Notes under the pieces: model-generated | The model's database searches: none | Told to the model about the DNA's origin: nothing | What the model saw: only the letters and a program-made list of their open reading frames with translations | Made by a program: the position numbers and the translations under genes | Assembly: GCA_963702425.1 (NCBI GenBank) | Contig: CAVPCQ010000020.1 | Coordinates: 82,264-146,263 of the forward strand | Origin: an uncultured Acidobacteriota bacterium | GTDB taxonomy: Bacteria; Acidobacteriota; Polarisedimenticolia; J045 | Length of the DNA: 64,000 nt | Direction: 5' to 3' | Part shown: piece by piece, positions 1 to 64,000 of the stretch | How the letters are laid out: every line of letters starts with the position of its first letter | Position numbering within the stretch: the stretch's first letter is position 1

Positions 1-142
1 CGATCAGGGACGCCACGCCGACCAAGAACCCGAGCGCCGAGAGCAGCGAGATCAGGGAGAGGAATCCCTGCCTCCGGGCCAGCACGAAGCGGCGCGCGAT
101 GAACGGAGCGTAGGGTTCGCCGCGCGCATCCTCAGCGTGCAC
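1..142 (-). CDS. Lipoprotein-releasing ABC transporter permease LolC/E family, N-terminal part (truncated by window edge)
   Basis: Manual translation from GTG at 142: VHAEDARGEPYAPFIARRFVLARRQGFLSLISLLSALGFLVGVASLI, the typical LolC/E N-terminus. Not in the ORF track. Confidence 0.75.
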   Translation of the reverse strand, partial: MHAEDARGEPYAPFIARRFVLARRQGFLSLISLLSALGFLVGVASLI

Positions 143-935
143 GCTTGGCCACCCATTGTCCGCGGGGGATTCCCCCCTGGACCAGCTCGTAGCCCTGCCA
201 GGTGCCGCGGATGCGCGTCCCGTCAGGGTCCAGCACGCCCTCGATCTCCGCGTCGCGGCCGCGCTCGGCGTCGATCCGCTGCAGGAAGAGCTTGCCGTTG
301 ACGAACGTCCCCTGCAGGCTCCCGCTCCCGTAGGACCCGAGCCGGTACTGCCCGGTCACGAGCGTGCCCGACTGGTCGAGGAAGAAGGTCCCCTGCACCC
401 CGGCAGGCATCCAGGTCACGTCCCAGGCCCCGGTCAGCACCTCTTCCTGCATCGGGAGCCGCGTCCTGAGGTCCGCCACGCGCCGGGCCAGCGCGTCGCG
501 CTCGCCGAGCATCCGGCGCAGGTCGAGCAGCCGCGCGTCGGCCTCCGCCCGGACCACGTCGACACGCGACCTGGCGGCCAGCAGTTCGCGGTACAGCAGC
601 GTCAGAGACGACGCGGTGACCTCGCGCGCGCGCACCGCCTCGCGATCGAGCCGGTCCTGGGCCGCGACCAGCTCCTGGTCCGCGGCCGCACGCTCGAGCG
701 CCACCTGGCGGTACTGGCGCGCCGCCTCGTTGATCATGTCCTGGACGAGGCGTGCCCGCTCTTCCAGACCGGCGAGCGCGACCCCGATTTTGTGCGACTC
801 GAGCGGGTTCGGCTCCTCCGCGCGCGCTGTTCCGGCCCCTTCCTCCTCGACCGCCCCGGTGACCGGCACGAGGGGAATGAACAGGGCCAGGGCCAGCCCC
901 AGCCGCAGCGCCGTGCGGTCACGCACGCTCATCAT
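132..935 (-). CDS. Hypothetical exported protein (signal peptide, coiled coil, C-terminal Gly-rich beta domain)
   Basis: Hydrophobic N-terminus LGLALALFIPLV, heptad-rich middle, C-terminal beta-type segment LTGAWDVTW...GTWQG. Overlaps both neighbours. Confidence 0.7.
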   Translation of the reverse strand: MMSVRDRTALRLGLALALFIPLVPVTGAVEEEGAGTARAEEPNPLESHKIGVALAGLEERARLVQDMINEAARQYRQVALERAAADQELVAAQDRLDREAVRAREVTASSLTLLYRELLAARSRVDVVRAEADARLLDLRRMLGERDALARRVADLRTRLPMQEEVLTGAWDVTWMPAGVQGTFFLDQSGTLVTGQYRLGSYGSGSLQGTFVNGKLFLQRIDAERGRDAEIEGVLDPDGTRIRGTWQGYELVQGGIPRGQWVAKRAR

Positions 936-1734
936 CGCCGTCTCCCGCGGGGATCGTCCCGTGGCGATCGTAGTCTCGCGCCGGCCCGTGCGGCAAGCCG
1001 GCGAACCGCCGCCGGACGACGCCGACGAGCGGCGAGAGGACGTAGCCGGCGATCAGCGCCGGGACCATCCACTCGCCGAGCGCGACGAATCCGGCCAGGA
1101 TCAGCGCCCAGCCCGCCAGCACCCGGTACGGTCGCAGTCCGAAGCGCAGGTCCTTGAAGGAGCGGTAGCGGATCTTGCTCACCATCAGCAGGCCCGCGAG
1201 CGCGACCAGCGCCGCAAAGAGCGGCACGTACTCCCGCGGGATCCGCTCCCCCTCGGTGATCAGCGCTGGGCAGACCGCGATCGCCGCCGCGGTCGGGCTG
1301 GGCAGCCCGATGAAGTAACGCGGGTCCTGCATCCCGGCGGAGAACCGGGCCAGCCGGATCACCCCGCAGGCGGTGAACAGGAAGGCCGTTGCCCATCCGA
1401 CGCGGTGCAGCCCGTCGAGGCCGGCGAAGAAGGCAAACAGGGAGGGTGCCACCGCGAACGAGATCCCGTCCGCGATCGAGTCCAACTGCTCGCCGAACTC
1501 GCTCGTCGTGCCCGTCATGCGGGCGATCCGGCCGTCGAGCCCGTCGAGCACGGTCGCACCCAGCACGAGCAGCGCGGCCACGGCGAGGTGCCCCTGGGCA
1601 GCCATGATGATCGACGCGAAGCCGGCGAGGACGTTGCCCAGCGTCAGCATGCCCGGGAGCCAGCCGGCGACGCCGCGCAGGCGTGTCCCGATGGGGTGCG
1701 GCGAGTGATGGGGGCGGCGGGGCGGCGCGGTCAC
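919..1734 (-). CDS. pssA: CDP-diacylglycerol--serine O-phosphatidyltransferase
   Basis: CDP-alcohol phosphotransferase motif DGLDGRIAR...SEFGEQLDSIAD, plus RLARF and FIGLPSP. GTG start overlaps the psd stop (GTGA). Confidence 0.92.
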   Translation of the reverse strand: MTAPPRRPHHSPHPIGTRLRGVAGWLPGMLTLGNVLAGFASIIMAAQGHLAVAALLVLGATVLDGLDGRIARMTGTTSEFGEQLDSIADGISFAVAPSLFAFFAGLDGLHRVGWATAFLFTACGVIRLARFSAGMQDPRYFIGLPSPTAAAIAVCPALITEGERIPREYVPLFAALVALAGLLMVSKIRYRSFKDLRFGLRPYRVLAGWALILAGFVALGEWMVPALIAGYVLSPLVGVVRRRFAGLPHGPARDYDRHGTIPAGDGDDERA

Positions 1735-2420
1735 GGCGCAGCCGCCGCGGCGTCGCGCCAGCGCGCGATCGCGCTCGTTCCGCCGCGCACGGTGTCGCCG
1801 GCCCGCACCAGCGGCTCGGCCCCCGGCGGCAGGGTCACCTGGGTGCACGATCCGAAGCGAATCAGCCCGTAGCGTGCCCCGGCCGCGAGCCGCTGGCCGG
1901 GCGCGACGCGCACCACGATCCGCCGCGCGATCAGCCCGGCGACCTGCGCCACCGCGACGTCGCCGCGGGCTGTCTCGAGCACGAGATCGGTGCGCTCGTT
2001 GACCTCGGTCGCCTCCGGCCGGTAGGCCGCGAGGAACCGCCCCGGACGGTGCGTCACGCTCGCCACCCGCCCGGCGACGGGAGCGCGGTTGACGTGAACG
2101 TTGAAGACGTTGAGGAAGATCGTGACGACGAGGCCATCTTTCTCGGCACGAACCTCGGTGACGCGTCCGTCGGCGGGCGACAGCACCAGCGCGGGGTCGT
2201 CGGGGATGGCGCGGTCAGGATCGCGGAAGAACCAGGCGGAGAACAGGCCGAGTGCCGCGACCGGCAGAGCCAGCACCGCCCACGGTGGCGGCGCGAACAG
2301 CAGCGAGGCCGCGGCGATGAGCGGAACGGCCACGAAGGGAATCCCCGCGCGGTCGATGGGAAGCCGCCGCCGCGGCATGGACGCGGCCGCTTCAGAACGG
2401 GTCGGGGCGGGAGATGTCAT
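1731..2420 (-). CDS. psd: Phosphatidylserine decarboxylase proenzyme
   Basis: FFRDPDR, SPADG, FNVHVNRAP, IRFGS autocleavage motif. Adjacent to pssA. Start uncertain (2420 or 2378). Confidence 0.92.
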   Translation of the reverse strand: MTSPAPTRSEAAASMPRRRLPIDRAGIPFVAVPLIAAASLLFAPPPWAVLALPVAALGLFSAWFFRDPDRAIPDDPALVLSPADGRVTEVRAEKDGLVVTIFLNVFNVHVNRAPVAGRVASVTHRPGRFLAAYRPEATEVNERTDLVLETARGDVAVAQVAGLIARRIVVRVAPGQRLAAGARYGLIRFGSCTQVTLPPGAEPLVRAGDTVRGGTSAIARWRDAAAAAP

Positions 2421-2494
2421 CGGTTTTTGCGAGGCTAGCACCCGGCCGCCGTCGGGGGCAACAAAGCGCCAGCCCCCGGGAAACGAGGGCGGCA

Positions 2495-3628
2495 TCAACC
2501 GTTCGTGACGTTGTTCCGGCCCAGAACGAGGCTCATCAGGAGGGCGTCCTCGCCATCGCCGTAGTAGCGTCGCCGCCGCCCCACCGGCACGAAGCCTTCC
2601 GACGCGTAGAGCGCGATGGCGGCGGCATTCCCGGCCCGGACCTCGAGGTCGGCACGCTCCGCCAGGGCCGCACGCGCCCGCTCGAGGAGCGCACCCACGA
2701 GCAAGCGGCCCAGGCCGCGGCCGCGCGCGCGCGGCCGGACCGCCACGCTCTGGATCTCGAGCGTGTCGACCGCGAGGCGCGCCAGCGCCGCGGCGTCGAG
2801 CCCGCCATCGGCTCCCACCACGCCGAGCGCGACGTGACCGGGGCCGCCGTGCAACTCATCGCTCAACATCGCACGGCTCCACGGCTCGGCGAAACACTCG
2901 CGCTCGACCGCGAGCAGGCGATCGAGGTCCGCCGGCGCCAGCCGGACGATCGCCGCCACCGTTCCGGAAGCGCGACGACCGGCCGGCAGCACGGCGTCGG
3001 GGGGCAGGAGATAGCTCGGGCCGGGGACGTGATCGACGATCGGGAGGCACCCCGCGGCGACCAGCCGCGCGAGCGCCGGGGCCGCGTCGATCGTCGTCTC
3101 GACCGGCCGGACCCCCTCGCCCCAGGTGAGACCCGAGGTGCCGCGCGGGACCGCGATCGCCGAACCAGCGAGATCGAGCCGCAGGGGGAGCGACGCGAGC
3201 GGGAGCAGAGCCGCCTCCTCGGGCCGCGCGCCGTCTTCGTGCGCTCGCGCGAGCAGCACGCGCCAGCGGCCCCAGGGGATCGCGACCCACGCCGGCAGCG
3301 GCAATCCGGCCGCCTCGGCCAGCAGCCTCGGGCTGTCGGCGAACGCGACCGGCAGCGCCCCGCCCGCAGCCGAGAGCCCCTGGGCCAGGCCGAGCGCGAC
3401 GCGCAATCCCGTGGTCGAACCGGGCCCGACTCCGACCGCGAGCCCGGCCAGTGCCGCCGGCGCAACGGCGTGCCGTGCGAGGAGGTCCCGCGCGGCGCGC
3501 ACGAGATCCAGGCGCACGCCGCGGGACGGGTCGAGGGGCGCCGCGCCGAGCACGCGCCCATCGACGACGAGCGCGGCCCCCGCGGGATGCAGCGCTCCCT
3601 CGAGCACCAGCACGGCGCCCCGCGTCAC
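2495..3628 (-). CDS. Fused TsaB-like protein / ribosomal-protein-alanine N-acetyltransferase RimI
   Basis: N-terminal half has AVGVGPGSTTGLRVAL (TsaB). C-terminal half has VERECFAEPWS, AVRPRARGRGLG, LEVRAGNAAAIALY..GF...GRRRRYY.DGEDA (RimI). No stop between them. GTG start overlaps the upstream stop. Confidence 0.85.
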   Translation of the reverse strand: MTRGAVLVLEGALHPAGAALVVDGRVLGAAPLDPSRGVRLDLVRAARDLLARHAVAPAALAGLAVGVGPGSTTGLRVALGLAQGLSAAGGALPVAFADSPRLLAEAAGLPLPAWVAIPWGRWRVLLARAHEDGARPEEAALLPLASLPLRLDLAGSAIAVPRGTSGLTWGEGVRPVETTIDAAPALARLVAAGCLPIVDHVPGPSYLLPPDAVLPAGRRASGTVAAIVRLAPADLDRLLAVERECFAEPWSRAMLSDELHGGPGHVALGVVGADGGLDAAALARLAVDTLEIQSVAVRPRARGRGLGRLLVGALLERARAALAERADLEVRAGNAAAIALYASEGFVPVGRRRRYYGDGEDALLMSLVLGRNNVTNG

Positions 3629-4479
3629 GATCCGCCGCCCCGCGGCGCCGTGGCCTGCCGCGCCTCGCGGCGAGGGGAGGCCTTCGGAGGGGTCGCGGCC
3701 CCCCGCGCGAGGATCGTCACCGGCGTGCCGACCGGGAGCAGCGCGTGGAGCTCGCGCACGTCCGGGTTGAACAGCGACACGCAGCCGTTCGTCCAGTCGA
3801 GGTACTCGCGCATCGCGGCCGGATCGGCGTCGCCGGGCTCGAACGCGGCGGGAAGATGTTCGGAACGCTTCCGGTGCCTGGCAAGTTGGGTCGCGGTGAG
3901 CGCCGGCTGCTGGCCGTGGAGCAGGATCAGCCCACCGAGCGCCGTGCCGGACGGCGGGCACTCCCCGCGGGCCAGGGCCGCCGCGATCGCGTCGCGCTCC
4001 CGGCGGCTGATGCGTCCCGCGCGCAGCGCGTCCTCGGCATCGTCGAGGTTGGGGTAGCTGATCCACAGGGCCCGGTGGTACTTCGAAAGCGTGCGGTTGC
4101 AAAGGAAGTAGGTCCCCTCCGGGGTCCGCTTGTCGCCTCGCCGCGACTTGTGCCCCGTAGGCCGCTGGCCGAGTTGCGCCCGGTAGGCCTTGACCATCCG
4201 CTCGCCGACCCAGAGTTCCACCCGCCGCTCCGATTTGATCACGATCAGCCGGGCGCCCGCGAGGCGACCGTCGACCAGCGGGATCCCGGCGCGCTCGAGG
4301 ATCGCGGCGAGCGATTCGTCGGGCCCGTAGAGCCCGGGGGCATAGGTCGCGTAGGTCCAGCCGAACGGTCCCTCGCGCGAAGCCTCGGCCCGCGCTCCGG
4401 GTCCGAGGTCGAAGCCCGCCGTCCAGAGCGCCGCGGCGAGCGCCGCGATCCGGGTCGCGCGCCGCCGACAGCGCATCAC
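3625..4479 (-). CDS. L,D-transpeptidase family protein (YkuD fold, YafK/DpaA-like)
   Basis: Signal peptide; GDKRTPEGTY, LWISYPN, ILLHG and DWTNGC catalytic His/Cys motifs. Confidence 0.85.
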   Translation of the reverse strand: MMRCRRRATRIAALAAALWTAGFDLGPGARAEASREGPFGWTYATYAPGLYGPDESLAAILERAGIPLVDGRLAGARLIVIKSERRVELWVGERMVKAYRAQLGQRPTGHKSRRGDKRTPEGTYFLCNRTLSKYHRALWISYPNLDDAEDALRAGRISRRERDAIAAALARGECPPSGTALGGLILLHGQQPALTATQLARHRKRSEHLPAAFEPGDADPAAMREYLDWTNGCVSLFNPDVRELHALLPVGTPVTILARGAATPPKASPRREARQATAPRGGGS

Positions 4480-4982
4480 TTGCCCCCCCCGTCCCGCGGA
4501 GCCTCACCGTCCGGGACGGGAGCGCCGCGCAACTCGTCGATCAGCCGCGGCACCTCCGGCGCACGGCACTCCGGACGGAACCGGCCGGCGACCTCGAGCA
4601 CGGGCGCGAAGCCGCAAGCGCCGAAGCAGGGGACCGCGTCGAGGCTGAAGACGCCGTCCGCCGTCGTTCTGCCGGTGGACACACCGAGCGCGGACTCCAG
4701 TGCGGCCAAGGTCGCGCTCGCTCCCCGGACCTGGCAGCTGGTGCCGACGCAGATCCGGATCGGCCAGCGGCCGGGGGGCTCGAGACGGAAGTTCCCCGAG
4801 GCGCGAACCGCGTTCCATGCCACCTCGCCCGGCACGCCGACGTGATCGGCGATCCGCTCGACCTCCTCGGCCACGAGCCACCCGCGCGCGGCCTGGAGTT
4901 CGAGCAGCAACGGCACCAGGCCGTCCCGCCGGCCGGCCGGATGGCGTGCGAGGATCGTGTCCAGTGCGGCGGGGCCCGGCAT
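4476..4982 (-). CDS. NuoE-like thioredoxin-fold [2Fe-2S] protein
   Basis: ICVGTSC...VPCFGACGFAP cysteine pattern, TTADGVFSL. No nuoF or other nuo genes nearby. Confidence 0.85.
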   Translation of the reverse strand: MPGPAALDTILARHPAGRRDGLVPLLLELQAARGWLVAEEVERIADHVGVPGEVAWNAVRASGNFRLEPPGRWPIRICVGTSCQVRGASATLAALESALGVSTGRTTADGVFSLDAVPCFGACGFAPVLEVAGRFRPECRAPEVPRLIDELRGAPVPDGEAPRDGGGK

Positions 4983-4991
4983 GGGGCCGCG

Positions 4992-6317
4992 TCAGGCGCG
5001 CAGGCCGAGCGCTGCCAGGTGCGCCCGGAGGTCCGGCTCGGAGAGGCCAAGCCGCGGGGCGGCACGCGCCAGATCGCCGTTCACCTCGTCGAGCAGGCGG
5101 CGCAGCCAGCCGGCCTCGAGGTCGCGCGCCGGGGGGGGCTCCGGCGACCCCGTCTCGCGCCCGTCGAGAAACCCGGGCGGCAGGTCCTCGGCGTGAACCA
5201 CCGGTTGCGGCGCGCCCAGGACGACCCGCTCCACGACGCGGCGCAACTCGCGCACGTTGCCCGGCCAGGCGTGGCGGGCGAGCGCATGCAGCGCGTCGAG
5301 CGCCAGCGTAGGCACCGGCTGCGCGTACTCGCGGCAGATCTCCTGCAGGAAGACGTTCGCCAGCTCCGGCAGGTCGTCGGCCCTGGCGCGCAGCGGCGGA
5401 ACCTCGATCCGGTGCGTGAAGCTGTCGAGGAACCCCTGCTCGAGCCGCCCCGCGGCCGCCGCCCCGTCCGGGGATCCGGCCAGCGATACGACCAGGACCG
5501 GTTCGGAACGGACGCTGCGCGCGGTACCCGGCACGGGGAAGTCGCCGGTGCGCAGCCCGTCGGCCAGTGCGCACTGAATCTCGGCCGAGAGCGCCTCGGC
5601 TCCCTCGAGGTAGAGCGTCCCCTCGTCCGCCAGCGCGATTCGGCCCGCCTCCTCCGGCGCGCCGCCGCCGCCGAAGAGCGCGCCGAATAGCCGCTCGGGG
5701 GGGACCGTCCCGACGCGCAGGTCGAGGAACGGACCGTCGGGCCGCGGGCCGCGCAGCGAGAGCCAACGCGCGGCCAGGCTCCGGCCACTCCCGCGCTCAC
5801 CCCAGAGCAGGACCGGCCGCCCGTCCGCGGCGGCCGCCAGCCGGGCTCGCAGCGCCTCAACCGCGGTCCCCCGCCCGATGAACTCCGCCTCGCGCCGCAA
5901 TTCGACCTGCAGTGCGCGGTGCTGCCGTTCCAACCGGGCGTGGCGCAGCGCGTTGCGCAGCACGAGCAGGATGCGCTCGAGCGACAGCGGCTTCTCGACG
6001 AAGTCGTAGGCGCCACGCTTGGTCGCCTTGACGGCGGTCTCGATCGTCCCGTGGCCGGAGATCATGATCACCGGCGCGCGCACCCCGCGCTCGCGCATCA
6101 TCCGCAGGGCCTCGATGCCGTCGACGCCGGGCAGCCAGATGTCGAGGAAGACCGCGTCGGGTGACCGCGTCAGCGCCAGCTCGACTCCCTCCTCGCCGGA
6201 TGCCGCCGGGAGGACCGCGTAACCCTCGTCCTCGAGAATCTCGGTCATCGAGCGGCGCACGGCGTCTTCGTCGTCGACGATGAGGATCAGGCCACGACGG
6301 GACGCCGGAGGGGTCAT
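4992..6317 (-). CDS. ntrX: NtrX-like response regulator (REC - degenerate AAA+ - Fis HTH)
   Basis: REC motifs IVDDE, FLDIWLP, MISGHGTIETAV; WPGNVREL retained; Walker A/B and GAFTGA degenerate. Confidence 0.8.
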   Translation of the reverse strand: MTPPASRRGLILIVDDEDAVRRSMTEILEDEGYAVLPAASGEEGVELALTRSPDAVFLDIWLPGVDGIEALRMMRERGVRAPVIMISGHGTIETAVKATKRGAYDFVEKPLSLERILLVLRNALRHARLERQHRALQVELRREAEFIGRGTAVEALRARLAAAADGRPVLLWGERGSGRSLAARWLSLRGPRPDGPFLDLRVGTVPPERLFGALFGGGGAPEEAGRIALADEGTLYLEGAEALSAEIQCALADGLRTGDFPVPGTARSVRSEPVLVVSLAGSPDGAAAAGRLEQGFLDSFTHRIEVPPLRARADDLPELANVFLQEICREYAQPVPTLALDALHALARHAWPGNVRELRRVVERVVLGAPQPVVHAEDLPPGFLDGRETGSPEPPPARDLEAGWLRRLLDEVNGDLARAAPRLGLSEPDLRAHLAALGLRA

Positions 6318-8512
6318 GGACTGGTCTCCTCGTCCGCGGCGACCGCCGCCACGGACGGCAATTCGATCACGAATCGCGTGCCGCCGCCCGGGTTGTCCTC
6401 GGCGCGGATCCGGCCGCCGTGGTCGGTCACGATGCGGTGCACGATCGCGAGCCCGAGCCCGGTCCCGCCGGGACGCCGCGTGAAGCTCGGCAGGAACAGC
6501 TGCTCACGCGCAACTTCGGGGAGCCCGGGGCCGTTGTCGGCAACCTCCAGCATGACCGGCCACTGCCCCGGCTGCCGCCGGGTGCGGACGGTGATGCTGC
6601 CGCTGGCGCCGAGCAGCGCGACCGCGTTGTCGAGCAGGTTGATCAGCGCGCGGCGCATCGCCTCGGGATCGACCGCGTGCGGCGGCAGGTCGTCGGCGAA
6701 CTCGGTCGCGAAGCGGATCTGCGGGTGCGACGTCCGGTAGAGGGCGAGCGCGTCCTCGGCCACCCTGCCGACATCCCCCGGCTCCGGACGCAGCTCCGGC
6801 AGCCGCGCGAAGCGCGAGAACTCGTCCACCAGCCCCTTGAGGCTGTCCACCTCGCGCACGATGTTGCCGACCATCTCCTCCAGCACCTCCCCCGCTTCGC
6901 CGGGGCTGCGCCGGTAGCGGCGCAGGAGCCGCTCGGCGGAGAGCCGGATCGGCGTCAACGGGTTCTTGAACTCGTGAGCGAGCCGCCGCGCGACTTCGCC
7001 CCACGCCGCGAGCCGCTCGGCGCGACGCAGCGGGGTCAGGTCCTCGAGCACGACCAGCACCCCTTCGCCGCGCCCCGGGATGCCGAAGCGGGCGGCCGTC
7101 GCCTCCACCATCGCCTCCTTGCCTTCCACGGCGACCGGCACCTCGCGGCTCGAGCGGCGCGCCCAGCCCTCCAGCACGGGCTGGACGACCCGATAGACCG
7201 CTTCGCGGCCACCCGAGAGCGCCTCCTCCACGGGCGCGCCGCGCGGTAGGTCGGCCAGCCGCAAGAGCTCGAGGGCGGCGCGATTGGCGGTCGCCACGCG
7301 CGCGTCGGCATCGAGGCTGAGCACGCCGACCGGGATCGCCTCGAGAATCGTCTCGATGTAGCGCCGCCGCCCTTCGATCTCGCGTCGCTGGCGCTGGATC
7401 TCGCCCGCCATCCGGTTGAACGACGCGACCAGCTGCCCGATCTCGTCGCCACCGCTTCCCGGGACGCGATAGGTCAGGTCCCCTCCCGCCAGCGCCTCCG
7501 TACCGCGCGCGAGCGCCAGGATCGGGTTCGTGATCTGGCCCGCGACGTAGAAGCTGGTCCAGACGGCGGCGAACAGGACGAGCAGCGTCAGCAGCGCGAA
7601 GAGCGCGACGTAGAGCCGTTGCACGACCGGCCGGCGCGCGCCGTAGTCCTCGACCTCCCGCCCCGAGAGCAGGACGCTGTCGATCCGGCGCGCCTCTTCC
7701 TCGGGGATGTAGACCGCGGCCCAGGCCACCGCGACCGTCTCCCCTCTCACCCGCACCGCCTCGGTGGCAACCGTGCGCCAGCCGTAGACGAGCCGATCGC
7801 TGGTCAGTCCACCGCGCCCGGTCTCGAAGGTCTCGCGGACGATCGCCTCGGGCACGCGCGTCAGCTCGGTCGGGAGGGCCATCGAGGCCCCGCCCCGCAC
7901 CACCTCCGCGACCGCCACCGGGCTTCCGCTCTCGAACGCCACCCCGACCGCCGTCAGGGCGTAGCGCCGCCGCAACTCGTCCAGTGCACGCGCCAGCTCG
8001 CCTCGCGGCGCGGGCGGGTCCTTCGCGAGTGGGCCGCGAGCCAGGTCCTCGGCGACCACGCGCGCGAAGTGCCGGGCCCCCTCCGAGGCCTCGCGCTGCG
8101 CCATCTGCGCGACCGCCGCGGCCTGGTCCATCGTCTTCGCGATGTCGGGCGGGATCAGGTCCGACAGCGAGCGCAGCACGATCGCCACCGCCCCCGCGAA
8201 CAGCGTCAGCGAGGGGATCAGGACCAGGAAGAAGAATGCGAAGAAGACCCGCGCCTGGAGCCGGGCGCCGAGGATGCCGCTGCGCCGGCCGGCCAGGACG
8301 CGGGCGACGTTGCGCACGATGAGCGCGGCCACCGCGAAGGCCAGCAGGACCAGCGCCGCAGCGAGGCCGGAGAGCAGCGTCTTGTCGCCGGCGAGTCGCG
8401 TATCACCGAGCTTGCCGCGCTGGATGACGTAGTAGAGGACGGCGGTGAGGACGAACGAGAGACCGACGATCGTGAACAGCAGCCGGTCGGAACGAAGGCG
8501 GTCGCGCAGCAT
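6314..8512 (-). CDS. ntrY: NtrY-like membrane sensor histidine kinase (TM, HAMP, PAS, HisKA, HATPase)
   Basis: AWGEVARRLAHEFKNPLTPIRLSAERL H-box typical of NtrY; N, D and G boxes (NLLDNA, DNGPG, GTGLGL). Confidence 0.88.
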   Translation of the reverse strand: MLRDRLRSDRLLFTIVGLSFVLTAVLYYVIQRGKLGDTRLAGDKTLLSGLAAALVLLAFAVAALIVRNVARVLAGRRSGILGARLQARVFFAFFFLVLIPSLTLFAGAVAIVLRSLSDLIPPDIAKTMDQAAAVAQMAQREASEGARHFARVVAEDLARGPLAKDPPAPRGELARALDELRRRYALTAVGVAFESGSPVAVAEVVRGGASMALPTELTRVPEAIVRETFETGRGGLTSDRLVYGWRTVATEAVRVRGETVAVAWAAVYIPEEEARRIDSVLLSGREVEDYGARRPVVQRLYVALFALLTLLVLFAAVWTSFYVAGQITNPILALARGTEALAGGDLTYRVPGSGGDEIGQLVASFNRMAGEIQRQRREIEGRRRYIETILEAIPVGVLSLDADARVATANRAALELLRLADLPRGAPVEEALSGGREAVYRVVQPVLEGWARRSSREVPVAVEGKEAMVEATAARFGIPGRGEGVLVVLEDLTPLRRAERLAAWGEVARRLAHEFKNPLTPIRLSAERLLRRYRRSPGEAGEVLEEMVGNIVREVDSLKGLVDEFSRFARLPELRPEPGDVGRVAEDALALYRTSHPQIRFATEFADDLPPHAVDPEAMRRALINLLDNAVALLGASGSITVRTRRQPGQWPVMLEVADNGPGLPEVAREQLFLPSFTRRPGGTGLGLAIVHRIVTDHGGRIRAEDNPGGGTRFVIELPSVAAVAADEETSP

Positions 8513-8516
8513 CCGG

Positions 8517-9425
8517 TCAACGCGCGCGGCCGGGCGGGGCGGGCCGTGACGGCGGTTCGGTCGGCCCCCCCGGACCGCTCTCGAAGATCCAGTTCGAACG
8601 ATCGGCGAGCAGCGCGTCCGCGAGCCGGCCGTGGAGGTCGTGCCCCGCCCGCCAGGCGACGATCCGGCCCGACAACCCGCAGCCCAGGAGGGCCAGGTCG
8701 CCGACCAGGTCGAGCGTCTTGTGTCGCGCGAACTCGTCCCGGAAACGGAGGTCGACCCCCTTGATCCCGTCGTCGTCGACCAGGATCGCGTTGTCGAGCG
8801 ACCCCCCCTTGATCAGCCCCGCGCGCTGCAGCTTCTCGATGTCGCGCCGCATCCCGAAGGTGCGGGCGGCAGCGAGCTTGTTCAGGAAGTCGTCGGGCTG
8901 GTCGAGCTGGACGGTGACCTCCTGGTAGCCGAGGTGCTCGTGCTCGAAGTCGATCGCCGTGGTGACCCTCAGGCCGTCTCCCGGCTCGATCGTGATCCGG
9001 CGCTCCTCGTCGCCGACGACCAGCTTCTGCGTAACCACGATCCGGGGGTACCCGGCCTCCTGCTCGACCAGGCCGGCGTCCAGGATCGCCCGTACGAAAG
9101 GCAGCGAGGAGCCGTCGAGGATCGGCAGCTCGCACCCGGACATCCGCACCCGCACGTTGTCGACGCCCAGGGCGTAGAGGGCGGCCAGTAGGTGCTCGGG
9201 GGTGTCAATCGTCGCCCCGTCCCGCTCCAGGCGCGTGGCGTGCATCATCGGGCTGCGGTACTGCTCGAGCGCCGGGATCTCGATTCCGCCCGCCGCCTCC
9301 AGCTCGAACACGATGCCGCCGCCCGGGGCAGTCGGCTGGAGGTCGATCCGTTCCGCCCGGCCGTGATGCAGGCCGATCCCCTCGAGCCGGACGGGGGCGG
9401 CGAGGGTCCGCTGCTGACGCACCAT
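8517..9425 (-). CDS. lpxC: UDP-3-O-acyl-N-acetylglucosamine deacetylase
   Basis: QRTL...GIGLH, TPEHLLAAL, ELPILDGS, ARTFG, GGSLDNA, HKTLDLVGDL, AGH. Confidence 0.96.
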   Translation of the reverse strand: MVRQQRTLAAPVRLEGIGLHHGRAERIDLQPTAPGGGIVFELEAAGGIEIPALEQYRSPMMHATRLERDGATIDTPEHLLAALYALGVDNVRVRMSGCELPILDGSSLPFVRAILDAGLVEQEAGYPRIVVTQKLVVGDEERRITIEPGDGLRVTTAIDFEHEHLGYQEVTVQLDQPDDFLNKLAAARTFGMRRDIEKLQRAGLIKGGSLDNAILVDDDGIKGVDLRFRDEFARHKTLDLVGDLALLGCGLSGRIVAWRAGHDLHGRLADALLADRSNWIFESGPGGPTEPPSRPAPPGRAR

Positions 9426-9431
9426 GGGACG

Positions 9432-9441
9432 ATTCTATACT
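9432..9441. promoter_or_regulatory. Overlapping divergent -10 elements (TAGAAT on -, TATACT on +)
   Basis: ATTCTATACT between the divergent lpxC and GAF genes. The minus hexamer is 6 nt from the lpxC ATG. Confidence 0.6.
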
Positions 9442-9496
9442 GTTGACCCGGCGAGACCTGCCATCGACAATGGCGGCTCCCGGCCCGGAGGATCCG

Positions 9497-10507
9497 ATGA
9501 ACGAGCGTGCCCTGTCCGCCGAGACCATGGATGGCGTCATCGATCGGCTCGCCGACGCGCTTCGCGACGAGCTCTCCGCGATCCGGCTCCCGCCCCCCGT
9601 GATCCGCACCCCGGACCGGCTGCGGGCCGCCTGCTGTGCGCTGCGCGAGGCTACGGGGCAGGTGGCGCTGCTGCGCTCGCTGCTCGCGAGCGCGCGGGAT
9701 GCCGGCGCGCGGGCCGCGCTGTTCGTGGTCAAGCAGGACCGGATCGAGGGCTGGGAAGGGACCGGCTTCGACGACCTCGAGCTCCACGGCGTCGAGCTCG
9801 CGCGCGACGACGACGCGATCGGCGCCCTGCTCGCGGAGCAGCGGCCGATCGCCCTCGACGCCGAGTCCGGCGTCGCGGCGCCCGATTTCGGGCAGTCGGC
9901 CCGCTCACCGGCCGTGCTGGTTCCGGTGCTGGTCCACGGCAAGCTGGTGGCGATCGTCTATGCCGATCCGGCCGAGCCCGGCCTCCCGGTCGATGTCACT
10001 GCGCTCGAGGTCCTGGGTGAGGTCGGCGGGCTGGCGATCGAACGGCTGGCGCTCGCGCGCTGGTCCCAGCGTCCGGCCGAGGGGGCGACGGGCGAGATCC
10101 CGGTGCGCACGCCGGAAGGGGCGTCGCCGATGCTCTCGCAGCCGGTGGCCCCGACGCCAGCGTTCCACGCCGGCTTCGCGGCACCGACCGGACCGATCGG
10201 CCCGCCGACCGGTCCCGAGACCGGCCCCGGGGGGGTCTCTCCCGAAGTCCAGGACGCCCGGCGCTTTGCCCGCCTACTGATGGAAGAGATCTGCCTCTAT
10301 CACGCCGACAAGGTCGACGAGGGCCGGACCCAGAGCGACCTGCTCTCGCGCCTCTCGGAGCAGGTCGAGCGCGCGCGGCAGATGTACGAGCAGCGCGTCC
10401 CGGCCGAGGTCCGGGGGGTGAGCGATTTCTTCGATGAGGCGCTGGTGCGCGTGCTCGCCGCGGGCGACGCGAACGCGCTGGGGCGCGTGGGCCGCGCCGC
10501 GATCTAG
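9497..10507 (+). CDS. GAF-like domain protein with conserved helical C-terminal domain
   Basis: RBS GGAGG before ATG 9497. GAF-like segment (AVLVPVLVHGKLVAIVYAD), Pro/Gly linker, C-terminal ARRFARLLMEEICLY domain. Confidence 0.75.
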   Translation: MNERALSAETMDGVIDRLADALRDELSAIRLPPPVIRTPDRLRAACCALREATGQVALLRSLLASARDAGARAALFVVKQDRIEGWEGTGFDDLELHGVELARDDDAIGALLAEQRPIALDAESGVAAPDFGQSARSPAVLVPVLVHGKLVAIVYADPAEPGLPVDVTALEVLGEVGGLAIERLALARWSQRPAEGATGEIPVRTPEGASPMLSQPVAPTPAFHAGFAAPTGPIGPPTGPETGPGGVSPEVQDARRFARLLMEEICLYHADKVDEGRTQSDLLSRLSEQVERARQMYEQRVPAEVRGVSDFFDEALVRVLAAGDANALGRVGRAAI

Positions 10508-10537
10508 CCCGGCCGGCCGGCCTGGGCAGGCCCGCCG

Positions 10538-10555
10538 CACGCCCTGCGGGGCGTG
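10538..10555. terminator. Hairpin between convergent genes (possible terminator)
   Basis: CACGCCC-TGCG-GGGCGTG, 7-bp stem with no U-tract. Confidence 0.3.
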
Positions 10556-10557
10556 TA

Positions 10558-11361
10558 TCACCACTCCGCGACGAGTCCCCGGAAGACGACGCGCGCCGGA
10601 CCCGAGAGAACCACGCCGCCCCCCGCCGGCGCGAGTTCGACCATCAGCGGGATGCCGGCCGGTGGAAGGACCACGAAACGCCCGCCGGACCCCGGCGGGG
10701 ATTCGCAGAAGACCGCCGCGGCCCAGGCGCCGCTGCCGCAGGCCAGCGTCTCGCCGCTGCCACGCTCGAAGGTCCGCACGAAGAGGGTCCGGTCCGATGC
10801 CTCCCGCACCAGCGTGACGTTCACCTCTCCCGCGAGCTCCGGGCGGGCCACGAAGAGCCGCTCGGCCAGCGCCGGCAGGGAAAGCCGCGCTCCAGCCGGT
10901 TCCCGGGCGACGACGTGGGGGACGCCGGCGCGGACCAGTCGCGCTGGGAGGATTTCGCCGGAGGGGAGCGGAAGCGACAGCGGGGCCTCGTCGATCGACG
11001 GGCGCTCCGCGCGGATGGCGACCGTTCCTCCGTCGACCGAGGCCTCGACGGTGAAGCCCGGAAAGGCCAGCTCGAGCGGCGAACGGGAGAGGCCACGCTC
11101 GACCGCGAAACGCGCCGCGCAGCGCGCGCCGTTGCCGCAGAAGGCGGCACGGCTGCCGTCGGCGTTGCGATAGTCCACCACCACGCGCCCCGGCCGCGCA
11201 TCGGTGATCGCCAGCAGCCCGTCTGCGCCGACTCCCGTGCCGCGGGCACAGAGCCGACGCGCCAGCTCGTCGCCGGGGCCCGGCAGCCCCTCGCGCCCGT
11301 CGACGACGACGAAGTCGTTGCCGGCCCCCTCCATCTTCCAGAACGAGAGTTCCCCCGTCAT
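10558..11361 (-). CDS. dapF: Diaminopimelate epimerase
   Basis: FWKMEGAGNDF, GVGADG, CGNGARC, GVPH, RTFERG...TLACGSG (both catalytic Cys present). Confidence 0.93.
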   Translation of the reverse strand: MTGELSFWKMEGAGNDFVVVDGREGLPGPGDELARRLCARGTGVGADGLLAITDARPGRVVVDYRNADGSRAAFCGNGARCAARFAVERGLSRSPLELAFPGFTVEASVDGGTVAIRAERPSIDEAPLSLPLPSGEILPARLVRAGVPHVVAREPAGARLSLPALAERLFVARPELAGEVNVTLVREASDRTLFVRTFERGSGETLACGSGAWAAAVFCESPPGSGGRFVVLPPAGIPLMVELAPAGGGVVLSGPARVVFRGLVAEW

Positions 11362-12428
11362 CGTGCTCCCCCCGCAGACGGGCGGGCCGCCACCCAGTCG
11401 GTCGGCCCGACCGGGGCCGACCGGTTCCCGCTGACATCCTCGGCCAGCACCCGGTACCGGTAGCGCGCCGCCGGATCGACCGCGTCGTCGAGGAAGAACG
11501 CGTCGGGGACCTCCGCTCGCCCCCGCTCGACGAACTCCGGCTCCCCGTCGCGCTGGCGCTCGACGATCCAGGACTTCTCGTCCGGCGCGCCGCCCGGGTA
11601 CCACAGGACGCGGATCTGTCCGGCCTCGGCGACCGCGTCGAGATCGCGCGGCGGAGCGGGCGGGAAGCGGTCCTGGTAGTCGATCGCGGCGAGTTGCTGC
11701 GGCGGCCCCTCGACCGGCAGCTGCGTCCCCGCGCCAGCGAATGCGGCGAGGTAGACGACCGTCTCGCCGTAGCGCGGCGCCTCGTCGAGGAACACCCCGG
11801 TCTTCGCGACCACGGTGCGGAGGGGTTCCCACGGCTCTCCGGCGGGCGGCGACCAGCGGTAGATCCGGACCGCCTCGGCCCGCGCATCCTCGGGCGCGGT
11901 CCAACGCAGCTCAATGCCGTGCTCGCGCGGTTCGGCCGCAAGGGTCGTCATCACCGGCAGGGTCGGCCGGAGCACGGTCAGTGCGGCGCGGGAGGAAGCC
12001 AGCGAACGAGCCCGCTCGTCGGACAGCGTCAGCGCCAGAACGAGCTCCTGGGCCTCGGGCAGCGTCGTCAGCGGCACGGCGTCGCGCCGCGTCGTCGGGG
12101 TCTCCGCGTCGGGCGCGAAGGGCGGCAGGGCGAGCTCCCGTGCCACGCGCCGGAACTCGCGGTCGCGATTCGCCGCCGTCCAGGAGGACCCCTGCCCGGC
12201 GCCGCTCGTCGTGAAGAGGATCTCCGGCCGCGCTGGCGGGCGCAGAGCGCCGCCGCCCACGATCCGCAGCGCATAGCGCGCCTCGAGCTGCAGCTCGTCG
12301 CCGCGTTGCCGCCAGCGGACCTCGCGCGGCGGCTCGGGAAAGTGCGGCAGGGGCGGCGTCGGCGGCCCGCGGTGTCCGCAGCCGAAGGCCGCGAGCGCGA
12401 GCGGGAGGAGGGCGGCGGCGGCTCTCAT
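11358..12428 (-). CDS. Lipoprotein with fibronectin type III-like domains
   Basis: Lipobox-like AAFGC followed by GHRGPPTPP; FN3 signatures ELRWTAP, PPAPPRDL, RYRYRVLAED.SGNRS. Confidence 0.75.
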   Translation of the reverse strand: MRAAAALLPLALAAFGCGHRGPPTPPLPHFPEPPREVRWRQRGDELQLEARYALRIVGGGALRPPARPEILFTTSGAGQGSSWTAANRDREFRRVARELALPPFAPDAETPTTRRDAVPLTTLPEAQELVLALTLSDERARSLASSRAALTVLRPTLPVMTTLAAEPREHGIELRWTAPEDARAEAVRIYRWSPPAGEPWEPLRTVVAKTGVFLDEAPRYGETVVYLAAFAGAGTQLPVEGPPQQLAAIDYQDRFPPAPPRDLDAVAEAGQIRVLWYPGGAPDEKSWIVERQRDGEPEFVERGRAEVPDAFFLDDAVDPAARYRYRVLAEDVSGNRSAPVGPTDWVAARPSAGGAR

Positions 12429-12429
12429 C

Positions 12430-13818
12430 TCACAGCGCGAAGCGCGCGAGGTCCTGGCGCGCAACCAGTTCGGACAGCGCGGCGCGCACGGCGGGCGCGT
12501 CGATCGCGACCGGGCCCGCCGTGTGGTCGGGCGCGTCGAACAGCAGCGGGCCGAGCAGTCGCTCGAGGACCGTCGCCAGCCGCCGGGCGCCGATGTCCTC
12601 CACCGCCTCGTTGACGCGGTCCGCGATCTCCGCGATCTCGCGCAGCGCCGCGTCGGTGAACTGCAGCTCCACGCCGTCGACCGCGAGCAGGCTCTGGTAC
12701 TGCCGCACGAGCGCGTTCTTCGGCACGGTCAGGATCTCGTACAGCTCCTGCCGGGTCAGGCGCTGCAACTCCACGCGGATCGGGAAGCGGCCCTGCAGCT
12801 CCGGCAGCAGGTCCGACGGCTTGGCCGAGTGGAATGCGCCGGCGGCGATGAACAGGATGTGGTCGGTGCGCACCGGACCGCGCTTGGTCTGGACGATCGT
12901 TCCCTCGACGATCGGCAGCAGGTCACGCTGCACCCCCTGGCGGCTGATGTCGGGGCCGCTGGCGCTTCCTCCGCCCGCGACCTTGTCGATTTCGTCGATG
13001 AAGACGATCCCGGTCTGCTCGACTCGGTGCGTCGCTTCCTTGATCAGCGTCGACTCGTCGAGCCGGCGGTCCTCCTCCTCGCGCTGCAGGATCTCGCGCG
13101 CCTCGCGCACGCTGACGCGGGCCCGCTTCGTCCGGTTCCCCATGAACCCGGGGAGCATCTCGCCGAGTTTGACCTCCATCTCGTCCATTCCGGGACCGCC
13201 GGCGATCCGGAATGCCGGCTTCTCCTCGTCCGGGAGCTCGACCTCGACCGAGCGTTCCTCGAGCTCACCACGGCGCAGCCGACCGCGCAGCTCCTCGCGG
13301 GCCTCGATCCACTCGCGCCCGTCCGGGGTACCGGAGCGCGGCCCCGCGAGCAGCTCGAGCAGCCGGTCCTCCGTCGCGCGCACCGCCGCGGCGGCGACCT
13401 CGCGCCTCCGCTCGCGGCGTACCATCTCGATCGAGAGCTCGAGAAGATCCCGGATCATCGACTCGACGTCGCGGCCGACGTAGCCGACCTCGGTGTACTT
13501 GGTCGCCTCGACCTTCAGGAACGGGCTGCCGACGAGCCTCGCCAGGCGCCGTGCGATCTCGGTCTTCCCCACCCCGGTCGGTCCGATCATCAGCATGTTC
13601 TTCGGCAGCACCTCCTCGGCCTGATCGGCCGGAAGCTGCTTGCGGCGCCAGCGATTCCGCAGGGCGACCGCGACGGCGCGCTTCGCCTCCCGTTGGCCGA
13701 TGATGTAGGCGTCGAGCTCGGCCACCACCTGCGTGGGGGTCAGGTCGTCCTGCCGACCGAGCGGCCCGCCAGGCTCGAGCGGCGGCGGGCCGCCGCTACC
13801 GGGCATGTAGAACACCAT
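12430..13818 (-). CDS. hslU: ATP-dependent protease ATPase subunit HslU
   Basis: ALRNRWRR, GPTGVGKTEIARRLA, GYVGRDVESM, FIDEIDK, GVQRDLLP, ELQGRFPIRVEL. Confidence 0.97.
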   Translation of the reverse strand: MVFYMPGSGGPPPLEPGGPLGRQDDLTPTQVVAELDAYIIGQREAKRAVAVALRNRWRRKQLPADQAEEVLPKNMLMIGPTGVGKTEIARRLARLVGSPFLKVEATKYTEVGYVGRDVESMIRDLLELSIEMVRRERRREVAAAAVRATEDRLLELLAGPRSGTPDGREWIEAREELRGRLRRGELEERSVEVELPDEEKPAFRIAGGPGMDEMEVKLGEMLPGFMGNRTKRARVSVREAREILQREEEDRRLDESTLIKEATHRVEQTGIVFIDEIDKVAGGGSASGPDISRQGVQRDLLPIVEGTIVQTKRGPVRTDHILFIAAGAFHSAKPSDLLPELQGRFPIRVELQRLTRQELYEILTVPKNALVRQYQSLLAVDGVELQFTDAALREIAEIADRVNEAVEDIGARRLATVLERLLGPLLFDAPDHTAGPVAIDAPAVRAALSELVARQDLARFAL

Positions 13819-13834
13819 CGTCGACTCCCTGCGC

Positions 13835-14377
13835 TCAGTCGCCGAGCGTCTCGCAGACGATCCGGTCGTTGGTGTAGATGTCGATCGAGGCGGCGGTCTT
13901 CAGCGCCGCGACCGCGATCTCGTGGGCTGGCATCTCCGTATGCAGGATCAGGGCGCGCGCCGCGGCGAGCGCGGCCGAGCCGCCGCTGCCGATCGCGATC
14001 ACGCCGTCGTCCGGCTCGATCAGATCACCGGTGCCCGACAGGAGCAGCGTGTGCTCACGGTCGGCGACGAGCAGTAGGGCTTCCAGGCGCCGCAACGCGC
14101 GGTCCTGCCGCCAGTCGCGCGCCAGCTCGATCGCCGCCCGCTCGAGCCGGCCGCCATGCTGCTCGAGGCGCTCCTCGAAGCGCTGCAGCAGCGCGAACGC
14201 ATCGGCCGCCCCACCCGCGAAGCCGGCAAGGATGCGGCCCTCGGAGAGCCGCCGCACCTTGCGCGCCCCCTCCTTGACGATCGTCCGGTCGAGCGTCACC
14301 TGCCCGTCGGCGGCCATCGCCACCCGTCCGGCCCGCCGCACCGCGACGACCGTGGTCGAGGTGACGCGCAGACTCAT
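13835..14377 (-). CDS. hslV: ATP-dependent protease subunit HslV
   Basis: [43 protein letters not shown]. Confidence 0.96.
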
Positions 14378-15261
14378 CACGCGCCCCCGGTGCGCGCCGG
14401 ACTCGTGTCCGGCGGCGGCTCGGGTGCGGCGGCGGGGTCCGGTGCGGGGAGGGGGGCGGGGAGCGCGGCCAGTTCCGACTTCGCCTGTTCCACCAGCTTG
14501 CCCGACGGGTAGTCGGCGAGCAGGCGCTCGAAGGAAAGGCGCGCCTTGGCCGTGTCGCCGACCTTCGCATAGGCCTTCCCAAGCTCGAGCATCGCCGCCT
14601 CGCGCCGCTGCGACGCCGGGTAGAGGTCGATCATGCCGGAGAGCCGCTGGATCTCGCCCAGCGGCTTGCCCCGCTGCCGGTAGAACTCGGCCACCAGCCA
14701 CTCGTGCTCGGAAAGAAGGTCCCCGGCGCGGGCCAGCGCCTGGACCGCGGCGAGACGCCAGACATCCGACTCGGGGAGCTCGCGGATCATCGCCTGGAAG
14801 TGCTCGCGGGCACGGCGAGGGAATTCCTGGTCGTTGGCCGCGTCGCTCGCCTGCTGCATCAGGCAGGTTCCGACCTGGAACCGGGCATACGACGCCATCG
14901 GATGCAGCGGGTAGAAGTTGAGGAACTGCTCGTAGCGGCTCTGGGCCTCGATCGCACTCGTCGTTCCGAGCTGGTAGAAGTAGGCGTCGGCGAGCGCGAG
15001 CTTGACCATCGGGTCGAGTGTTTCCCCGACCGGGCTGACCATCCCGACATCCCCAAGCCGCGTCGTGGCCTCGGAGAAGCGCCGCTTCTCGATCAGCTCA
15101 CGGGCCTCGCGGTAGAGCGCCTCGTTGTCTTCGCTGAGCTTTCCTTGCCGCTTCTTCGAGCTGCCGCAGCCCGGCGCGGCGGCGACGAGCAGGACCAGCA
15201 CCGCCGCGAAGGCCATCCGGGCGACGCTGAGGGCAGGGCGCCGGGCAATCAGGTGGTCCAC
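14377..15261 (-). CDS. bamD: Outer membrane protein assembly factor BamD
   Basis: Lipoprotein signal ending in GC; TPR helices; [22 protein letters not shown] motifs. Confidence 0.85.
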
Positions 15262-15659
15262 GGTAGGAGCCTCTCCATCAGTTCGGGCGGCAGCCGCTGC
15301 GGCCGCCCGTCGCGGCCCACGGCCGCGTGCGCACTGAAGCCGTCCGCCAGCAGGACGCCGTCCCCGGGCCGCACGATCCGGTACTCGAACCGGACCCGCA
15401 CCGGGGACAGTCCGCCGATCGCGGTGCGGACCTCGAGCGCTTCATCGTAACGCGCCGGGCGCCGATAGCGAGCCCCGGCCTCGATCACCGGGAAGAGGAT
15501 CCCCTGCTCGTCCTCCAGGACCCCGTAGGGCAGCCCCGCGGCGCGCATCAGCTCGGTCCGGCCGAGCTCGAACCAGACGAGGTAGTGGGTGTGGTGCACG
15601 ACCCCCATCCGGTCGACCTCGGGGTAGCGCACGCGAAAAGGGGTGGACTCGATCCTCAC
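15249..15659 (-). CDS. Acyl-CoA thioesterase (YbgC/FadM, 4HBT hotdog fold)
   Basis: RVRYPEVDRMGVVHHTHYLVWFELGRTE, YRRPARYD. Confidence 0.9.
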   Translation of the reverse strand: MRIESTPFRVRYPEVDRMGVVHHTHYLVWFELGRTELMRAAGLPYGVLEDEQGILFPVIEAGARYRRPARYDEALEVRTAIGGLSPVRVRFEYRIVRPGDGVLLADGFSAHAAVGRDGRPQRLPPELMERLLPWTT

Positions 15660-16321
15660 GCGCCGCCCTCGGCGACGGCGCGCAGCGCCGCGAGCGCGGC
15701 AGGCGGGACGGGCGCGCCGAAGACCGCGTTTCCGGCGACCAGGCTGCGCGCCCCGGCGCGCACCACCGCCGCGGCGTTGGCCGGGCCGATCCCGCCATCG
15801 ACCTGGATCCGGGCAGGCGAACCGGCGGCAGCGATCAGTGAAGCGAGGCGCTCGATCTTCCGCAGCGAGCCCGGAATGAACGACTGGGCCGGGAACCCGG
15901 GCTCGACCGACATCACGAGCACGAAGTCGAGCAGCGGCAGGATCTCGGAGAGCGCATCCGGCGGCGTCGCCGGGTTGAGCGCGACCCCGGCCGCGATCCC
16001 GTGCCCCTTGATCTGCTGGATGGTGCGGTAGAGGTGCGGACAGGCCTCGACGTGAACGGTCAGGCGCCCGGCCCCGGCCCGGGCGTAGTCGCCGATCCAG
16101 CGCTCCGCGTCCTCGATCATCAGGTGGCAGTCGAGCGGCAGGCGCGTGGCCTTCGCGAGCGCGGCCACGACCGGGGGTCCGATCGTCAGGTTGGGGACGA
16201 AGTGTCCGTCCATGACGTCGACGTGCACGACGTCGGCGCCCGCCGTCTCGAGCATCGCGAGCGCGTCGGCCAGCCGCGCGAAGTCGGCGGACAGAATGGA
16301 GGGGGCGATCTCGATCGTCAT
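15656..16321 (-). CDS. rpe: Ribulose-phosphate 3-epimerase
   Basis: IAPSILSADF, HVDVMDGHFVPN, DCHLM, VMSVEPGF, VDGG. Confidence 0.97.
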   Translation of the reverse strand: MTIEIAPSILSADFARLADALAMLETAGADVVHVDVMDGHFVPNLTIGPPVVAALAKATRLPLDCHLMIEDAERWIGDYARAGAGRLTVHVEACPHLYRTIQQIKGHGIAAGVALNPATPPDALSEILPLLDFVLVMSVEPGFPAQSFIPGSLRKIERLASLIAAAGSPARIQVDGGIGPANAAAVVRAGARSLVAGNAVFGAPVPPAALAALRAVAEGGA

Positions 16322-16355
16322 GCGCGAAGCCTCGCCTTCTCCTGCACCGCCCCGC

Positions 16356-17099
16356 TCACGGGGCTGGCGTCAGGGTGATCCGAGTGGTGGCGGTGATCCG
16401 GGAGCCGACCGCCGGCTGCTGGTTCTGGACGATGGCGCCGGGCCGGATGTCGCCCGGTCCGCCGATCGCGACGGACCGGAAGCCGAGCCCTTCGAGCGCA
16501 TCCAGCGCCGCGCTCGCGGACCGGCCGATGAAGTCGGGCATGACCATCGCGCGCGGCCGCGGGCCCGCGCTCACCAGCACGGCGATCGCCTGCCCCGACG
16601 ATCCCACGCTGCCGGCCGCGGGGTGCTGGGCCAGGATCCGGCCGGCAGCCTGGCGCGGGTGCGGCGCGTTCGAGGTCGTGCCGAGCGACATGCCGGCTCG
16701 ACGGAGGGCGAGTTGGGCGCGGCTGACGCTCGAGCCGCAGAGCTCGGGCACGGTGGTCGCCTCCGGCCCGGTGCTGATCACGAGGCGCACCGGCCGGCCG
16801 GGCTTGCTCCGGCTCCCCGCGGCGGGGAACTGGTCGAGGACCTTCCCCGCGGGGCGCGCCGCGTCGGTGCGCTGACCGGTCACCTGCGGCAGGAGGCCGA
16901 GCGCACGAAGACGCGCGGCCGCATCGTCCCGGTCGGCACCCACGACCGCCGGCACGGTGATCTCCGAGACGAAGCGGACCGATGCGCGGAGCGTGAGCCA
17001 GGCCGCGACGCCGAACGTCAAGGCGAGCGATCCGGCAACCAGCGCGGCAAGCACGGCGCGCCGCAGCCAGCGCCGTGGGACAGGTGCCGGGGCGCTCAT
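16356..17099 (-). CDS. Membrane-anchored PASTA-domain protein (3 PASTA repeats, no kinase domain)
   Basis: One TM segment, then VPAVVG, VPELCG and MPDFIG repeats, each with Q.P..G. ATG overlaps the rsmB stop. Confidence 0.85.
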   Translation of the reverse strand: MSAPAPVPRRWLRRAVLAALVAGSLALTFGVAAWLTLRASVRFVSEITVPAVVGADRDDAAARLRALGLLPQVTGQRTDAARPAGKVLDQFPAAGSRSKPGRPVRLVISTGPEATTVPELCGSSVSRAQLALRRAGMSLGTTSNAPHPRQAAGRILAQHPAAGSVGSSGQAIAVLVSAGPRPRAMVMPDFIGRSASAALDALEGLGFRSVAIGGPGDIRPGAIVQNQQPAVGSRITATTRITLTPAP

Positions 17100-18448
17100 G
17101 CCGCCGCCCGGACGAGTCGCGCGGCAAAGAAGCCGTCGAGGCCGTCGCGGTCCGGCCGCGTCGCAAGAGCGGGCGGATCGCCGCTCACAAGCCCGTCGGC
17201 CGCAGCTCCGAGACTCCGGGCCGGATCGGCCGGAGCGAAGTCCTGGTGACGTGTCAGGAAGCCGCGCAGCTGCTCCTCCCCCTCCTCGGGTTCGAGGCTG
17301 CAGACGGAGTAGACCAGCGCGCCGCCTGGCGCCACCAGCGGCGCGGCGGCCTCCAGCATCCGCGCCTGGCGGGCGGCGCAGGCGGCGACGTCGCCGGGTT
17401 CGAGGCGGTGGCGCTTGTCGGGCCGGCGGCGGAGCGTTCCCGTGCCGCTGCAGGGCGCGTCGAGGAGCACGATGCCGAACGCCTCGCGCGCGAGCGGCGG
17501 CGCGAGGGCATCGCCGCGCAGCACGACGGTCCTCCCCGCGGGCGCCCTCAGCGCCAGCGTGTCCGCCAGCCGGCGGGCCCGCGTCGTGACCGGCTCCAGC
17601 GCCACGACCGGACCGGCCGCGCGCTGTGCGATCAGGGCGGCCTTGCCGCCGGGGGCCGCCGCGAGATCGGCCACGGGACGCTCGTCGTCCGGCGTTGCGA
17701 GCAGCGCGACCAGCGCGGCCGCCTCGTCCAGCAGCACGCATCGGCCGCCCGCGAACACGGCGGTGGACTGCGGCGCGCCATGCGTCACGACCAGTCCGCC
17801 CGGATGGTGTGCGGCCGGCTCGGTTGCGACCCCCTCCCCCGCCAGCGCGCGAGCCAGCGCATCGCGGGCAGCGACGAAGTCGGCGGCCGCGCCTCCGGGT
17901 CGGTCGAGGCGCACCACCGCAAAGGGCCGGGCCGGCCGGTTGGCGGCCTCGACCAGGGCCCGCGCCGCGGCGTCACCGTACCGTGCAGCCCAGCGCGCGA
18001 AGAGCCAGGCCGGCATCGTGAACGCGGGGTCGAGCATCCCGCCCTCGGCGGCCAGGCGGCGGAGCACGGCATTGACCAGGCCGGCCGCGGGCGCGGCCCC
18101 TGCCAGCCGCACCGCGTGCACCGCGGAGTCGACCGCCAGCGGCGCGGGGTGGCCGAGCACGAAGATCTCGGCCGTCGCGAGCCGCAGCGCGGCGCGCACG
18201 CGCGGGTCGAGCGAACCGAGCCCGGCGTGCACGAGCGGACTGAGGCGCACGTCGATCGCTCCCATCCAGCGCAGTGAGGCGTAGACCAGCGCGTGCAGCC
18301 GGGCCCGGTCGGCCGGGAGGGCGATACGCTGTTCCCGCGCCGCGAGCAGCCGGTCGGACCAGGCGCCGGCTTCGACCTCAGCGAGTACGGAGATCGCCTG
18401 CGCGCGCACCTGAGGCGAGCGCGGGGGCGCCGCCCCGCCCGATGCCAT
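17096..18448 (-). CDS. rsmB: 16S rRNA m5C967 methyltransferase RsmB (NusB-like domain + SAM MTase)
   Basis: GLVNAVLRR, DLAAAPGGK, LDAPCSGTG, YSVCS; follows fmt. Confidence 0.9.
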   Translation of the reverse strand: MASGGAAPPRSPQVRAQAISVLAEVEAGAWSDRLLAAREQRIALPADRARLHALVYASLRWMGAIDVRLSPLVHAGLGSLDPRVRAALRLATAEIFVLGHPAPLAVDSAVHAVRLAGAAPAAGLVNAVLRRLAAEGGMLDPAFTMPAWLFARWAARYGDAAARALVEAANRPARPFAVVRLDRPGGAAADFVAARDALARALAGEGVATEPAAHHPGGLVVTHGAPQSTAVFAGGRCVLLDEAAALVALLATPDDERPVADLAAAPGGKAALIAQRAAGPVVALEPVTTRARRLADTLALRAPAGRTVVLRGDALAPPLAREAFGIVLLDAPCSGTGTLRRRPDKRHRLEPGDVAACAARQARMLEAAAPLVAPGGALVYSVCSLEPEEGEEQLRGFLTRHQDFAPADPARSLGAAADGLVSGDPPALATRPDRDGLDGFFAARLVRAAA

Positions 18449-18453
18449 GCCCG

Positions 18454-19407
18454 TCACGGACCGGCCCACCGCTCGAGTCTCCCTCCGCACTCGATGTGAC
18501 GCCCTGCCAGCGCCGCGGCGGCGGTCATCGGTCGCCCGCCCTCCGGCAGCAGTTCGGCGATCCGCAGCATCCCCGTTCCGCAGGCCACATCGACCGCGTC
18601 ACCGACGCGTCGCATGACGGTACCGGGGGCCGTGCCGGGTGGCGAAGTCTCTCCCAGCGCCTCGACGCGGAGCAACCGGAGCGTTCCCCGGGTCCCCCGC
18701 GTCACGACCGGCGGCCACGGGACGAAGGCGCGCACGCGGCGCGCGATCTCCGCGGCGTCGCCGCACCAGTCGACCACCCCCAGCTCGCGGGTCAGCGGCG
18801 GTGCCCAGCTCGCGCCGGACGGGTCCTGGGGCTCGGCCACGAGCGCTCCTGCCGCGAGCCGGTCGAGGGTCTCGACCAGCAGCGTCGCCCCGACCCGCGC
18901 CAGCCGCGCGCCGAGCGACCTCGCGTCGTCGCAGGTCTCGACGGTCTCCGTCGCCCGCAGGTAGACCGGTCCGGTGTCGAGCCCGCGCTCCATCCGCATC
19001 GTCGTGACGCCGGCCGTCCGGTCACCGGCCCAGAGCGTGTGCTGGACCGGGCTCGCGCCGCGGTGCCGCGGCAGCAGCGAGAAGTGCAGGTTCACGCCCC
19101 CGAACGGCGGCGCGTCGAGCAAGCGGCCCGGGAGGATCCGGCCGTAGGCCACGACGACCAGCGCGTCGGGCGCGAAGGCCAGCAGTCCTTCCCGCGCCCC
19201 CTCCCCGCGCAGCGTCGCGGGCTGCAGCACAGGCCCCAGCTCGAGCCGCAGCGCCGCCTCTTTCGCCGGCGGCGGCAGCGGCGTCCGTGAGCGGCGGGAG
19301 GGCGCGTCGGGTGCGGTCACGGTCGCGACGACCCGGTGCGCCGACGCGGCGAGCGCCTCGAGCGAGGGGACCGCCCAGTCAGGAGTTCCGAAGAAGAGGA
19401 CGTTCAC
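18454..19407 (-). CDS. fmt: Methionyl-tRNA formyltransferase
   Basis: FFGTP, VVAYGRIL, NLHFSLLPRHRGASP, GLDTG. Confidence 0.96.
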   Translation of the reverse strand: MNVLFFGTPDWAVPSLEALAASAHRVVATVTAPDAPSRRSRTPLPPPAKEAALRLELGPVLQPATLRGEGAREGLLAFAPDALVVVAYGRILPGRLLDAPPFGGVNLHFSLLPRHRGASPVQHTLWAGDRTAGVTTMRMERGLDTGPVYLRATETVETCDDARSLGARLARVGATLLVETLDRLAAGALVAEPQDPSGASWAPPLTRELGVVDWCGDAAEIARRVRAFVPWPPVVTRGTRGTLRLLRVEALGETSPPGTAPGTVMRRVGDAVDVACGTGMLRIAELLPEGGRPMTAAAALAGRHIECGGRLERWAGP

Positions 19408-19430
19408 GCGCGGTCATTGTCGCGCGCCCG

Positions 19431-19961
19431 TCACCCGGCCGCGACCTCCGGCCACTCGCCGTTGCGGCGCATCCGCTCGATCCGGCGCAGGACCAGCCGC
19501 CGCTTGAGAGGGGACATCCGCTGCAGGAAGGTGATCCCGTCGAGGTGATCCAGCTCGTGGCAGATGGCACGCGCGAAGAAGCCCTCCGCTTCGCCCTCCA
19601 CCGGCTTCCCGTCGAGATCGATCCCGGAGTACCGGACGCTCAGCGGGCGCATGACGTTCTCGTAGATTCCGGGGAACGAGAGGCAGCCTTCCTCGCCGTC
19701 CTGCTTGCCGCTGGCCTCGACCACGCGCGGGTTGATGAAGACCTGGACCTGGCCCGGCTCCTCACCCGCCGTCAGGTCGATCACCATGATCCGGCGCCGA
19801 TCGGCGACCTGGTTCGCGGCCAGTCCAACCCCCGGCTCGGCATGCATGGTCTCGACCATGTCCATGACGAGCGTTCGGATCTCGTCGTTGATCTCGGTGA
19901 CCTCATGCGTCGGCTCGAGCAGTACCGGGTGCGGGTAGGCAATGATCGGTCGGACCGCCAT
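19431..19961 (-). CDS. def: Peptide deformylase
   Basis: GVGLAANQ, EGCLS, HELDHLDG. Confidence 0.97.
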   Translation of the reverse strand: MAVRPIIAYPHPVLLEPTHEVTEINDEIRTLVMDMVETMHAEPGVGLAANQVADRRRIMVIDLTAGEEPGQVQVFINPRVVEASGKQDGEEGCLSFPGIYENVMRPLSVRYSGIDLDGKPVEGEAEGFFARAICHELDHLDGITFLQRMSPLKRRLVLRRIERMRRNGEWPEVAAG

Positions 19962-20057
19962 CGGAAAACCCTCGGGGTGCGTCCGCGCGCACCCGTCAGT
20001 GCAAGCTAACACCGGGCTCGGACCCGAGCAAATTGGCAGCGGGAACCGTCCCCTTCC

Positions 20058-20087
20058 GAGGACGATCCCTCTCTCAAGAGGACGATC
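20058..20087. promoter_or_regulatory. Exact 10-bp direct repeat GAGGACGATC x2 (20-bp period), candidate activator site
   Basis: Copies at 20058-20067 and 20078-20087 in the def/DUF6600 intergenic region. Confidence 0.45.
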
Positions 20088-20160
20088 AGCCCGTCGGTTC
20101 GGGATCCCTAACATGTTCCGAAGGTTCCATTTGTGGGATCCGGAGGGGGCGCTTACCCAG

Positions 20161-20176
20161 GGGAATGGAGTTTGCA
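20161..20176 (+). promoter_or_regulatory. Candidate sigma-54 (-24/-12) promoter
   Basis: GGGAATGGAGTTTGCA, GG-N10-GC with TTGCA, ending 15 nt before the RBS AGGAGG of the 20203 gene. Confidence 0.5.
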
Positions 20177-20202
20177 GCCGGGGTGAGGTGCAGGAGGACA
20201 TC

Positions 20203-22473
20203 ATGAACCGCCCCGTTCACCGCACCCCCCCCCGGAAGTCAGCCACCCGCACCGCCGGCGCCGCGATGCTCGCCTGCGCCGCGCTGGCCGCGGTGGCAGG
20301 GCCGGCCGAGGGCCGGCCTCCGGTCTCCTTCGTCAACGAAGAAATCGTCCCCGAGGTCTCCTCGATCGCTCCGGCCGCGACCGGAGCGACCGCGCCGTTC
20401 GCCCGCGTGCGCTACCAGGAGGGCGGCGTCGAATCCCGCCAGGGGAACGCGCTGCCGCAGGCGGTGGACGTCAACTACCCGGTCTTCGCCGGTGAACGGA
20501 TCACCACCGACTCCGGCCAGCGGGTGGAGCTGCAGCTTCCGGACGGCACCATGCTGCGGATCGACCGCGATTCGGAGGTCATGTTCGACGACTTCGCCGC
20601 GCTCGACGGCGGCACTTCGGTCGTCGCGCTCGCGAGCGGACAGGTGCAGCTGATGATCGGCAACGCGCGCGGCGGTGACGGGCTCCGCATCGACACGCCG
20701 TCGGCGTCGATCTACCCGCTCGACGCCAGCAACGTGCGGGTGGACGTGGAGCCGGGCGACGCGGTTCGCGTGTCGGTCGCGAGCGGGCGGGTCGAAGTCG
20801 CGGCGGAACGGGGTTCCGTCGTGGTGGTGAGCGGAGAGCGGACGGCGGTCGCGCCGGGGGCCGCGCCCCGCGACCCGTGGCGCTATGCCGCCGGCACGCG
20901 CGACAGCTTCGACGGCTGGGCGGCGCAGCGCGACCGCGACGATCCTTCCGCAGTGGCGGCGAGCGAGGTGGGCGTGGAATTCGAAGCACTCCCCGAAGAG
21001 GTCCAGCCCTACTACGGTGAGCTCTCCCAGGCAGGCCAGTGGGTCTATACCGAGGACTACGGCTGGGCCCTGCAGCCCAACGTCGGCTCCGACTGGCAGC
21101 CCTACCAGAACGGCGAGTGGTACCCGAGCCCGGCCGGCGACCCGGTCTGGGTCGGAGCCGAACCCTGGGGCTGGGCCACCTGGCGCTACGGGAGCTGGGA
21201 CTTCAACCTGGGCGTAGGCGGTTGGATCTGGGTTCCCGGCGCCGTCTGGGGCCCGGCGAACGTGTGGTGGTACTACGGGCCTTCGTACGTCGGCTGGGTC
21301 CCGAACAGCTACTGGGGCTGGCCGGTCTACGGCTGGTACGGTGGCGGGTACTGGGGTTCACCCTGGTTCGACTACTGCCCCTGGACGTTCGTCGGCTACG
21401 ACGACTTCTGGCACGGGTCCGTGCCGCGCGCGGCGGTCTCGCGCGATCGAATCCTCAAGCCGGAGCTCGACCGTGGCGTGGTGTCGCGCGAGGCGATCCC
21501 CGCCCCCGACGATCGGCGCGCGCGCGCCGGAGCCGGCGCGAAGGGCGAGCGGCGCGAAGCGCTCGACCGCGGAGTCTACGACAGGGCCCGCACGCGTGCC
21601 GAGCGCGGCGACCGCGCCGTGCGCCCGGTGCCGCGTTCGACGGTCGAGGACGAGATGCGCCGCGAGCGCGGCGCCGACGCGCCAGGCCAGCGCAGCGGCG
21701 GGGGCCAGGGTGCGACGGCTCCCGGCCGGCGCGAGTCGGTCGGCCGGCGCGGGGGCGAGGGAACGACCGGTCACGTGAAACCCCCGGGTGAGGCCACCCC
21801 CCCGCGCGGCGGCGAGCGGTCCGTCACGCCACGCCTTCCGCGCAGCCCCGCTTCAGCGGCCCCCTCCCAGCCTTCCGCGCCGCGTCCGCCTCGGGCGCCG
21901 CGCCGCAGTGCGCCGGACGGTGCCGCCGACCTCAAACCGGGCGTGACGCCGGGTTCCCGGGGCCCAGGCAGCAGTACCGTGCCGGCCCGGCAGGGAGCGA
22001 TGCCTCGCGCCCCGCGCACCTTCCCGCGCGCGCCCGAGGGGGGCCTCGCCCCCCGCGCGCCGCGCGACGGCGAGTCGGTGCGCCGGTTCTTCGGGCGGCT
22101 CTCCGAGGAGAACCGCGGTGCGCCGGTCGCACCGCGGACCAGCCCGATTCGCCCGGGATCCGGTCCGACGCGCTCGGAGCGTGCGGCGCCCGCACCCCGT
22201 GCCCCGCGCCCGCAGGCCGGGAGCCCGGGTACTCCGAGCGGCCGCCAGGCGCCGCGGGCGCCCGCGGCCGGGTCCCGGAGCGGATCCGGGAACTCGGGGA
22301 AGCCCCCCGCGGCAGCCCCCCGCCCGGGTTCGGGCGGGAGCGCGCCCCGGAGCGGCCCAGCACCGCGCTCCGGCGGGAGCAGCGCCCCGCACTCCAGCGG
22401 GAGCAGCGCGCCTCACGGGAGCAGCGGGAGGAGCAGCGGCTCGACCGGCCACTCGACTTCTCCACGCCGCTGA
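20203..22473 (+). CDS. Exported FecR-domain / DUF6600-like protein with long Pro/Arg/Gly/Ser-rich disordered tail
   Basis: RBS AGGAGG; signal peptide; FecR-like segment (RVELQLPDGTMLRID, RIDTPSA); W/G/Y/P-rich domain (DWQPYQNGEW, EPWGWATWRYGSW, WGPANVWW). Confidence 0.8.
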   Translation: MNRPVHRTPPRKSATRTAGAAMLACAALAAVAGPAEGRPPVSFVNEEIVPEVSSIAPAATGATAPFARVRYQEGGVESRQGNALPQAVDVNYPVFAGERITTDSGQRVELQLPDGTMLRIDRDSEVMFDDFAALDGGTSVVALASGQVQLMIGNARGGDGLRIDTPSASIYPLDASNVRVDVEPGDAVRVSVASGRVEVAAERGSVVVVSGERTAVAPGAAPRDPWRYAAGTRDSFDGWAAQRDRDDPSAVAASEVGVEFEALPEEVQPYYGELSQAGQWVYTEDYGWALQPNVGSDWQPYQNGEWYPSPAGDPVWVGAEPWGWATWRYGSWDFNLGVGGWIWVPGAVWGPANVWWYYGPSYVGWVPNSYWGWPVYGWYGGGYWGSPWFDYCPWTFVGYDDFWHGSVPRAAVSRDRILKPELDRGVVSREAIPAPDDRRARAGAGAKGERREALDRGVYDRARTRAERGDRAVRPVPRSTVEDEMRRERGADAPGQRSGGGQGATAPGRRESVGRRGGEGTTGHVKPPGEATPPRGGERSVTPRLPRSPASAAPSQPSAPRPPRAPRRSAPDGAADLKPGVTPGSRGPGSSTVPARQGAMPRAPRTFPRAPEGGLAPRAPRDGESVRRFFGRLSEENRGAPVAPRTSPIRPGSGPTRSERAAPAPRAPRPQAGSPGTPSGRQAPRAPAAGSRSGSGNSGKPPAAAPRPGSGGSAPRSGPAPRSGGSSAPHSSGSSAPHGSSGRSSGSTGHSTSPRR

Positions 22474-22521
22474 GCGGGGGATCGGGTCGGTCGGACCGGG
22501 CCCGGCGCGCCGGAGCGACGC

Positions 22522-23556
22522 TCAGCCAGCCGGTTGCCTCACCGCCGCGAGCGCCCGGCGGTAGACCTCGCGATTGAGCCGGGCCAGCGCGGGACGTCCG
22601 ATATCCGCCAGGGAGCGCCCGAGCAGGCGCGAGCGCAGGCGCGAGAGCCGGAAGCGGCCGCTGGCCCGGGAAGCTCGATCGAGCAGCGCGAGCGCGCGCG
22701 GGCCAGCCTGCGGATCGTAGTCGGCGCCGACCAGCGCCGCGAGCGCTTCCCGATCGGCCAGCTGCTCGGCGTCGGTTCCGAATCCGACCCGCCACGTGAG
22801 TTCGGCCGCGCGGGCCAGCGACTGGTCGTCGCGCCGCCGCCAGAACGACCAGAATGGCGCGTGCGACGCGTTGAAATAGCGGCGGGAGATCCAGCCGCCG
22901 CGCATGAGCGACTCTTCGCGGGCCAGCAGGAATGCAAACTGCGCCTCGTCCTCCAGCGCGGCAACCACGCCCGCGCTCACGACCAGGGTTCGATCCGGCA
23001 GCGCGAACACGAGCGGCTCCGCCACGCCGGCGAAGCTCGCCTCGCCCCAGGGCCCCGGCGTGACCGCCGCGCAGACCGCCGCGACGTAGCAACCGGCGGC
23101 GGAGCCGGGTGTCACGCGGAATCGCGTTCCCAGGAGCTCCCTCAGGCGGGCCGCGACCTCGTCGCTCTGGGTGCGGGTTGGCCCCGTCATGACCGGCCCA
23201 CCGGCGCAGGAGCGCCCGCGACCGGCGGAGAGGGCATGCGGCAGCGCGCACCGCCGGCAGACCACCTCGGCCTCCCCGTTCGGGGCGACGAGCCCGCCGC
23301 ACGCGGCGCACCACCCCTCCCCCCCGGGAAGCGCGACTGAGGCCTGCTCGCGGCAGTGAGGGCAGACCGAGCCCTCGAGCTGGGCCCCGCTGGTCGCTTC
23401 CTCCCTTTCGGCGCCCCACGGACCGCGCCAGAACCCCGTGGGAACGCCGGCCCCCGGGAAGACGGCCAGCCCCGGGAAGTCGGCGCGCTCGGCCGAGGGC
23501 GCGGGGGAACAAGGTTCGCCCGAATCCGGGCGCGCCTCTACGAACGCGTCGTTCAC
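22522..23556 (-). CDS. Zinc-ribbon protein with degenerate M48 peptidase-like domain
   Basis: CPHC, CAAC, CRRC; then FALPD...VSAG...EDEAQFAFLLAREE...EQLAD...GADYDP, an M48 pattern lacking HExxH. Start at GTG 23556 is inferred. Confidence 0.6.
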   Translation of the reverse strand: MNDAFVEARPDSGEPCSPAPSAERADFPGLAVFPGAGVPTGFWRGPWGAEREEATSGAQLEGSVCPHCREQASVALPGGEGWCAACGGLVAPNGEAEVVCRRCALPHALSAGRGRSCAGGPVMTGPTRTQSDEVAARLRELLGTRFRVTPGSAAGCYVAAVCAAVTPGPWGEASFAGVAEPLVFALPDRTLVVSAGVVAALEDEAQFAFLLAREESLMRGGWISRRYFNASHAPFWSFWRRRDDQSLARAAELTWRVGFGTDAEQLADREALAALVGADYDPQAGPRALALLDRASRASGRFRLSRLRSRLLGRSLADIGRPALARLNREVYRRALAAVRQPAG

Positions 23557-23815
23557 ACTCCCAATATGGGATCCGGACACGTTGGGGACGAGCCGGGCGC
23601 GGCCGCGCACGGTTCGCTTGACCCTGCCGCCCGGGACCTCTAAAGTTCCGGTTTTTGCCAGGTTGGCCGGAAATCCCGCCGATCGCTCCCCGCCCGCGCG
23701 CGCCGCCCGCGGCGCCCTCCGCGCCGCGCAGTCGAGGACTGACGCGCCGTGGGGGGGCTTCGCGCCACGGCCGCCTGCGCCCGCGGGGAACGCCTCCGCC
23801 AGGAGCGACAGGAGC

Positions 23816-25900
23816 ATGAAGGTCTACGACACGCGCGACATCCGGAACATCGCTTTCGTCGGTCACGGACACGCCGGGAAGACCAGTCTCGTCTCCTCCC
23901 TGCTCTTCGCGACGCACGCCACGGAGAAGCTCGGCGCGATCGCGGACGGCAGCACGCTGACGGATTTCGACCCCGACGAGGTCGAACGCAGGATCAGCAT
24001 GGCGCTCGCCGTAGCCGCGTGCGGATGGATGGATACGAAGCTCAACCTCGTGGACGCTCCCGGGTACGCGAACTTCATCGGCGAGGCGGCGGCGGCGATG
24101 CGGGCCGCCGACGTCGGGCTGATTCTCGTGCACGCCCTCGACGGGGTCGCGGTACAAACCGAGCGGATGTGGGAGGACGCGGAGAAGGCGGGGCTTCCCG
24201 TGATCTTCGCGGTCTCCGCTCTCGACCGCGAGCGGGCCTCGTTCGCCGAAAGCGCGGCGGCAATCGCGCGCCGTTTCAGTCGCGCGGCTCTGCCGGTCGC
24301 CCTCCCGATCGGCGAGGAAGCGAAGGTCCGGGGCGTGGTCTGCCTCGTGACCGGCAAGGCCTACCTGTCGAAGCCCGGCGCGCCGGACGTCAGCCTCGCC
24401 GAGGTCCCCGCGGACATGAAGGACGCGTATCAGGAGGGACGCGAGAAGCTGCTCGAGGCCGTCGCCGAGTCCGACGACGAACTGATGAACGCCTTCCTCG
24501 AGAACGGAACGCTCGATGACGAGCAGTTCGTCGCCGGGCTCCGCAAGGCGATCGCCGAGCGCAAGCTCATGCCGATCTTCGCGACCGCCGCGACGGCGAT
24601 GGTCGGAACGCACCACCTGCTCGACGGTATCGTCCAGTTCGCTCCCTCGCCGGCCGACCGGCCCGCGGTCAAGGTCAAGCTCGAGTCCGGCGAGGAGCAG
24701 GAGCGCGCCATCGATGCGAGCGGCCCGTTCACGGCGCAGGTCTTCAAGACCTACATCGATCCGTTCGCCGGACGGATCTCGATGGTCCGCCTCTTCTCGG
24801 GCGCGATCACGGCCGACCAGAACGCCTGGAACGCCAGCCGTGGAGCCCCGGAGAAGCTCAGCGGTCTGGCAGTCCCGCGCGGCAAGTCCGGCGAGAAGCT
24901 CTCGGAGGCTCGGGCGGGCGACATCGTGATGCTAGTCAAGCTCAAGGACACGCATACCGGCGACACGCTCGTCGCGGACAAGACCCACCTCGCCCAGCTG
25001 CCGGCGATCCCGTTCCCCCGGCCGATGATCGCCTACGCGATCAAGGGCGAGGCCAAGGGCGACGACGAGAAGATCTCGGCCGCGCTGCAGCGCCTCGTGG
25101 AAGAGGACCCGACGCTCAAGCTGGACCGCGACCCCCGCTCGCACGAGCTGATGCTGGCCGGACGGGGCGCCGACCACGTCAAGATCGCGCTCGACAAGAT
25201 CGCCAAGCGGGCCAACGTCAAGGCGACGCTCGAGAAGCCCAAGGTGCCCTACCTCGAGACGATCACGAAGAGCGCGCAGGACATGTACAGGCACAAGAAG
25301 CAGACCGGCGGTGCCGGGCAGTTCGCCGAGGTGCACATGCGGATCGACCCGCAGCCGCGCGGTACGGGATTCGAGTTCACATCGGAGATCTTTGGCGGCT
25401 CGATCTCCCGGAACTTCTGGCCGTCGATCGAGAAGGGCGTCCACAAGGTGCTCGACGGGGGCGCGATCGCCGGCTACCCGATGGTCGACGTCAAGGCCGT
25501 GATCTACGACGGCAAGGAGCACCCGGTCGACTCCAAGGACATCGCCTTCCAGGTCGCGGGGCGCGAGGTCTTCAAGCTCTGCGTCCAGAAGGCCGGGCCG
25601 GTCGTGCTCGAGCCGATCATGAAAGTCGTGGTCACCTGTCCCGACGAGTGCATGGGCGACATCCTCGGCGACCTGACGCGACGGCGCGGCAAGGTGCAGG
25701 GATCGGACAATGCGGGTGGACGCACCGTCGTACGCGCGCAGGTCCCGATGGCCGAAATGCTCGAGTACGCCGCGACATTGAAGTCCCTGACCTCCGACCG
25801 TGGCTCGTACGTGATGGACCTCGACCACTACGAGCGCGTGCCAGCCGACCTCCAGGCCAAGCTGCAGGCCGAGTACAAGCCGCACGAGACCGAGGACTGA
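23816..25900 (+). CDS. Elongation factor G-like protein (EF-G2)
   Basis: [48 protein letters not shown]. Not in an rpsL-rpsG-tuf operon; G-motifs divergent. Confidence 0.9.
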
Positions 25901-25904
25901 CCTC

Positions 25905-27230
25905 TTGACCGAGCCCGTCCGCATCAAGGATCTCGGCCTTCACGCGGGCCAGGTGGTCGTGATCCGCGGCTGGGTCACCCACGTCCGCTCGAAGGGGAAG
26001 ATCGCCTTCGTCGTCGTGCGCGACGGGTCGGGAATCGTGCAGACGGTGGCGTCGCTACAGGACGTCGGGGCGGAGGCGCTGGCGCGGATGGACGGCGCGA
26101 CGCAGGAGGCGTCGGTCGTCGTCGCGGGCACGGTCCGGGCCGACAAGCGCGCCCCGGGAGGCTTCGAGCTTCAGGTGAACTCGTTCGAGCTGGTCGGGGC
26201 CTCGCCCGACTACCCGATCTCTCCCAAGGAGCACGGCATCGAGTTTCTGCTCGACCACCGCCACCTCTGGCTGCGCCACCGCGGCCCGTGGGCGATCCTC
26301 AGGATCCGCGACGAGATCGAGAAGTCGATCCGCGACTTCATGTACGACCGCGAGTTCGTGCTGATCGACTCGCCGATCCTGACCCCGGCGGCGTGCGAGG
26401 GGACGAGCACGCTGTTCGAGACCGACTACTTCGAGGAGAAGGCCTACCTCTCGCAGTCCGGCCAGCTCTACCTCGAGCCGGCCTGCATGGCCTTCGACAA
26501 AGTCTACTGCTTCGGCCCGACGTTCCGTGCCGAGAAGTCCAAGACGCGCCGCCATCTGACCGAGTTCTGGATGATCGAGCCGGAGATGGCCTGGGCGACG
26601 CTCGACGACGTGATGACACTGGCCGAGGAGATGGTGTCGTACCTCGTCGCCCGCGTGCTCGACCGCCGGCGCGAGGAACTGAAGATCCTCGAGCGGGACA
26701 CGGCGAAGCTGGAGTCGGTCGTTCCGCCGTTCCCGCGCCTGTCCTACGACGAGGCCGCCGCGATCCTGACGCGCCCGGAGAACGTGCGGCGCGCGGAGCA
26801 GGCCGGGGCGCCGCCGTTCGTGCCAGGGAACGATCTCGGAGCGGTGGACGAGACGATCCTCGGCGAGCCGTACGACCGGCCGGTGATGATCCACCGCTAT
26901 CCGGTCCCGGTGAAGGCATTCTACATGCAGCCTGACCCCGAGCGGCCCGACCGCGCGCTTTGCGTCGACGTGATCGCGCCAGAGGGCTACGGCGAGATCA
27001 TCGGCGGCAGCCAGCGGATCCACGACCCGGAGCTCCTGCGTGCGCGGATTGCCGAGCACGGGCTGCCGGAGTCGGCCTTCCGCTGGTACCTCGACGTGCG
27101 GAGGTACGGAGCGGTACCGCACGCCGGGTTCGGCATGGGGATCGAGCGCGTCGTCGGGTGGATCACCGGCACGCGGCACCTGCGCGAGACGATCCCCTAC
27201 CCGAGGACGATCCAGCGGTTGTACCCGTGA
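25905..27230 (+). CDS. asnS: Asparagine--tRNA ligase
   Basis: OB fold; [59 protein letters not shown]. Confidence 0.95.
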
Positions 27231-28609
27231 GCCGCGGGGGAGCCGCCCGCCGCGTCGCGCTCGTCAGCCTGGGTTGCCCCAAGAACCAGGTCGACAGCGA
27301 ACTGATCCTCGGCCGCTTGCGCGCGGAGGGCTGGGAGGTCGTGGGGGACGCCAACGATGCCGACACGCTCGTCGTCAACACCTGCGCCTTCATCGACAAG
27401 GCGCGCGCCGAGTCGGTCGAGGCGCTGGTCGATGCGGTGCAGTGGAAGAAGGACCGCGACGGCCGCCAGGTCGTCGCAGCCGGGTGCCTCGTGCAGCGCT
27501 ACGGCGGTGAACTGGCCCGGGAAATCCCCGAACTCGACGCGCTGATCGGTCTCGACGGGATCCAGCGGGTCCACCACTCGCTGCCCCGGGAGAAGCCGGG
27601 CCTGCTCGCGTTGCCGGCTGCCGCACCGGCGGGTGGCCCGGCGACGGGGCTGTTCGACGCCACCGACCCGCGGTTGCGGCTCTCACCCCCTTACACCGCC
27701 TTCGTCAAGATCGCCGAGGGGTGCAACCAGCAGTGCGCCTTCTGCGCGATCCCGACCTTCCGCGGGCGGATGCGCTCGAGAACGATCGTGGACTTGGGAG
27801 CGGAGTTGTCGCTGCTGGCGCGCGAGGGGGTCGTCGAGGCGAACCTCGTCGCCCAGGATTCCACCGGCTACGGGCGCGACCTCGGCCTGCGGGATGGACT
27901 GGCCGACCTGATCGAGTCGTTCGAGACGCTGTCCGAGGTGCCGCGCTGGATCCGGCTGCACTACCTCTACCCGGGCCGGATCTCGCGCCGGCTGCTCGAG
28001 GCGTTCGCGCGCTCCACGCGGCTCGTCGAGTACATCGATCTGCCGTTGCAGCACGCGCACCGCGGGACGCTGCAGCGGATGAACCGGCCGGGGTCGGGAG
28101 AGGCCCACCTCGCGCAGCTCGAGGAACTCCGGCGCGCCCTTCCCGGCGCCGGTGTGCGCTCGAGCTTCATCGTCGGCTTTCCGGGAGAGACCGAAGCGGA
28201 ATTCGGCGAACTCTGCGCCTTCGTGCAGGCCGCGGGGCTCGACGCCGTCGGGGTCTTCACCTACTCCCACGAGGAGTCGACGACCGCCTTCGCGCTCGAG
28301 GACGGCATCCCGGAGGAGGTCAAGGAGGAGCGGCGCGAACGGCTCGAGGAGATCGCCTCCTCGGTCGCGCACGAGCGCAACCGGGCGCGGATCGGCACGA
28401 CGCTCGAGCTGCTCGTCGAGGGGCCGGGCGACGACTCGCCGCGCGACGCGGTCGCGCGCTGGCGGGGTCAGGCGCCGGAGGTCGATGGCCACGTGGTCCT
28501 GATCGACGGCGGCGGGATCGCGCCGGGCTCGCTGGTCCCCGGGACCGTGGTCGATGCCGGTCCCCACGACCTGACCGCGCGCGTCGGCGCCGGCGGAGGC
28601 ACGCCGTGA
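27227..28609 (+). CDS. rimO: Ribosomal protein S12 methylthiotransferase RimO
   Basis: [18 protein letters not shown], radical [29 protein letters not shown] domain. Confidence 0.95.
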
Positions 28610-29064
28610 CTCGGCTCGAGACCACGCTGGCGACCTGGTTCGGCAGCGGCTACTCACCGTTCGCGTCCGGCACGGCAGGGACGCTGGCCAGCGTGCCGCT
28701 GGTCCTGCTCCTGTGGTGGATCGGTTCGGTCCCGCTGCACATCGCGGCGATCGTCGGCGTCACGGCGCTCGGCCTCTGGGCCTCCCGGGGCGCGGAGGCG
28801 CACTGGGGGCGCAAGGACCCGGGCCAGGTCGTCATCGACGAGACCGCCGGCTACCTCGTGGCGACCCTCCTCGTGCCCCCCACAGCCGTCGCGCTCGCCC
28901 TGTCCTTTCTGCTGTTCCGCGCTTTCGACGTCGTGAAGCCCTTCCCGGCCGGCCGCTCCCAGGCGCTCCCGGGTGCGTGGGGGATCATGGCCGACGACCT
29001 GTTCGCGGGGATCTACTCGAACCTGGCGCTGCAGGCCCTGCTCTGGCTCTGGGGCCGTGCGTGA
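28606..29064 (+). CDS. pgpA: Phosphatidylglycerophosphatase A
   Basis: GSGYSPFASGTAGT, DPGQVVIDE, FRAFDVVKP, GIMADD. Confidence 0.93.
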   Translation: MTRLETTLATWFGSGYSPFASGTAGTLASVPLVLLLWWIGSVPLHIAAIVGVTALGLWASRGAEAHWGRKDPGQVVIDETAGYLVATLLVPPTAVALALSFLLFRAFDVVKPFPAGRSQALPGAWGIMADDLFAGIYSNLALQALLWLWGRA

Positions 29065-29999
29065 CCGTCGTCGACCGGCTCGAGCAGCTCCCGCTGCCGG
29101 ACGGAAGGCGAATGGTGGCGACGATCGGCTTCTACGATGGCCTGCACCGCGGCCACCAGGCGATTCTCGACGAGGTCGTCCGCCGGGCGCGTACCGCGGG
29201 CGAACCCGCGGCGGTGGTCACGTTCGAGCCGCACCCCCTGCGGGTGCTGGCCCCCGAGCGCGCGCCGCGCCTGCTGCTGACCGACGACCAGAAGATCGCC
29301 CTCTTCGAGCAGTCGGGCCTCGACCTGGTGGTCTTTCTGCCGTTCGACCGCCCGATGGCGGCCATGCCGGCCGAGATCTTCGCGCGCGAGGTCGTGAGCG
29401 GACGGCTCCGCGCCTCCCAGGTGCTGGTCGGCTCGAACTTCCGCTTCGGGCGCGGGCGCGCCGGGGACGTGCCGTTGCTGGCCCGCGTCGGCGCCGAATG
29501 CGGCTTCACGGCGGAAGCCCTCGAGGCGGTGCTGGACGGCGGGCAGCCGGTCTCGGCGTCGCGCATCCGGCGCGAACTGGCGGACGGCGACGTGGCGGAG
29601 GCCGCGCGCCTGCTGGGCCGGCCGTACGCCTTGGCGGGGACCATCGTCCATGGCGAGGGGCGCGGGGGGAAGGTCGTGGTCGCCACCGCGAACCTCGCTC
29701 CCGAGAACGAGTTCCTGCCGGCGCGGGGGGTCTACATCACGCGCCTGCGGTGGCAGGGCGACCGCCGCGAGGGCCTGACCAACGTCGGCTCCCGTCCCAC
29801 CTTCGGTGCCGACCGGGTCACCGTGGAGACCCACCTGCCCGGCTTCGAAGGCGACCTCTACGGCGAACGGGCGGAGCTGGAGTTCCTGGCCCGGCTGCGG
29901 GACGAACGGCACTTCCCGACCCCGGCCGACCTCGTGGCGCAGATCCGCCGCGACCTCGAGGCATTCGCCGACTGGAAGGCCGCCGGGGGCGGGGGCTAG
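29061..29999 (+). CDS. ribF: Bifunctional riboflavin kinase / FAD synthetase
   Basis: IGFYDGLHRGH, TFEPHP, FRFG, SASRIR, TANL, GVY, NVGSRPT, ETHL, LRDE. Confidence 0.94.
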   Translation: MTVVDRLEQLPLPDGRRMVATIGFYDGLHRGHQAILDEVVRRARTAGEPAAVVTFEPHPLRVLAPERAPRLLLTDDQKIALFEQSGLDLVVFLPFDRPMAAMPAEIFAREVVSGRLRASQVLVGSNFRFGRGRAGDVPLLARVGAECGFTAEALEAVLDGGQPVSASRIRRELADGDVAEAARLLGRPYALAGTIVHGEGRGGKVVVATANLAPENEFLPARGVYITRLRWQGDRREGLTNVGSRPTFGADRVTVETHLPGFEGDLYGERAELEFLARLRDERHFPTPADLVAQIRRDLEAFADWKAAGGGG

Positions 30000-30114
30000 C
30001 CCCCCGATGCATCGGTAGAGCGCCATGGAGTAACCTGTTCGTCCCACCCCCCGGATTGACTGCGGGCGCACCGGCAGCGTGTCTCCTACCCTCTGGCCCG
30101 CGAAAGGACCCTGG

Positions 30115-31353
30115 ATGTCCGCCGTCAAGCCGTTCCGGGCCTACCGCCCCCGGCCTGATCTCGCCCGACTCGTCGCGAGCTTCCCGTACGACGTCATCTC
30201 GTCGGACGAGGCGCGCGCGCTCGCCGCGGGAAACCCCCACTCCTTCCTGCACGTCGGCAAGCCGGAGATCGACCTCGACCCGTCGATCCCGCTCCACGAC
30301 GACCGCGTCTACGCGACGGCGCGCGCGAACCTCGCGCGGATGATCGCCGAGGGCGTGCTGCAACGCGACGCGCGGCCCTGCCTGTCGGTCTACCAGCAGC
30401 GGATGGGCGATCACGTCCAGGCCGGGGTCGTCGGGCTCACGTCGGTCGCGGAGTACGAACGCGACCTGATCAAGAAGCACGAGCACACGCGGAAGGACAA
30501 GGAAGACGACCGGACCCGGCACGTGACGGAGTGCGACGCGAACGCCGAGCCGGTCTTCCTGACCTACCGCAAGGAGCCGGCAATCGACGCGATCGTCGAC
30601 CGCGTCCGCGCCCGGCCACCGCTTCACGACCTGGTGACCGAGGACGGGATCGGGCACACGGTCTGGGTCGTCGACGATCCGGCCGAGATCGACGCCCTGG
30701 TTCGGCTGTTTGCCGCCGTGCCGGCGCTCTATGTCGCCGATGGGCACCACCGCACGGCGGCCGCGGTCCGACACGGACAGGCCGCGCGCGCGAAGCACCC
30801 CGGGGCCGGGCCCGATGCGCCGTTCGAGGGGTTCATGGCGGTCGTCTTCCCGCACGACCAGCTGCAGATCCTCGACTACAACCGCGTGGTGAAGGACCTC
30901 AACGGGCTGACCCCCGCGGCCTTCCTTGGGCGGGTTGCCGAGCGCTTCGAGGTCGTTCCGGCCGGCGGGCCGCGCCCGCGCGCGCCGCACGAGTTCGGCA
31001 TGTTCCTCGAAGGGCGCTGGTACCGGCTCGTCGCGAAGCACGGGACCTTCCCCGCCGGCGATCCCGTGCGCGGCCTCGACGTGTCGATCCTGCAGGACAA
31101 CCTGCTCGCCCCGGTGCTGGGCATCGCCGACCCGCGGACCGACAAACGGATCGACTTCGTCGGCGGCATTCGCGGAACGGCCGGGCTGGAGGCGCGGGTG
31201 CGCGAGGGCTGGGCGGTCGCCTTCTCGCTCTACCCGACGTCGCTCGACCAGCTGATGGCCGTCGCCGACGCCGGGATGGTGATGCCACCGAAATCGACCT
31301 GGTTCGAACCGAAACTCCGTTCCGGGCTGACGGTCCGGACGCTCGACGAGTAG
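30115..31353 (+). CDS. DUF1015 family protein
   Basis: PYDVI, IKKHEHT, YVADGHHR, YNRVV, MPPKSTWFEPKLRSGL; upstream of serA-serC. Confidence 0.9.
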   Translation: MSAVKPFRAYRPRPDLARLVASFPYDVISSDEARALAAGNPHSFLHVGKPEIDLDPSIPLHDDRVYATARANLARMIAEGVLQRDARPCLSVYQQRMGDHVQAGVVGLTSVAEYERDLIKKHEHTRKDKEDDRTRHVTECDANAEPVFLTYRKEPAIDAIVDRVRARPPLHDLVTEDGIGHTVWVVDDPAEIDALVRLFAAVPALYVADGHHRTAAAVRHGQAARAKHPGAGPDAPFEGFMAVVFPHDQLQILDYNRVVKDLNGLTPAAFLGRVAERFEVVPAGGPRPRAPHEFGMFLEGRWYRLVAKHGTFPAGDPVRGLDVSILQDNLLAPVLGIADPRTDKRIDFVGGIRGTAGLEARVREGWAVAFSLYPTSLDQLMAVADAGMVMPPKSTWFEPKLRSGLTVRTLDE

Positions 31354-31384
31354 CGGCGGGCGGACGGAGTCCATGGAGGTTCCG

Positions 31385-32272
31385 ATGAAGATCCTGATGG
31401 CTGACAGCTTCGACGAGTCGCTCCCGGGACGCCTGTCCGCGTTCGGGACGGTGAGCACCGACCTGAACGACCTCGCCGGCGCCGAAGTCCTGCTCGTGCG
31501 GTCCAAGACCAAGGTCACGCGCGAGCTGCTCGACAAGGCGCCGCAACTCAAGCTCGTGATCCGTGGCGGCGTCGGCCTCGACAACGTCGACATCGAGGCC
31601 TGCCGCGAACGCGGAATCGAGGTCCGCAACACGCCGCGCGCTTCGTCGGTCGCGGTGGCCGAGCTGGCGCTGGCGCTGATGCTCGCGGTCCCCAACCGGG
31701 TCGTTGAAGGACACGCGGGGATGAAGGCCGGCCAGTGGCTCAAGAAGGAACTCAAGCGCACCGAGCTCTTCGGCAAGACGCTGGGGCTCCTGGGCGTCGG
31801 GCTGATCGGGACCGAAGTGGCACGCCGCGCGCAGGCGTTCGGGATGAAGGTCGTCGCCCACGATCACTACGTCCCGCACCACGCCCTGGCCGAAATGCTC
31901 GACACCGAGGAGGACCTGTTCGCGGCCTCGGACTACCTCAGCATCCACCTGCCGCTGACCCCCGAAACCAAGGGAATGATCGACGCCCGCGCGATCTCGA
32001 GGATGAAGGACGGGGTCGTGATCGTGAACACCGCGCGCGGCAAGGTCGTGGTCGAGGAGGACCTGGCGGGAGCGCTCAAGACAGGCAAGGTCGGGGCCTA
32101 CGCCACCGACGTCTGGGCCTCGGACCCGCCCGACACGGCGAGTCCGCTGCTCACGGCGCCGAACGTGCTGATGACCCCGCACATCGGGGCCTCGAGCAAG
32201 GAGAACCTGCTGCGGATCGGCGACGCGATCGTCGAGATCCTGACCAAGAGGAAGCTGATGGCGGGCGCCTGA
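31385..32272 (+). CDS. serA: D-3-phosphoglycerate dehydrogenase (short form, no ACT domain)
   Basis: VRSKTKV, GVGLDNVD, GVGLIG, NTARG, TPHIGAS; next to serC. Confidence 0.82.
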   Translation: MKILMADSFDESLPGRLSAFGTVSTDLNDLAGAEVLLVRSKTKVTRELLDKAPQLKLVIRGGVGLDNVDIEACRERGIEVRNTPRASSVAVAELALALMLAVPNRVVEGHAGMKAGQWLKKELKRTELFGKTLGLLGVGLIGTEVARRAQAFGMKVVAHDHYVPHHALAEMLDTEEDLFAASDYLSIHLPLTPETKGMIDARAISRMKDGVVIVNTARGKVVVEEDLAGALKTGKVGAYATDVWASDPPDTASPLLTAPNVLMTPHIGASSKENLLRIGDAIVEILTKRKLMAGA

Positions 32273-32293
32273 GCCCGCCGACGGAGGAATCGC

Positions 32294-33391
32294 ATGGCTC
32301 GGGTCATCAACTTCTACGCCGGCCCCGCCGGCCTGCCGCTCCCGGCGCTGGAAAAGGCCCAGCGCGAGCTGCTCGACTTCGGCGGCGCCGGGATGTCGGT
32401 GATGGAGATCAGCCACCGCGCCAAGGAGTACGACGCGGTCCACACCGAGGCGCTCGCGCTGGTCAGGGAACTGCTCGCGGTCCCGGACAACTTCAAGATC
32501 CTGCTGATCCAGGGGGGCGGAAACCTGCAGTTCGGCATGGTGCCGATGAACTTCGTCTACGGCGGCCGGGTCGGCGACTACATCGACACCGGGAACTGGG
32601 CGAAGAAGGCCTACAAGGAGGCCAGGATCGTCGTCGGCGACGCCGCCAAGCTGGCTGCGACGACCGAGACCGAGCAGTACGCCAGGCTGCCGCGGCCGGA
32701 CGAGATCAAGCGCACGCCCGGCGCGGCCTACCTGCACTTCTGCTCCAACAACACGATCGAAGGGACGCAGTGGCAGTCGTTCCCTGATGGGAACGGGGCG
32801 CCGCTCGTCTGCGACATGTCCTCCGACATCATGTGGCGGCCGATCGACGTCGCGCCGTTCGGCCTGATCTACGCCGGCGCGCAGAAGAACCTCGGGCCCT
32901 CCGGCGTGACGGTCGTGATCATCCGCGACGACTTCCTGGCGCAGGCGCAAACCGAGAAGCTCACGACCTACCTGCGTTACTCGATCCACGCCGAGAAGAA
33001 CAGCCTCTACAACACGCCGCCCTGCTTCGGGATCTACATCCTGCGCAACGTGCTCGAGTACAACAAGTCGATCGGCGGCCTGCCGGAGATCGAGCGCCGC
33101 AACCGCGAGAAGGGGCGCCTGCTCTACGGCACGATCGACAAGCACCCCGACTTCTTCCGGAGCACGGTCTCGGCGAAGGCCGACCGCTCGTTCATGAACG
33201 TCACCTTCCGGCTGCCGAGCGAGGAGCTGGACGCGAAGTTCGTGGCCGAGGCGAAGAAGGCCGGTATGGTCGGCCTCAAGGGGTACCGGACCGTCGGCGG
33301 GATCCGCGTCTCGACCTACAACGCCGTCTCGGTCGACGACGTGAAGACGCTGGTCTCGTTCATGGAGGAGTTCCTCCGGACAAACGGCTAG
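32294..33391 (+). CDS. serC: Phosphoserine aminotransferase
   Basis: NFYAGP, SVMEISHR, NNTIEG, DMSS, YAGAQKNLGP, YNTPP, RS.MNVTF. Confidence 0.96.
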   Translation: MARVINFYAGPAGLPLPALEKAQRELLDFGGAGMSVMEISHRAKEYDAVHTEALALVRELLAVPDNFKILLIQGGGNLQFGMVPMNFVYGGRVGDYIDTGNWAKKAYKEARIVVGDAAKLAATTETEQYARLPRPDEIKRTPGAAYLHFCSNNTIEGTQWQSFPDGNGAPLVCDMSSDIMWRPIDVAPFGLIYAGAQKNLGPSGVTVVIIRDDFLAQAQTEKLTTYLRYSIHAEKNSLYNTPPCFGIYILRNVLEYNKSIGGLPEIERRNREKGRLLYGTIDKHPDFFRSTVSAKADRSFMNVTFRLPSEELDAKFVAEAKKAGMVGLKGYRTVGGIRVSTYNAVSVDDVKTLVSFMEEFLRTNG

Positions 33392-34236
33392 GACGCCGCG
33401 AGGAGCGCGCCGTAGCCCTCGCGATAGGTCGGGAAGAGCAGGTGGAACCCCGAGGCGCGCAGCCGGCGGTTGCTGCAGCGCTTGGCGCTGCGTCCGCGCA
33501 TCGGGTCGTCGGCCGCACCGTCCGGCTCGGGCGGGGGCGGGGCTACGCCCAGCCGCTCCGCGAGGAAGGCCAGCACGTCCGCCAGTTCGGCGGGCTCATC
33601 GTCGACGCCGATGTACAGTGGGTCCGGCGCGTCCAGCGCCAGGAGGTGCGCGATCGCGCGCGCCGCGTCGTCGCGGTGGATCCGGTTCGTCCACGAGCCC
33701 GGCGGGGGCCTGCGCGCGGTGCCTTCACGCACCCGGTCGATCCAGAGCGTTCGCCCCGGGCCGTAGATCCCGGCGAGGCGCAGCACGACCGCCGGGAACG
33801 GCCCGCCCAGGACAGCCTGCTCCCCTTCCACCATCACCCGGCCTGAGAAGTCCACCGGAGCGGCGGGCGAGGCCTCGTCGACCCAGCTGCCGTCGCGCTG
33901 CGGAAAGACGCCGGTGCTCGACACGGAGAGTACCCGGTGCGGCGCTTGTCCCTGCTCCGCCAGTGCCGCGAGGAGATTCCGCGGACCGTCGAGGTAGGCC
34001 GCACGGTAGCAGGGCTCGGTGGGGCCGTTCGCGGCCGCGGCATAAACCACCGCGTCGAGCGCCGGCGGCAGGCCGCGCAGCGTGGCGCGGTCCGTGAGGT
34101 CTGCGGCAAACGGCTGGACGCCCGGGGGCAGACCCTCCGGGTGGCGCGACAGGCCCCACGCGGCGTGCCCCCCGGCGACGAGACGGAGGGCGAGTTCGCG
34201 GCCAACGTAGCCGCACCCCGCGATCAGGACGCGCAT
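33388..34236 (-). CDS. Atypical SDR / NAD-dependent epimerase family protein (YeeZ-like)
   Basis: IAGCGYVG, SSTGV, LRLAGIYGPGR, NRIHRDD, KRCSN. Confidence 0.85.
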   Translation of the reverse strand: MRVLIAGCGYVGRELALRLVAGGHAAWGLSRHPEGLPPGVQPFAADLTDRATLRGLPPALDAVVYAAAANGPTEPCYRAAYLDGPRNLLAALAEQGQAPHRVLSVSSTGVFPQRDGSWVDEASPAAPVDFSGRVMVEGEQAVLGGPFPAVVLRLAGIYGPGRTLWIDRVREGTARRPPPGSWTNRIHRDDAARAIAHLLALDAPDPLYIGVDDEPAELADVLAFLAERLGVAPPPPEPDGAADDPMRGRSAKRCSNRRLRASGFHLLFPTYREGYGALLAAS

Positions 34237-34246
34237 GGATGCGAGT

Positions 34247-34903
34247 CTAGAACAGCTGCGGCGGCTCGCCGAGCAGCTCGCGCACCGGGGCGTAGCGTCG
34301 CCGGTGCTCGGGGCTCGGCCCCAGGCTGGCCAGCGCCGCGAGGTGATCCGCGGTGCCGTACCCCTTGTGCTGCGCGAACCCGTACCCCGGGTAGAGCAAA
34401 TCGAGGTCCTGCATCATCTCGTCGCGGTGGACCTTGGCCAGGATGCTTGCCGCGGCGATGCAGAGGTGGCGGCGATCGCCGCCCACGACGGCCTGCTGCG
34501 GGATCGGGACGTCCGGCAGGCGCCGCGCGTCGATCAGCACGAAGTCGGCCGGCGGCGAAAGCGCGAGCACGGCCCGGGTCATCCCGCGCACCGCGGCGGT
34601 GAGCGGTCCGACCTCGTCGACCTCGGCCGCAGGGACGACCGCGATGGCCCACGCCGCGGCGCGCAGCCGGATCTCCTTCGCCATCGCCTCCCGCTGGCGA
34701 GCGGTGAGGCGCTTGCTGTCGTCCACGCCGAGGAGTCCGACTCCGGAGCGCAGCACCACCGCCGCCGCGACGAGCGGACCGGCAAGCGGTCCCGCCCCCG
34801 CTTCGTCGGTACCAGCAATGAAGCGGTAGCCCTCGAGCCGCAACTCGCGCTCGCGGCGCAGCAGCTCATGATGATGGTCGTTCGGATCGGCCCGCTGAGA
34901 CAT
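34247..34903 (-). CDS. rnhB: Ribonuclease HII
   Basis: GTDEAGAGPLAGP, DSKRL, IAAASILAKV.RD, HKGYGT, HRR. Confidence 0.93.
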   Translation of the reverse strand: MSQRADPNDHHHELLRRERELRLEGYRFIAGTDEAGAGPLAGPLVAAAVVLRSGVGLLGVDDSKRLTARQREAMAKEIRLRAAAWAIAVVPAAEVDEVGPLTAAVRGMTRAVLALSPPADFVLIDARRLPDVPIPQQAVVGGDRRHLCIAAASILAKVHRDEMMQDLDLLYPGYGFAQHKGYGTADHLAALASLGPSPEHRRRYAPVRELLGEPPQLF

Positions 34904-34911
34904 GCGGGAGG

Positions 34912-34921
34912 ATTCTATAAT
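34912..34921. promoter_or_regulatory. Overlapping divergent -10 elements (TAGAAT on -, TATAAT on +)
   Basis: ATTCTATAAT between the divergent rnhB and tmk genes; perfect TATAAT in a GC-rich context. Confidence 0.65.
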
Positions 34922-34994
34922 CCCCGCACCCCCGCCCGGGCCCTGTCACACACCTGTCACAGAGCCCCGGTGCGGGCGGGGAGAGGCACCCCCC

Positions 34995-35660
34995 ATGGCG
35001 CCCGGTCGCGGGTTGTTCGTCACGCTGGAAGGGATCGAAGGGGCGGGCAAGTCGACCCAGGCCCGGCGGCTCGCCCGCGCCCTGGCGGCGACGGGCCACC
35101 CGGTCGTCGCGACGCGGGAACCGGGCGGCGGCACCGCCTTCGGCGAGGCGCTCCGCGCACTCCTGAAGGACCCCGCCGTCTGGCGGGAACTGGGACTGGC
35201 CGAGATCTATCTCTACGCCGCCGCGCGCTGTCATCACCTCGAGTCGCTGATCCTGCCTGCGCTCGACCGCGGTGCGATCGTCGTCTGCGACCGCTACCTC
35301 GACTCCACCCGGGTCTACCAGGGGGTCGGTCGCGGCCGCTCGCCGGAGCTGATCGAGCAACTGCACGCGCTGCCGCCCCTCACCGAGCGGCCGGACCGCA
35401 CGCTCCTGCTCGACGTGCCGGTCGAGGAGGGGCTCGCGCGTGCCCGGCAGCGGACCGAGGAGGCTCCCTCCGGCTACGACGGGGAGGACGTCCTCTTCTT
35501 CGCCCGCGTGCGCAGCGGATTCCTCGCGATCGCGTGCCGCGAGCCGGAGCGGGTTCGGGTCGTCGACGGGACCGGCACCGAGGACGCGGTCCACGCGCGC
35601 CTCGTGGCCGCGCTGGCCGACCTCGTGCCGGGGCTCCGTCCCGACTGGAGCGGGCCGTGA
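34995..35660 (+). CDS. tmk: Thymidylate kinase
   Basis: EGIEGAGKSTQ, TREPGG, CDRY.DS...YQG. Confidence 0.94.
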   Translation: MAPGRGLFVTLEGIEGAGKSTQARRLARALAATGHPVVATREPGGGTAFGEALRALLKDPAVWRELGLAEIYLYAAARCHHLESLILPALDRGAIVVCDRYLDSTRVYQGVGRGRSPELIEQLHALPPLTERPDRTLLLDVPVEEGLARARQRTEEAPSGYDGEDVLFFARVRSGFLAIACREPERVRVVDGTGTEDAVHARLVAALADLVPGLRPDWSGP

Positions 35661-36742
35661 CCGACCGCGACACGCTGACCGCACCACCCCCGCTCGCACG
35701 CATCCTCGGGCAGACGGCCGCCACCGACGCGCTGGCGGCCCTCGCCGCGCTGGCCCACTCCGGCGACCCGGTCCCGCCGCTCCTGCTCTTCGGCCCGGAG
35801 GGGGTCGGCAAGCGCACCGCCGCGCTGGCCTTCGCGGCCGCCCTGGCCTGCCCGAACCGGGTCGGAACCGACCCCTGCGGGCACTGCGGACCGTGCCTGC
35901 GGATCGCCGCGGCCGAGGCCGTGACCGCGCTGCGCGAAGGGTCGACCGCGCAGGATGCCCCTCGCTCCTATCCCGACTCCGGCCTGGTCTCGATCCCCCG
36001 CGGGAAGACGCGGATCTCCGTGCTGCAGACCCGCGACATCGCGCTGTCGCTGTCGCTCCAGCCGTTCGAGCTGACGCGGCGGATCTACATCGTCGATCCG
36101 GCCGACGCGATGAGCGCCGGTGCCGCGAACGCGCTGCTGAAAGTGCTCGAGGAGCCGCCCCCCTACGGAGTGCTCCTGCTCGTCACGGCCGCGCCGTGGG
36201 CGCTGCCGATCACGGTCCGGTCGCGCCTGCGCCCGATTCGCTTCCGGCCGCTGCCGGAGGCGATCGTCGAGCGGCTGCTCGTCGCCGAGGGGTCGTCGCC
36301 GGAGGACGCCGCGACGCGGGCGCGGCGCGCCGCGGGGAGCCTCGCCCGCGCCCGGGCGCTCGACCTCGACGGCGAGGCGAAGCGGCTCGAGGCCTGGGTG
36401 CAGATCCTCGAGCGGCTCGGCGCGCGGGCGCCCGCCCCGCCGCTGGCGGTGCTCGCCGGCGAGGCCTTCGGCGGCTCCCCGACCGAGGCGCTGGAGGGAC
36501 TCGCCGTGCTGCTCGCCGCGCTGCGCGACGTCGCCGCGGCGCACGCGGGGGCCGCGCCACGAACACTCTCACCGGAGGCTGCGGCGGGGCTGGCCCCGGC
36601 CGCGACGACGCTGCTGGGGCCCGCGCTCGACCGCGCCAGCGCGGTCGAGACCCTGCGGCGCGAGATCGTGTCGATCAACCGCAACCCGCGGCTCGGCGTC
36701 GAGGGGGCGGTGCTGGCCCTCGCCGGCGCGCTGCGTCCCTGA
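35657..36742 (+). CDS. holB: DNA polymerase III subunit delta'
   Basis: LLFGPEGVGK, Zn module C...CGHCGPC, AANALLKVLEEP, TVRSR; follows tmk. Confidence 0.88.
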   Translation: MTDRDTLTAPPPLARILGQTAATDALAALAALAHSGDPVPPLLLFGPEGVGKRTAALAFAAALACPNRVGTDPCGHCGPCLRIAAAEAVTALREGSTAQDAPRSYPDSGLVSIPRGKTRISVLQTRDIALSLSLQPFELTRRIYIVDPADAMSAGAANALLKVLEEPPPYGVLLLVTAAPWALPITVRSRLRPIRFRPLPEAIVERLLVAEGSSPEDAATRARRAAGSLARARALDLDGEAKRLEAWVQILERLGARAPAPPLAVLAGEAFGGSPTEALEGLAVLLAALRDVAAAHAGAAPRTLSPEAAAGLAPAATTLLGPALDRASAVETLRREIVSINRNPRLGVEGAVLALAGALRP

Positions 36743-36767
36743 CCGTCGATCCAGGAGGAGCCACGAG

Positions 36768-37070
36768 ATGCCCGAGAAGCCCCCGGCACGGCGAGAGGCC
36801 CCGCAGCTCACGATCAAGATCAGCGAGGAGATGCAGCGCGGGGTCTACGCCAACCGCGTCGTGATCGGCCACACCCGCGACGAGTTCGTGTTCGATTTCA
36901 TCGCCGAGCTGCCGCCGGGACCGGTCGTGGTCGCGCGCGTGATCACGTCCCCCTCGCACGCCGCCGCCCTGCTCGACGCGCTGGCCGAGAACGTCGCGCG
37001 TTACGAAAAGGACCACGGCACGATCCGACGCGGCCAGCCGCCGATGCCGCCGCCGCAGTTCAGCGCTTAG
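36768..37070 (+). CDS. DUF3467 family protein
   Basis: GVYAN...HT..EFVFDF...ARVITSPSHA...L.ENV..YE..HG.I; RBS AGGAGG. Confidence 0.85.
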   Translation: MPEKPPARREAPQLTIKISEEMQRGVYANRVVIGHTRDEFVFDFIAELPPGPVVVARVITSPSHAAALLDALAENVARYEKDHGTIRRGQPPMPPPQFSA

Positions 37071-37097
37071 CCGGGGGCGCCGCGCGCAGGTCGTCCG

Positions 37098-38705
37098 TCA
37101 CCGGTGCTTCCCGCTCGCGGCGGGCAGTTCCATGCGGGCCGTCCCCGACGCGAGATCGACGACGAGCGTCCCCTTCGTCAGCACGTCGAGCCCGACGAAG
37201 GCGATCAGTCCCACTCCCGCGTGCCGCGCGCGGTCCGCGAGGTCGATCACGCCGACGTCCCTGAGCGGCACGTCGGCGCCGGCGACGAGGACGCGCACCG
37301 TCGCCACCTGCCCCGCGAACTCGACTTGTCCGCCATAGGCCGAGGCCGAGCGCTGGCCGCGCTGGGTCAATGCCGACAGCTCCTCTGCGGCCGACAGCTC
37401 GATCAGCGTGCGCGAAGCCCCGGTGTCGAGCAGCGCCAGTCCGTCGACCGCTCCGGCCGGGCCGACCAGGCGCGCCGGCACGAGCAGCTGCCCCTCGACC
37501 TCGACGATCGGGATCCGCGGCGCCGCGGGCCAAGGGTCGAGCGCCAGCGGATCGTCCCCATCTTCGACCGCCTCCGTCTCCTCGATCGAGGCCGTGTGCG
37601 TGGCGGCATCGAGCCGGATCCTCGTCCCGCCGAGAACGTCGAACCCGACGATCGCGCGGTAGACCCCCTGCGGGTGCAGCGAACCCTCGGCGACGACGCC
37701 CAGCGCGTCGGCGAACCGCACCGGCCCGAAGTCGAGGTGCGGCACGATCGCGCGCTCGACGCCGTGCTCCTTGTCGCCGCCGCCCCCGACGAGCGTCCCG
37801 CTCGAGACCGGCTGCAGGTCGATCTTCTTCGCTGCGTTGTCCGCGAGATGCAGGCCGGACGCGCCGCTGTCGAACAGCGCCGGCACGCTCGCCTTCCCTC
37901 CCAGGCCGAGGCGGACGATCCAGCCGTTGACCTGGCCCGGCCGCGCGGTGTAAGGCTCGAGCGGCAGCGTCCCCGGCAGCTCGGCCTTCTCGAGCACCCA
38001 GATCGGGCGCTCGCCGAGCGTCGTGAGAAAGTCGAGCGTCTCCCGCGCCGCGCGGATCCGGTCGGGCGATTCGCCGCGCGCCGCGGCCGTGTCGAGGTAA
38101 CGCGCAAGCAGCGATCGCGAGGCGGCGCGCGACTCGGCGATGCGGGAGAGCCCCAGGAGCGCCCCCACCTCCTGCGGGTCGAGCGCGAGCGCGCGCTCGA
38201 ATGCCGCGCGCGCGGCGCGCGGGCGGAAGCGCGCGGAGAGTACGCGGCCGAGCGTGGTCCAGGCCAGTGCCGAGCGCTCGTCGAGCGCGAGTGCGGCGCG
38301 GGCCGAAACCCACGCGTCGCGCGGCCGGCCGCAGCGCCAGGAGAGCGAAGCGTGCCAGGCGAGCAGGTCGGCGTCGGTCGCCAGGACCGGCTCCAGCGCC
38401 ACCCGGTCGGCGGCACCGCAGGCCCCGCGCCCGGTGCGGTGGAGCGCGTCGGCGAGCGCCAGGCCGTGCGCCGCGCAGTCCGGGTCCTCGTCGCGGGCCG
38501 CCTCGGCCGCGCGCCGCTCGAGGAGCGCCGTGCTCTCGCCGAGCCGGGCCGAGCCGGCTGCCGCGCAGCGCGCGGCGACGAGCGGCGGTCCCGGATCGGT
38601 CGGGAGCGGCGCGTCCGGCACTCGCTGGGCCGGTGCCGGACCGACCGCTGCGGCGACGAACAGCAGCAGCCCGACGGCGCGGCGCGCGACGGACGCGGCG
38701 ATCAC
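37098..38705 (-). CDS. Exported TPR protein with two retropepsin-like aspartyl protease domains
   Basis: Signal peptide, TPR-like helices, LFDSGAS...IVGFDVL and LLDTGAS...VGLDVL. Confidence 0.8.
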   Translation of the reverse strand: MIAASVARRAVGLLLFVAAAVGPAPAQRVPDAPLPTDPGPPLVAARCAAAGSARLGESTALLERRAAEAARDEDPDCAAHGLALADALHRTGRGACGAADRVALEPVLATDADLLAWHASLSWRCGRPRDAWVSARAALALDERSALAWTTLGRVLSARFRPRAARAAFERALALDPQEVGALLGLSRIAESRAASRSLLARYLDTAAARGESPDRIRAARETLDFLTTLGERPIWVLEKAELPGTLPLEPYTARPGQVNGWIVRLGLGGKASVPALFDSGASGLHLADNAAKKIDLQPVSSGTLVGGGGDKEHGVERAIVPHLDFGPVRFADALGVVAEGSLHPQGVYRAIVGFDVLGGTRIRLDAATHTASIEETEAVEDGDDPLALDPWPAAPRIPIVEVEGQLLVPARLVGPAGAVDGLALLDTGASRTLIELSAAEELSALTQRGQRSASAYGGQVEFAGQVATVRVLVAGADVPLRDVGVIDLADRARHAGVGLIAFVGLDVLTKGTLVVDLASGTARMELPAASGKHR

Positions 38706-40084
38706 TCCGGCACCTCGCGCGGTACGAGCCGGACGACCGCTTCCAGGTGCGGCGTCTGCGGAAAGAGGTCGACCGCTGCGATCTCGCCGGGCTCGAAGCC
38801 GGCGGCCGCGAACGCGCGGAGGTCGCGCGCCAGGGTCGCCGGGTGGCACGACACGAGCACCACGCGGCGCGGCCCCAGCGCCGCGATCGCGTGCGGCAGG
38901 TCGGGTCCGAGACCGGCGCGCGGCGGGTTGGCGGTCACGGCGTCGAAGCGCTCGCCGGCCGCGGCCAGCGCGCGGGTGACCGCCTGCGCTTCGCCCGCCA
39001 GGAAGGTCACACCGTCCCGGCCGGCGCGCCGCGCGCTGCGCCGTGCGCGATCGACGGTCGCCGGGTGGCTCTCCACCCCCAGGACCTCGCACGGCGCGTC
39101 GACGCCGAGCAGTCCGATCGCCCCCACGCCGCAGAAGAGATCGAGCAGGCGGCCCGGCGGCGGCCCGGCGGGAGGTGCGAGCATGCTGCGTACGACATCG
39201 TAGAGCGCCTCGGCCGCCGACGGGTTGACCTGCAAGAAAGTCGTCGCACCCAGCTCCAGCTCGGCAGAGCCGATCCGTTCCAGCAGCTCGTCTCGCCCGG
39301 CGAGCAGCGTTTCGCGGCCGTCGTCAGGACCGGGAACCCCCTCCACCCGCACGATCCCCGCCAGCTGCGGCTCCGTGGCGACCAGCTCGCGCGAGGCGCG
39401 CTCGAGCGCCCGCGCCTCGCCCGGCGGCCCGAACAGGACGAGCAACCACTCGGCGGCGGCGAACGAGCCGCGGGCCTCGATCCGCAGCGGCCAGAAGCCG
39501 CCCCCCGGCGACAGTTCGTCGAGGCGCGCGACCAGGCGCTGCGCGAGTCGCGAGGCCGGCTCCGGCGCGAGACGGCAGTCGTCGACGGCGACGATCGCCC
39601 CCGCGACGCCGCGCGGATGGAACCCGATCGCGGCACCGTCCGCGCGCGATGAGATCGCGAAGCGCACGCGCCCCCGGTAGCGCAGCGCGCGCGGCGAGGG
39701 GATGACGCGCACGACCTCGGGAGCCGCGAGGCCGCCGATCCGGCGCAAGGTCTGCTCGAGGTGCCGCACCTTGAGCGCCTGCTGCGCCTCGGGCGCGAGG
39801 ACCATCAGGGGACAGCCACCGCACGCGGCCTGGAACGGGCACGGCGGTTCGACGCGCGCCGGGGACGGGCTGCGAAGGGCGACCAGCGCCGCCTCGACCA
39901 CGCCGCGCCGGACACGGCCGACGCGCACCTCGGCGAGGTCGCCCGGCACCGCACCCGGGACGAAGACGACCCACCCGTCGGCGCGCGCCACGCCGGTCCC
40001 CTCCGAGGTCAGGTCCTCGATCGCGACGGTGAGGCGCGCGCCGGGACGCGGAGGAGGTGCGGAGCGAGCGGAGAGCGGACTCAT
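38702..40084 (-). CDS. rlmD: 23S rRNA m5U methyltransferase (RlmD/RumA family, TRAM domain)
   Basis: TRAM (VFVPGAVPGD), CPFQAACGGC Fe-S motif, FLQVN, DLFCGVG, NPPRAG, VSC.PATLARD, DLFPQTPHLE. Confidence 0.88.
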   Translation of the reverse strand: MSPLSARSAPPPRPGARLTVAIEDLTSEGTGVARADGWVVFVPGAVPGDLAEVRVGRVRRGVVEAALVALRSPSPARVEPPCPFQAACGGCPLMVLAPEAQQALKVRHLEQTLRRIGGLAAPEVVRVIPSPRALRYRGRVRFAISSRADGAAIGFHPRGVAGAIVAVDDCRLAPEPASRLAQRLVARLDELSPGGGFWPLRIEARGSFAAAEWLLVLFGPPGEARALERASRELVATEPQLAGIVRVEGVPGPDDGRETLLAGRDELLERIGSAELELGATTFLQVNPSAAEALYDVVRSMLAPPAGPPPGRLLDLFCGVGAIGLLGVDAPCEVLGVESHPATVDRARRSARRAGRDGVTFLAGEAQAVTRALAAAGERFDAVTANPPRAGLGPDLPHAIAALGPRRVVLVSCHPATLARDLRAFAAAGFEPGEIAAVDLFPQTPHLEAVVRLVPREVPE

Positions 40085-40148
40085 CGCGGAGGAGCATACC
40101 CCGCAAGCGAGGCGTTTTCTGGCAGACTCGACCGGAAGGAGTGCGGCG

Positions 40149-41762
40149 ATGGACGTGCTCGACGGCGAACGGATGCGGCGGGCGGACCGGATCGCGATCC
40201 AGCAGATGAAGATCCCCGGGCTGGTCCTGATGGAACATGCCGGGCGCGCGGTCTCGGAGTCGATCGCCGAGGAAGTGCCGCGGCTCGCGGCGCGACGCGT
40301 CTTCGTCGTGGCCGGGCCGGGACAGAACGGCGGCGACGGCTTCGTCGTGGCCCGCCACCTCGCGCTCCAGGGGGTCGCCGTCGTCGTGCTGCTCGTCGGG
40401 GCCGCGCGGGCGAAGCTCAGCGGGGACGCCGGAACGATGGCGGCGGCCTGGTCCGGGATCGGCGGCGAGACGATCGAAATCTCCGACTCGAAGCGCTGGA
40501 ACGCAGCGGCCGACTTCCTCTCCGGTGACGTGATCGTCGACGCGCTGTTCGGCACCGGCCTCGACCGGCCGCTCGCCGGTCTCCCCGCGGCGGCGGTCGA
40601 GTCGATCAACCGTGCGGCGGACGCGGGGGCGGTGGTCGTCGCGGTCGACCTCCCGTCCGGCCTGTTCGCCTCCTCGAGCGAGGTCCCCGGGCCAGCCGTC
40701 CAGGCCGACCTGACCGTCACCTTCGCCCGCCCGAAGCTCGCGCACCTGCTGCCGCCGGCCGAGCACCTCTGCGGAACCGTCACCGTCGCCGACATCGGGA
40801 TCCCCGACGCCGCGATCTACGCCACCGAGCCGGACCTGCACTGGGTGCTGCTCGACGAGGCGGCACTGATGCTTCCCGAGCGCGGGCCCGAAGATCACAA
40901 GGGACACTTCGGCCACGTGCTGGTCGTCGCCGGAAGCACTGGCAAGGCGGGGGCGGCGGCGCTGACCGGCTGGGGCGCGCTGCGGGCGGGGGCCGGGCTC
41001 GTGACCGTCGCCGTCCCGGCGCCGGTGCGCGGCGAGGTCGCGCTCTTCGCGCCCGAGCTGATGACCGAGGCGCTGCCGGCCTCGCGCGAGGGGGTGCTGG
41101 CGCGCGGCGCCGCGGCGCGAGCGCGGGCCCTGGCGAAGGAGTGCTCGGTGCTGGCCATCGGCCCGGGCCTGGGCGCCGGGGCGGCGGCGGAGGTGCGCGC
41201 GCTCGTGAAGGACGCGCCGGTCCCGATCGTGCTCGACGCCGACGGGATCAACGCCTTCGCCGGGCGGCTCGCCGGGCTGGCCCGGCGCAGGGCCCCGCTG
41301 GTCGTCACGCCCCACCCCGGCGAGGCGGCGCGCCTGCTGGGGGCGAGCGTGGCCGAGGTGCAGGCCGACCGGGTCGCGGCGGCGCGCGCGATCGCGCGCG
41401 GCGCGAACGCGGTCGCAGTGCTCAAGGGCTACCGCACGATCGTCGCCGATCCCTCCGGAACGGCGTTCATCAATCCCTCCGGCAACCCGGGGATGGCCAC
41501 CGCAGGGATGGGCGACGCGCTGACCGGGATCATCGCCGGGCTGCTGGCCCAGGAGCTCGAACCGCTCGACGCGGCGGTGCTGGGGGTCTTCGTGCACGGC
41601 CTCGCCGCCGACATCGCGGTCGACGACGGCGCCGAGACCGAGGCGACGCTGACCGCCGGCGCGGTGCTCGAGGCGCTCTCGGAGGCCTTCGAGCGGCTCG
41701 CCGACGCGGCCGCCGAGGGGGACGACCCGGACGACGCAGACGAAGCCGGACACCGCCACTGA
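40149..41762 (+). CDS. nnr: Bifunctional NAD(P)HX epimerase/dehydratase
   Basis: LMEHAG, GPGQNGGDG, DALFGTG, HKGHFG, GPGLG, LDADG, TPHPGE, GMGDALTG. Confidence 0.95.
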   Translation: MDVLDGERMRRADRIAIQQMKIPGLVLMEHAGRAVSESIAEEVPRLAARRVFVVAGPGQNGGDGFVVARHLALQGVAVVVLLVGAARAKLSGDAGTMAAAWSGIGGETIEISDSKRWNAAADFLSGDVIVDALFGTGLDRPLAGLPAAAVESINRAADAGAVVVAVDLPSGLFASSSEVPGPAVQADLTVTFARPKLAHLLPPAEHLCGTVTVADIGIPDAAIYATEPDLHWVLLDEAALMLPERGPEDHKGHFGHVLVVAGSTGKAGAAALTGWGALRAGAGLVTVAVPAPVRGEVALFAPELMTEALPASREGVLARGAAARARALAKECSVLAIGPGLGAGAAAEVRALVKDAPVPIVLDADGINAFAGRLAGLARRRAPLVVTPHPGEAARLLGASVAEVQADRVAAARAIARGANAVAVLKGYRTIVADPSGTAFINPSGNPGMATAGMGDALTGIIAGLLAQELEPLDAAVLGVFVHGLAADIAVDDGAETEATLTAGAVLEALSEAFERLADAAAEGDDPDDADEAGHRH

Positions 41763-41767
41763 CCGCG

Positions 41768-42211
41768 ATGGGAGCGCCGGTTTCCAGGCTCTGCCGCGGC
41801 GAGAGCGCGACGCGGGCCGCGGGCCGGGCGCTGGGCGACGCGCTCGCGCCGGGTGCGCTCGTCGAGCTGGAGGGCGACCTCGGCGCCGGGAAGACGGTCT
41901 TCGTGCGCGGCCTCGCCGAGGGGCTCGGGCACGATCCGGAGTGCGTGGCGTCCCCCACCTTCGTGCTCGCGGTCGAGCACCCCGGGGGACGGATCCCGCT
42001 GTTGCACGTCGATCTCTACCGGCTCGCGCCGGGAGCCGGCGTGGACGAGCTCGGGATCGACGAGGCGCTCGGCCTGGGCTGGGTGGTCGCGGTGGAGTGG
42101 GGGGAGCGGCTGCCGCCGCTGCTGCGCCGCGAGGCCTGGCGCGTGATCCTCGGCCCGGCCGCCGGGCTCGGGGACGACGTGCGCGCGGTGACGATCCTGG
42201 CCCCCGCCTGA
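41768..42211 (+). CDS. tsaE: tRNA threonylcarbamoyladenosine biosynthesis ATPase TsaE
   Basis: LEGDLGAGKT, VASPTF, HVDLYRL, VEW; follows nnr. Confidence 0.93.
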   Translation: MGAPVSRLCRGESATRAAGRALGDALAPGALVELEGDLGAGKTVFVRGLAEGLGHDPECVASPTFVLAVEHPGGRIPLLHVDLYRLAPGAGVDELGIDEALGLGWVVAVEWGERLPPLLRREAWRVILGPAAGLGDDVRAVTILAPA

Positions 42212-42244
42212 AGGTCCGTGGCAGACTCGCCGGAGGAGGACGCC

Positions 42245-43405
42245 GTGACCCTTCGATTCGCCGCCCTGTGCGGCGCGCTCCTGCTCGTTTCGTGCGCCGG
42301 CCCGGCCCGCGCCCAGACGGCGTGCGAGCCGGGGCGAGGCCCGTCCATCCGCGCCGAGGAACTCCGCGAGATGATCTCGGGCGGCGGCCCGGTCTCCGTC
42401 CCGCCGGGCGCGGTGATCGTCGGGGCGATCGACCGTTCGGTGCTGTGCCCGGGGGTGCCGGACGAGGCGACCCCGTGCATCGTGCCCGCACCGCTCAAGC
42501 TCGCCTGCGCGCAGATCACGGCGCCGCTCTCCCTGCACAACATCGTCGTGGACGGCGAGCTCGACCTCGGCGGCGCCGACCTCGCGGTCGGCCTGTCGCT
42601 CGAGGCGACCGAGATTCTCGGCGATCTCGTGCTGACCGGCGCCCGAGCGGGCGGCGACGTGCTGCTCGACCGCGTCCTGGTGGGCGGCGCGGCGCTCGTC
42701 GACCGCGCGACGATCGAGGGCCGGTTCGCAGCGACCGGACTGCGCTGCCTGGGCGGCCTGACGCTCGCGGGAACCCCGGTGTCGCGCGGCGTCGAGATCC
42801 GCAACGCGGCGATCGGGGGGGACGTCGCACTCGGCCTCGGCGGGGGAACCGGACTGACCTTCGTGAAGAGCGTCGTGCTCGGCGCGGCCAGCCTGCGCGG
42901 CCTGAAGGTCTCGGGTGCGCTCGTGCTCGAGGACATCGCGCTCGCCGGGGCCCTGGACGGCGAGGGCCTAGAGATCGGGAGCGACGCCCGGGCGACCCGC
43001 GTGACGGCGCCGGACGGCGTCGTGTTGGGCGGGAAGTTCCGCCGCGATCTGACCTTCGACACGCTGACCGGCGACGGCACGCTCGCGATCGCGAACTCGG
43101 TGGTCGACGGCAACCTGGTCCTGCTGCGCACGACGCTCGGAAGCGATGTCGCCGTCACCGAGGTCCAGGTCGGCAAGACGCTGCGGATCGAGGGAAGCGA
43201 CATCGCCCAGGGAGTCGATCTCTCCGGTACGACGGTCGCCGGCGAGCTCGTGCTGATCAGCTCGCGCTTCGGTGCGCTGGTCGACGTCGGCAATGCGCGG
43301 CTGACCGCACGGCCCCGCGTCGTGGCCTGCACCCCCGCCAATCCGCTGGGCGAGGACGACGAGGCGGCGCCGAACGACGAGGAACCGGAAGATCCCGGCG
43401 ACTGA
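42245..43405 (+). CDS. Exported beta-solenoid repeat protein (11-residue, pentapeptide-like repeats), possible lipoprotein
   Basis: RBS GGAGGAGG; signal/lipobox LLVSC; repeats GDLVLTGARAG/GDVLLDRVLVG/GAALVDRATIE; acidic tail. Confidence 0.7.
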   Translation: MTLRFAALCGALLLVSCAGPARAQTACEPGRGPSIRAEELREMISGGGPVSVPPGAVIVGAIDRSVLCPGVPDEATPCIVPAPLKLACAQITAPLSLHNIVVDGELDLGGADLAVGLSLEATEILGDLVLTGARAGGDVLLDRVLVGGAALVDRATIEGRFAATGLRCLGGLTLAGTPVSRGVEIRNAAIGGDVALGLGGGTGLTFVKSVVLGAASLRGLKVSGALVLEDIALAGALDGEGLEIGSDARATRVTAPDGVVLGGKFRRDLTFDTLTGDGTLAIANSVVDGNLVLLRTTLGSDVAVTEVQVGKTLRIEGSDIAQGVDLSGTTVAGELVLISSRFGALVDVGNARLTARPRVVACTPANPLGEDDEAAPNDEEPEDPGD

Positions 43406-43416
43406 ACGCCGGGCGG

Positions 43417-44346
43417 CTAAAGCCCCAGCTCGTGCAGGATCGGGTCGCGGTCGCGCCAGTTCTCGCGCACCTTGACCCAGAGCTTGAGGTAGACCCGCGT
43501 GCCGAGGCGCGCCTCGAGTTCTTTGCGCGCCTCGGTCCCGACCTCCTTGAGCATCGCCCCGCCCTTGCCGATCACGATCGCCTTCTGCGTCGGGCGCTCG
43601 ACCAGGATCGACGCGTCGATGTGCAGCAGGTCGCCGGGGCGCGGCTCCAGCTGATCGAGTACGACCGCGATCGCGTGCGGCACCTCCTGCCGCAAACGCG
43701 CCAGGAGCTTCTCGCGGACGATCTCCGTGATCATCCGCCGGTCCCCCTGGTCGGTGACGTAGTCCAGCGGGTAGAGCGGCGGCCCCTCCGGCAACCGCGA
43801 CAGAACGACCTCGCACAGGCGCGCGACGTTGTCGCCCGAAAGCGCAGAGACCGGGACCACGTCGTCGAAACCCCAGTCGTTCGTGGCCTGCTCGATCAGG
43901 GGCAGCAGCTTCCCCTTGTTCATCTGGTCGACCTTGTTCGGCACCAGGATCACCGGGCGCGAGCCGCGCCCCTGCTGGATCTCACCGCGCACGTGCTCGT
44001 CGCCCGGCCCGAAGCCGAGCGAGGCGTCGAAGACGAAAACCAGCACGTCGGCCTCCCCCGCGACCTGCCGCGCCGTCTCGTTGAGCCGCTCGCCGAGGTT
44101 GTGCTGGGGGCGGTGCAGTCCGGGGCTGTCGAGGAACGCGACCTGGCCGCGGCCGGGCAGGTTGGCCACGCCGAGGATCCGGTTGCGCGTCGTCTGCGGC
44201 ACGGGTGAGACGATCGCCACCTTCGCGCCGACGAGCCGGTTGAGCAGGGTGCTCTTACCGACGTTCGCCCGCCCGACGAGGGCAGCAAAGCCGGAACGGA
44301 ATCCGGGCGGGACGATCGCGACCGGGAACTCGCTGCCTTCGCTCAC
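43417..44346 (-). CDS. era: GTPase Era
   Basis: GRANVGKSTL, QTTR, DSPG, NKVD, KH domain VIGKGG, LWVKV...WR. Confidence 0.96.
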   Translation of the reverse strand: MSEGSEFPVAIVPPGFRSGFAALVGRANVGKSTLLNRLVGAKVAIVSPVPQTTRNRILGVANLPGRGQVAFLDSPGLHRPQHNLGERLNETARQVAGEADVLVFVFDASLGFGPGDEHVRGEIQQGRGSRPVILVPNKVDQMNKGKLLPLIEQATNDWGFDDVVPVSALSGDNVARLCEVVLSRLPEGPPLYPLDYVTDQGDRRMITEIVREKLLARLRQEVPHAIAVVLDQLEPRPGDLLHIDASILVERPTQKAIVIGKGGAMLKEVGTEARKELEARLGTRVYLKLWVKVRENWRDRDPILHELGL

Positions 44347-45608
44347 GAACCGCCTCCGCCGGATGGCCGGGGCTCGGGCGCGCGGGACATCCGCACCGTC
44401 GCGATCCGCCGCCCGATCATCCGCACGACCTCCAGGTCGATTCCCGGGGCGATGCCGATCTGCTCGCCGACCCGGGGGATCCGCCCCAGTTTCGAGAACA
44501 CGAGCCCGCCCACGGTGTCGACCCCGTCCGCGGGGATCTCGACCCCCAGCGCCTCGGCCAGGTCGTCGACCGGCAGGAGGCCGTCGGCGATGAAGCCGCC
44601 CCGGCCGTCCGGACGGAAGGCCTCGGCCTCATGCTCGTCGCGGATCTCGCCGACGATTTCCTCGAGCAGGTCTTCCAGCGTGACCAGCCCGGAGGTCCCG
44701 CCGTACTCGTCGACGATCACCGCCATCTGCTGCCGTTCCAGCTGCAGCTCGCGCATCAGTTCGAGCACCTTCTTCGTCGACGGCACCAGCGGCACGGGGC
44801 GCATCAGGTCGCGCACGGTGAGCGGCTCGTCCCCGGCCAGCAGGTGCGGTAACAGGTCGCGTACCGCGACGACGCCGACGATCCGGTCGAGGCTGTCGTC
44901 GTAGACCAGCAGCCGGGAGTGCCGCGACTCATCGAAGGCCCGGGCCAGCTCGGCCAGCTCCTCGTCGGCCTCGACCGCGGCGATCTCGGTCCGCGGGGTC
45001 ATGATCTCGCGCACGGTCAGATCGCCGGTGTCCGCGATCTCGCGCAGGATCTCCGACTGCTCGCGCTCGAACAGACCCTCTTCCTCGGCGTCGCGGATGT
45101 ACTCCTCGAGCTGCTCCTCGCGCCCCTCGTCGTCGCCGAGGGCGCGCTGCCGGGACTCGCTGGCCAGTTCCTCGCGCTTCCGGACCAGCGGGGCCACGAG
45201 CCAGCCGAAGAGGGCGTCGATCGCGCGCAGCAGCGGGGCCGCGGCGGTCAGGAACCGCTCCGGGGCGCGCGGCGCGACGAGCGCCTCGGCCACGCGTCCG
45301 AACAGCACGGCGAGCAGCCCCGACGCCGTTGCCGCCGCGAACCCGGCACCGGGCAGCGGCGCAAACGCGGCGACGAGCGTCAACCCGACGAGGGAGACCT
45401 GGCGCACCAGGGCCGCCGCCGACCAGATCCGCGAGCCGGGATCGAGCGGCTCGGCCAGGCCCGACTCGTCGGCCACCCGCTCCGACGCCAGGCGGCCGAC
45501 CGCGAGCCGTGCGCCGACGGCGAGCGACAGCGCCGAGTAGAGCGCAAGCAGCGCGAGCCCGGCGGCGAGCCAGGCGACGATGACGGGTGGCGCGACGGCG
45601 GGGTCCAT
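44343..45608 (-). CDS. HlyC/CorC family CBS-domain membrane protein
   Basis: TM region, VREIMTPR, HSRL, IVDEYGGTSGLVTLEDLLEEIVGEI, CorC_HlyC C-terminus. Confidence 0.9.
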   Translation of the reverse strand: MDPAVAPPVIVAWLAAGLALLALYSALSLAVGARLAVGRLASERVADESGLAEPLDPGSRIWSAAALVRQVSLVGLTLVAAFAPLPGAGFAAATASGLLAVLFGRVAEALVAPRAPERFLTAAAPLLRAIDALFGWLVAPLVRKREELASESRQRALGDDEGREEQLEEYIRDAEEEGLFEREQSEILREIADTGDLTVREIMTPRTEIAAVEADEELAELARAFDESRHSRLLVYDDSLDRIVGVVAVRDLLPHLLAGDEPLTVRDLMRPVPLVPSTKKVLELMRELQLERQQMAVIVDEYGGTSGLVTLEDLLEEIVGEIRDEHEAEAFRPDGRGGFIADGLLPVDDLAEALGVEIPADGVDTVGGLVFSKLGRIPRVGEQIGIAPGIDLEVVRMIGRRIATVRMSRAPEPRPSGGGGS

Positions 45609-45613
45609 CGGGT

Positions 45614-46042
45614 TCAGGCCCGCGGCGGCAGGCACGCGCGCCGCAGCCGGCGCTCGAGCGCCTCCATCTCGCCGTCGTCGGCCTCGTGGTCGTGGCCCAG
45701 GAGGTGCAGCAGGCCGTGCAGCGCCAGCAGCATGGCCTCCCGCTCCGGCGCATGACGCCGGCGCGCAGCCTGGCGCGAGGCGACTGGCAGGCAGAGCGCG
45801 ATGTCCCCGACGTGCCGCCGGCCGGCCGGATCGACCACCCCCGACGGGAACGACAGGACGTCGGTCGGGCGGTCCTTGCCGCGCCACTCGCGGTTCAGCC
45901 CGCGGATCTCCTCCTCGTTCACGAAGCGCACGACGACGTCGCCGGCGCCGACGCGCAACCGCGACGCCGCCGTCGCCAGGACGCTCGCGAGTCCGCGCCG
46001 CAGCGCGGCGTCGCCCGCGGCACCAGCGAAGACGACCCTCAC
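45614..46042 (-). CDS. ybeY: rRNA maturation RNase YbeY
   Basis: LNREWRGKDRPTDVLSF, GDI, HGLLHLLGHDH. Confidence 0.93.
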   Translation of the reverse strand: MRVVFAGAAGDAALRRGLASVLATAASRLRVGAGDVVVRFVNEEEIRGLNREWRGKDRPTDVLSFPSGVVDPAGRRHVGDIALCLPVASRQAARRRHAPEREAMLLALHGLLHLLGHDHEADDGEMEALERRLRRACLPPRA

Positions 46043-47052
46043 CGGCCCCCTCCGTTGCGGCGGTCGTTCCCGGCGTCTTCGTTGCGCTCGCCGAACAGCT
46101 CGTAGGCGTGCACGATCCGCTGCACGAGCGCGTGCCGGACGACGTCGCGCTTGTCGAAGTCGATGAACACGACCCCTTCGATCCCGGCGACGACGTCGCG
46201 CGCGTTCACCAGGCCCGAAAGCCGGCCCGGACCGAGATCGATCTGCGTGACGTCGCCGGTGACGACCACCTTCGAGCCCTCCCCGATCCGGGTCAGGAAC
46301 ATCTTCATCTGCTCGGGGGTCGTGTTCTGGGCCTCGTCGAGGATGATGAAGCTGTCGTTGAGGGTGCGTCCGCGCATGAACGCGAGCGGCGCGATCTCGA
46401 CCACCCCCTGCTCGATCATCTTGCGCACCTTCTCGGCGTCGAGGATGTCGAACAGCGCGTCGTACAGCGGGCGCAGGTAGGGGTCGACCTTCTGGGCCAG
46501 GTCGCCGGGCAGGAACCCGAGCCGTTCGCCGGCCTCGACCGCGGGCCGGACCAGCACGAGCCGCCGCACCTGCCGCAGCGCCAGCGCCTCCGCGGCCATC
46601 GCGACGGCGAGGTAGGTCTTGCCGGTCCCGGCCGGACCGACGGCGAAGACCAGTTCGTGCTGCCGGATCGCGTCGAGATACTCCGACTGCCGCGCGGTCC
46701 GCGGCGTGACCAGCCGCCGCCCCGGGCCGCGCACACCGCCGCGCAGGAAGTGCTCGACGAGCGGCGTTTCCGGGGCCTCGCGCGTGAGGCGCGCCGCCGC
46801 CGCGACGTCGCTCGCGCTCATCGCGTGGCCGGACTCGACGAGGCGGGAGAGCTGCTCGAGAAAGCGCGCGCAGGCCGCGGCCGGAACGGCGTCCCCGGCG
46901 ACCAGCACCTCGCCGTCGCGGGCCACCAGGCGGACGCCGAAGGTCCGCTCGATCAGGCGCAGGTTGGCGTCGTACTGGCCGAGGATCGCGCGGAAAGCGT
47001 CCGGCCCGAAGGCGACGCGCAGGCCAGGCGGCTCGGAGCGCGGTTCGCTCAC
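46039..47052 (-). CDS. PhoH family ATPase (YbeZ-like)
   Basis: GPAGTGKTYLA, RPAVEAGE.LGFLPG, PLAFMRGRT, DEAQN, GDVTQIDL. Confidence 0.93.
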   Translation of the reverse strand: MSEPRSEPPGLRVAFGPDAFRAILGQYDANLRLIERTFGVRLVARDGEVLVAGDAVPAAACARFLEQLSRLVESGHAMSASDVAAAARLTREAPETPLVEHFLRGGVRGPGRRLVTPRTARQSEYLDAIRQHELVFAVGPAGTGKTYLAVAMAAEALALRQVRRLVLVRPAVEAGERLGFLPGDLAQKVDPYLRPLYDALFDILDAEKVRKMIEQGVVEIAPLAFMRGRTLNDSFIILDEAQNTTPEQMKMFLTRIGEGSKVVVTGDVTQIDLGPGRLSGLVNARDVVAGIEGVVFIDFDKRDVVRHALVQRIVHAYELFGERNEDAGNDRRNGGGR

Positions 47053-47190
47053 GGGCCGGCCCGCAGCGCCGCCGCAATCACTGGAAGGGCGCTCAAAAGG
47101 TGATCGGGTCCTTTCTTTTTCAACAACTTCCGGTGGCGCGACGGCCCCCCGGGACGGTCGAAGGTAGCACCCGGGGGCTGGTCCGTCTAG

Positions 47191-48285
47191 CTACTGGTTG
47201 ACGACCCGGCCGGAGCGCACGGAGGCCATCAGCCCGAAGGCCACGAACGTCGCCAGCAGGGACGACCCCCCGTACGACAGGACCGGCAGCGGAACGCCGA
47301 TCGTCGGCAGCATCCCCGTGACCATGCCGGTGTTGATGAACAGCTGCCCGGACCAGATCGCGGCGATCCCGGTCGCAAGGTAGGTCCCCAACTGGTCGCG
47401 GGCCTGCTTGGCGGTGTCGAGGGCGCGCAGGATCAGGACCAGGAACAGCGTCAGCACGACCGAGACCCCGACGAAGCCGGTCTCCTCCGCCACCACGCCG
47501 AGCACGAAGTCGGTCTCGCGCGCGGGGAGGAAATCGAGCCGCGACTGGCTCCCCTCGAACACGCCGGTCCCGACGACGCGGCCCGAACCGACCGCGATCT
47601 TCGACTGGATGACCTGGTAGCCGGTGCCCGCCGGATCGCGCTCGGGCTGAAAGACGTTGAGGATCCTTTCCTTCTGGTAGGGCTTGAGGACTTGCAGCCA
47701 GATCACGGGGGCCGCCAGCAGGGCGGCCGCGAACATCACCGCCAGGAGGCGGGTGCGCATCCCGGCGATCCAGGCCAGGACCAGGAAGAGCGGAAAGAAG
47801 GTCAGCGCGGTCCCCATGTCCGGCTGCAGGACGATCAGCGCCATCGGGGCGGCGACGATCCCGCCCAGCTTCAGCAGCTGGCGCAGGCTGAGGGTTCCGC
47901 CCGCCTCGGCCAGGAAGGCGGCGACCGCGAGCGCCGTGATCGCCTTCATGGGCTCGCTCGGCTGGAAGCGCAGCGGGCCGAGCTCGAACCAGGACCGGGT
48001 CCCCGCGATCGGCCGCGCGAAGACGAGCAGCAGGACCAGCGTCCCGAGGCCGGCGAGGTAGAGCGGGACCCAGAAGTCGGCCCAGGTGTGGTAGTCGAGC
48101 TGCTGGACCAGCAGGTAGATCGCGATCCCCGCCAGCAGGAAGACGAACTGTTTCGCCGCGGGGCCGCCCCACGGCGAGGGGTTCTTTCCCTGCGTCGCGC
48201 TGGCAATGGCGACCACCCCGACGAGCGCAAGCCCGACGAGGATCGCGAGGGTCTTCAGGTCGAACCTATCGGACCGAGACGGCAT
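47191..48285 (-). CDS. rodA: Rod shape-determining protein RodA (SEDS)
   Basis: FQPSE, QPDMGT, GYQVIQSKIAVGSG, TDF...EE.GF, GVPLP.LSYGGSS. Confidence 0.95.
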   Translation of the reverse strand: MPSRSDRFDLKTLAILVGLALVGVVAIASATQGKNPSPWGGPAAKQFVFLLAGIAIYLLVQQLDYHTWADFWVPLYLAGLGTLVLLLVFARPIAGTRSWFELGPLRFQPSEPMKAITALAVAAFLAEAGGTLSLRQLLKLGGIVAAPMALIVLQPDMGTALTFFPLFLVLAWIAGMRTRLLAVMFAAALLAAPVIWLQVLKPYQKERILNVFQPERDPAGTGYQVIQSKIAVGSGRVVGTGVFEGSQSRLDFLPARETDFVLGVVAEETGFVGVSVVLTLFLVLILRALDTAKQARDQLGTYLATGIAAIWSGQLFINTGMVTGMLPTIGVPLPVLSYGGSSLLATFVAFGLMASVRSGRVVNQ

Positions 48286-50116
48286 CGTTCGTCACCCGCG
48301 CCAACTGGCCCGGCGCGGCTCCCGTGGGGGTCGGGCCCTGCGCCGCGCGGGCCAGGGCCCGCTCCACCACGAACGAGGCGATCGGCGCCGCCGCCTCGCC
48401 GCCGTGTCCGCCCGACTCGACGATGATCGCCCAGGCCAGCGTCGGGCGGTCGGCCGGGCCGAAGCCGATGAACCAGGCGTTGTCCTTCATGTCCGACCGA
48501 GCCGCCTCGCGCGAGATCGTCTGCGCGGTCCCGGTCTTGCCCGCCATCCGGATCCCCGGCACGCGGGCGCGGCGCGCGGTCCCGCGCTCGCTCTCGACGA
48601 CGTCGATCATCGCGCTCCGGATGATCTCGACCGTCCGCGGCGAGAGGCCGATCGCCTGGGGCGGTAGCGACTCCCCGGGGCGCTCACCGAGGTGCGGCGT
48701 GACGCGCAGGCCGCCGTTGGCGATCGCCGCGGCGACGACCGCCATCTGGATCGGCGTCACCTGGAGGTAGCCCTGCCCGATCGCGACCGAGATCGTCTCG
48801 CCGGCGTACCAGGGCTCGCCGCGGGCCTTCTCCTTCCAGGCCGACGAGGGCAGGAGGCCGGTCGACTGCCGCAGCGGGAGGCCGGTCTCCTGGCCGAGGC
48901 CGAATCGGCTGCCCCACTTGGCGATCTTGTCGATGCCCAGGCGGTTCCCCACCGTGTAGAAGAAGACGTTGCACGAGCGGACGATCCCCTCGTGGACGTC
49001 CATGCTGCCGTGCCCGCCCTTCTTGTGGCACTGGAAGAAACGCCCGAAGAAGTTCGCTCCACCGCCGCAGAAGATCGTCGAGTGCTCGTCGACGACCCCT
49101 TCCTCGAGCGCCGCCGCGGCCATCACGATCTTGAACGTCGACCCCGGCGAGTAGGCCGACTGGAGCGCGCGGTTCTGGAGCGGCTTCTCGACGTTCTCGA
49201 TCAGCTCCTTCCAGGTCGCCGCGGTCAGGTGCCCCGCGAAGACGTTCGGATCGAAGCCGGGGCCGGAGTAGAGCGCCCGCACCGCACCCGTCTGCGGGTC
49301 GAGGAAGACCGCCGCCCCGGGCCGGCCGGCGAACGCCTCCTCGAGGTCGCGCTGCATCGCGGCGTCGATCGTGGTCCGGATCGAGCGGCCAAAGCGCGTC
49401 GGGCGGAGCGTGGCCACGACGCCGAGCGAGCGGCCGCGGGCGTTGACCTCCTCGAGCAGGATCCCCGGCTGCCCGCGCAGGTCCTCGTCGAAGACGCGCT
49501 CCGCCCCGATGCGGCCCACGCGGTCGCCCATGTAGAGGTCGCGCCGCGATTCGATCTCCCGCTCGGTGGCCTCGGACATGTAGCCGATGATGTGCGAGGC
49601 CGCGGTCCCGAGCGGGTAATGACGCTTCCAGTCCATCGCGACGTCGAAGGCCGGCAGCTCGGGCCGGTGCGCCTCGAGACGCGCCGCCACGTCGAGGCCG
49701 ACGTCGGGGAGCAGCAGCACCGGCACGTACCGCGGCCCGTTCTTCGCCCGGTCGTAGCGCGCGAGGAGCGTCTCCTCGGGCAGCGCGAGGAAACGCGCGA
49801 ACGTCTTGATCTCCGCGCGCGGGTCGTCGGAGCGCTCGCGATCCATGTAGACCGAAAAGGACGGGCGGTTCGTGACGAGCACGCGCCCCGCCTCGTCGAG
49901 CAGGATCCCGCGCAGCGGCCGCTCGACCTTGCGGTGCAGCCGGTTCTCCTCGGCCAGTCGCCGGTAGTGGGCCCCCTTCACCAGCTGCAGGTGGGCGAAG
50001 ACGCCGAGCTGGGCGACGAAAAGGGTCGTCACCAGCGCCTTCACGACGGTCAGGCGCCGCGACAGCATCAGGCTGCGCTGGTAGTCCCGGAAGGGCTTGA
50101 GGTTGCGGAAGTCCAC
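48266..50116 (-). CDS. mrdA: Penicillin-binding protein 2
   Basis: PGSTFK (SxxK), SCN (SxN), GKTGTAQ (KTG); lies between mreD and rodA. Confidence 0.94.
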   Translation of the reverse strand: MDFRNLKPFRDYQRSLMLSRRLTVVKALVTTLFVAQLGVFAHLQLVKGAHYRRLAEENRLHRKVERPLRGILLDEAGRVLVTNRPSFSVYMDRERSDDPRAEIKTFARFLALPEETLLARYDRAKNGPRYVPVLLLPDVGLDVAARLEAHRPELPAFDVAMDWKRHYPLGTAASHIIGYMSEATEREIESRRDLYMGDRVGRIGAERVFDEDLRGQPGILLEEVNARGRSLGVVATLRPTRFGRSIRTTIDAAMQRDLEEAFAGRPGAAVFLDPQTGAVRALYSGPGFDPNVFAGHLTAATWKELIENVEKPLQNRALQSAYSPGSTFKIVMAAAALEEGVVDEHSTIFCGGGANFFGRFFQCHKKGGHGSMDVHEGIVRSCNVFFYTVGNRLGIDKIAKWGSRFGLGQETGLPLRQSTGLLPSSAWKEKARGEPWYAGETISVAIGQGYLQVTPIQMAVVAAAIANGGLRVTPHLGERPGESLPPQAIGLSPRTVEIIRSAMIDVVESERGTARRARVPGIRMAGKTGTAQTISREAARSDMKDNAWFIGFGPADRPTLAWAIIVESGGHGGEAAAPIASFVVERALARAAQGPTPTGAAPGQLARVTNDAVSVR

Positions 50117-50121
50117 TGCCG

Positions 50122-50607
50122 TTACCGCCGGGCCTTCTTCTGCGGCGCCCGCTCGCGCGCGATCGCGAAGAAGGCGAGACCGATCGCCAGGTTCACGAGC
50201 GCCATGATCGCCCACGCCGCCGGCCCCGGCACGCCCGACACGCGGCGGTCGAACAGCGCCGAGAGACCGACCAGCATCCCCCAGTCGACCAGGCTGCCGA
50301 CCAGCAGCGCGAACGCCGCCGGTACCCACCCCACCATGTCCATTCGCGAGGAGACGAGCGACAGCAGATAGGCCACGACGAGCTGCGCGAAGGCGTTCTG
50401 GCCGATCCAGCGCCCGGTCCAGATGTCCTGCGCCAGCCCGGTCGCGACCCCGACCCCCATCGCCGGCAGCGTGCGCCCGGGCAGCGTGGCGACGATCGTG
50501 ATCGCCAGCAGCGGGTTGGCGTAGCCGGCGAGCGGCGACCAGAGCCCCATCAGCCAGCGCAGCAGGACCGCGGCGGCGGCCAGCGCAAGGACGACGCGCG
50601 GCCTCAC
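50122..50607 (-). CDS. mreD: Rod shape-determining protein MreD
   Basis: Multi-TM protein with GLAQD; lies between mreC and mrdA. Confidence 0.8.
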   Translation of the reverse strand: MRPRVVLALAAAAVLLRWLMGLWSPLAGYANPLLAITIVATLPGRTLPAMGVGVATGLAQDIWTGRWIGQNAFAQLVVAYLLSLVSSRMDMVGWVPAAFALLVGSLVDWGMLVGLSALFDRRVSGVPGPAAWAIMALVNLAIGLAFFAIARERAPQKKARR

Positions 50608-51452
50608 GGCCCGCCCCCCGCCGCCTGCGGCGGCGCCCCGACCGGCGGAACCAGCAGCACCTCTTCCAGCAGCGACGGCTCGGCCGCGACCTGCACCGTG
50701 ATGCGCCAGGTCAGCGGGGACTCGCCGGAGATCTCGCGGATCGCACCGACCAGGATTCCCGGGGGGTAGAGCCCGTCGAGCCCCGAGCTGACGAGCGTGT
50801 CGCCGACGGCGACGGCCTGGTCGCGCGGCACATACTCCAGGCGGGCGAGCCGCGACGGGCCGCGGTTCCCGCCACGCAGCACGCCGTTGAAGCGGTCGGC
50901 CTGGTGCCGCACCGCGACGCCGCTGTCGGAGTCGACGATCAGCAGGACCTTGGCCGAACCGGGCGTCGCGTCGACGACGCGCCCGACGAGCGCGCCGCCC
51001 TGGATCGCAACCCAGCCCAGGCCGATCCCGCTGCTCCGCCCCTTGTCGATCATGATCGCGCGCTGCAGCGGGCCCGCCGAGAGGTCGCTGATGACGCGCG
51101 CAACGACGCCGCGCGTCGGATCGACCGCCTGCTTGAGCCCCAGCTGCGAGCGCAGCCGCTCGTTCTCCCGCAGCGCTTCCTGCCAGGCGACGCGTTCGGC
51201 TTCGAGCGCCCGGACGCGCGCGAGCAGCTGGTCGCGCTCCGCCCGCGCGCCGCGCAGCCCGGCATAGCCCCGCCAGACGCCGATCACGCTGCCGCCGGCG
51301 CCGGACACCCCCTCGACCACCGGGGCGGTCACGACGCGGAAGGCGTGGCCCAGAGCGGTCTCACCGCCCGAACGGCGCACCTGCAGCGCCATCGCCGCGA
51401 GCAGCACCAGCGCGCCGACGAGAAACACGAAGAAGGACTGCCGCTCGCTCAT
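50604..51452 (-). CDS. mreC: Rod shape-determining protein MreC
   Basis: TM, coiled coil ENERLR, IDKG...G, LVGRV, SSGLDGLYPPG. Alternative start at 51461. Confidence 0.92.
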   Translation of the reverse strand: MSERQSFFVFLVGALVLLAAMALQVRRSGGETALGHAFRVVTAPVVEGVSGAGGSVIGVWRGYAGLRGARAERDQLLARVRALEAERVAWQEALRENERLRSQLGLKQAVDPTRGVVARVISDLSAGPLQRAIMIDKGRSSGIGLGWVAIQGGALVGRVVDATPGSAKVLLIVDSDSGVAVRHQADRFNGVLRGGNRGPSRLARLEYVPRDQAVAVGDTLVSSGLDGLYPPGILVGAIREISGESPLTWRITVQVAAEPSLLEEVLLVPPVGAPPQAAGGGP

Positions 51453-51504
51453 GGCCCGCACCCGCAGCGGGCGTCCGACCGCTCGGGAGAGCGGCGCGGA
51501 ACGC

Positions 51505-52536
51505 TCAATCGATGCACACCTTCCGCAACAGGTCGAAGTCCGTCAGCATCCGCCCGATCCCCAGCGCGACTGCGGCCTGCGGTTCCTCGGCCAGACTCAC
51601 CGGTAGACCGGTCTCCTCGCGCAGCCGTTTGTCGAGATTGCGCAGCATCGAGCCGCCGCCGGCGAGGATGATCCCGCGGTCGCCGATGTCGGCCGAGAGC
51701 TCGGGAGGGATCTGCTCGAGGGCGATCCGGGTCGCGTCGACGATCACGGAGACCGTCTCGGCGAGCGCCTCGCGGATCTCGTCGTCGTTGATCGGGACCG
51801 TCTTGGGGATCCCCTCGACGAGGTCGCGGCCGCGGATTTCCATCGCCAGCGGGTCGTCGAGCGGGAAGGCCGAGCCGACCTTGATCTTGACCTCTTCGGC
51901 CGTGCGCTCGCCGATCAGGAGATTGTGCTTCTTCTTGATGTACTGGATGATCGCCTCGTCCATCTCATTGCCAGCGACGCGCACCGAGCGGCTGTAGACG
52001 ATCCCGGCCATCGAGATGACCGCGATGTCGGTCGTCCCGCCGCCGATGTCGATGATCATGTTGCCGGTCGGCTCGGTGATCGGCAGCCCGGCGCCGATCG
52101 CCGCCATCATCGCCTGCTCAACGAGGTAGACCTCGGTCGCCTTGGCTTTGATCGCCGAGTCGCGGACGGCACGTTTCTCAACCTGGGTGATCTCCGAGGG
52201 CACGCCGATCACGATCCGCGGCCGCACCCCGAGCCGCCGGTTGTGGGCCCGCACGATGAAGTACTCGAGCATCTTCTCGGTGTGTTCGAAGTCGGCGATG
52301 ACGCCGTCCTTCATCGGCCGAATCGCCAGGATGTTGCCCGGCGTGCGGCCGAGCATCTCCTTGGCCTCGCGTCCGACCGCCTCGACCTTCCCTGTCTTCT
52401 GGTTCACAGCGACGATCGAGGGCTCGTTGACGACGATCCCCTTGCCGCGCGCGAAGACGATCGTCGTCGCGGTGCCGAGATCGATCGCCAGGTCGTTCGA
52501 GAAGAGCGACAGGACCGAACGGGGCCAGAATGCCAA
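51505..52536 (-). CDS. mreB: Rod shape-determining protein MreB
   Basis: AIDLGT, RPMKDGVIADF, AAIGAGLP, DIGGGTT, PPELSADI. Confidence 0.97.
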   Translation of the reverse strand: MAFWPRSVLSLFSNDLAIDLGTATTIVFARGKGIVVNEPSIVAVNQKTGKVEAVGREAKEMLGRTPGNILAIRPMKDGVIADFEHTEKMLEYFIVRAHNRRLGVRPRIVIGVPSEITQVEKRAVRDSAIKAKATEVYLVEQAMMAAIGAGLPITEPTGNMIIDIGGGTTDIAVISMAGIVYSRSVRVAGNEMDEAIIQYIKKKHNLLIGERTAEEVKIKVGSAFPLDDPLAMEIRGRDLVEGIPKTVPINDDEIREALAETVSVIVDATRIALEQIPPELSADIGDRGIILAGGGSMLRNLDKRLREETGLPVSLAEEPQAAVALGIGRMLTDFDLLRKVCID

Positions 52537-52798
52537 CGGACTTCCTCCGGGGCTGCCGGTCAGGCGAACCCGTCTTCCGCGCTGCGATCCGCACTACGAC
52601 CAGGGTCGACCCGGCCGGGCAGACCGGGATCCACCTGCCACCGGTTCCGAGGGTTGGGGCTGGGCCCTGTCACGCGGAAAATCCGGCCCCTGGCGGACGA
52701 AATAGTAGCCAAACATCCCGGCCTAGACAAGGCAGATCGGCGCGAAACCACGGATTCCGCGGGAGTTCCGGCGCGCCCCACAGCTCGGCCGGGGCGCC

Positions 52799-53923
52799 TC
52801 ACGAGGTCGTGACCGGCTCCGGGACCCCGGCCGGGCGGGCCAGCTGGACCCCGTTCTTCCCCGAGTACTTCACCCGGTACATCGCCGCATCGGCGGCCGC
52901 GAGCAGCGCATCCGGGCCGTGAGCGTGGTCGGGGAAGCAGGCGACCCCGACGCTGGCGGAGATGTGGACCGCCAGGCCCATCCCCCGCAGGAATTCATGT
53001 TCCTCGATCCGGCGGCGGATCCGCTCGGCCATCGCGAGTGCCCCGGGGGTGCCGGTCTCGGCCAGGACGATCGCGAACTCGTCCCCGCCGTAGCGCGCCA
53101 CCACGTCGATGTCGCGGACGTTGCAGCGCAGCACCTCACCGACCTCGGCCAGGGTGCGCGAGCCGGCCATGTGGCCGTGGTTGTCGTTGACCTGCTTGAA
53201 GCCGTCGAGGTCCAGGAAGAGGAGCGCCACCTGGTGGCCGTAGCGGGCCGCCCGCTTGGTCTCCCGGCGCAGGTAGTTCTGCATGAAGCGGGCGTTGTAG
53301 AGCCGTGTCAGGTCGTCGGTGACGGTCCGCTCCTCGAGCTTGCGGAACAGGATCGCGTTTTCGAGCGCAATCGCGGCCGGGTCGAGCAGCGCCGCGAGCA
53401 GCCGGACGTCGGCGGCGCAGAAGCCGCGCTCCGAGGGGTCGGCCAGCTCGGCCACGCCGATCACACGCCCCCGCGAGACCAGGGGGAGCGCGAGCAGCGC
53501 CGGCGGCGCCCCCTCCGGCCACTCGAGCCGGGTGTCGACGCGGGGATCGTGGCGCGCGTCGGCGAGGCGCACGGGCTCGCGCCAGCGCGCCACCCAGCCG
53601 GCAAGGCCGGTCCCGAGCGGGAGTTCCGCGACCGGCGCCGCGGCCTCCTCGGGGTCGCGCCGGGCCTCGAGCCGCAGCAGCCCGGCGGCCTCGTCGACGC
53701 GGTAGAGCCGGAAGCGGCGCGCACCGAGCATCGCGGCGGCGCGCTCCATGATGAACTGCGCGACCATCTCGGGATCCAGCAGCGAGCCGGCCGCCCGCAC
53801 CGTGGAGGTGAAGAGCTCGAGCCGGCGGGCCAGCGCGTCGGCCCGTGCCCGCTGCCGGGCGGCGTTCCGCTCGGCCCGCGCCAGGGGATCGCGCGAGGGC
53901 TCGCCGCGCCGCTCAGAAGGCAT
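52799..53923 (-). CDS. GAF-GGDEF diguanylate cyclase
   Basis: GAF ([19 protein letters not shown]); [19 protein letters not shown]-site RDID, RYGGDEF. Start 53923 or 53929. Confidence 0.92.
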
Positions 53924-55193
53924 CGACATAGGCCGACCCGACCCGCCGCGTCTCGTTGCCGGCGGCATCCTGGGCCAGGAAGCTGATCTTGTTCTTTCCG
54001 TATTCGCGCAGCCGCACCAGCCAGGTGAACTTGCCGTCGTCCTCCACGTCGACCCGTTCTCCATCGATCCAGACCTGGCTGCCGGGCTCGGTCCGGCCCG
54101 AGACGATGGCGTTGGTTCCAACGACCAGGATCTCGTGGACGTCGAGCGGCGGGGCCTGGCGGTCGGAGACGTCGCGGAACTCGGAACCGAGCAGCCGGAA
54201 GGCGCGGGTCTCGGACCACTGCCCGTCGTGACCCTTGCTGTCGATCGCCGCCACCCGCCAGTAGTAGGTGCCCGGGGCCAGGCCGGCGAACTCGTACCCG
54301 GTCCCCTCGAGCGGACCCTCGTTGCGCATCGCCTGCGCGAAGTGGTGGCGGTCGGAGACCTGGACGCGGTAGGACGACGCGCCGGGGACCTCGCCCCAGC
54401 CGAGTCCGATCGTCCCCTCCTTTCCCGGGGCGAACGACTTCTGGTCGGGCGGGAAGTTGATCCGGGGCGCCTCGAGCAGCGCCACGACCTCGACGACCCG
54501 CCCGCTGCGCTCGACCGTCGCACGCGCGCTCTGCGGCAGCGGGATCTCCTCGCCCGCGGTGGCGAGGGTCAACTCGCCGCGGTAGCTGAGGATCTCCGAC
54601 TCCCCATTCTCGCGGTCGTGCCGCAGCTGGAACTCCGACGCCTTGCGGGCGCGGATCGCCGCCTTCTCGGTCGCCACCTCGTGGACCGAGGAGATCCCGG
54701 CGTTGTCCTGCGTGCGCGCCGAGAGCGAACCGAAGGCCAGGCGCTCGGAGACCTTCTGGCGCCGCTGCGTCGCGTCCCGCCACAGGTCCCGGATCTCGAG
54801 CAGCGAGTCGGGGCTGACGGTCATCGCCGTGCCGTCGAAGTAGAGCAGTTGCGCCGTCCCCCCCTCGCCCGTGCGGATCTGGTCGCCGGCGAGCACGACG
54901 GTACGGTCGCTGGCCGGCTCCCAGAGGAATTGCCCGGCGCGCTTGACGCGGACGTCGCCCTCGATCCTCACCACGCGCACGCCGTCTTCGGACTCGCCCG
55001 GCTTGACGCCCGATTCGGCCGCGCTCCGTTCGGCACCGCGCCGGGAGGAGGGCCCGAAGCGTCCCCAGAGTACGACCCCGGCACCGAGCGCCAGGATCGC
55101 TACGCCGATCGCGATCGTCCGGTAGCGGATGTAGATCCACTCGACGCGGAGCTTTTGGGCGCCGCGGCGGCCGGCCGTTTTCTCCGCGTCCAT
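53913..55193 (-). CDS. Bitopic FecR-domain protein with FN3/Ig-like domains
   Basis: One TM; FecR-like (GDQIRTG, FDGT...SPDSLLEI); FN3 (YYWRVAAID); Ig-like ([13 protein letters not shown]...D.AGN). Confidence 0.78.
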
Positions 55194-55397
55194 CAACCGC
55201 TCCCCGCGCCCGAGCCTGACCCCTGCGGGGACCGGACGCCGGGCCCCCGGTTAACTTGGTGCCCGGGCCGGAAGCGGGCAAACTCCCGCCCGCCCGTGGG
55301 TTGCCTGGCCTGGCAGGTTCGCGCTACGCTCCGCGGGTTTCGGCAGTCCCGCCGAGCGCCCCCTGTGTGCCAGGGTGTCTTCCGAGGAGTTTCGATC

Positions 55398-57317
55398 GTG
55401 CTCGAAGTCTTTCGCCGGAATCTGAAGCATTTCAAGTGGATCCTCGTCCTGGTCATCGTCTCGTTCGCCCTTTTGTTCGGGGTCGACTGGTGGACTGGGC
55501 CCGGGCAGGGCTCGAGCGGCGGCGGGCCGTGGATCGCCAAGGTCAACGGCACCGAAGTCCCGGTGCAGATCTGGCAGGAGACGGCGCAGCGGATGGACGC
55601 GCAGTACCAGCGGATGTTCGGCGCGCAGTACGCCCAGCTCCGCGACCGAATCGACGTCCGCCGCGAGGCCGCCGAGCAGCTGGTGCAGAAGGAGCTGATC
55701 CTCCAGGACGCTGCGCGGCAGGGTCTCACGGTCTCGAACGAGGAACTCATCGCCGCGCTCCTGCGGATCCCCCAGCTCCAGCGCGACGGGAAGTTCGTCG
55801 GCCTCGAGGAGTACCGGCAGCTGCTGAGACGCGGCGCCGTCCCCCCCTACTCCTCGCCGGAGCAGTTCGAAGCGGCCGTGCGCCAGGACATCGTGGCCCA
55901 GCGCTGGCAGGAGCTGATCGCGTCCTCGATCGCGGTCTCGCCGGCGGAGGTGGAGAAGGCGTTCCGCGACCGGCACGAGACCGTTTCCTTCGACTACCTC
56001 GTGGTTCCGATCGATCCCGCGCAGGTCGGCATCCCCGGCGACGCCGAGTTGGGGCCGTGGTACGCGGCGCGCATCGCGCGCTACGCCCAGGGCGACGGAC
56101 GCCGGGCGATCTACGTGCTCGTGGACGACAAGGCGGTCGAGGGCCGCGTGCAGGTCACCGATGCCGAGATCCAGGCCTTCTACGACCAGAACAAGGAGAT
56201 GTTCTCGCGGCCGGAGGAGCGGCGCGCGCGTCACGTGCTGGTCAAGGTCGACGCGACCGCCGACCAGGCTGCGCTCGACGCGGCGCAGAAGACGATCGAA
56301 AGCGTCGCGGCCCAGGCCCGCGCCGGCGCCGATTTCGCGCAGCTCGCGGCGAAGTACTCCGACGATCCGGGCAGCAAGACGCAGGGGGGCGACCTCGGCT
56401 TCTTCCCGCGCGGCCGGATGGTGCCGGAGTTCGACGAGGCCGTCTTCACGCTGGCGCCGGGTGCGATCTCGGACCCCGTGCGCACCTCGTTCGGCTACCA
56501 CGTGATCCAGCTGCAGGAGGTCCGGCCGGCCGGCCAGCGGCCGCTGGCCGAGGTGAAGGAGCAGATCAGGGGCCAGCTCCGGTTCCCGCGCCTGCGCGAG
56601 GAAGCATCGAAGCTGGCCAAGGAGTTCCACGCCAAGGTCAAGGGGGGCGCGGACCTCCGCAAGACGGCGGAAGAGATGAAGCTGACGGTGCAGGACGCCG
56701 GGGTGGTCACGCGCCAGGGCGCCGTCCCCGGCCTCGGACCGGCGCCGGAATTCGTCGCCGCGCTATTCGCTCTGGACAAGGGGGCGCTCTCCGACCCGGT
56801 CGCGCTGCCGCGCGGTGACGCCGTGATCCAGCTGCAGGAGATCGTGACCGACTACAAGCCGCCGCTGGACGCGGTCCGCGCGCGCGTTGCCGACGACTAC
56901 CGGCGCGAACAGGCCAGGGACCTCGCCCTCGCCCGCGCGAAGGGTGCCTACGACGCCGACCTCGCGAAGATGGCCACGGCACTCGGGACGACCGTGCAGA
57001 GCACGCAGCCGTCGATCGCCCGCGGCCAGGCCCTGCCCGGCGTCGGGCTCGACCCCGCGGTCGAGGCGGCCGCGTTCGCCGGCACGGTGGGCGAGATCGT
57101 CGGGCCGATCGCCGGCCAGCGCGCCGTGCTCGTGATGCGGATCTCCGGCCGCAGCCAGGCCGAGATGGCGAAGCTCGCGGAGGAAGCGGAGACGATCCGG
57201 AGCTCGCTGCGCGCGCAGCAGGCCCAGCGCCTGATCGAGTTCCGGCTCGAGGAGCTGCGCTCCGGGGCGGAGGTCGAGCTCAACGACTCCCTGCTCGGCC
57301 GGGGCGGGAAGGGCTGA
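55398..57317 (+). CDS. ppiD: Membrane-anchored periplasmic chaperone PpiD (SurA-N + parvulin)
   Basis: N-terminal [42 protein letters not shown]. Confidence 0.85.
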
Positions 57318-57455
57318 GGCCGCGCTCGGTCCGCGCGTTCCCGCACGGGTTCGCGGCGTCGGTTACGTTACTGCGCTCGCGGCCGCGAAAATCGGCGTGG
57401 AGGTCCCTCCGCACGGCGTGTAGATTCTGCGTCGACACGTTTCCCGAGGGTTCCC

Positions 57456-57914
57456 ATGGGCGATCACCCCTGCTTCGCCACGCTCGTCCGTTCGCGCGCC
57501 GCGCACAAGAGCGGCCAGTCCCGCGAAGCGCTCGCGCTGGCTGAGGCTTCCTACCGGATGCTGCGCGACATCCCGGGCGCTCCGCGCGACGCGGCGGTCA
57601 TCCCTTCCTGGTACGGCTTTCTGCTTGGAACGGTCGGAAACCGGCGCAGCGAGGGGCTCGCGCTCTGCCGCAACGCGGCCTCCGAGCTGTTCTGGGAGCC
57701 GCTGGTCCACGAGAACCTGGCGCGCCTCGAGCTGGCCTGCGGGCACCGGAAGGACGCGGTCTCGACGCTCGAGCGCGGGCTTGCGCTCGCCCCGGACCAC
57801 GACGGCCTGAAGGAGCTGCGCACCCAGCTGGGCCGCCGCCGACCGCCGCCGTTGCCCTTCCTGGGGCGCGCGAATCGGGTCAACCGGGTGCTCGGGCGGC
57901 TCTTCTACCGTTAG
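57456..57914 (+). CDS. Small TPR-like protein
   Basis: TPR pattern ENLARLEL...AV..LERGLALAP; basic C-terminal motif GRRRPPPLPFL.R.N.VN..LG. Confidence 0.7.
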   Translation: MGDHPCFATLVRSRAAHKSGQSREALALAEASYRMLRDIPGAPRDAAVIPSWYGFLLGTVGNRRSEGLALCRNAASELFWEPLVHENLARLELACGHRKDAVSTLERGLALAPDHDGLKELRTQLGRRRPPPLPFLGRANRVNRVLGRLFYR

Positions 57915-57926
57915 CTCCGCGCCGGG

Positions 57927-59576
57927 CTAGGTGAAGCGGTAGCGCGGCCCTTCGCCCCCCTCCGGCGGCACCCAGAGGATCACCCCGTACGGGTCGGCGA
58001 TGTCGCAGATCTTGCAGTGCACGCAGTTCGAGAAATTGAGGTGGAGCCGCGTTCCGTCGTTCCCGTCGGGACGCATCTCGTAGACGCCCGCGGGGCAGAA
58101 CGACTCGCACGGATTTCCGTACTCGATCCGGCAGCGCGACCCGCACAGGTCGGGGTCGGTGACGACGAGGTGCGGCGGCTGGTTCTCGTCGTGCCGCGTC
58201 CCGGAGTGGTAGACGTCCGATACCTTGTCGAGGAGCCGCTGGCCGTCGAACGAAGGGCGCGCGGACGCGGGTTGCCTCCAGGCGGCGAGGCGCGCCGTGA
58301 GGCGGTGATCCTCCTCCGCCGGGTAGCGTTCGACGAGACCTCGGCCGCCGGTGGCGAACTGCAGCGCGGTGTTCAGCATCCCGCGCACCAGCCCCTGCTG
58401 GTAAGCCTGGCGGAAATTGCGGACCTGGTAGAGCTCCTGGCCGATCGGACCGTCGTGCAGGCTGCGGTCGTAGGCCATCAGCTTCGGTGCCGAGACGTCG
58501 TCCGCGGCGAGTGCGTCGAGGGCTGCCTCCGCGGCCGCCATGCCGGACTCGATGGCGAGGTGGATCCCCTTGAGGCGCAGCGCGTTGACGAGTCCGGCGG
58601 CGTCACCGAGCAGCAGCGCGCCGTCGACCGCGAGCTTCGGGATCGACCAGTAGCCCCCCTCGGGGATCGCCTTCGCGGCGTAGGAAACGACTTCCCCACC
58701 CGCCAGGAACTCGCGGAAGAAGGGGTGGGTCTTCAGCTCCTGCAGCCGCTCATGCACGTTCAGGCGCGGGTCCGGCGAGTCCAGGCCCGCGACCAGCCCG
58801 AGCGAGACCATGTCGCCCTGCAGGTCGTAGAGGAAGGCGCCGCCGAACGTGTGTGCCGGGAGCGGCCAGCCCATCGTGTGCCAGACGCACCCCCCCGTCA
58901 CCCGGCCCGGTGGGAGGCGCCAGATCTCCTTGGCGCCGCCGGCGTAGATCATCGGGTTTTTCCCCTCGTCGAGCTGCGCGGTGCGGATGAGCGACTGCGA
59001 GAGGTTGCCCCGCACTCCGTCGGCGAGCAGCGTCAGGCGGGCCCGCACGTCGTAGCCGGGCTCGAAGTTCCCCTTCGGCTCGCCGCGGCGGTCGACGCCG
59101 CGGTCGCCGGTGCGGACGCCGACGACACGACCCTGCTCGCGCAGCAGGGCCGCCGCGGCGAAGCCGGCGAAGACGTTGACCCCCAGCTCCTCGGCCTCGC
59201 TTTCGAGCCAGGCGACGAGCTTCTGGAGCGAAACGATGACGCCGCCGTGGTGGCGCATCGAGGGAGGCAGGTAGGGCAGCCTGAGGGCCCGCGTGGCGGT
59301 CAGGAAGAGCATCGTCTCCTCCCGCACGGCGCCCTCCGTGGGGGCCCGCTCGCGCCAGCCGGGGAGCAGGGCGTCGAGACCGCGCGGGTCCATGACCGCG
59401 CCGGAGACGGAGTGAGCCCCCAGCTCGGGGGCCTTTTCGAGCAGCGCGATCGCCGGCTCGTCGACGCCCCGGCGGCGCGCTTCGCGCACGAGGTGGATCG
59501 CCGCCGCGAGGCCGGCCGGCCCGCCTCCGACAATCGCGACGTCGACCTCGAGCTCTTCCCGTCCGGCTGTGGCCAT
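57927..59576 (-). CDS. Electron transfer flavoprotein-quinone oxidoreductase (ETF-QO)
   Basis: VGGGPAGL, HSVSGA, IPEGG, GDAAG...KGIHLA, C-terminal Fe-S FCPAGVYE...NCVHCKICDI, PEGGEGP. Confidence 0.93.
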   Translation of the reverse strand: MATAGREELEVDVAIVGGGPAGLAAAIHLVREARRRGVDEPAIALLEKAPELGAHSVSGAVMDPRGLDALLPGWRERAPTEGAVREETMLFLTATRALRLPYLPPSMRHHGGVIVSLQKLVAWLESEAEELGVNVFAGFAAAALLREQGRVVGVRTGDRGVDRRGEPKGNFEPGYDVRARLTLLADGVRGNLSQSLIRTAQLDEGKNPMIYAGGAKEIWRLPPGRVTGGCVWHTMGWPLPAHTFGGAFLYDLQGDMVSLGLVAGLDSPDPRLNVHERLQELKTHPFFREFLAGGEVVSYAAKAIPEGGYWSIPKLAVDGALLLGDAAGLVNALRLKGIHLAIESGMAAAEAALDALAADDVSAPKLMAYDRSLHDGPIGQELYQVRNFRQAYQQGLVRGMLNTALQFATGGRGLVERYPAEEDHRLTARLAAWRQPASARPSFDGQRLLDKVSDVYHSGTRHDENQPPHLVVTDPDLCGSRCRIEYGNPCESFCPAGVYEMRPDGNDGTRLHLNFSNCVHCKICDIADPYGVILWVPPEGGEGPRYRFT

Positions 59577-59713
59577 GCGCGGTCCCTTCCGTGGGTCGTG
59601 GATCATCCTCAGCGGCGGCAAGGGCGTCAAATCGCGCCGCCCGGCGGCCGCCGGACCGCGGCCTTGCGCCCCGCCGCCCGGACAGGGACAATTCCGCCGC
59701 TCCCGAGGACCCG

Positions 59714-60592
59714 TTGAATCCCACCCGGAACAAGGCAACCTGGCTGCCGCTTGCCGCGGTGCTGCTCGCACTGCTCTCCGCCGCCGCGTGCGACACGAGC
59801 CAGGAGCTTTCCGAGGGCGAGCGCCGGGTCGTCGTCGGCAGCGTCACCCCCAACCTCTGCCCGTTCCCCGATGCCGACAGCACCGTCAACGTGCAGGCCA
59901 CGGTCTACGGCCTCGACGGCTCCGTGGCTCCCGGCGTCGCCGTGACGATGACGACGACGGACGGCGTCTTCCCCAACGGCACGCAGACCGAGACGGTGAA
60001 GACGGGCGAGGCCGGGATCGTCAACCTCGTCGTGACGACGCGGCGGCCGCCGGACGACCTGATCCTCGTCACCGGGACCCTCCCCGACGGCAAACAGGAC
60101 TCGGTCGAGATCAAGGCCCCCCCCTCTCCCCGCGTCGCGCTGTTCACCCAGGCCCCCTCCGTCGCGGTCGGCGAGGAGATCACGATCATCGTCCCGGTCT
60201 CCGGACTGTGCTTCGTGAGCCAGGCGCTGTTCGACATCTCCTACGACCCGGCCGTGGTGTCGTTCGATACGACGGCCGAAGGGGGAATCTTCAACAACGT
60301 CGACAACGGCGGCGCCATGACCCCGGCCGACCTGTACGTCGTCGATGCTCCCCGCGGAAACATGCGGATCAACTACGCGCGCACCGACCGGCCGCAGACC
60401 GGCGTCACGATCTCAGGCACCCTGCTCGGGATCCGTTTCACGGCGATCGCTCCAGGCCTACCCAAGATCTACATCCGCGACGTGTCGATGCTCCCCGTCG
60501 ACGGCCGCCCGTACCCGACCGACAACGGGACAGATTCGCCGGATTCGCTGCCGATCACCGTGACCCCGGCCACCCCGGCCGCGGTCCGGTGA
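59714..60592 (+). CDS. Lipoprotein with Ig-like (Big_1-like) and cohesin-like domains
   Basis: RBS GAGGA plus TTG; lipobox AAAC; Ig-like (VQATV...PGVAVT.TT..G); cohesin-like (VAVGEEITI, FDISYDPAVV, SGTLLGIRF.A..PG). Confidence 0.72.
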   Translation: MNPTRNKATWLPLAAVLLALLSAAACDTSQELSEGERRVVVGSVTPNLCPFPDADSTVNVQATVYGLDGSVAPGVAVTMTTTDGVFPNGTQTETVKTGEAGIVNLVVTTRRPPDDLILVTGTLPDGKQDSVEIKAPPSPRVALFTQAPSVAVGEEITIIVPVSGLCFVSQALFDISYDPAVVSFDTTAEGGIFNNVDNGGAMTPADLYVVDAPRGNMRINYARTDRPQTGVTISGTLLGIRFTAIAPGLPKIYIRDVSMLPVDGRPYPTDNGTDSPDSLPITVTPATPAAVR

Positions 60593-61374
60593 ACCAGGGC
60601 CGGCGAGTCGACGTTCCGCCCCAGTCGCTGCCCTCGCGGCGCGAGATCCTGACCCGCCCCCTTCCCGACCTCCCGTGGCGCGACCGCCCGCTGCAGCGCT
60701 TCGTCGTCTCGGTCCTGCGGGGTCTGTTCATCGAGGCCCACGGCGTCGAGCGCGTCGCGGTCGAGCACGACCCTTTCATCTTCGTGGTCAACCACAACCA
60801 GCGGCCGGAAGCCGTGGCCATCCCGACGATGCTCTACATGTTCCGGGGGGGGCGGATCATCCACTTCATCGCCGACTGGAACTCGATGCTGATCCCGTTC
60901 GTCGGTTACGTGATGCGCCGCGGCAAGGTCCTGACCCTGGTTCGGAAGGACGCGCGCCCGCGGATCCTCAACCTCCTGAAACCGCTCTACGACCATCCCG
61001 ATCCTGTGTTCGTTCGCGCCCGCAAGCTGCTCGACGCCGGCCGCTCGGTCGGGATCTTCCCGGAGGGGACGGTGAACCGCGATCCGCAGCACCTCCTTCC
61101 GGGCCACCCGGGGGCGGCCCGCCTGTCGCTCCAGAGCGGGCGCCCGCTGATTCCCGCCGGGTTGCGCTTCCCCGGTCACCCGCCGGATCGACCGATCCAC
61201 GACCTCTCGCGGTTCGTGCTCGAGATCGGCGAGCCGCTCGCGCCGCCCGCGACCGAACGACCGGGGCGCCCCTCGCCGCAGGAGGTTCGGGCGTGGCATG
61301 ATCGAATGATGAGGGAGTTGTCCCGCCTGTCCGGCAAGGCCTGGGAACCCCGCTCGGGCGGGAGCCGCGCATGA
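60589..61374 (+). CDS. Lysophospholipid acyltransferase family protein (PlsC-like)
   Basis: VNHNQRPE (HX4E variant), HFIAD, GIFPEGT. GTG overlaps the upstream stop. Confidence 0.85.
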   Translation: MNQGRRVDVPPQSLPSRREILTRPLPDLPWRDRPLQRFVVSVLRGLFIEAHGVERVAVEHDPFIFVVNHNQRPEAVAIPTMLYMFRGGRIIHFIADWNSMLIPFVGYVMRRGKVLTLVRKDARPRILNLLKPLYDHPDPVFVRARKLLDAGRSVGIFPEGTVNRDPQHLLPGHPGAARLSLQSGRPLIPAGLRFPGHPPDRPIHDLSRFVLEIGEPLAPPATERPGRPSPQEVRAWHDRMMRELSRLSGKAWEPRSGGSRA

Positions 61375-62030
61375 CGTCGTTGAAAGACCGCCTCTCCACG
61401 ATCCGGGTGGAGGACGACGAGGGGCGGCTGCAGGCGCTCGAGGTCCTGCGCGCCACCTACCGCGATGAGAAGGGATGGGTCAGCGACGAGGAGAAGCAGG
61501 TCCCCGAAAACGACCTGGCGCGCCCCGACGTGTCCTGGTTCGTGGTCCAGGAAAACGGCGTACCGGTGGGTGTGCTCAGGGTGCTGTACGACCCGCCGCT
61601 GCACCTGTACCGGGAGTACGGGCTGTCGCTGATCGACCTCGGGGCTGACATCGAGGCCTTCATCCGGGCGCACCGCATCGCGGAGATCGGGCGTTTCGCC
61701 GTTCTGCCCGCGAAGCGGCGGTACACGGTGATCGTGCTGGCCCTGATCCGGGCCGCGATCACTGAGACGGTCTCGCGGGGCTACACCCACTACATCACGG
61801 ACGTCTTCGAAGACGATCCCCACAGCCCCTACGAATTCCACACCCGCGTGCTGGGCTTCCAGCCGGTGGCAACGCACGACGTCGGAGAGCTCAACTGCGC
61901 CTCGCGCCGGATCACGCTCGTGCTCGACCTCCGGGCCTGCTACCACCGGATGCATGCGGCCAACGGGTTCTTCTTCCGCTACATCACCGAGAGCTGGAGC
62001 GAGGAGCTGCACCGGTCGCTGGCGCCCTGA
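61371..62030 (+). CDS. GNAT-fold N-acyltransferase (FeeM/OlsB/LuxI-like)
   Basis: LRATY..EKGW, PVGVLRV, IAEIGRFAVLP..R, LGF. ATGA overlap with the acyltransferase. Confidence 0.72.
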   Translation: MTSLKDRLSTIRVEDDEGRLQALEVLRATYRDEKGWVSDEEKQVPENDLARPDVSWFVVQENGVPVGVLRVLYDPPLHLYREYGLSLIDLGADIEAFIRAHRIAEIGRFAVLPAKRRYTVIVLALIRAAITETVSRGYTHYITDVFEDDPHSPYEFHTRVLGFQPVATHDVGELNCASRRITLVLDLRACYHRMHAANGFFFRYITESWSEELHRSLAP

Positions 62031-62808
62031 GCGCCGGAGGCGGGTTCGTCGCCAGCCACCCCCGCAGCGCGTAGTACCCCAGCCCGATCGCCTCGTGCAC
62101 GGCGCCCGTGGTGCGCGCCAGCGCGGAGGCGCTGGGCAGCAGGTCGGCCGCGTTCCAGCGTCCGGGGTCGCCCAGCGCCGCCGGCGCGGGGAGCGCCAGG
62201 AACCCCTCCCGCGCGAGACACGCGCGGGAACGCGCGAGGTGCACGGCCGAGGTGACGAGCGCTACGCGGGTCCATCCGCGGGCCCGGGCCTCGGCCGCAC
62301 AGAGCCGGGCGTTGTCGCGCGTCGTGCGGGCCTCCCGCTCGACCACGATCCGCCCGGGCGCCAGCCCGAGCGCCTCGGCCTCCTCCGCCATCCGCTGCCC
62401 GACGCCGGTCCGATCGGACCGACCCGCACCACCGCTGAAGACCAGCGGCGCCTCCGGCCACCGGCGTGCCGCCGCGAGGGCTGCAATCAGGCGCTCGCGG
62501 GACGAGTCCGAGAGCGGGGCCGAGGCACTGGTGCCGTCGAGTCCCCCGCCGAAAACCAGGATCCCGTCCGGCGCGGGCACGAGCGAAGGCGCCGGGGGCC
62601 AGCGCTCACCCAAGCCGGCCAGGGAGGACTCCGCGAGCCAGGCGACGGGTGGGGCGGCGGCAACGAGCAAGAAGGCCCAGGCGCCCAGCAGCAGGACGAA
62701 GGGGGCGCCCAGCTCCCGACCCTGCCGGCGCCGACGCCAGGCCAGGGCCGCGGCGAGGAGGCCGGCGAGGAGGGCGATGCCGAGCGGCGTCGTGAGGAGG
62801 TCCCGCAC
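61984..62808 (-). CDS. YdcF/ElyC (DUF218) family protein
   Basis: TMs, LVFGGG, FSGG, E..ARTT.DNA, LVTSAVHL.RS, HEAIG. Confidence 0.88.
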   Translation of the reverse strand: MRDLLTTPLGIALLAGLLAAALAWRRRRQGRELGAPFVLLLGAWAFLLVAAAPPVAWLAESSLAGLGERWPPAPSLVPAPDGILVFGGGLDGTSASAPLSDSSRERLIAALAAARRWPEAPLVFSGGAGRSDRTGVGQRMAEEAEALGLAPGRIVVEREARTTRDNARLCAAEARARGWTRVALVTSAVHLARSRACLAREGFLALPAPAALGDPGRWNAADLLPSASALARTTGAVHEAIGLGYYALRGWLATNPPPALRAPATGAAPRSSSR

Positions 62809-62920
62809 ACCCCTGATTATCGGGGATGGGGCGGGCGCTAGCCGAGGGCTGCGCCGGGCACTAGGTTGGCGGTGAAGGCGCCCGGCGAAGAGCCGCCCCG
62901 GGCGGCCGCGGAGGAGCGGA

Positions 62921-63238
62921 ATGGCCAGCGCGAAAGAGCTGCTCGCGGGCGTGGGCGAGAGCAGCGTCGACACGTCCTTCTGCGTCGGAGGCCGGCGCTA
63001 CCACGTCTTCGCCTTCCCCACCCCCGGACGGCGCCGGCCGAGCGTGCGCTGGAACCTCTACGAGGTGGTCCAGGGCCCGGACGAACGGCTGCGCGGTCTC
63101 ACGTTCGGGCTGGCCGCCAGTGTGGACGAGGCGCTCGACGCCGTCGTGAGGGTCGCGGAGCGGCACGAGCGGACCGGAGCTGTCGAACGCGCGGCCCAGC
63201 GCGGGCCGTTCACGTTCCGGCCGCTGCCGAGCGACTAG
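62921..63238 (+). CDS. Hypothetical protein (105 aa)
   Basis: RBS GAGGAG before ATG; globular-looking composition; ends at the terminator. Confidence 0.6.
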   Translation: MASAKELLAGVGESSVDTSFCVGGRRYHVFAFPTPGRRRPSVRWNLYEVVQGPDERLRGLTFGLAASVDEALDAVVRVAERHERTGAVERAAQRGPFTFRPLPSD

Positions 63239-63245
63239 TCCGGGC

Positions 63246-63274
63246 AAAAAGGGGGGCAGGCAGCGCCTGCCCCC
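63246..63274 (-). terminator. Rho-independent terminator of the small leader-peptide gene
   Basis: 10-bp stem GGGGGCAGGC/GCCTGCCCCC (63252-63274), 3-nt loop, followed by TTTTT on the minus strand. Confidence 0.8.
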
Positions 63275-63303
63275 GAAGCGGCACGTCGTGCCGCTGGATT
63301 GCT

Positions 63304-63591
63304 CTACTTCTTGGTGAAGAAGCTCAGGATCGCAGCCGCCGTCTTGTCCGAGACCACGGTGTTGTTGCTGACCGTGAAGTCCGGCTTGACCGGGTTGACC
63401 TGGCTGCCGCCCAGGCCGTTCCACGCACCGGTCGCGGCGCCGACGTTGACGCTGCCGTCGGGGTTCACGACCTGGTTGATCAGGTTGGCGGCATCGGTGC
63501 TGCTCGCCGAGATCTTCGCCAACAGGTCGGCCAGTCCGGTGCTCGGGGCAATGCGCGACTCCAGCTCTTCCACGTGAAGCTTCCGGCTCAT
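63304..63591 (-). CDS. 95-aa putative secreted protein/precursor with LE(S)RIAP leader
   Basis: RBS GAGGAG 7 nt before ATG 63591; MSRKLHVEELESRIAP followed by an N/S/G/V/T/A-rich mature part; GC3-biased codons. Confidence 0.8.
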   Translation of the reverse strand: MSRKLHVEELESRIAPSTGLADLLAKISASSTDAANLINQVVNPDGSVNVGAATGAWNGLGGSQVNPVKPDFTVSNNTVVSDKTAAAILSFFTKK

Positions 63592-63696
63592 CTCGTCTCT
63601 CCTCGGGCAGGAAACCCTGCCGCGCAGTTCGGGCGAACTCTCCGTCCAGCCCTCTCCTTGCGGCTCGCGGGCCGAGCCGCCTCCGCTGCGGTCCAC

Positions 63697-63713
63697 TGCA
63701 ATGACCCTGCCAG
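63697..63713 (-). promoter_or_regulatory. Sigma-54 (-24/-12) promoter
   Basis: Minus strand CTGGCAGGGTCATTGCA against consensus YTGGCACG-N4-TTGCW: exact spacing, one mismatch. Confidence 0.75.
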
Positions 63714-63779
63714 TCGCCCCGCGGGACCGCTCCGATCCGCGCCGGTCCAGCGCCGCCCGCGGCGCGCCGAGACGAATCG

Positions 63780-63810
63780 TCACCGGGCGCCGGGGCTCCC
63801 GTCCCGGTGA
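63780..63810. promoter_or_regulatory. Inverted repeat TCACCGGG-N15-CCCGGTGA, candidate enhancer (UAS)
   Basis: 8-bp arms, 67-97 bp upstream of the sigma-54 motif. Confidence 0.35.
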
Positions 63811-63872
63811 TGGGCAGAACGGTTTGGAGAGAAGGTGACCAGTTTCCGACAGCGAAGACGAGGAGCGGTCCG

Positions 63873-64000
63873 TCAGAGCAATGACGGGTCGATCAGGCGC
63901 AGCGCACGCCGCGCGATCAATCGTCCGAGCGGCAGCTTCCCGCCCGCGATCTTCGCCGCGCCGGTCATGCCGGGCTTCAGCAGGCCCGCGGGATCGGCGA
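63873..64000 (-). CDS. HlyD-like / RND periplasmic adaptor subunit, C-terminal end (truncated by window edge)
   Basis: Manual translation ...ADPAGLLKPGMTGAAKIAGGKLPLGRLIARRALRLIDPSLL*; L(K/R)PGM is the membrane-fusion-protein C-terminal motif. Confidence 0.72.
   Translation of the reverse strand, partial: ADPAGLLKPGMTGAAKIAGGKLPLGRLIARRALRLIDPSLL

Follow-up and report, generated by a model that had tools for sequence, protein, structure and literature searches.

The window analysed here, a 64,000-nucleotide stretch of DNA from an uncultured Acidobacteriota bacterium, encodes a 95-aa protein which is on balance probably the dedicated cargo of the adjacent ~852-aa inner-membrane fusion protein, by which its leader would be read and cut and the remainder passed outward. 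The observations behind this reading are the anatomy of the small gene, the domain composition of the fusion with its catalytic motifs intact, the conservation of the leader in front of unrelated cores, and the linkage of the two genes. Coordinates of the individual features are collected in Table 1.

Table 1. Features of the small-protein locus, in window coordinates
Feature	Position	Strand	Basis or remark
Leader-bearing small-protein gene, 95 aa	63304..63591	-	ORF; stop codon 63304-63306
Leader, residues 1-16 (MSRKLHVEELESRIAP)	63544..63591	-	Putative tag for recognition and cleavage, with the cut predicted after Pro16
Core, residues 17-95, predicted mature 79-aa protein	63307..63543	-	No Cys
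Shine-Dalgarno sequence GAGGAGAGA	63596..63604	-	Read from sequence; 4 nt 5' of ATG
GC-rich 5' UTR hairpin (GGCAGG/CCTGCC)	63606..63621	-	Single-sequence folds; ends 1-2 nt 5' of Shine-Dalgarno
Sigma-54-type -24/-12 promoter TGGCAGGGTCATTGCA	63697..63712	-	Pattern match; ~105-120 nt 5' of ATG
Intrinsic terminator hairpin followed by T-run (CTTTTTG)	63252..63274	-	10-bp stem, 9 GC pairs; 30 nt past stop codon
RRE-TPR-M50-HlyD fusion gene, last 41 codons and stop	63873..64000	-	tblastn of orthologues
Conserved 105-aa gene, convergent with small gene	62921..63238	+	Cluster c1 in 9 loci; syntenic neighbour

The small gene and its expression signals

The initial annotation had described a stand-alone 95-aa gene with a sigma-54 promoter, a strong ribosome-binding site and an intrinsic terminator; each of these was found in place on the minus strand, and the gene is confirmed as real. 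Translation of the minus-strand ORF begins MSRKLHVEELESRIAP. An open antisense frame of 92 aa (63299-63577, plus strand) is favoured by a GC3-based caller and was rejected in favour of the minus-strand gene because of homology and the ribosome-binding site. Within the same family, 21 of 22 other genomes have a relative of the gene; none of 18 genomes from other families of the class has one, and a search of 1.84 billion proteins returned only 13 representatives at E ≤ 1e-3. Neither Pfam nor NCBIfam searches assigned the protein to a family. One relative (L058) has an in-frame stop immediately 5' of the ATG.

Shine-Dalgarno sequences resembling GGAGGAGAG precede nearly all relatives. The 64-kb window contains a single TGGCA-N7-TGCW match, the promoter upstream of the small gene, against 0.31 expected; at least one match occurs in 28 of 100 shuffles. 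Of 23 upstream regions of leader genes, 18 have a GG-N10-GC site with the form TTGGCCCG-N4-CTTGCT at 106-137 nt 5' of the start codon, and only four other sigma-54-like matches fall within these regions. The window's genome encodes rpoN; no sigma-54 activator gene adjoins the locus, the nearest one seen being in a paralogous module on contig C11. A terminator scan of 62800-64000 returned one site against 0.8 expected, and therefore the count is weak and it is the placement that carries weight. A 5' UTR hairpin with differing stem sequences occupies the same place in about 19 of the 23 upstream regions (manual count); compared with shuffled sequences, it scores modestly in single-sequence folds, with z mostly between -0.3 and -3.8, and RNAalifold on 18 upstream regions gave no consensus structure.

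The upstream fusion protein

The window ends within the gene directly upstream, whose product terminates in ...LLKPGMTGAAKIAGGKLPLGRLIARRALRLIDPSLL. Judging from the reading frames, this tail and an ORF on contig C34 (2-2431, minus strand; locus L017) are evidently one fusion gene split by a contig end, the frames abutting at the contig ends with no base missing. Genome G004 carries a complete 852-aa orthologue (L035:7031-9589); the small gene is absent there. A HlyD-like adaptor had been anticipated at this position, and both the HlyD domain and the described tail are present; the protein is more than an adaptor, consisting of a PqqD-like RRE, TPR-like helices, an intact M50/site-2 protease and an EmrA/MacA-like HlyD adaptor. 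The PqqD/RRE and M50 peptidase forecast for the surrounding DNA were therefore found, fused with HlyD in a single protein, and the gene, carrying leader-handling domains, is not the ordinary drug-efflux adaptor that had been named as the contrary outcome.

Pfam recognizes PqqD on the fusion at 25.5 bits (cut-off 23.4), Peptidase_M50 as a weak match and, on the truncated protein of the window genome, HlyD_D23 at 49.5 bits (cut-off 30) and HlyD_3 at 49.9 bits (cut-off 22.2). The best-scoring family for the protease domain is NF041824, the daptide intramembrane metalloprotease of NCBIfam, with 212.9 bits (E 7.6e-63) for the window-genome protein as query, 195.4 bits in the search of that genome and 190-216 bits for orthologues, all under the curated cut-off of 300 bits. 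The YydH/LiaK family (NF058609) matches the HExxH region at E 2.9e-8 to 3e-10, with 34-41 bits against a cut-off of 225. HExxH (H302 E303 H306), N396-x-N398-P399 and D404-G405 are invariant in 18 orthologues, including planctomycete ones, so that the protein has an RRE N-terminal to a site-2 protease with HExxH and NxxPxxxxDG. In the AF2 model (pLDDT 81.2), a beta3-alpha3 RRE fold (residues 36-106) accompanies a helical membrane core with a re-entrant hairpin and the adaptor domain. Foldseek matches the adaptor domain to EmrA (4tko, E 1.5e-13) and also to MacA (EmrA and MacA together spanning E 1.5e-13 to 1e-11), AcrA and MexA, with 71 PDB adaptor matches at E ≤ 1e-3, and the lipoyl, alpha-hairpin and beta-barrel parts are all present.

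Among 8000 candidates scored, the fusion family comprises 443 clusters at E ≤ 1e-10. Public annotations call its members “HlyD family efflux transporter periplasmic adaptor subunit” or “multidrug resistance efflux pump”, and the literature searched yielded no published description of RRE-M50-HlyD fusion modules.

The leader, its cores and their neighborhoods

Leader positions M1, L5, E9, L10, E11, R13, A15 and P16 are invariant across 19 proteins with three core types; the leader has the consensus K-L-x-V-x-E-L-E-x-R-I-A-P, a tag which can also be written L-x-V-E-x-L-E-x-R-x-x-P. Residues 9-16, ELESRIAP, have the form of a daptide-type leader, that is, E-L-E plus five residues near the N-terminus with A-P at -2/-1. 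Two preprints describe daptide leaders as carrying ELExMEAP ending at P(-1) and being read by RRE domains; the RRE protein MpaB cannot support processing without L(-7) and M(-4), and cleavage follows the ELExxxxx motif despite variation at P1/P1' (bioRxiv 10.1101/2023.03.08.531785; 10.1101/2025.07.11.664356). Cleavage after Pro16 is the prediction that fits this register, and the cut after IAP proposed from the window alone agrees with it by sequence comparison.

The tag heads at least five unrelated core types in Acidobacteriota, as well as giant proteins of Planctomycetota. When 119 genomes of the class were searched for ELExR[IV]AP, 20 of 22 genomes in the window's family had it; outside the family it was found in 12 of 96 genomes, at or below a reversed-pattern control except in family f14 (3 of 5) and genome G028. 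Among 101 Planctomycetota genomes, the motif is frequent only in G041 (14 matches, control 0) and G126 (4 matches). A tie to the planctomycete ExLExR motifs had been suggested, and it is borne out by Planctomycetota MAG proteins that begin ...RRLRVEELEPRIAP, the same tag, and by inspection of the window leader, which fits LxLExLExRxxP through L5, V7 (replacing L), E8, L10, E11, R13 and P16. In PMC8567305, the planctomycete N-terminal signal is given as LxLExLExRxxP in Tuwongella immobilis and RRLxxExLExRxLLA in R. baltica, the LxLExLExRxxP proteins of a planctomycete are assigned by proteomics to the envelope fraction, and 8 of the 10 longest T. immobilis proteins carry an ExLExR-type signal. 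The literature searched assigns no processing or export machinery to this signal. Two Planctomycetota genomes bear the tag on giant repeat proteins and each also encodes an RRE-M50-HlyD homologue; in a five-genome sample, too small to weigh, the protease was matched once in G126, twice in G128 and not in G173, G201 or G122. The model PF07595 (Planc_extracel) does not match the window protein and matches 3 of 22 family members (best E 0.24), and no NCBIfam match to LEPR-XLL at E ≤ 1 was returned for the window protein, two other leader types or three planctomycete N-termini.

The core, which contains a QVVNP/QVNP duplicate, is conserved over its whole length among relatives. Its pI is 5.9 in the window protein and 4.1 in 13 of 15 genome-derived members, and the cores terminate in K, G, R, F or H. 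AF2 models the 79-aa core at pLDDT 82.7 (86-90 per 10-residue block over residues 21-90) as a compact, helix-rich, small globular alpha/beta fold, which has no PDB match: Foldseek against the PDB found nothing at E ≤ 1e-3 (best E 0.9), VIA-align against 48,161 chains reached at best Z 3.2 with EF-hand rows scattered at Z 2-3, and a profile of the protein against PDB sequences gave a single chance-level row and no dockerin match. A protein language-model atlas ranked dockerin and Planc_extracel clusters first (0.85), which was rated a lead only; a Pfam search for dockerin in the small protein found no match and thus did not bear the lead out. Neither a transmembrane segment nor a DNA-binding motif was found in the small protein. 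Such an end-to-end conserved, confidently globular core is unlike the short helical cores of the reference daptide protease, which speaks against reading the protein as cargo.

Of the 21 loci with a 95-aa-type gene, 18 have the fusion gene as the immediate upstream neighbor in the same orientation; one of the others has only a HlyD fragment upstream and two have nothing of the fusion. In families f14 and f7, a leader gene with an unrelated G/N/Q/P-rich core lies directly upstream of the fusion gene. Three bacterial families thus show the expected co-occurrence of leader and fusion, with cores that are unrelated and with either gene order. Leader genes without a linked fusion also occur (G005:C146, G005:C189 and G010:C12), and a 67-aa leader type is unlinked to the fusion in five genomes, including that of the window's own genus. 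The convergent 105-aa gene belongs to no Pfam or NCBIfam family, and the two leader-gene types have OmpA-like neighbors that are not closely related to one another. On C34, the fusion gene has upstream of it a gene for a 136-aa secreted protein (2474-2884), and the contig also carries an OmpA-like gene (3027-3962). The 8 ORFs on C34:1-11877 and the 4 in the window include no ABC, MFS or RND transporter, ATPase or TolC, and the outer-membrane channel, C39 peptidase, ABC transporter, sigma-54 activator and modifying enzyme that had been predicted for the locus are absent from the same ORFs. Across loci, the conserved neighbor clusters contain no transporter, channel, modifying enzyme, usher, chaperone or nucleator, and the genome's OEP domains (17 domain hits) are all on other contigs. 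The genome has one SecA_DEAD match, and a truncated second SecA therefore plays no part here.

A proposed export route and its relation to known systems

The route we infer, from leader binding and the cleavage site to translocation, what powers it and what the mature protein does, would begin with sigma-54-dependent transcription of the small gene from its own promoter. In the cytoplasm, the 16-residue leader would be bound by the PqqD-like RRE domain of the fusion, and the intramembrane M50/site-2 domain would then cut after Pro16, as daptide peptidases do after ELExxxxx. The 79-aa core, Cys-free, usually acidic and predicted to be globular, may move outward along the EmrA/MacA-like periplasmic adaptor domain, which presumably docks onto a TolC-like channel encoded elsewhere in the genome. 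Because no ABC, MFS or RND transporter, ATPase or TolC lies nearby, the adaptor is pumpless, and no mechanism is known by which it could then carry a folded 79-aa protein through the inner membrane.

Other readings of the pair share parts of this evidence. The small protein might be a true RiPP precursor which the RRE recruits to an unrecognised modifying enzyme before leader removal, the product being a modified peptide. An RRE with a conserved leader is RiPP logic, relatives in other families have short, repetitive G/N/Q/P-rich cores with tandem precursor copies in G028, and a GNAT/FeeM-like gene (window 61371-62030) is syntenic with the locus. We nonetheless consider this reading unlikely: the pair has no modifying enzyme conserved alongside it in the different families, the DapB family NF041823 has no match in the 91%-complete window genome (control genomes likewise had none), NF041822 gives only a generic match on another contig (72.8 bits, cut-off 300), and the GNAT gene remains in G004, where the small gene is missing. 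A hypervariable RiPP core is likewise not supported, as the 79-aa core is conserved from end to end and modelled as a folded alpha/beta domain (pLDDT 82.7). That model also weighs against the fibre or amyloid reading of the initial annotation, in which the exported protein would polymerise as a pilin-like major subunit. A gene with its own promoter, strong ribosome-binding site and terminator, encoding a Cys-free, N/S/G/V/T-rich core, is what such a subunit would have, but the compact, helix-rich monomer, the lack of any repeat or cross-beta signature in it, and the lack of a conserved usher, chaperone or nucleator gene nearby make this proposal distinctly improbable.

Site-2 proteases have a classical role in signalling, and the fusion could instead perform regulated intramembrane proteolysis, with the small protein as a cytoplasmic regulator or decoy that is cleaved and stays unexported and with HlyD as a periplasmic sensor or anchor. 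The lack of an adjacent pump or channel gene and the conditional expression suggested by sigma-54 control are consistent with this. The small protein has neither a transmembrane segment nor a DNA-binding motif, however, the adaptor domain shows every part of a TolC-docking adaptor (lipoyl, hairpin and barrel), and the same leader stands on giant repeat proteins, motif-bearing proteins fractionating with the envelope in a planctomycete (PMC8567305); we regard a signalling role as improbable. It is very improbable that an ordinary efflux-pump adaptor lies by coincidence upstream of an unrelated small ORF. Public annotations do name the fusion in that way, but this is contradicted by its RRE and intact M50 domain, by linkage in three families with different cores and both gene orders, and by a leader common to substrates of the daptide RRE protease.

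The pair may, tentatively, be the minimal form of an undescribed leader-guided secretion route, in which the planctomycete LxLExLExRxxP signal would be an RRE-read, site-2-protease-cleaved leader and RRE-M50-HlyD its dedicated gate, taking cargo from ~35 aa to >1000 aa to the cell surface in several phyla and without a recognisable pump. The locus ties the planctomycete-type tag to a protein whose domains could explain its recognition (RRE), its removal (M50) and an outward path (HlyD), and its two-gene, small-cargo form is easy to express and assay. It would also extend the logic of daptide-type leaders and RRE proteases from Gram-positive RiPPs to Gram-negative protein export. For annotation, hundreds of “efflux-pump adaptors” in databases belong to the RRE-M50-HlyD fusion family.

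Among the closest known counterparts is the daptide system of Actinomycetota and Bacillota, the locus described here being from a Gram-negative Acidobacteriota. Daptide MpaP/DapP and the fusion both have an RRE fused N-terminally to an intramembrane site-2 protease, and daptide precursors and the window leader both have E-L-E plus five residues ending in A-P, directly after which daptides are cleaved and cleavage is predicted here. The fusion differs from the daptide peptidase by a TPR-like insert, a C-terminal HlyD adaptor domain and an NF041824 score below cut-off. Daptide clusters have DapB, a DapC dehydrogenase, an aminotransferase, a methyltransferase and precursors with an invariant terminal Thr, a set that is not found among the neighboring genes here, where the DapB/C/D/M enzymes and a clustered ABC transporter are absent; daptide cores are short and helical, whereas the window core is 79 aa, modelled as folded and without the terminal Thr. 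The epipeptide maturation metalloprotease YydH/LiaK is likewise a RiPP leader protease, consistently though weakly matched at the HExxH region, from which the fusion differs in scoring far below the NF058609 cut-off and in having no radical-SAM partner.

Peptidase-containing ABC systems for bacteriocins and microcins consist of a C39-ABC protein, a HlyD-type adaptor and TolC. They resemble the pair as proposed here in that a protease physically coupled to a periplasmic adaptor takes off the N-terminal leader, making processing and export one step; here the protease is an M50 metalloprotease and not a C39 cysteine protease, its fusion partner is the adaptor rather than an ABC transporter, an ATPase is absent, and the leader has no double-glycine site. 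EmrA and MacA share the lipoyl, alpha-hairpin and beta-barrel organization of the fusion's adaptor domain, which has a ~530-residue RRE-TPR-protease module in place of their N-terminal anchor and no cognate pump gene adjacent; tripartite efflux and type I secretion systems have a transporter and a TolC-like channel encoded with the adaptor, and this locus encodes the adaptor without them. The planctomycete signal marks large to giant surface proteins of Planctomycetota, whereas here the tag stands on proteins of 53-104 aa in Acidobacteriota.

The leader gene and its upstream region

The layout that the initial annotation described at window positions 63246-64000, a small stand-alone gene with a sigma-54-type site, Shine-Dalgarno sequence and terminator, is present on the minus strand when the sequence is read. 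On sequence grounds the 95-aa gene is real: 21 of 22 further genomes in the family encode a relative of its protein, and no relative was found in 18 genomes of the class from outside that family. Genome G034, which was flagged as unpublished, enters tallies of this kind alone and carries no claim. An antisense 92-aa open frame (window 63299-63577, plus strand) overlies it with the same third-position GC bias; chosen by a composition-based caller, this frame was rejected as a gene on the wrong strand.

The site TGGCAGGGTCATTGCA is the sole TGGCA-N7-TGCW match in the 64-kb window, with 0.31 expected and at least one in 28/100 shuffles, and is not convincing alone as a sigma-54 promoter. In 18 of 23 leader-gene upstream regions a GG-N10-GC site, TTGGCCCG-N4-CTTGCT, lies 106-137 nt 5' of the start codon; these regions come from related genomes and are not independent, and across the 23 x 330 nt only four other matches occur. 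The conserved site also precedes the leader gene of a different cargo type, and rpoN was found in the genome. In the window and at the equivalent place in relatives, a GC-rich 5-8-bp hairpin ends 0-2 nt 5' of the Shine-Dalgarno sequence (about 19/23 regions by manual count), its position shared and its stem sequences differing; an alignment-based fold of the upstream regions found nothing for it. This hairpin may be a stabilizing or translation-gating element of the 5' UTR.

Features of the leader gene and its neighborhood in the window and on contig C34 of the same genome
Feature	Location	Strand	Remark
GNAT/FeeM-like N-acyl amino acid synthase homologue	window 61371-62030	plus	conserved neighbor
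105-aa protein	window 62921-63238	plus	conserved neighbor, no family match
Terminator	window 63274-63252	minus	10-bp GC hairpin, then T-run
95-aa ORF	window 63304-63591	minus	N-terminus MSRKLHVEELESRIAP
Shine-Dalgarno GAGGAGAGA		minus	4 nt before ATG of 95-aa gene
5' UTR hairpin	window 63606-63621	minus	
Sigma-54-type site TGGCAGGGTCATTGCA	window 63697-63712	minus	
136-aa signal-peptide protein	C34:2474-2884 (locus L017)	minus	no family, conserved cluster c8; 42 nt upstream of fusion gene, same strand
OmpA-like protein	C34:3027-3962 (locus L017)	minus	before 136-aa gene

A protease-adaptor fusion encoded across two contigs

The window ends where contig C20 ends, and the gene directly upstream of the 95-aa gene lies mostly on C34. 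Aligned with relatives' orthologues, the first 2.4 kb of C34 cover their residues 15-830, while residues 833-872 are covered by the last 120 bases of the window; the two reading frames abut, with one codon across the contig ends, and this reading matches a complete 852-aa orthologue in a same-genus genome (L035:7031-9589). Analyses of the protein used its 810-aa part (L017:2-2431) or orthologues, not a joined sequence. Pfam recognizes PqqD (25.5 bits, cut-off 23.4), TPR and Peptidase_M50 weakly, and HlyD_D23 and HlyD_3 clearly, so that the peptidase predicted beyond the window is found as an M50 domain, fused to an RRE and an HlyD adaptor. In NCBIfam the protease part scores highest with NF041824 (daptide biosynthesis intramembrane metalloprotease), at 212.9 bits and E 7.6e-63; this falls short of the 300-bit cut-off, and the YydH/LiaK epipeptide protease is a weaker second match. 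Since HExxH and N-x-N-P...D-G are invariant among 18 aligned orthologues, two of them from Planctomycetota, the protease should be active.

The AF2 model (pLDDT 81.2) has a three-strand, three-helix RRE fold (residues 36-106), TPR-like helices (122-210), a helical membrane core with a re-entrant hairpin past the HExxH helix, and then a periplasmic adaptor resembling EmrA, MacA, AcrA and MexA (71 PDB matches at E<=1e-3, best 1.5e-13). By our own count the model holds about seven membrane helices, and on that count the RRE would be cytoplasmic and the adaptor periplasmic, a reading of a model and not a result. In alignment A3, the TPR-like insert between RRE and protease (residues ~112-215) occurs in all members of the window's family and is absent from homologues in families f7 and f3 and in Planctomycetota.

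The upstream 136-aa and OmpA-like proteins may belong to the same operon and envelope-spanning assembly as the fusion. Farther upstream lie an amino-acid kinase fragment, NUDIX, Hsp33 and an HNH protein; downstream neighbors are the 105-aa protein, DUF218 and the GNAT/FeeM-like protein. The 105-aa and GNAT/FeeM-like genes adjoin the fusion gene in several genera, with the cargo gene present or not. A paralogous module on contig C11 (128000-146000, L018) encodes a Crp-like regulator, a 290-aa HlyD protein, a response regulator with a sigma-54 activator domain, an RRE-M50 gene whose HlyD part is in another frame, and a 792-aa GAF-HlyD gene. An intervening open frame there, with AKMPAKAAAK-like lysine/alanine repeats, may be the cargo of this module.

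Linkage of the leader to the fusion gene

Within the leader (residues 1-16), M1, L5, E9, L10, E11, R13, A15 and P16 are invariant among 19 proteins of three core types, whose cores are otherwise unalignable across types. Further leader-bearing cores include a 70-aa metagenome protein (P0018), tandem N/G/P-rich peptides in one genome (G028), GYEGQPGNQ-repeat peptides in two genomes of family f14, and a ~100-aa third copy in genome G005. For the 95-aa type, the fusion gene is immediately upstream on the same strand at 18 of 21 loci; at one (G006, 1.386 Mb) the upstream position holds just an HlyD C-terminal fragment, and at two the fusion gene is not nearby (G005:C146, G010:C12). At three loci of families f14 and f7, a leader gene for G/N/Q/P-rich peptides lies instead immediately upstream of the fusion gene. 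Because it outlasts change of core and of gene order, this linkage is the strongest evidence, drawn from sequence comparison, that tag and fusion act together.

Five genomes, four of the same genus plus G015, have no 95-aa gene and carry a 67-aa gene whose leader and sigma-54 site are the same (L014:14649-14852, L015:14943-15149, L028:6038-6241, L027, L029), the fusion gene being elsewhere in the genome. At the three loci included in the clustering (G001, G003, G004), the 67-aa gene directly follows a ~1020-aa S8 subtilase and adjoins an OmpA-like gene, distant from the fusion gene; the genome of the window has a subtilase homologue (C34:13440-16271), but the 67-aa gene was not found in it. 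Downstream of the syntenic fusion gene, all four same-genus genomes lack a cargo gene. In G004 (L035:7005-7031) the fusion stop and the end of the convergent 105-aa gene are just 25 bp apart, against the ~570 bp that cargo gene, promoter and terminator take up in the window; at one and the same site the cargo gene is therefore present in one genome and absent from the other. That some leader-gene copies lie apart from a fusion gene shows that the two need not be paired in cis.

Candidate export route and comparison with known systems

In the best reading, which we hold to be somewhat likelier true than false, the RRE would bind the leader on the cytoplasmic side, the M50 domain would cleave after P16, and the core (residues 17-95) would leave along an adaptor-TolC path. 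What weakens this reading most is that no pump is encoded nearby: none of the neighboring ORFs on C34 and in the window specifies an ABC, MFS or RND pump, an ATPase, TolC or an enhancer-binding protein. The outer-membrane channel anticipated just beyond the window is likewise not nearby, TolC-like genes being confined to other contigs; the genome has one SecA. Regulated proteolysis without export is an unlikely account. A true RiPP whose modifying enzyme went unseen is doubtful too, if marginally less so; the daptide-defining DapB family has no matches in the 91%-complete genome, nor in its control genomes. Chance adjacency of the 95-aa and fusion genes is very improbable.

The fibre or amyloid subunit first proposed drew no visible support, the AF2 single-chain core being compact, and a polymerizing subunit seems improbable, slightly more so than regulated proteolysis. 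From 22 sequences the cargo model (pLDDT 82.7) has four helices and short strands, with the leader a low-confidence helix, and neither Foldseek nor an exhaustive VIA search gave a convincing fold match. The family is small (13 representatives at E<=1e-3 among 1.84 billion proteins), and its cores lack Cys and are mostly acidic (pI 4.1 in 13/15 genome-derived members, 5.9 in the window protein). A language-model look-up returned small planctomycete dockerin and Planc_extracel proteins (0.85, rated by the tool as a lead only); Pfam and PDB sequence searches did not confirm the dockerin lead.

Literature searches by domain combination (PqqD/RRE, M50/site-2 protease, HlyD) found no description of such a fusion, and the leader motif strings were scarce in the literature searched. 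Public records name the protein efflux adaptor, PqqD chaperone or 'putative peptide zinc metalloprotease'. By its motif, the tag is the published 'Planctomycetes-specific cell-surface signal', which excerpts of PMC8567305 give as RRLxxExLExRxLLA in R. baltica and LxLExLExRxxP in Tuwongella immobilis; the T. immobilis form marks 52 proteins, including 8 of the 10 longest, and 20 of the 52 were detected, 8 of those exclusively in the SDS-soluble fraction. Our leader-pattern scan of species-representative genomes also matched Planctomycetota MAGs, in which proteins of 810 aa and >1000 aa start ...RRLRVEELEPRIAP. Both Planctomycetota genomes searched encode an RRE-M50-HlyD homologue (717-740 aa; NF041824 208-216 bits). 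Because one of them (G041) has 14 ELExR[IV]AP sites over many contigs, versus 0 for a control pattern, and a single RRE-M50-HlyD gene was found, one protease may serve many tagged proteins there.

Daptides offer the closest parallel for cleavage. Excerpts of bioRxiv 10.1101/2023.03.08.531785 describe an intramembrane site-2 protease bearing an N-terminal RRE fusion and a precursor leader motif ELExMEAP, its last residue at position -1, in which RRE-dependent processing requires both L(-7) and M(-4); cleavage follows the ELExxxxx motif even with P1 and P1' variation, as excerpted from 10.1101/2025.07.11.664356. This leader stands in the same register as ELESRIAP, residues 9-16 of the window protein, and by analogy the cut would fall between P16 and S17, where the initial annotation had placed it.
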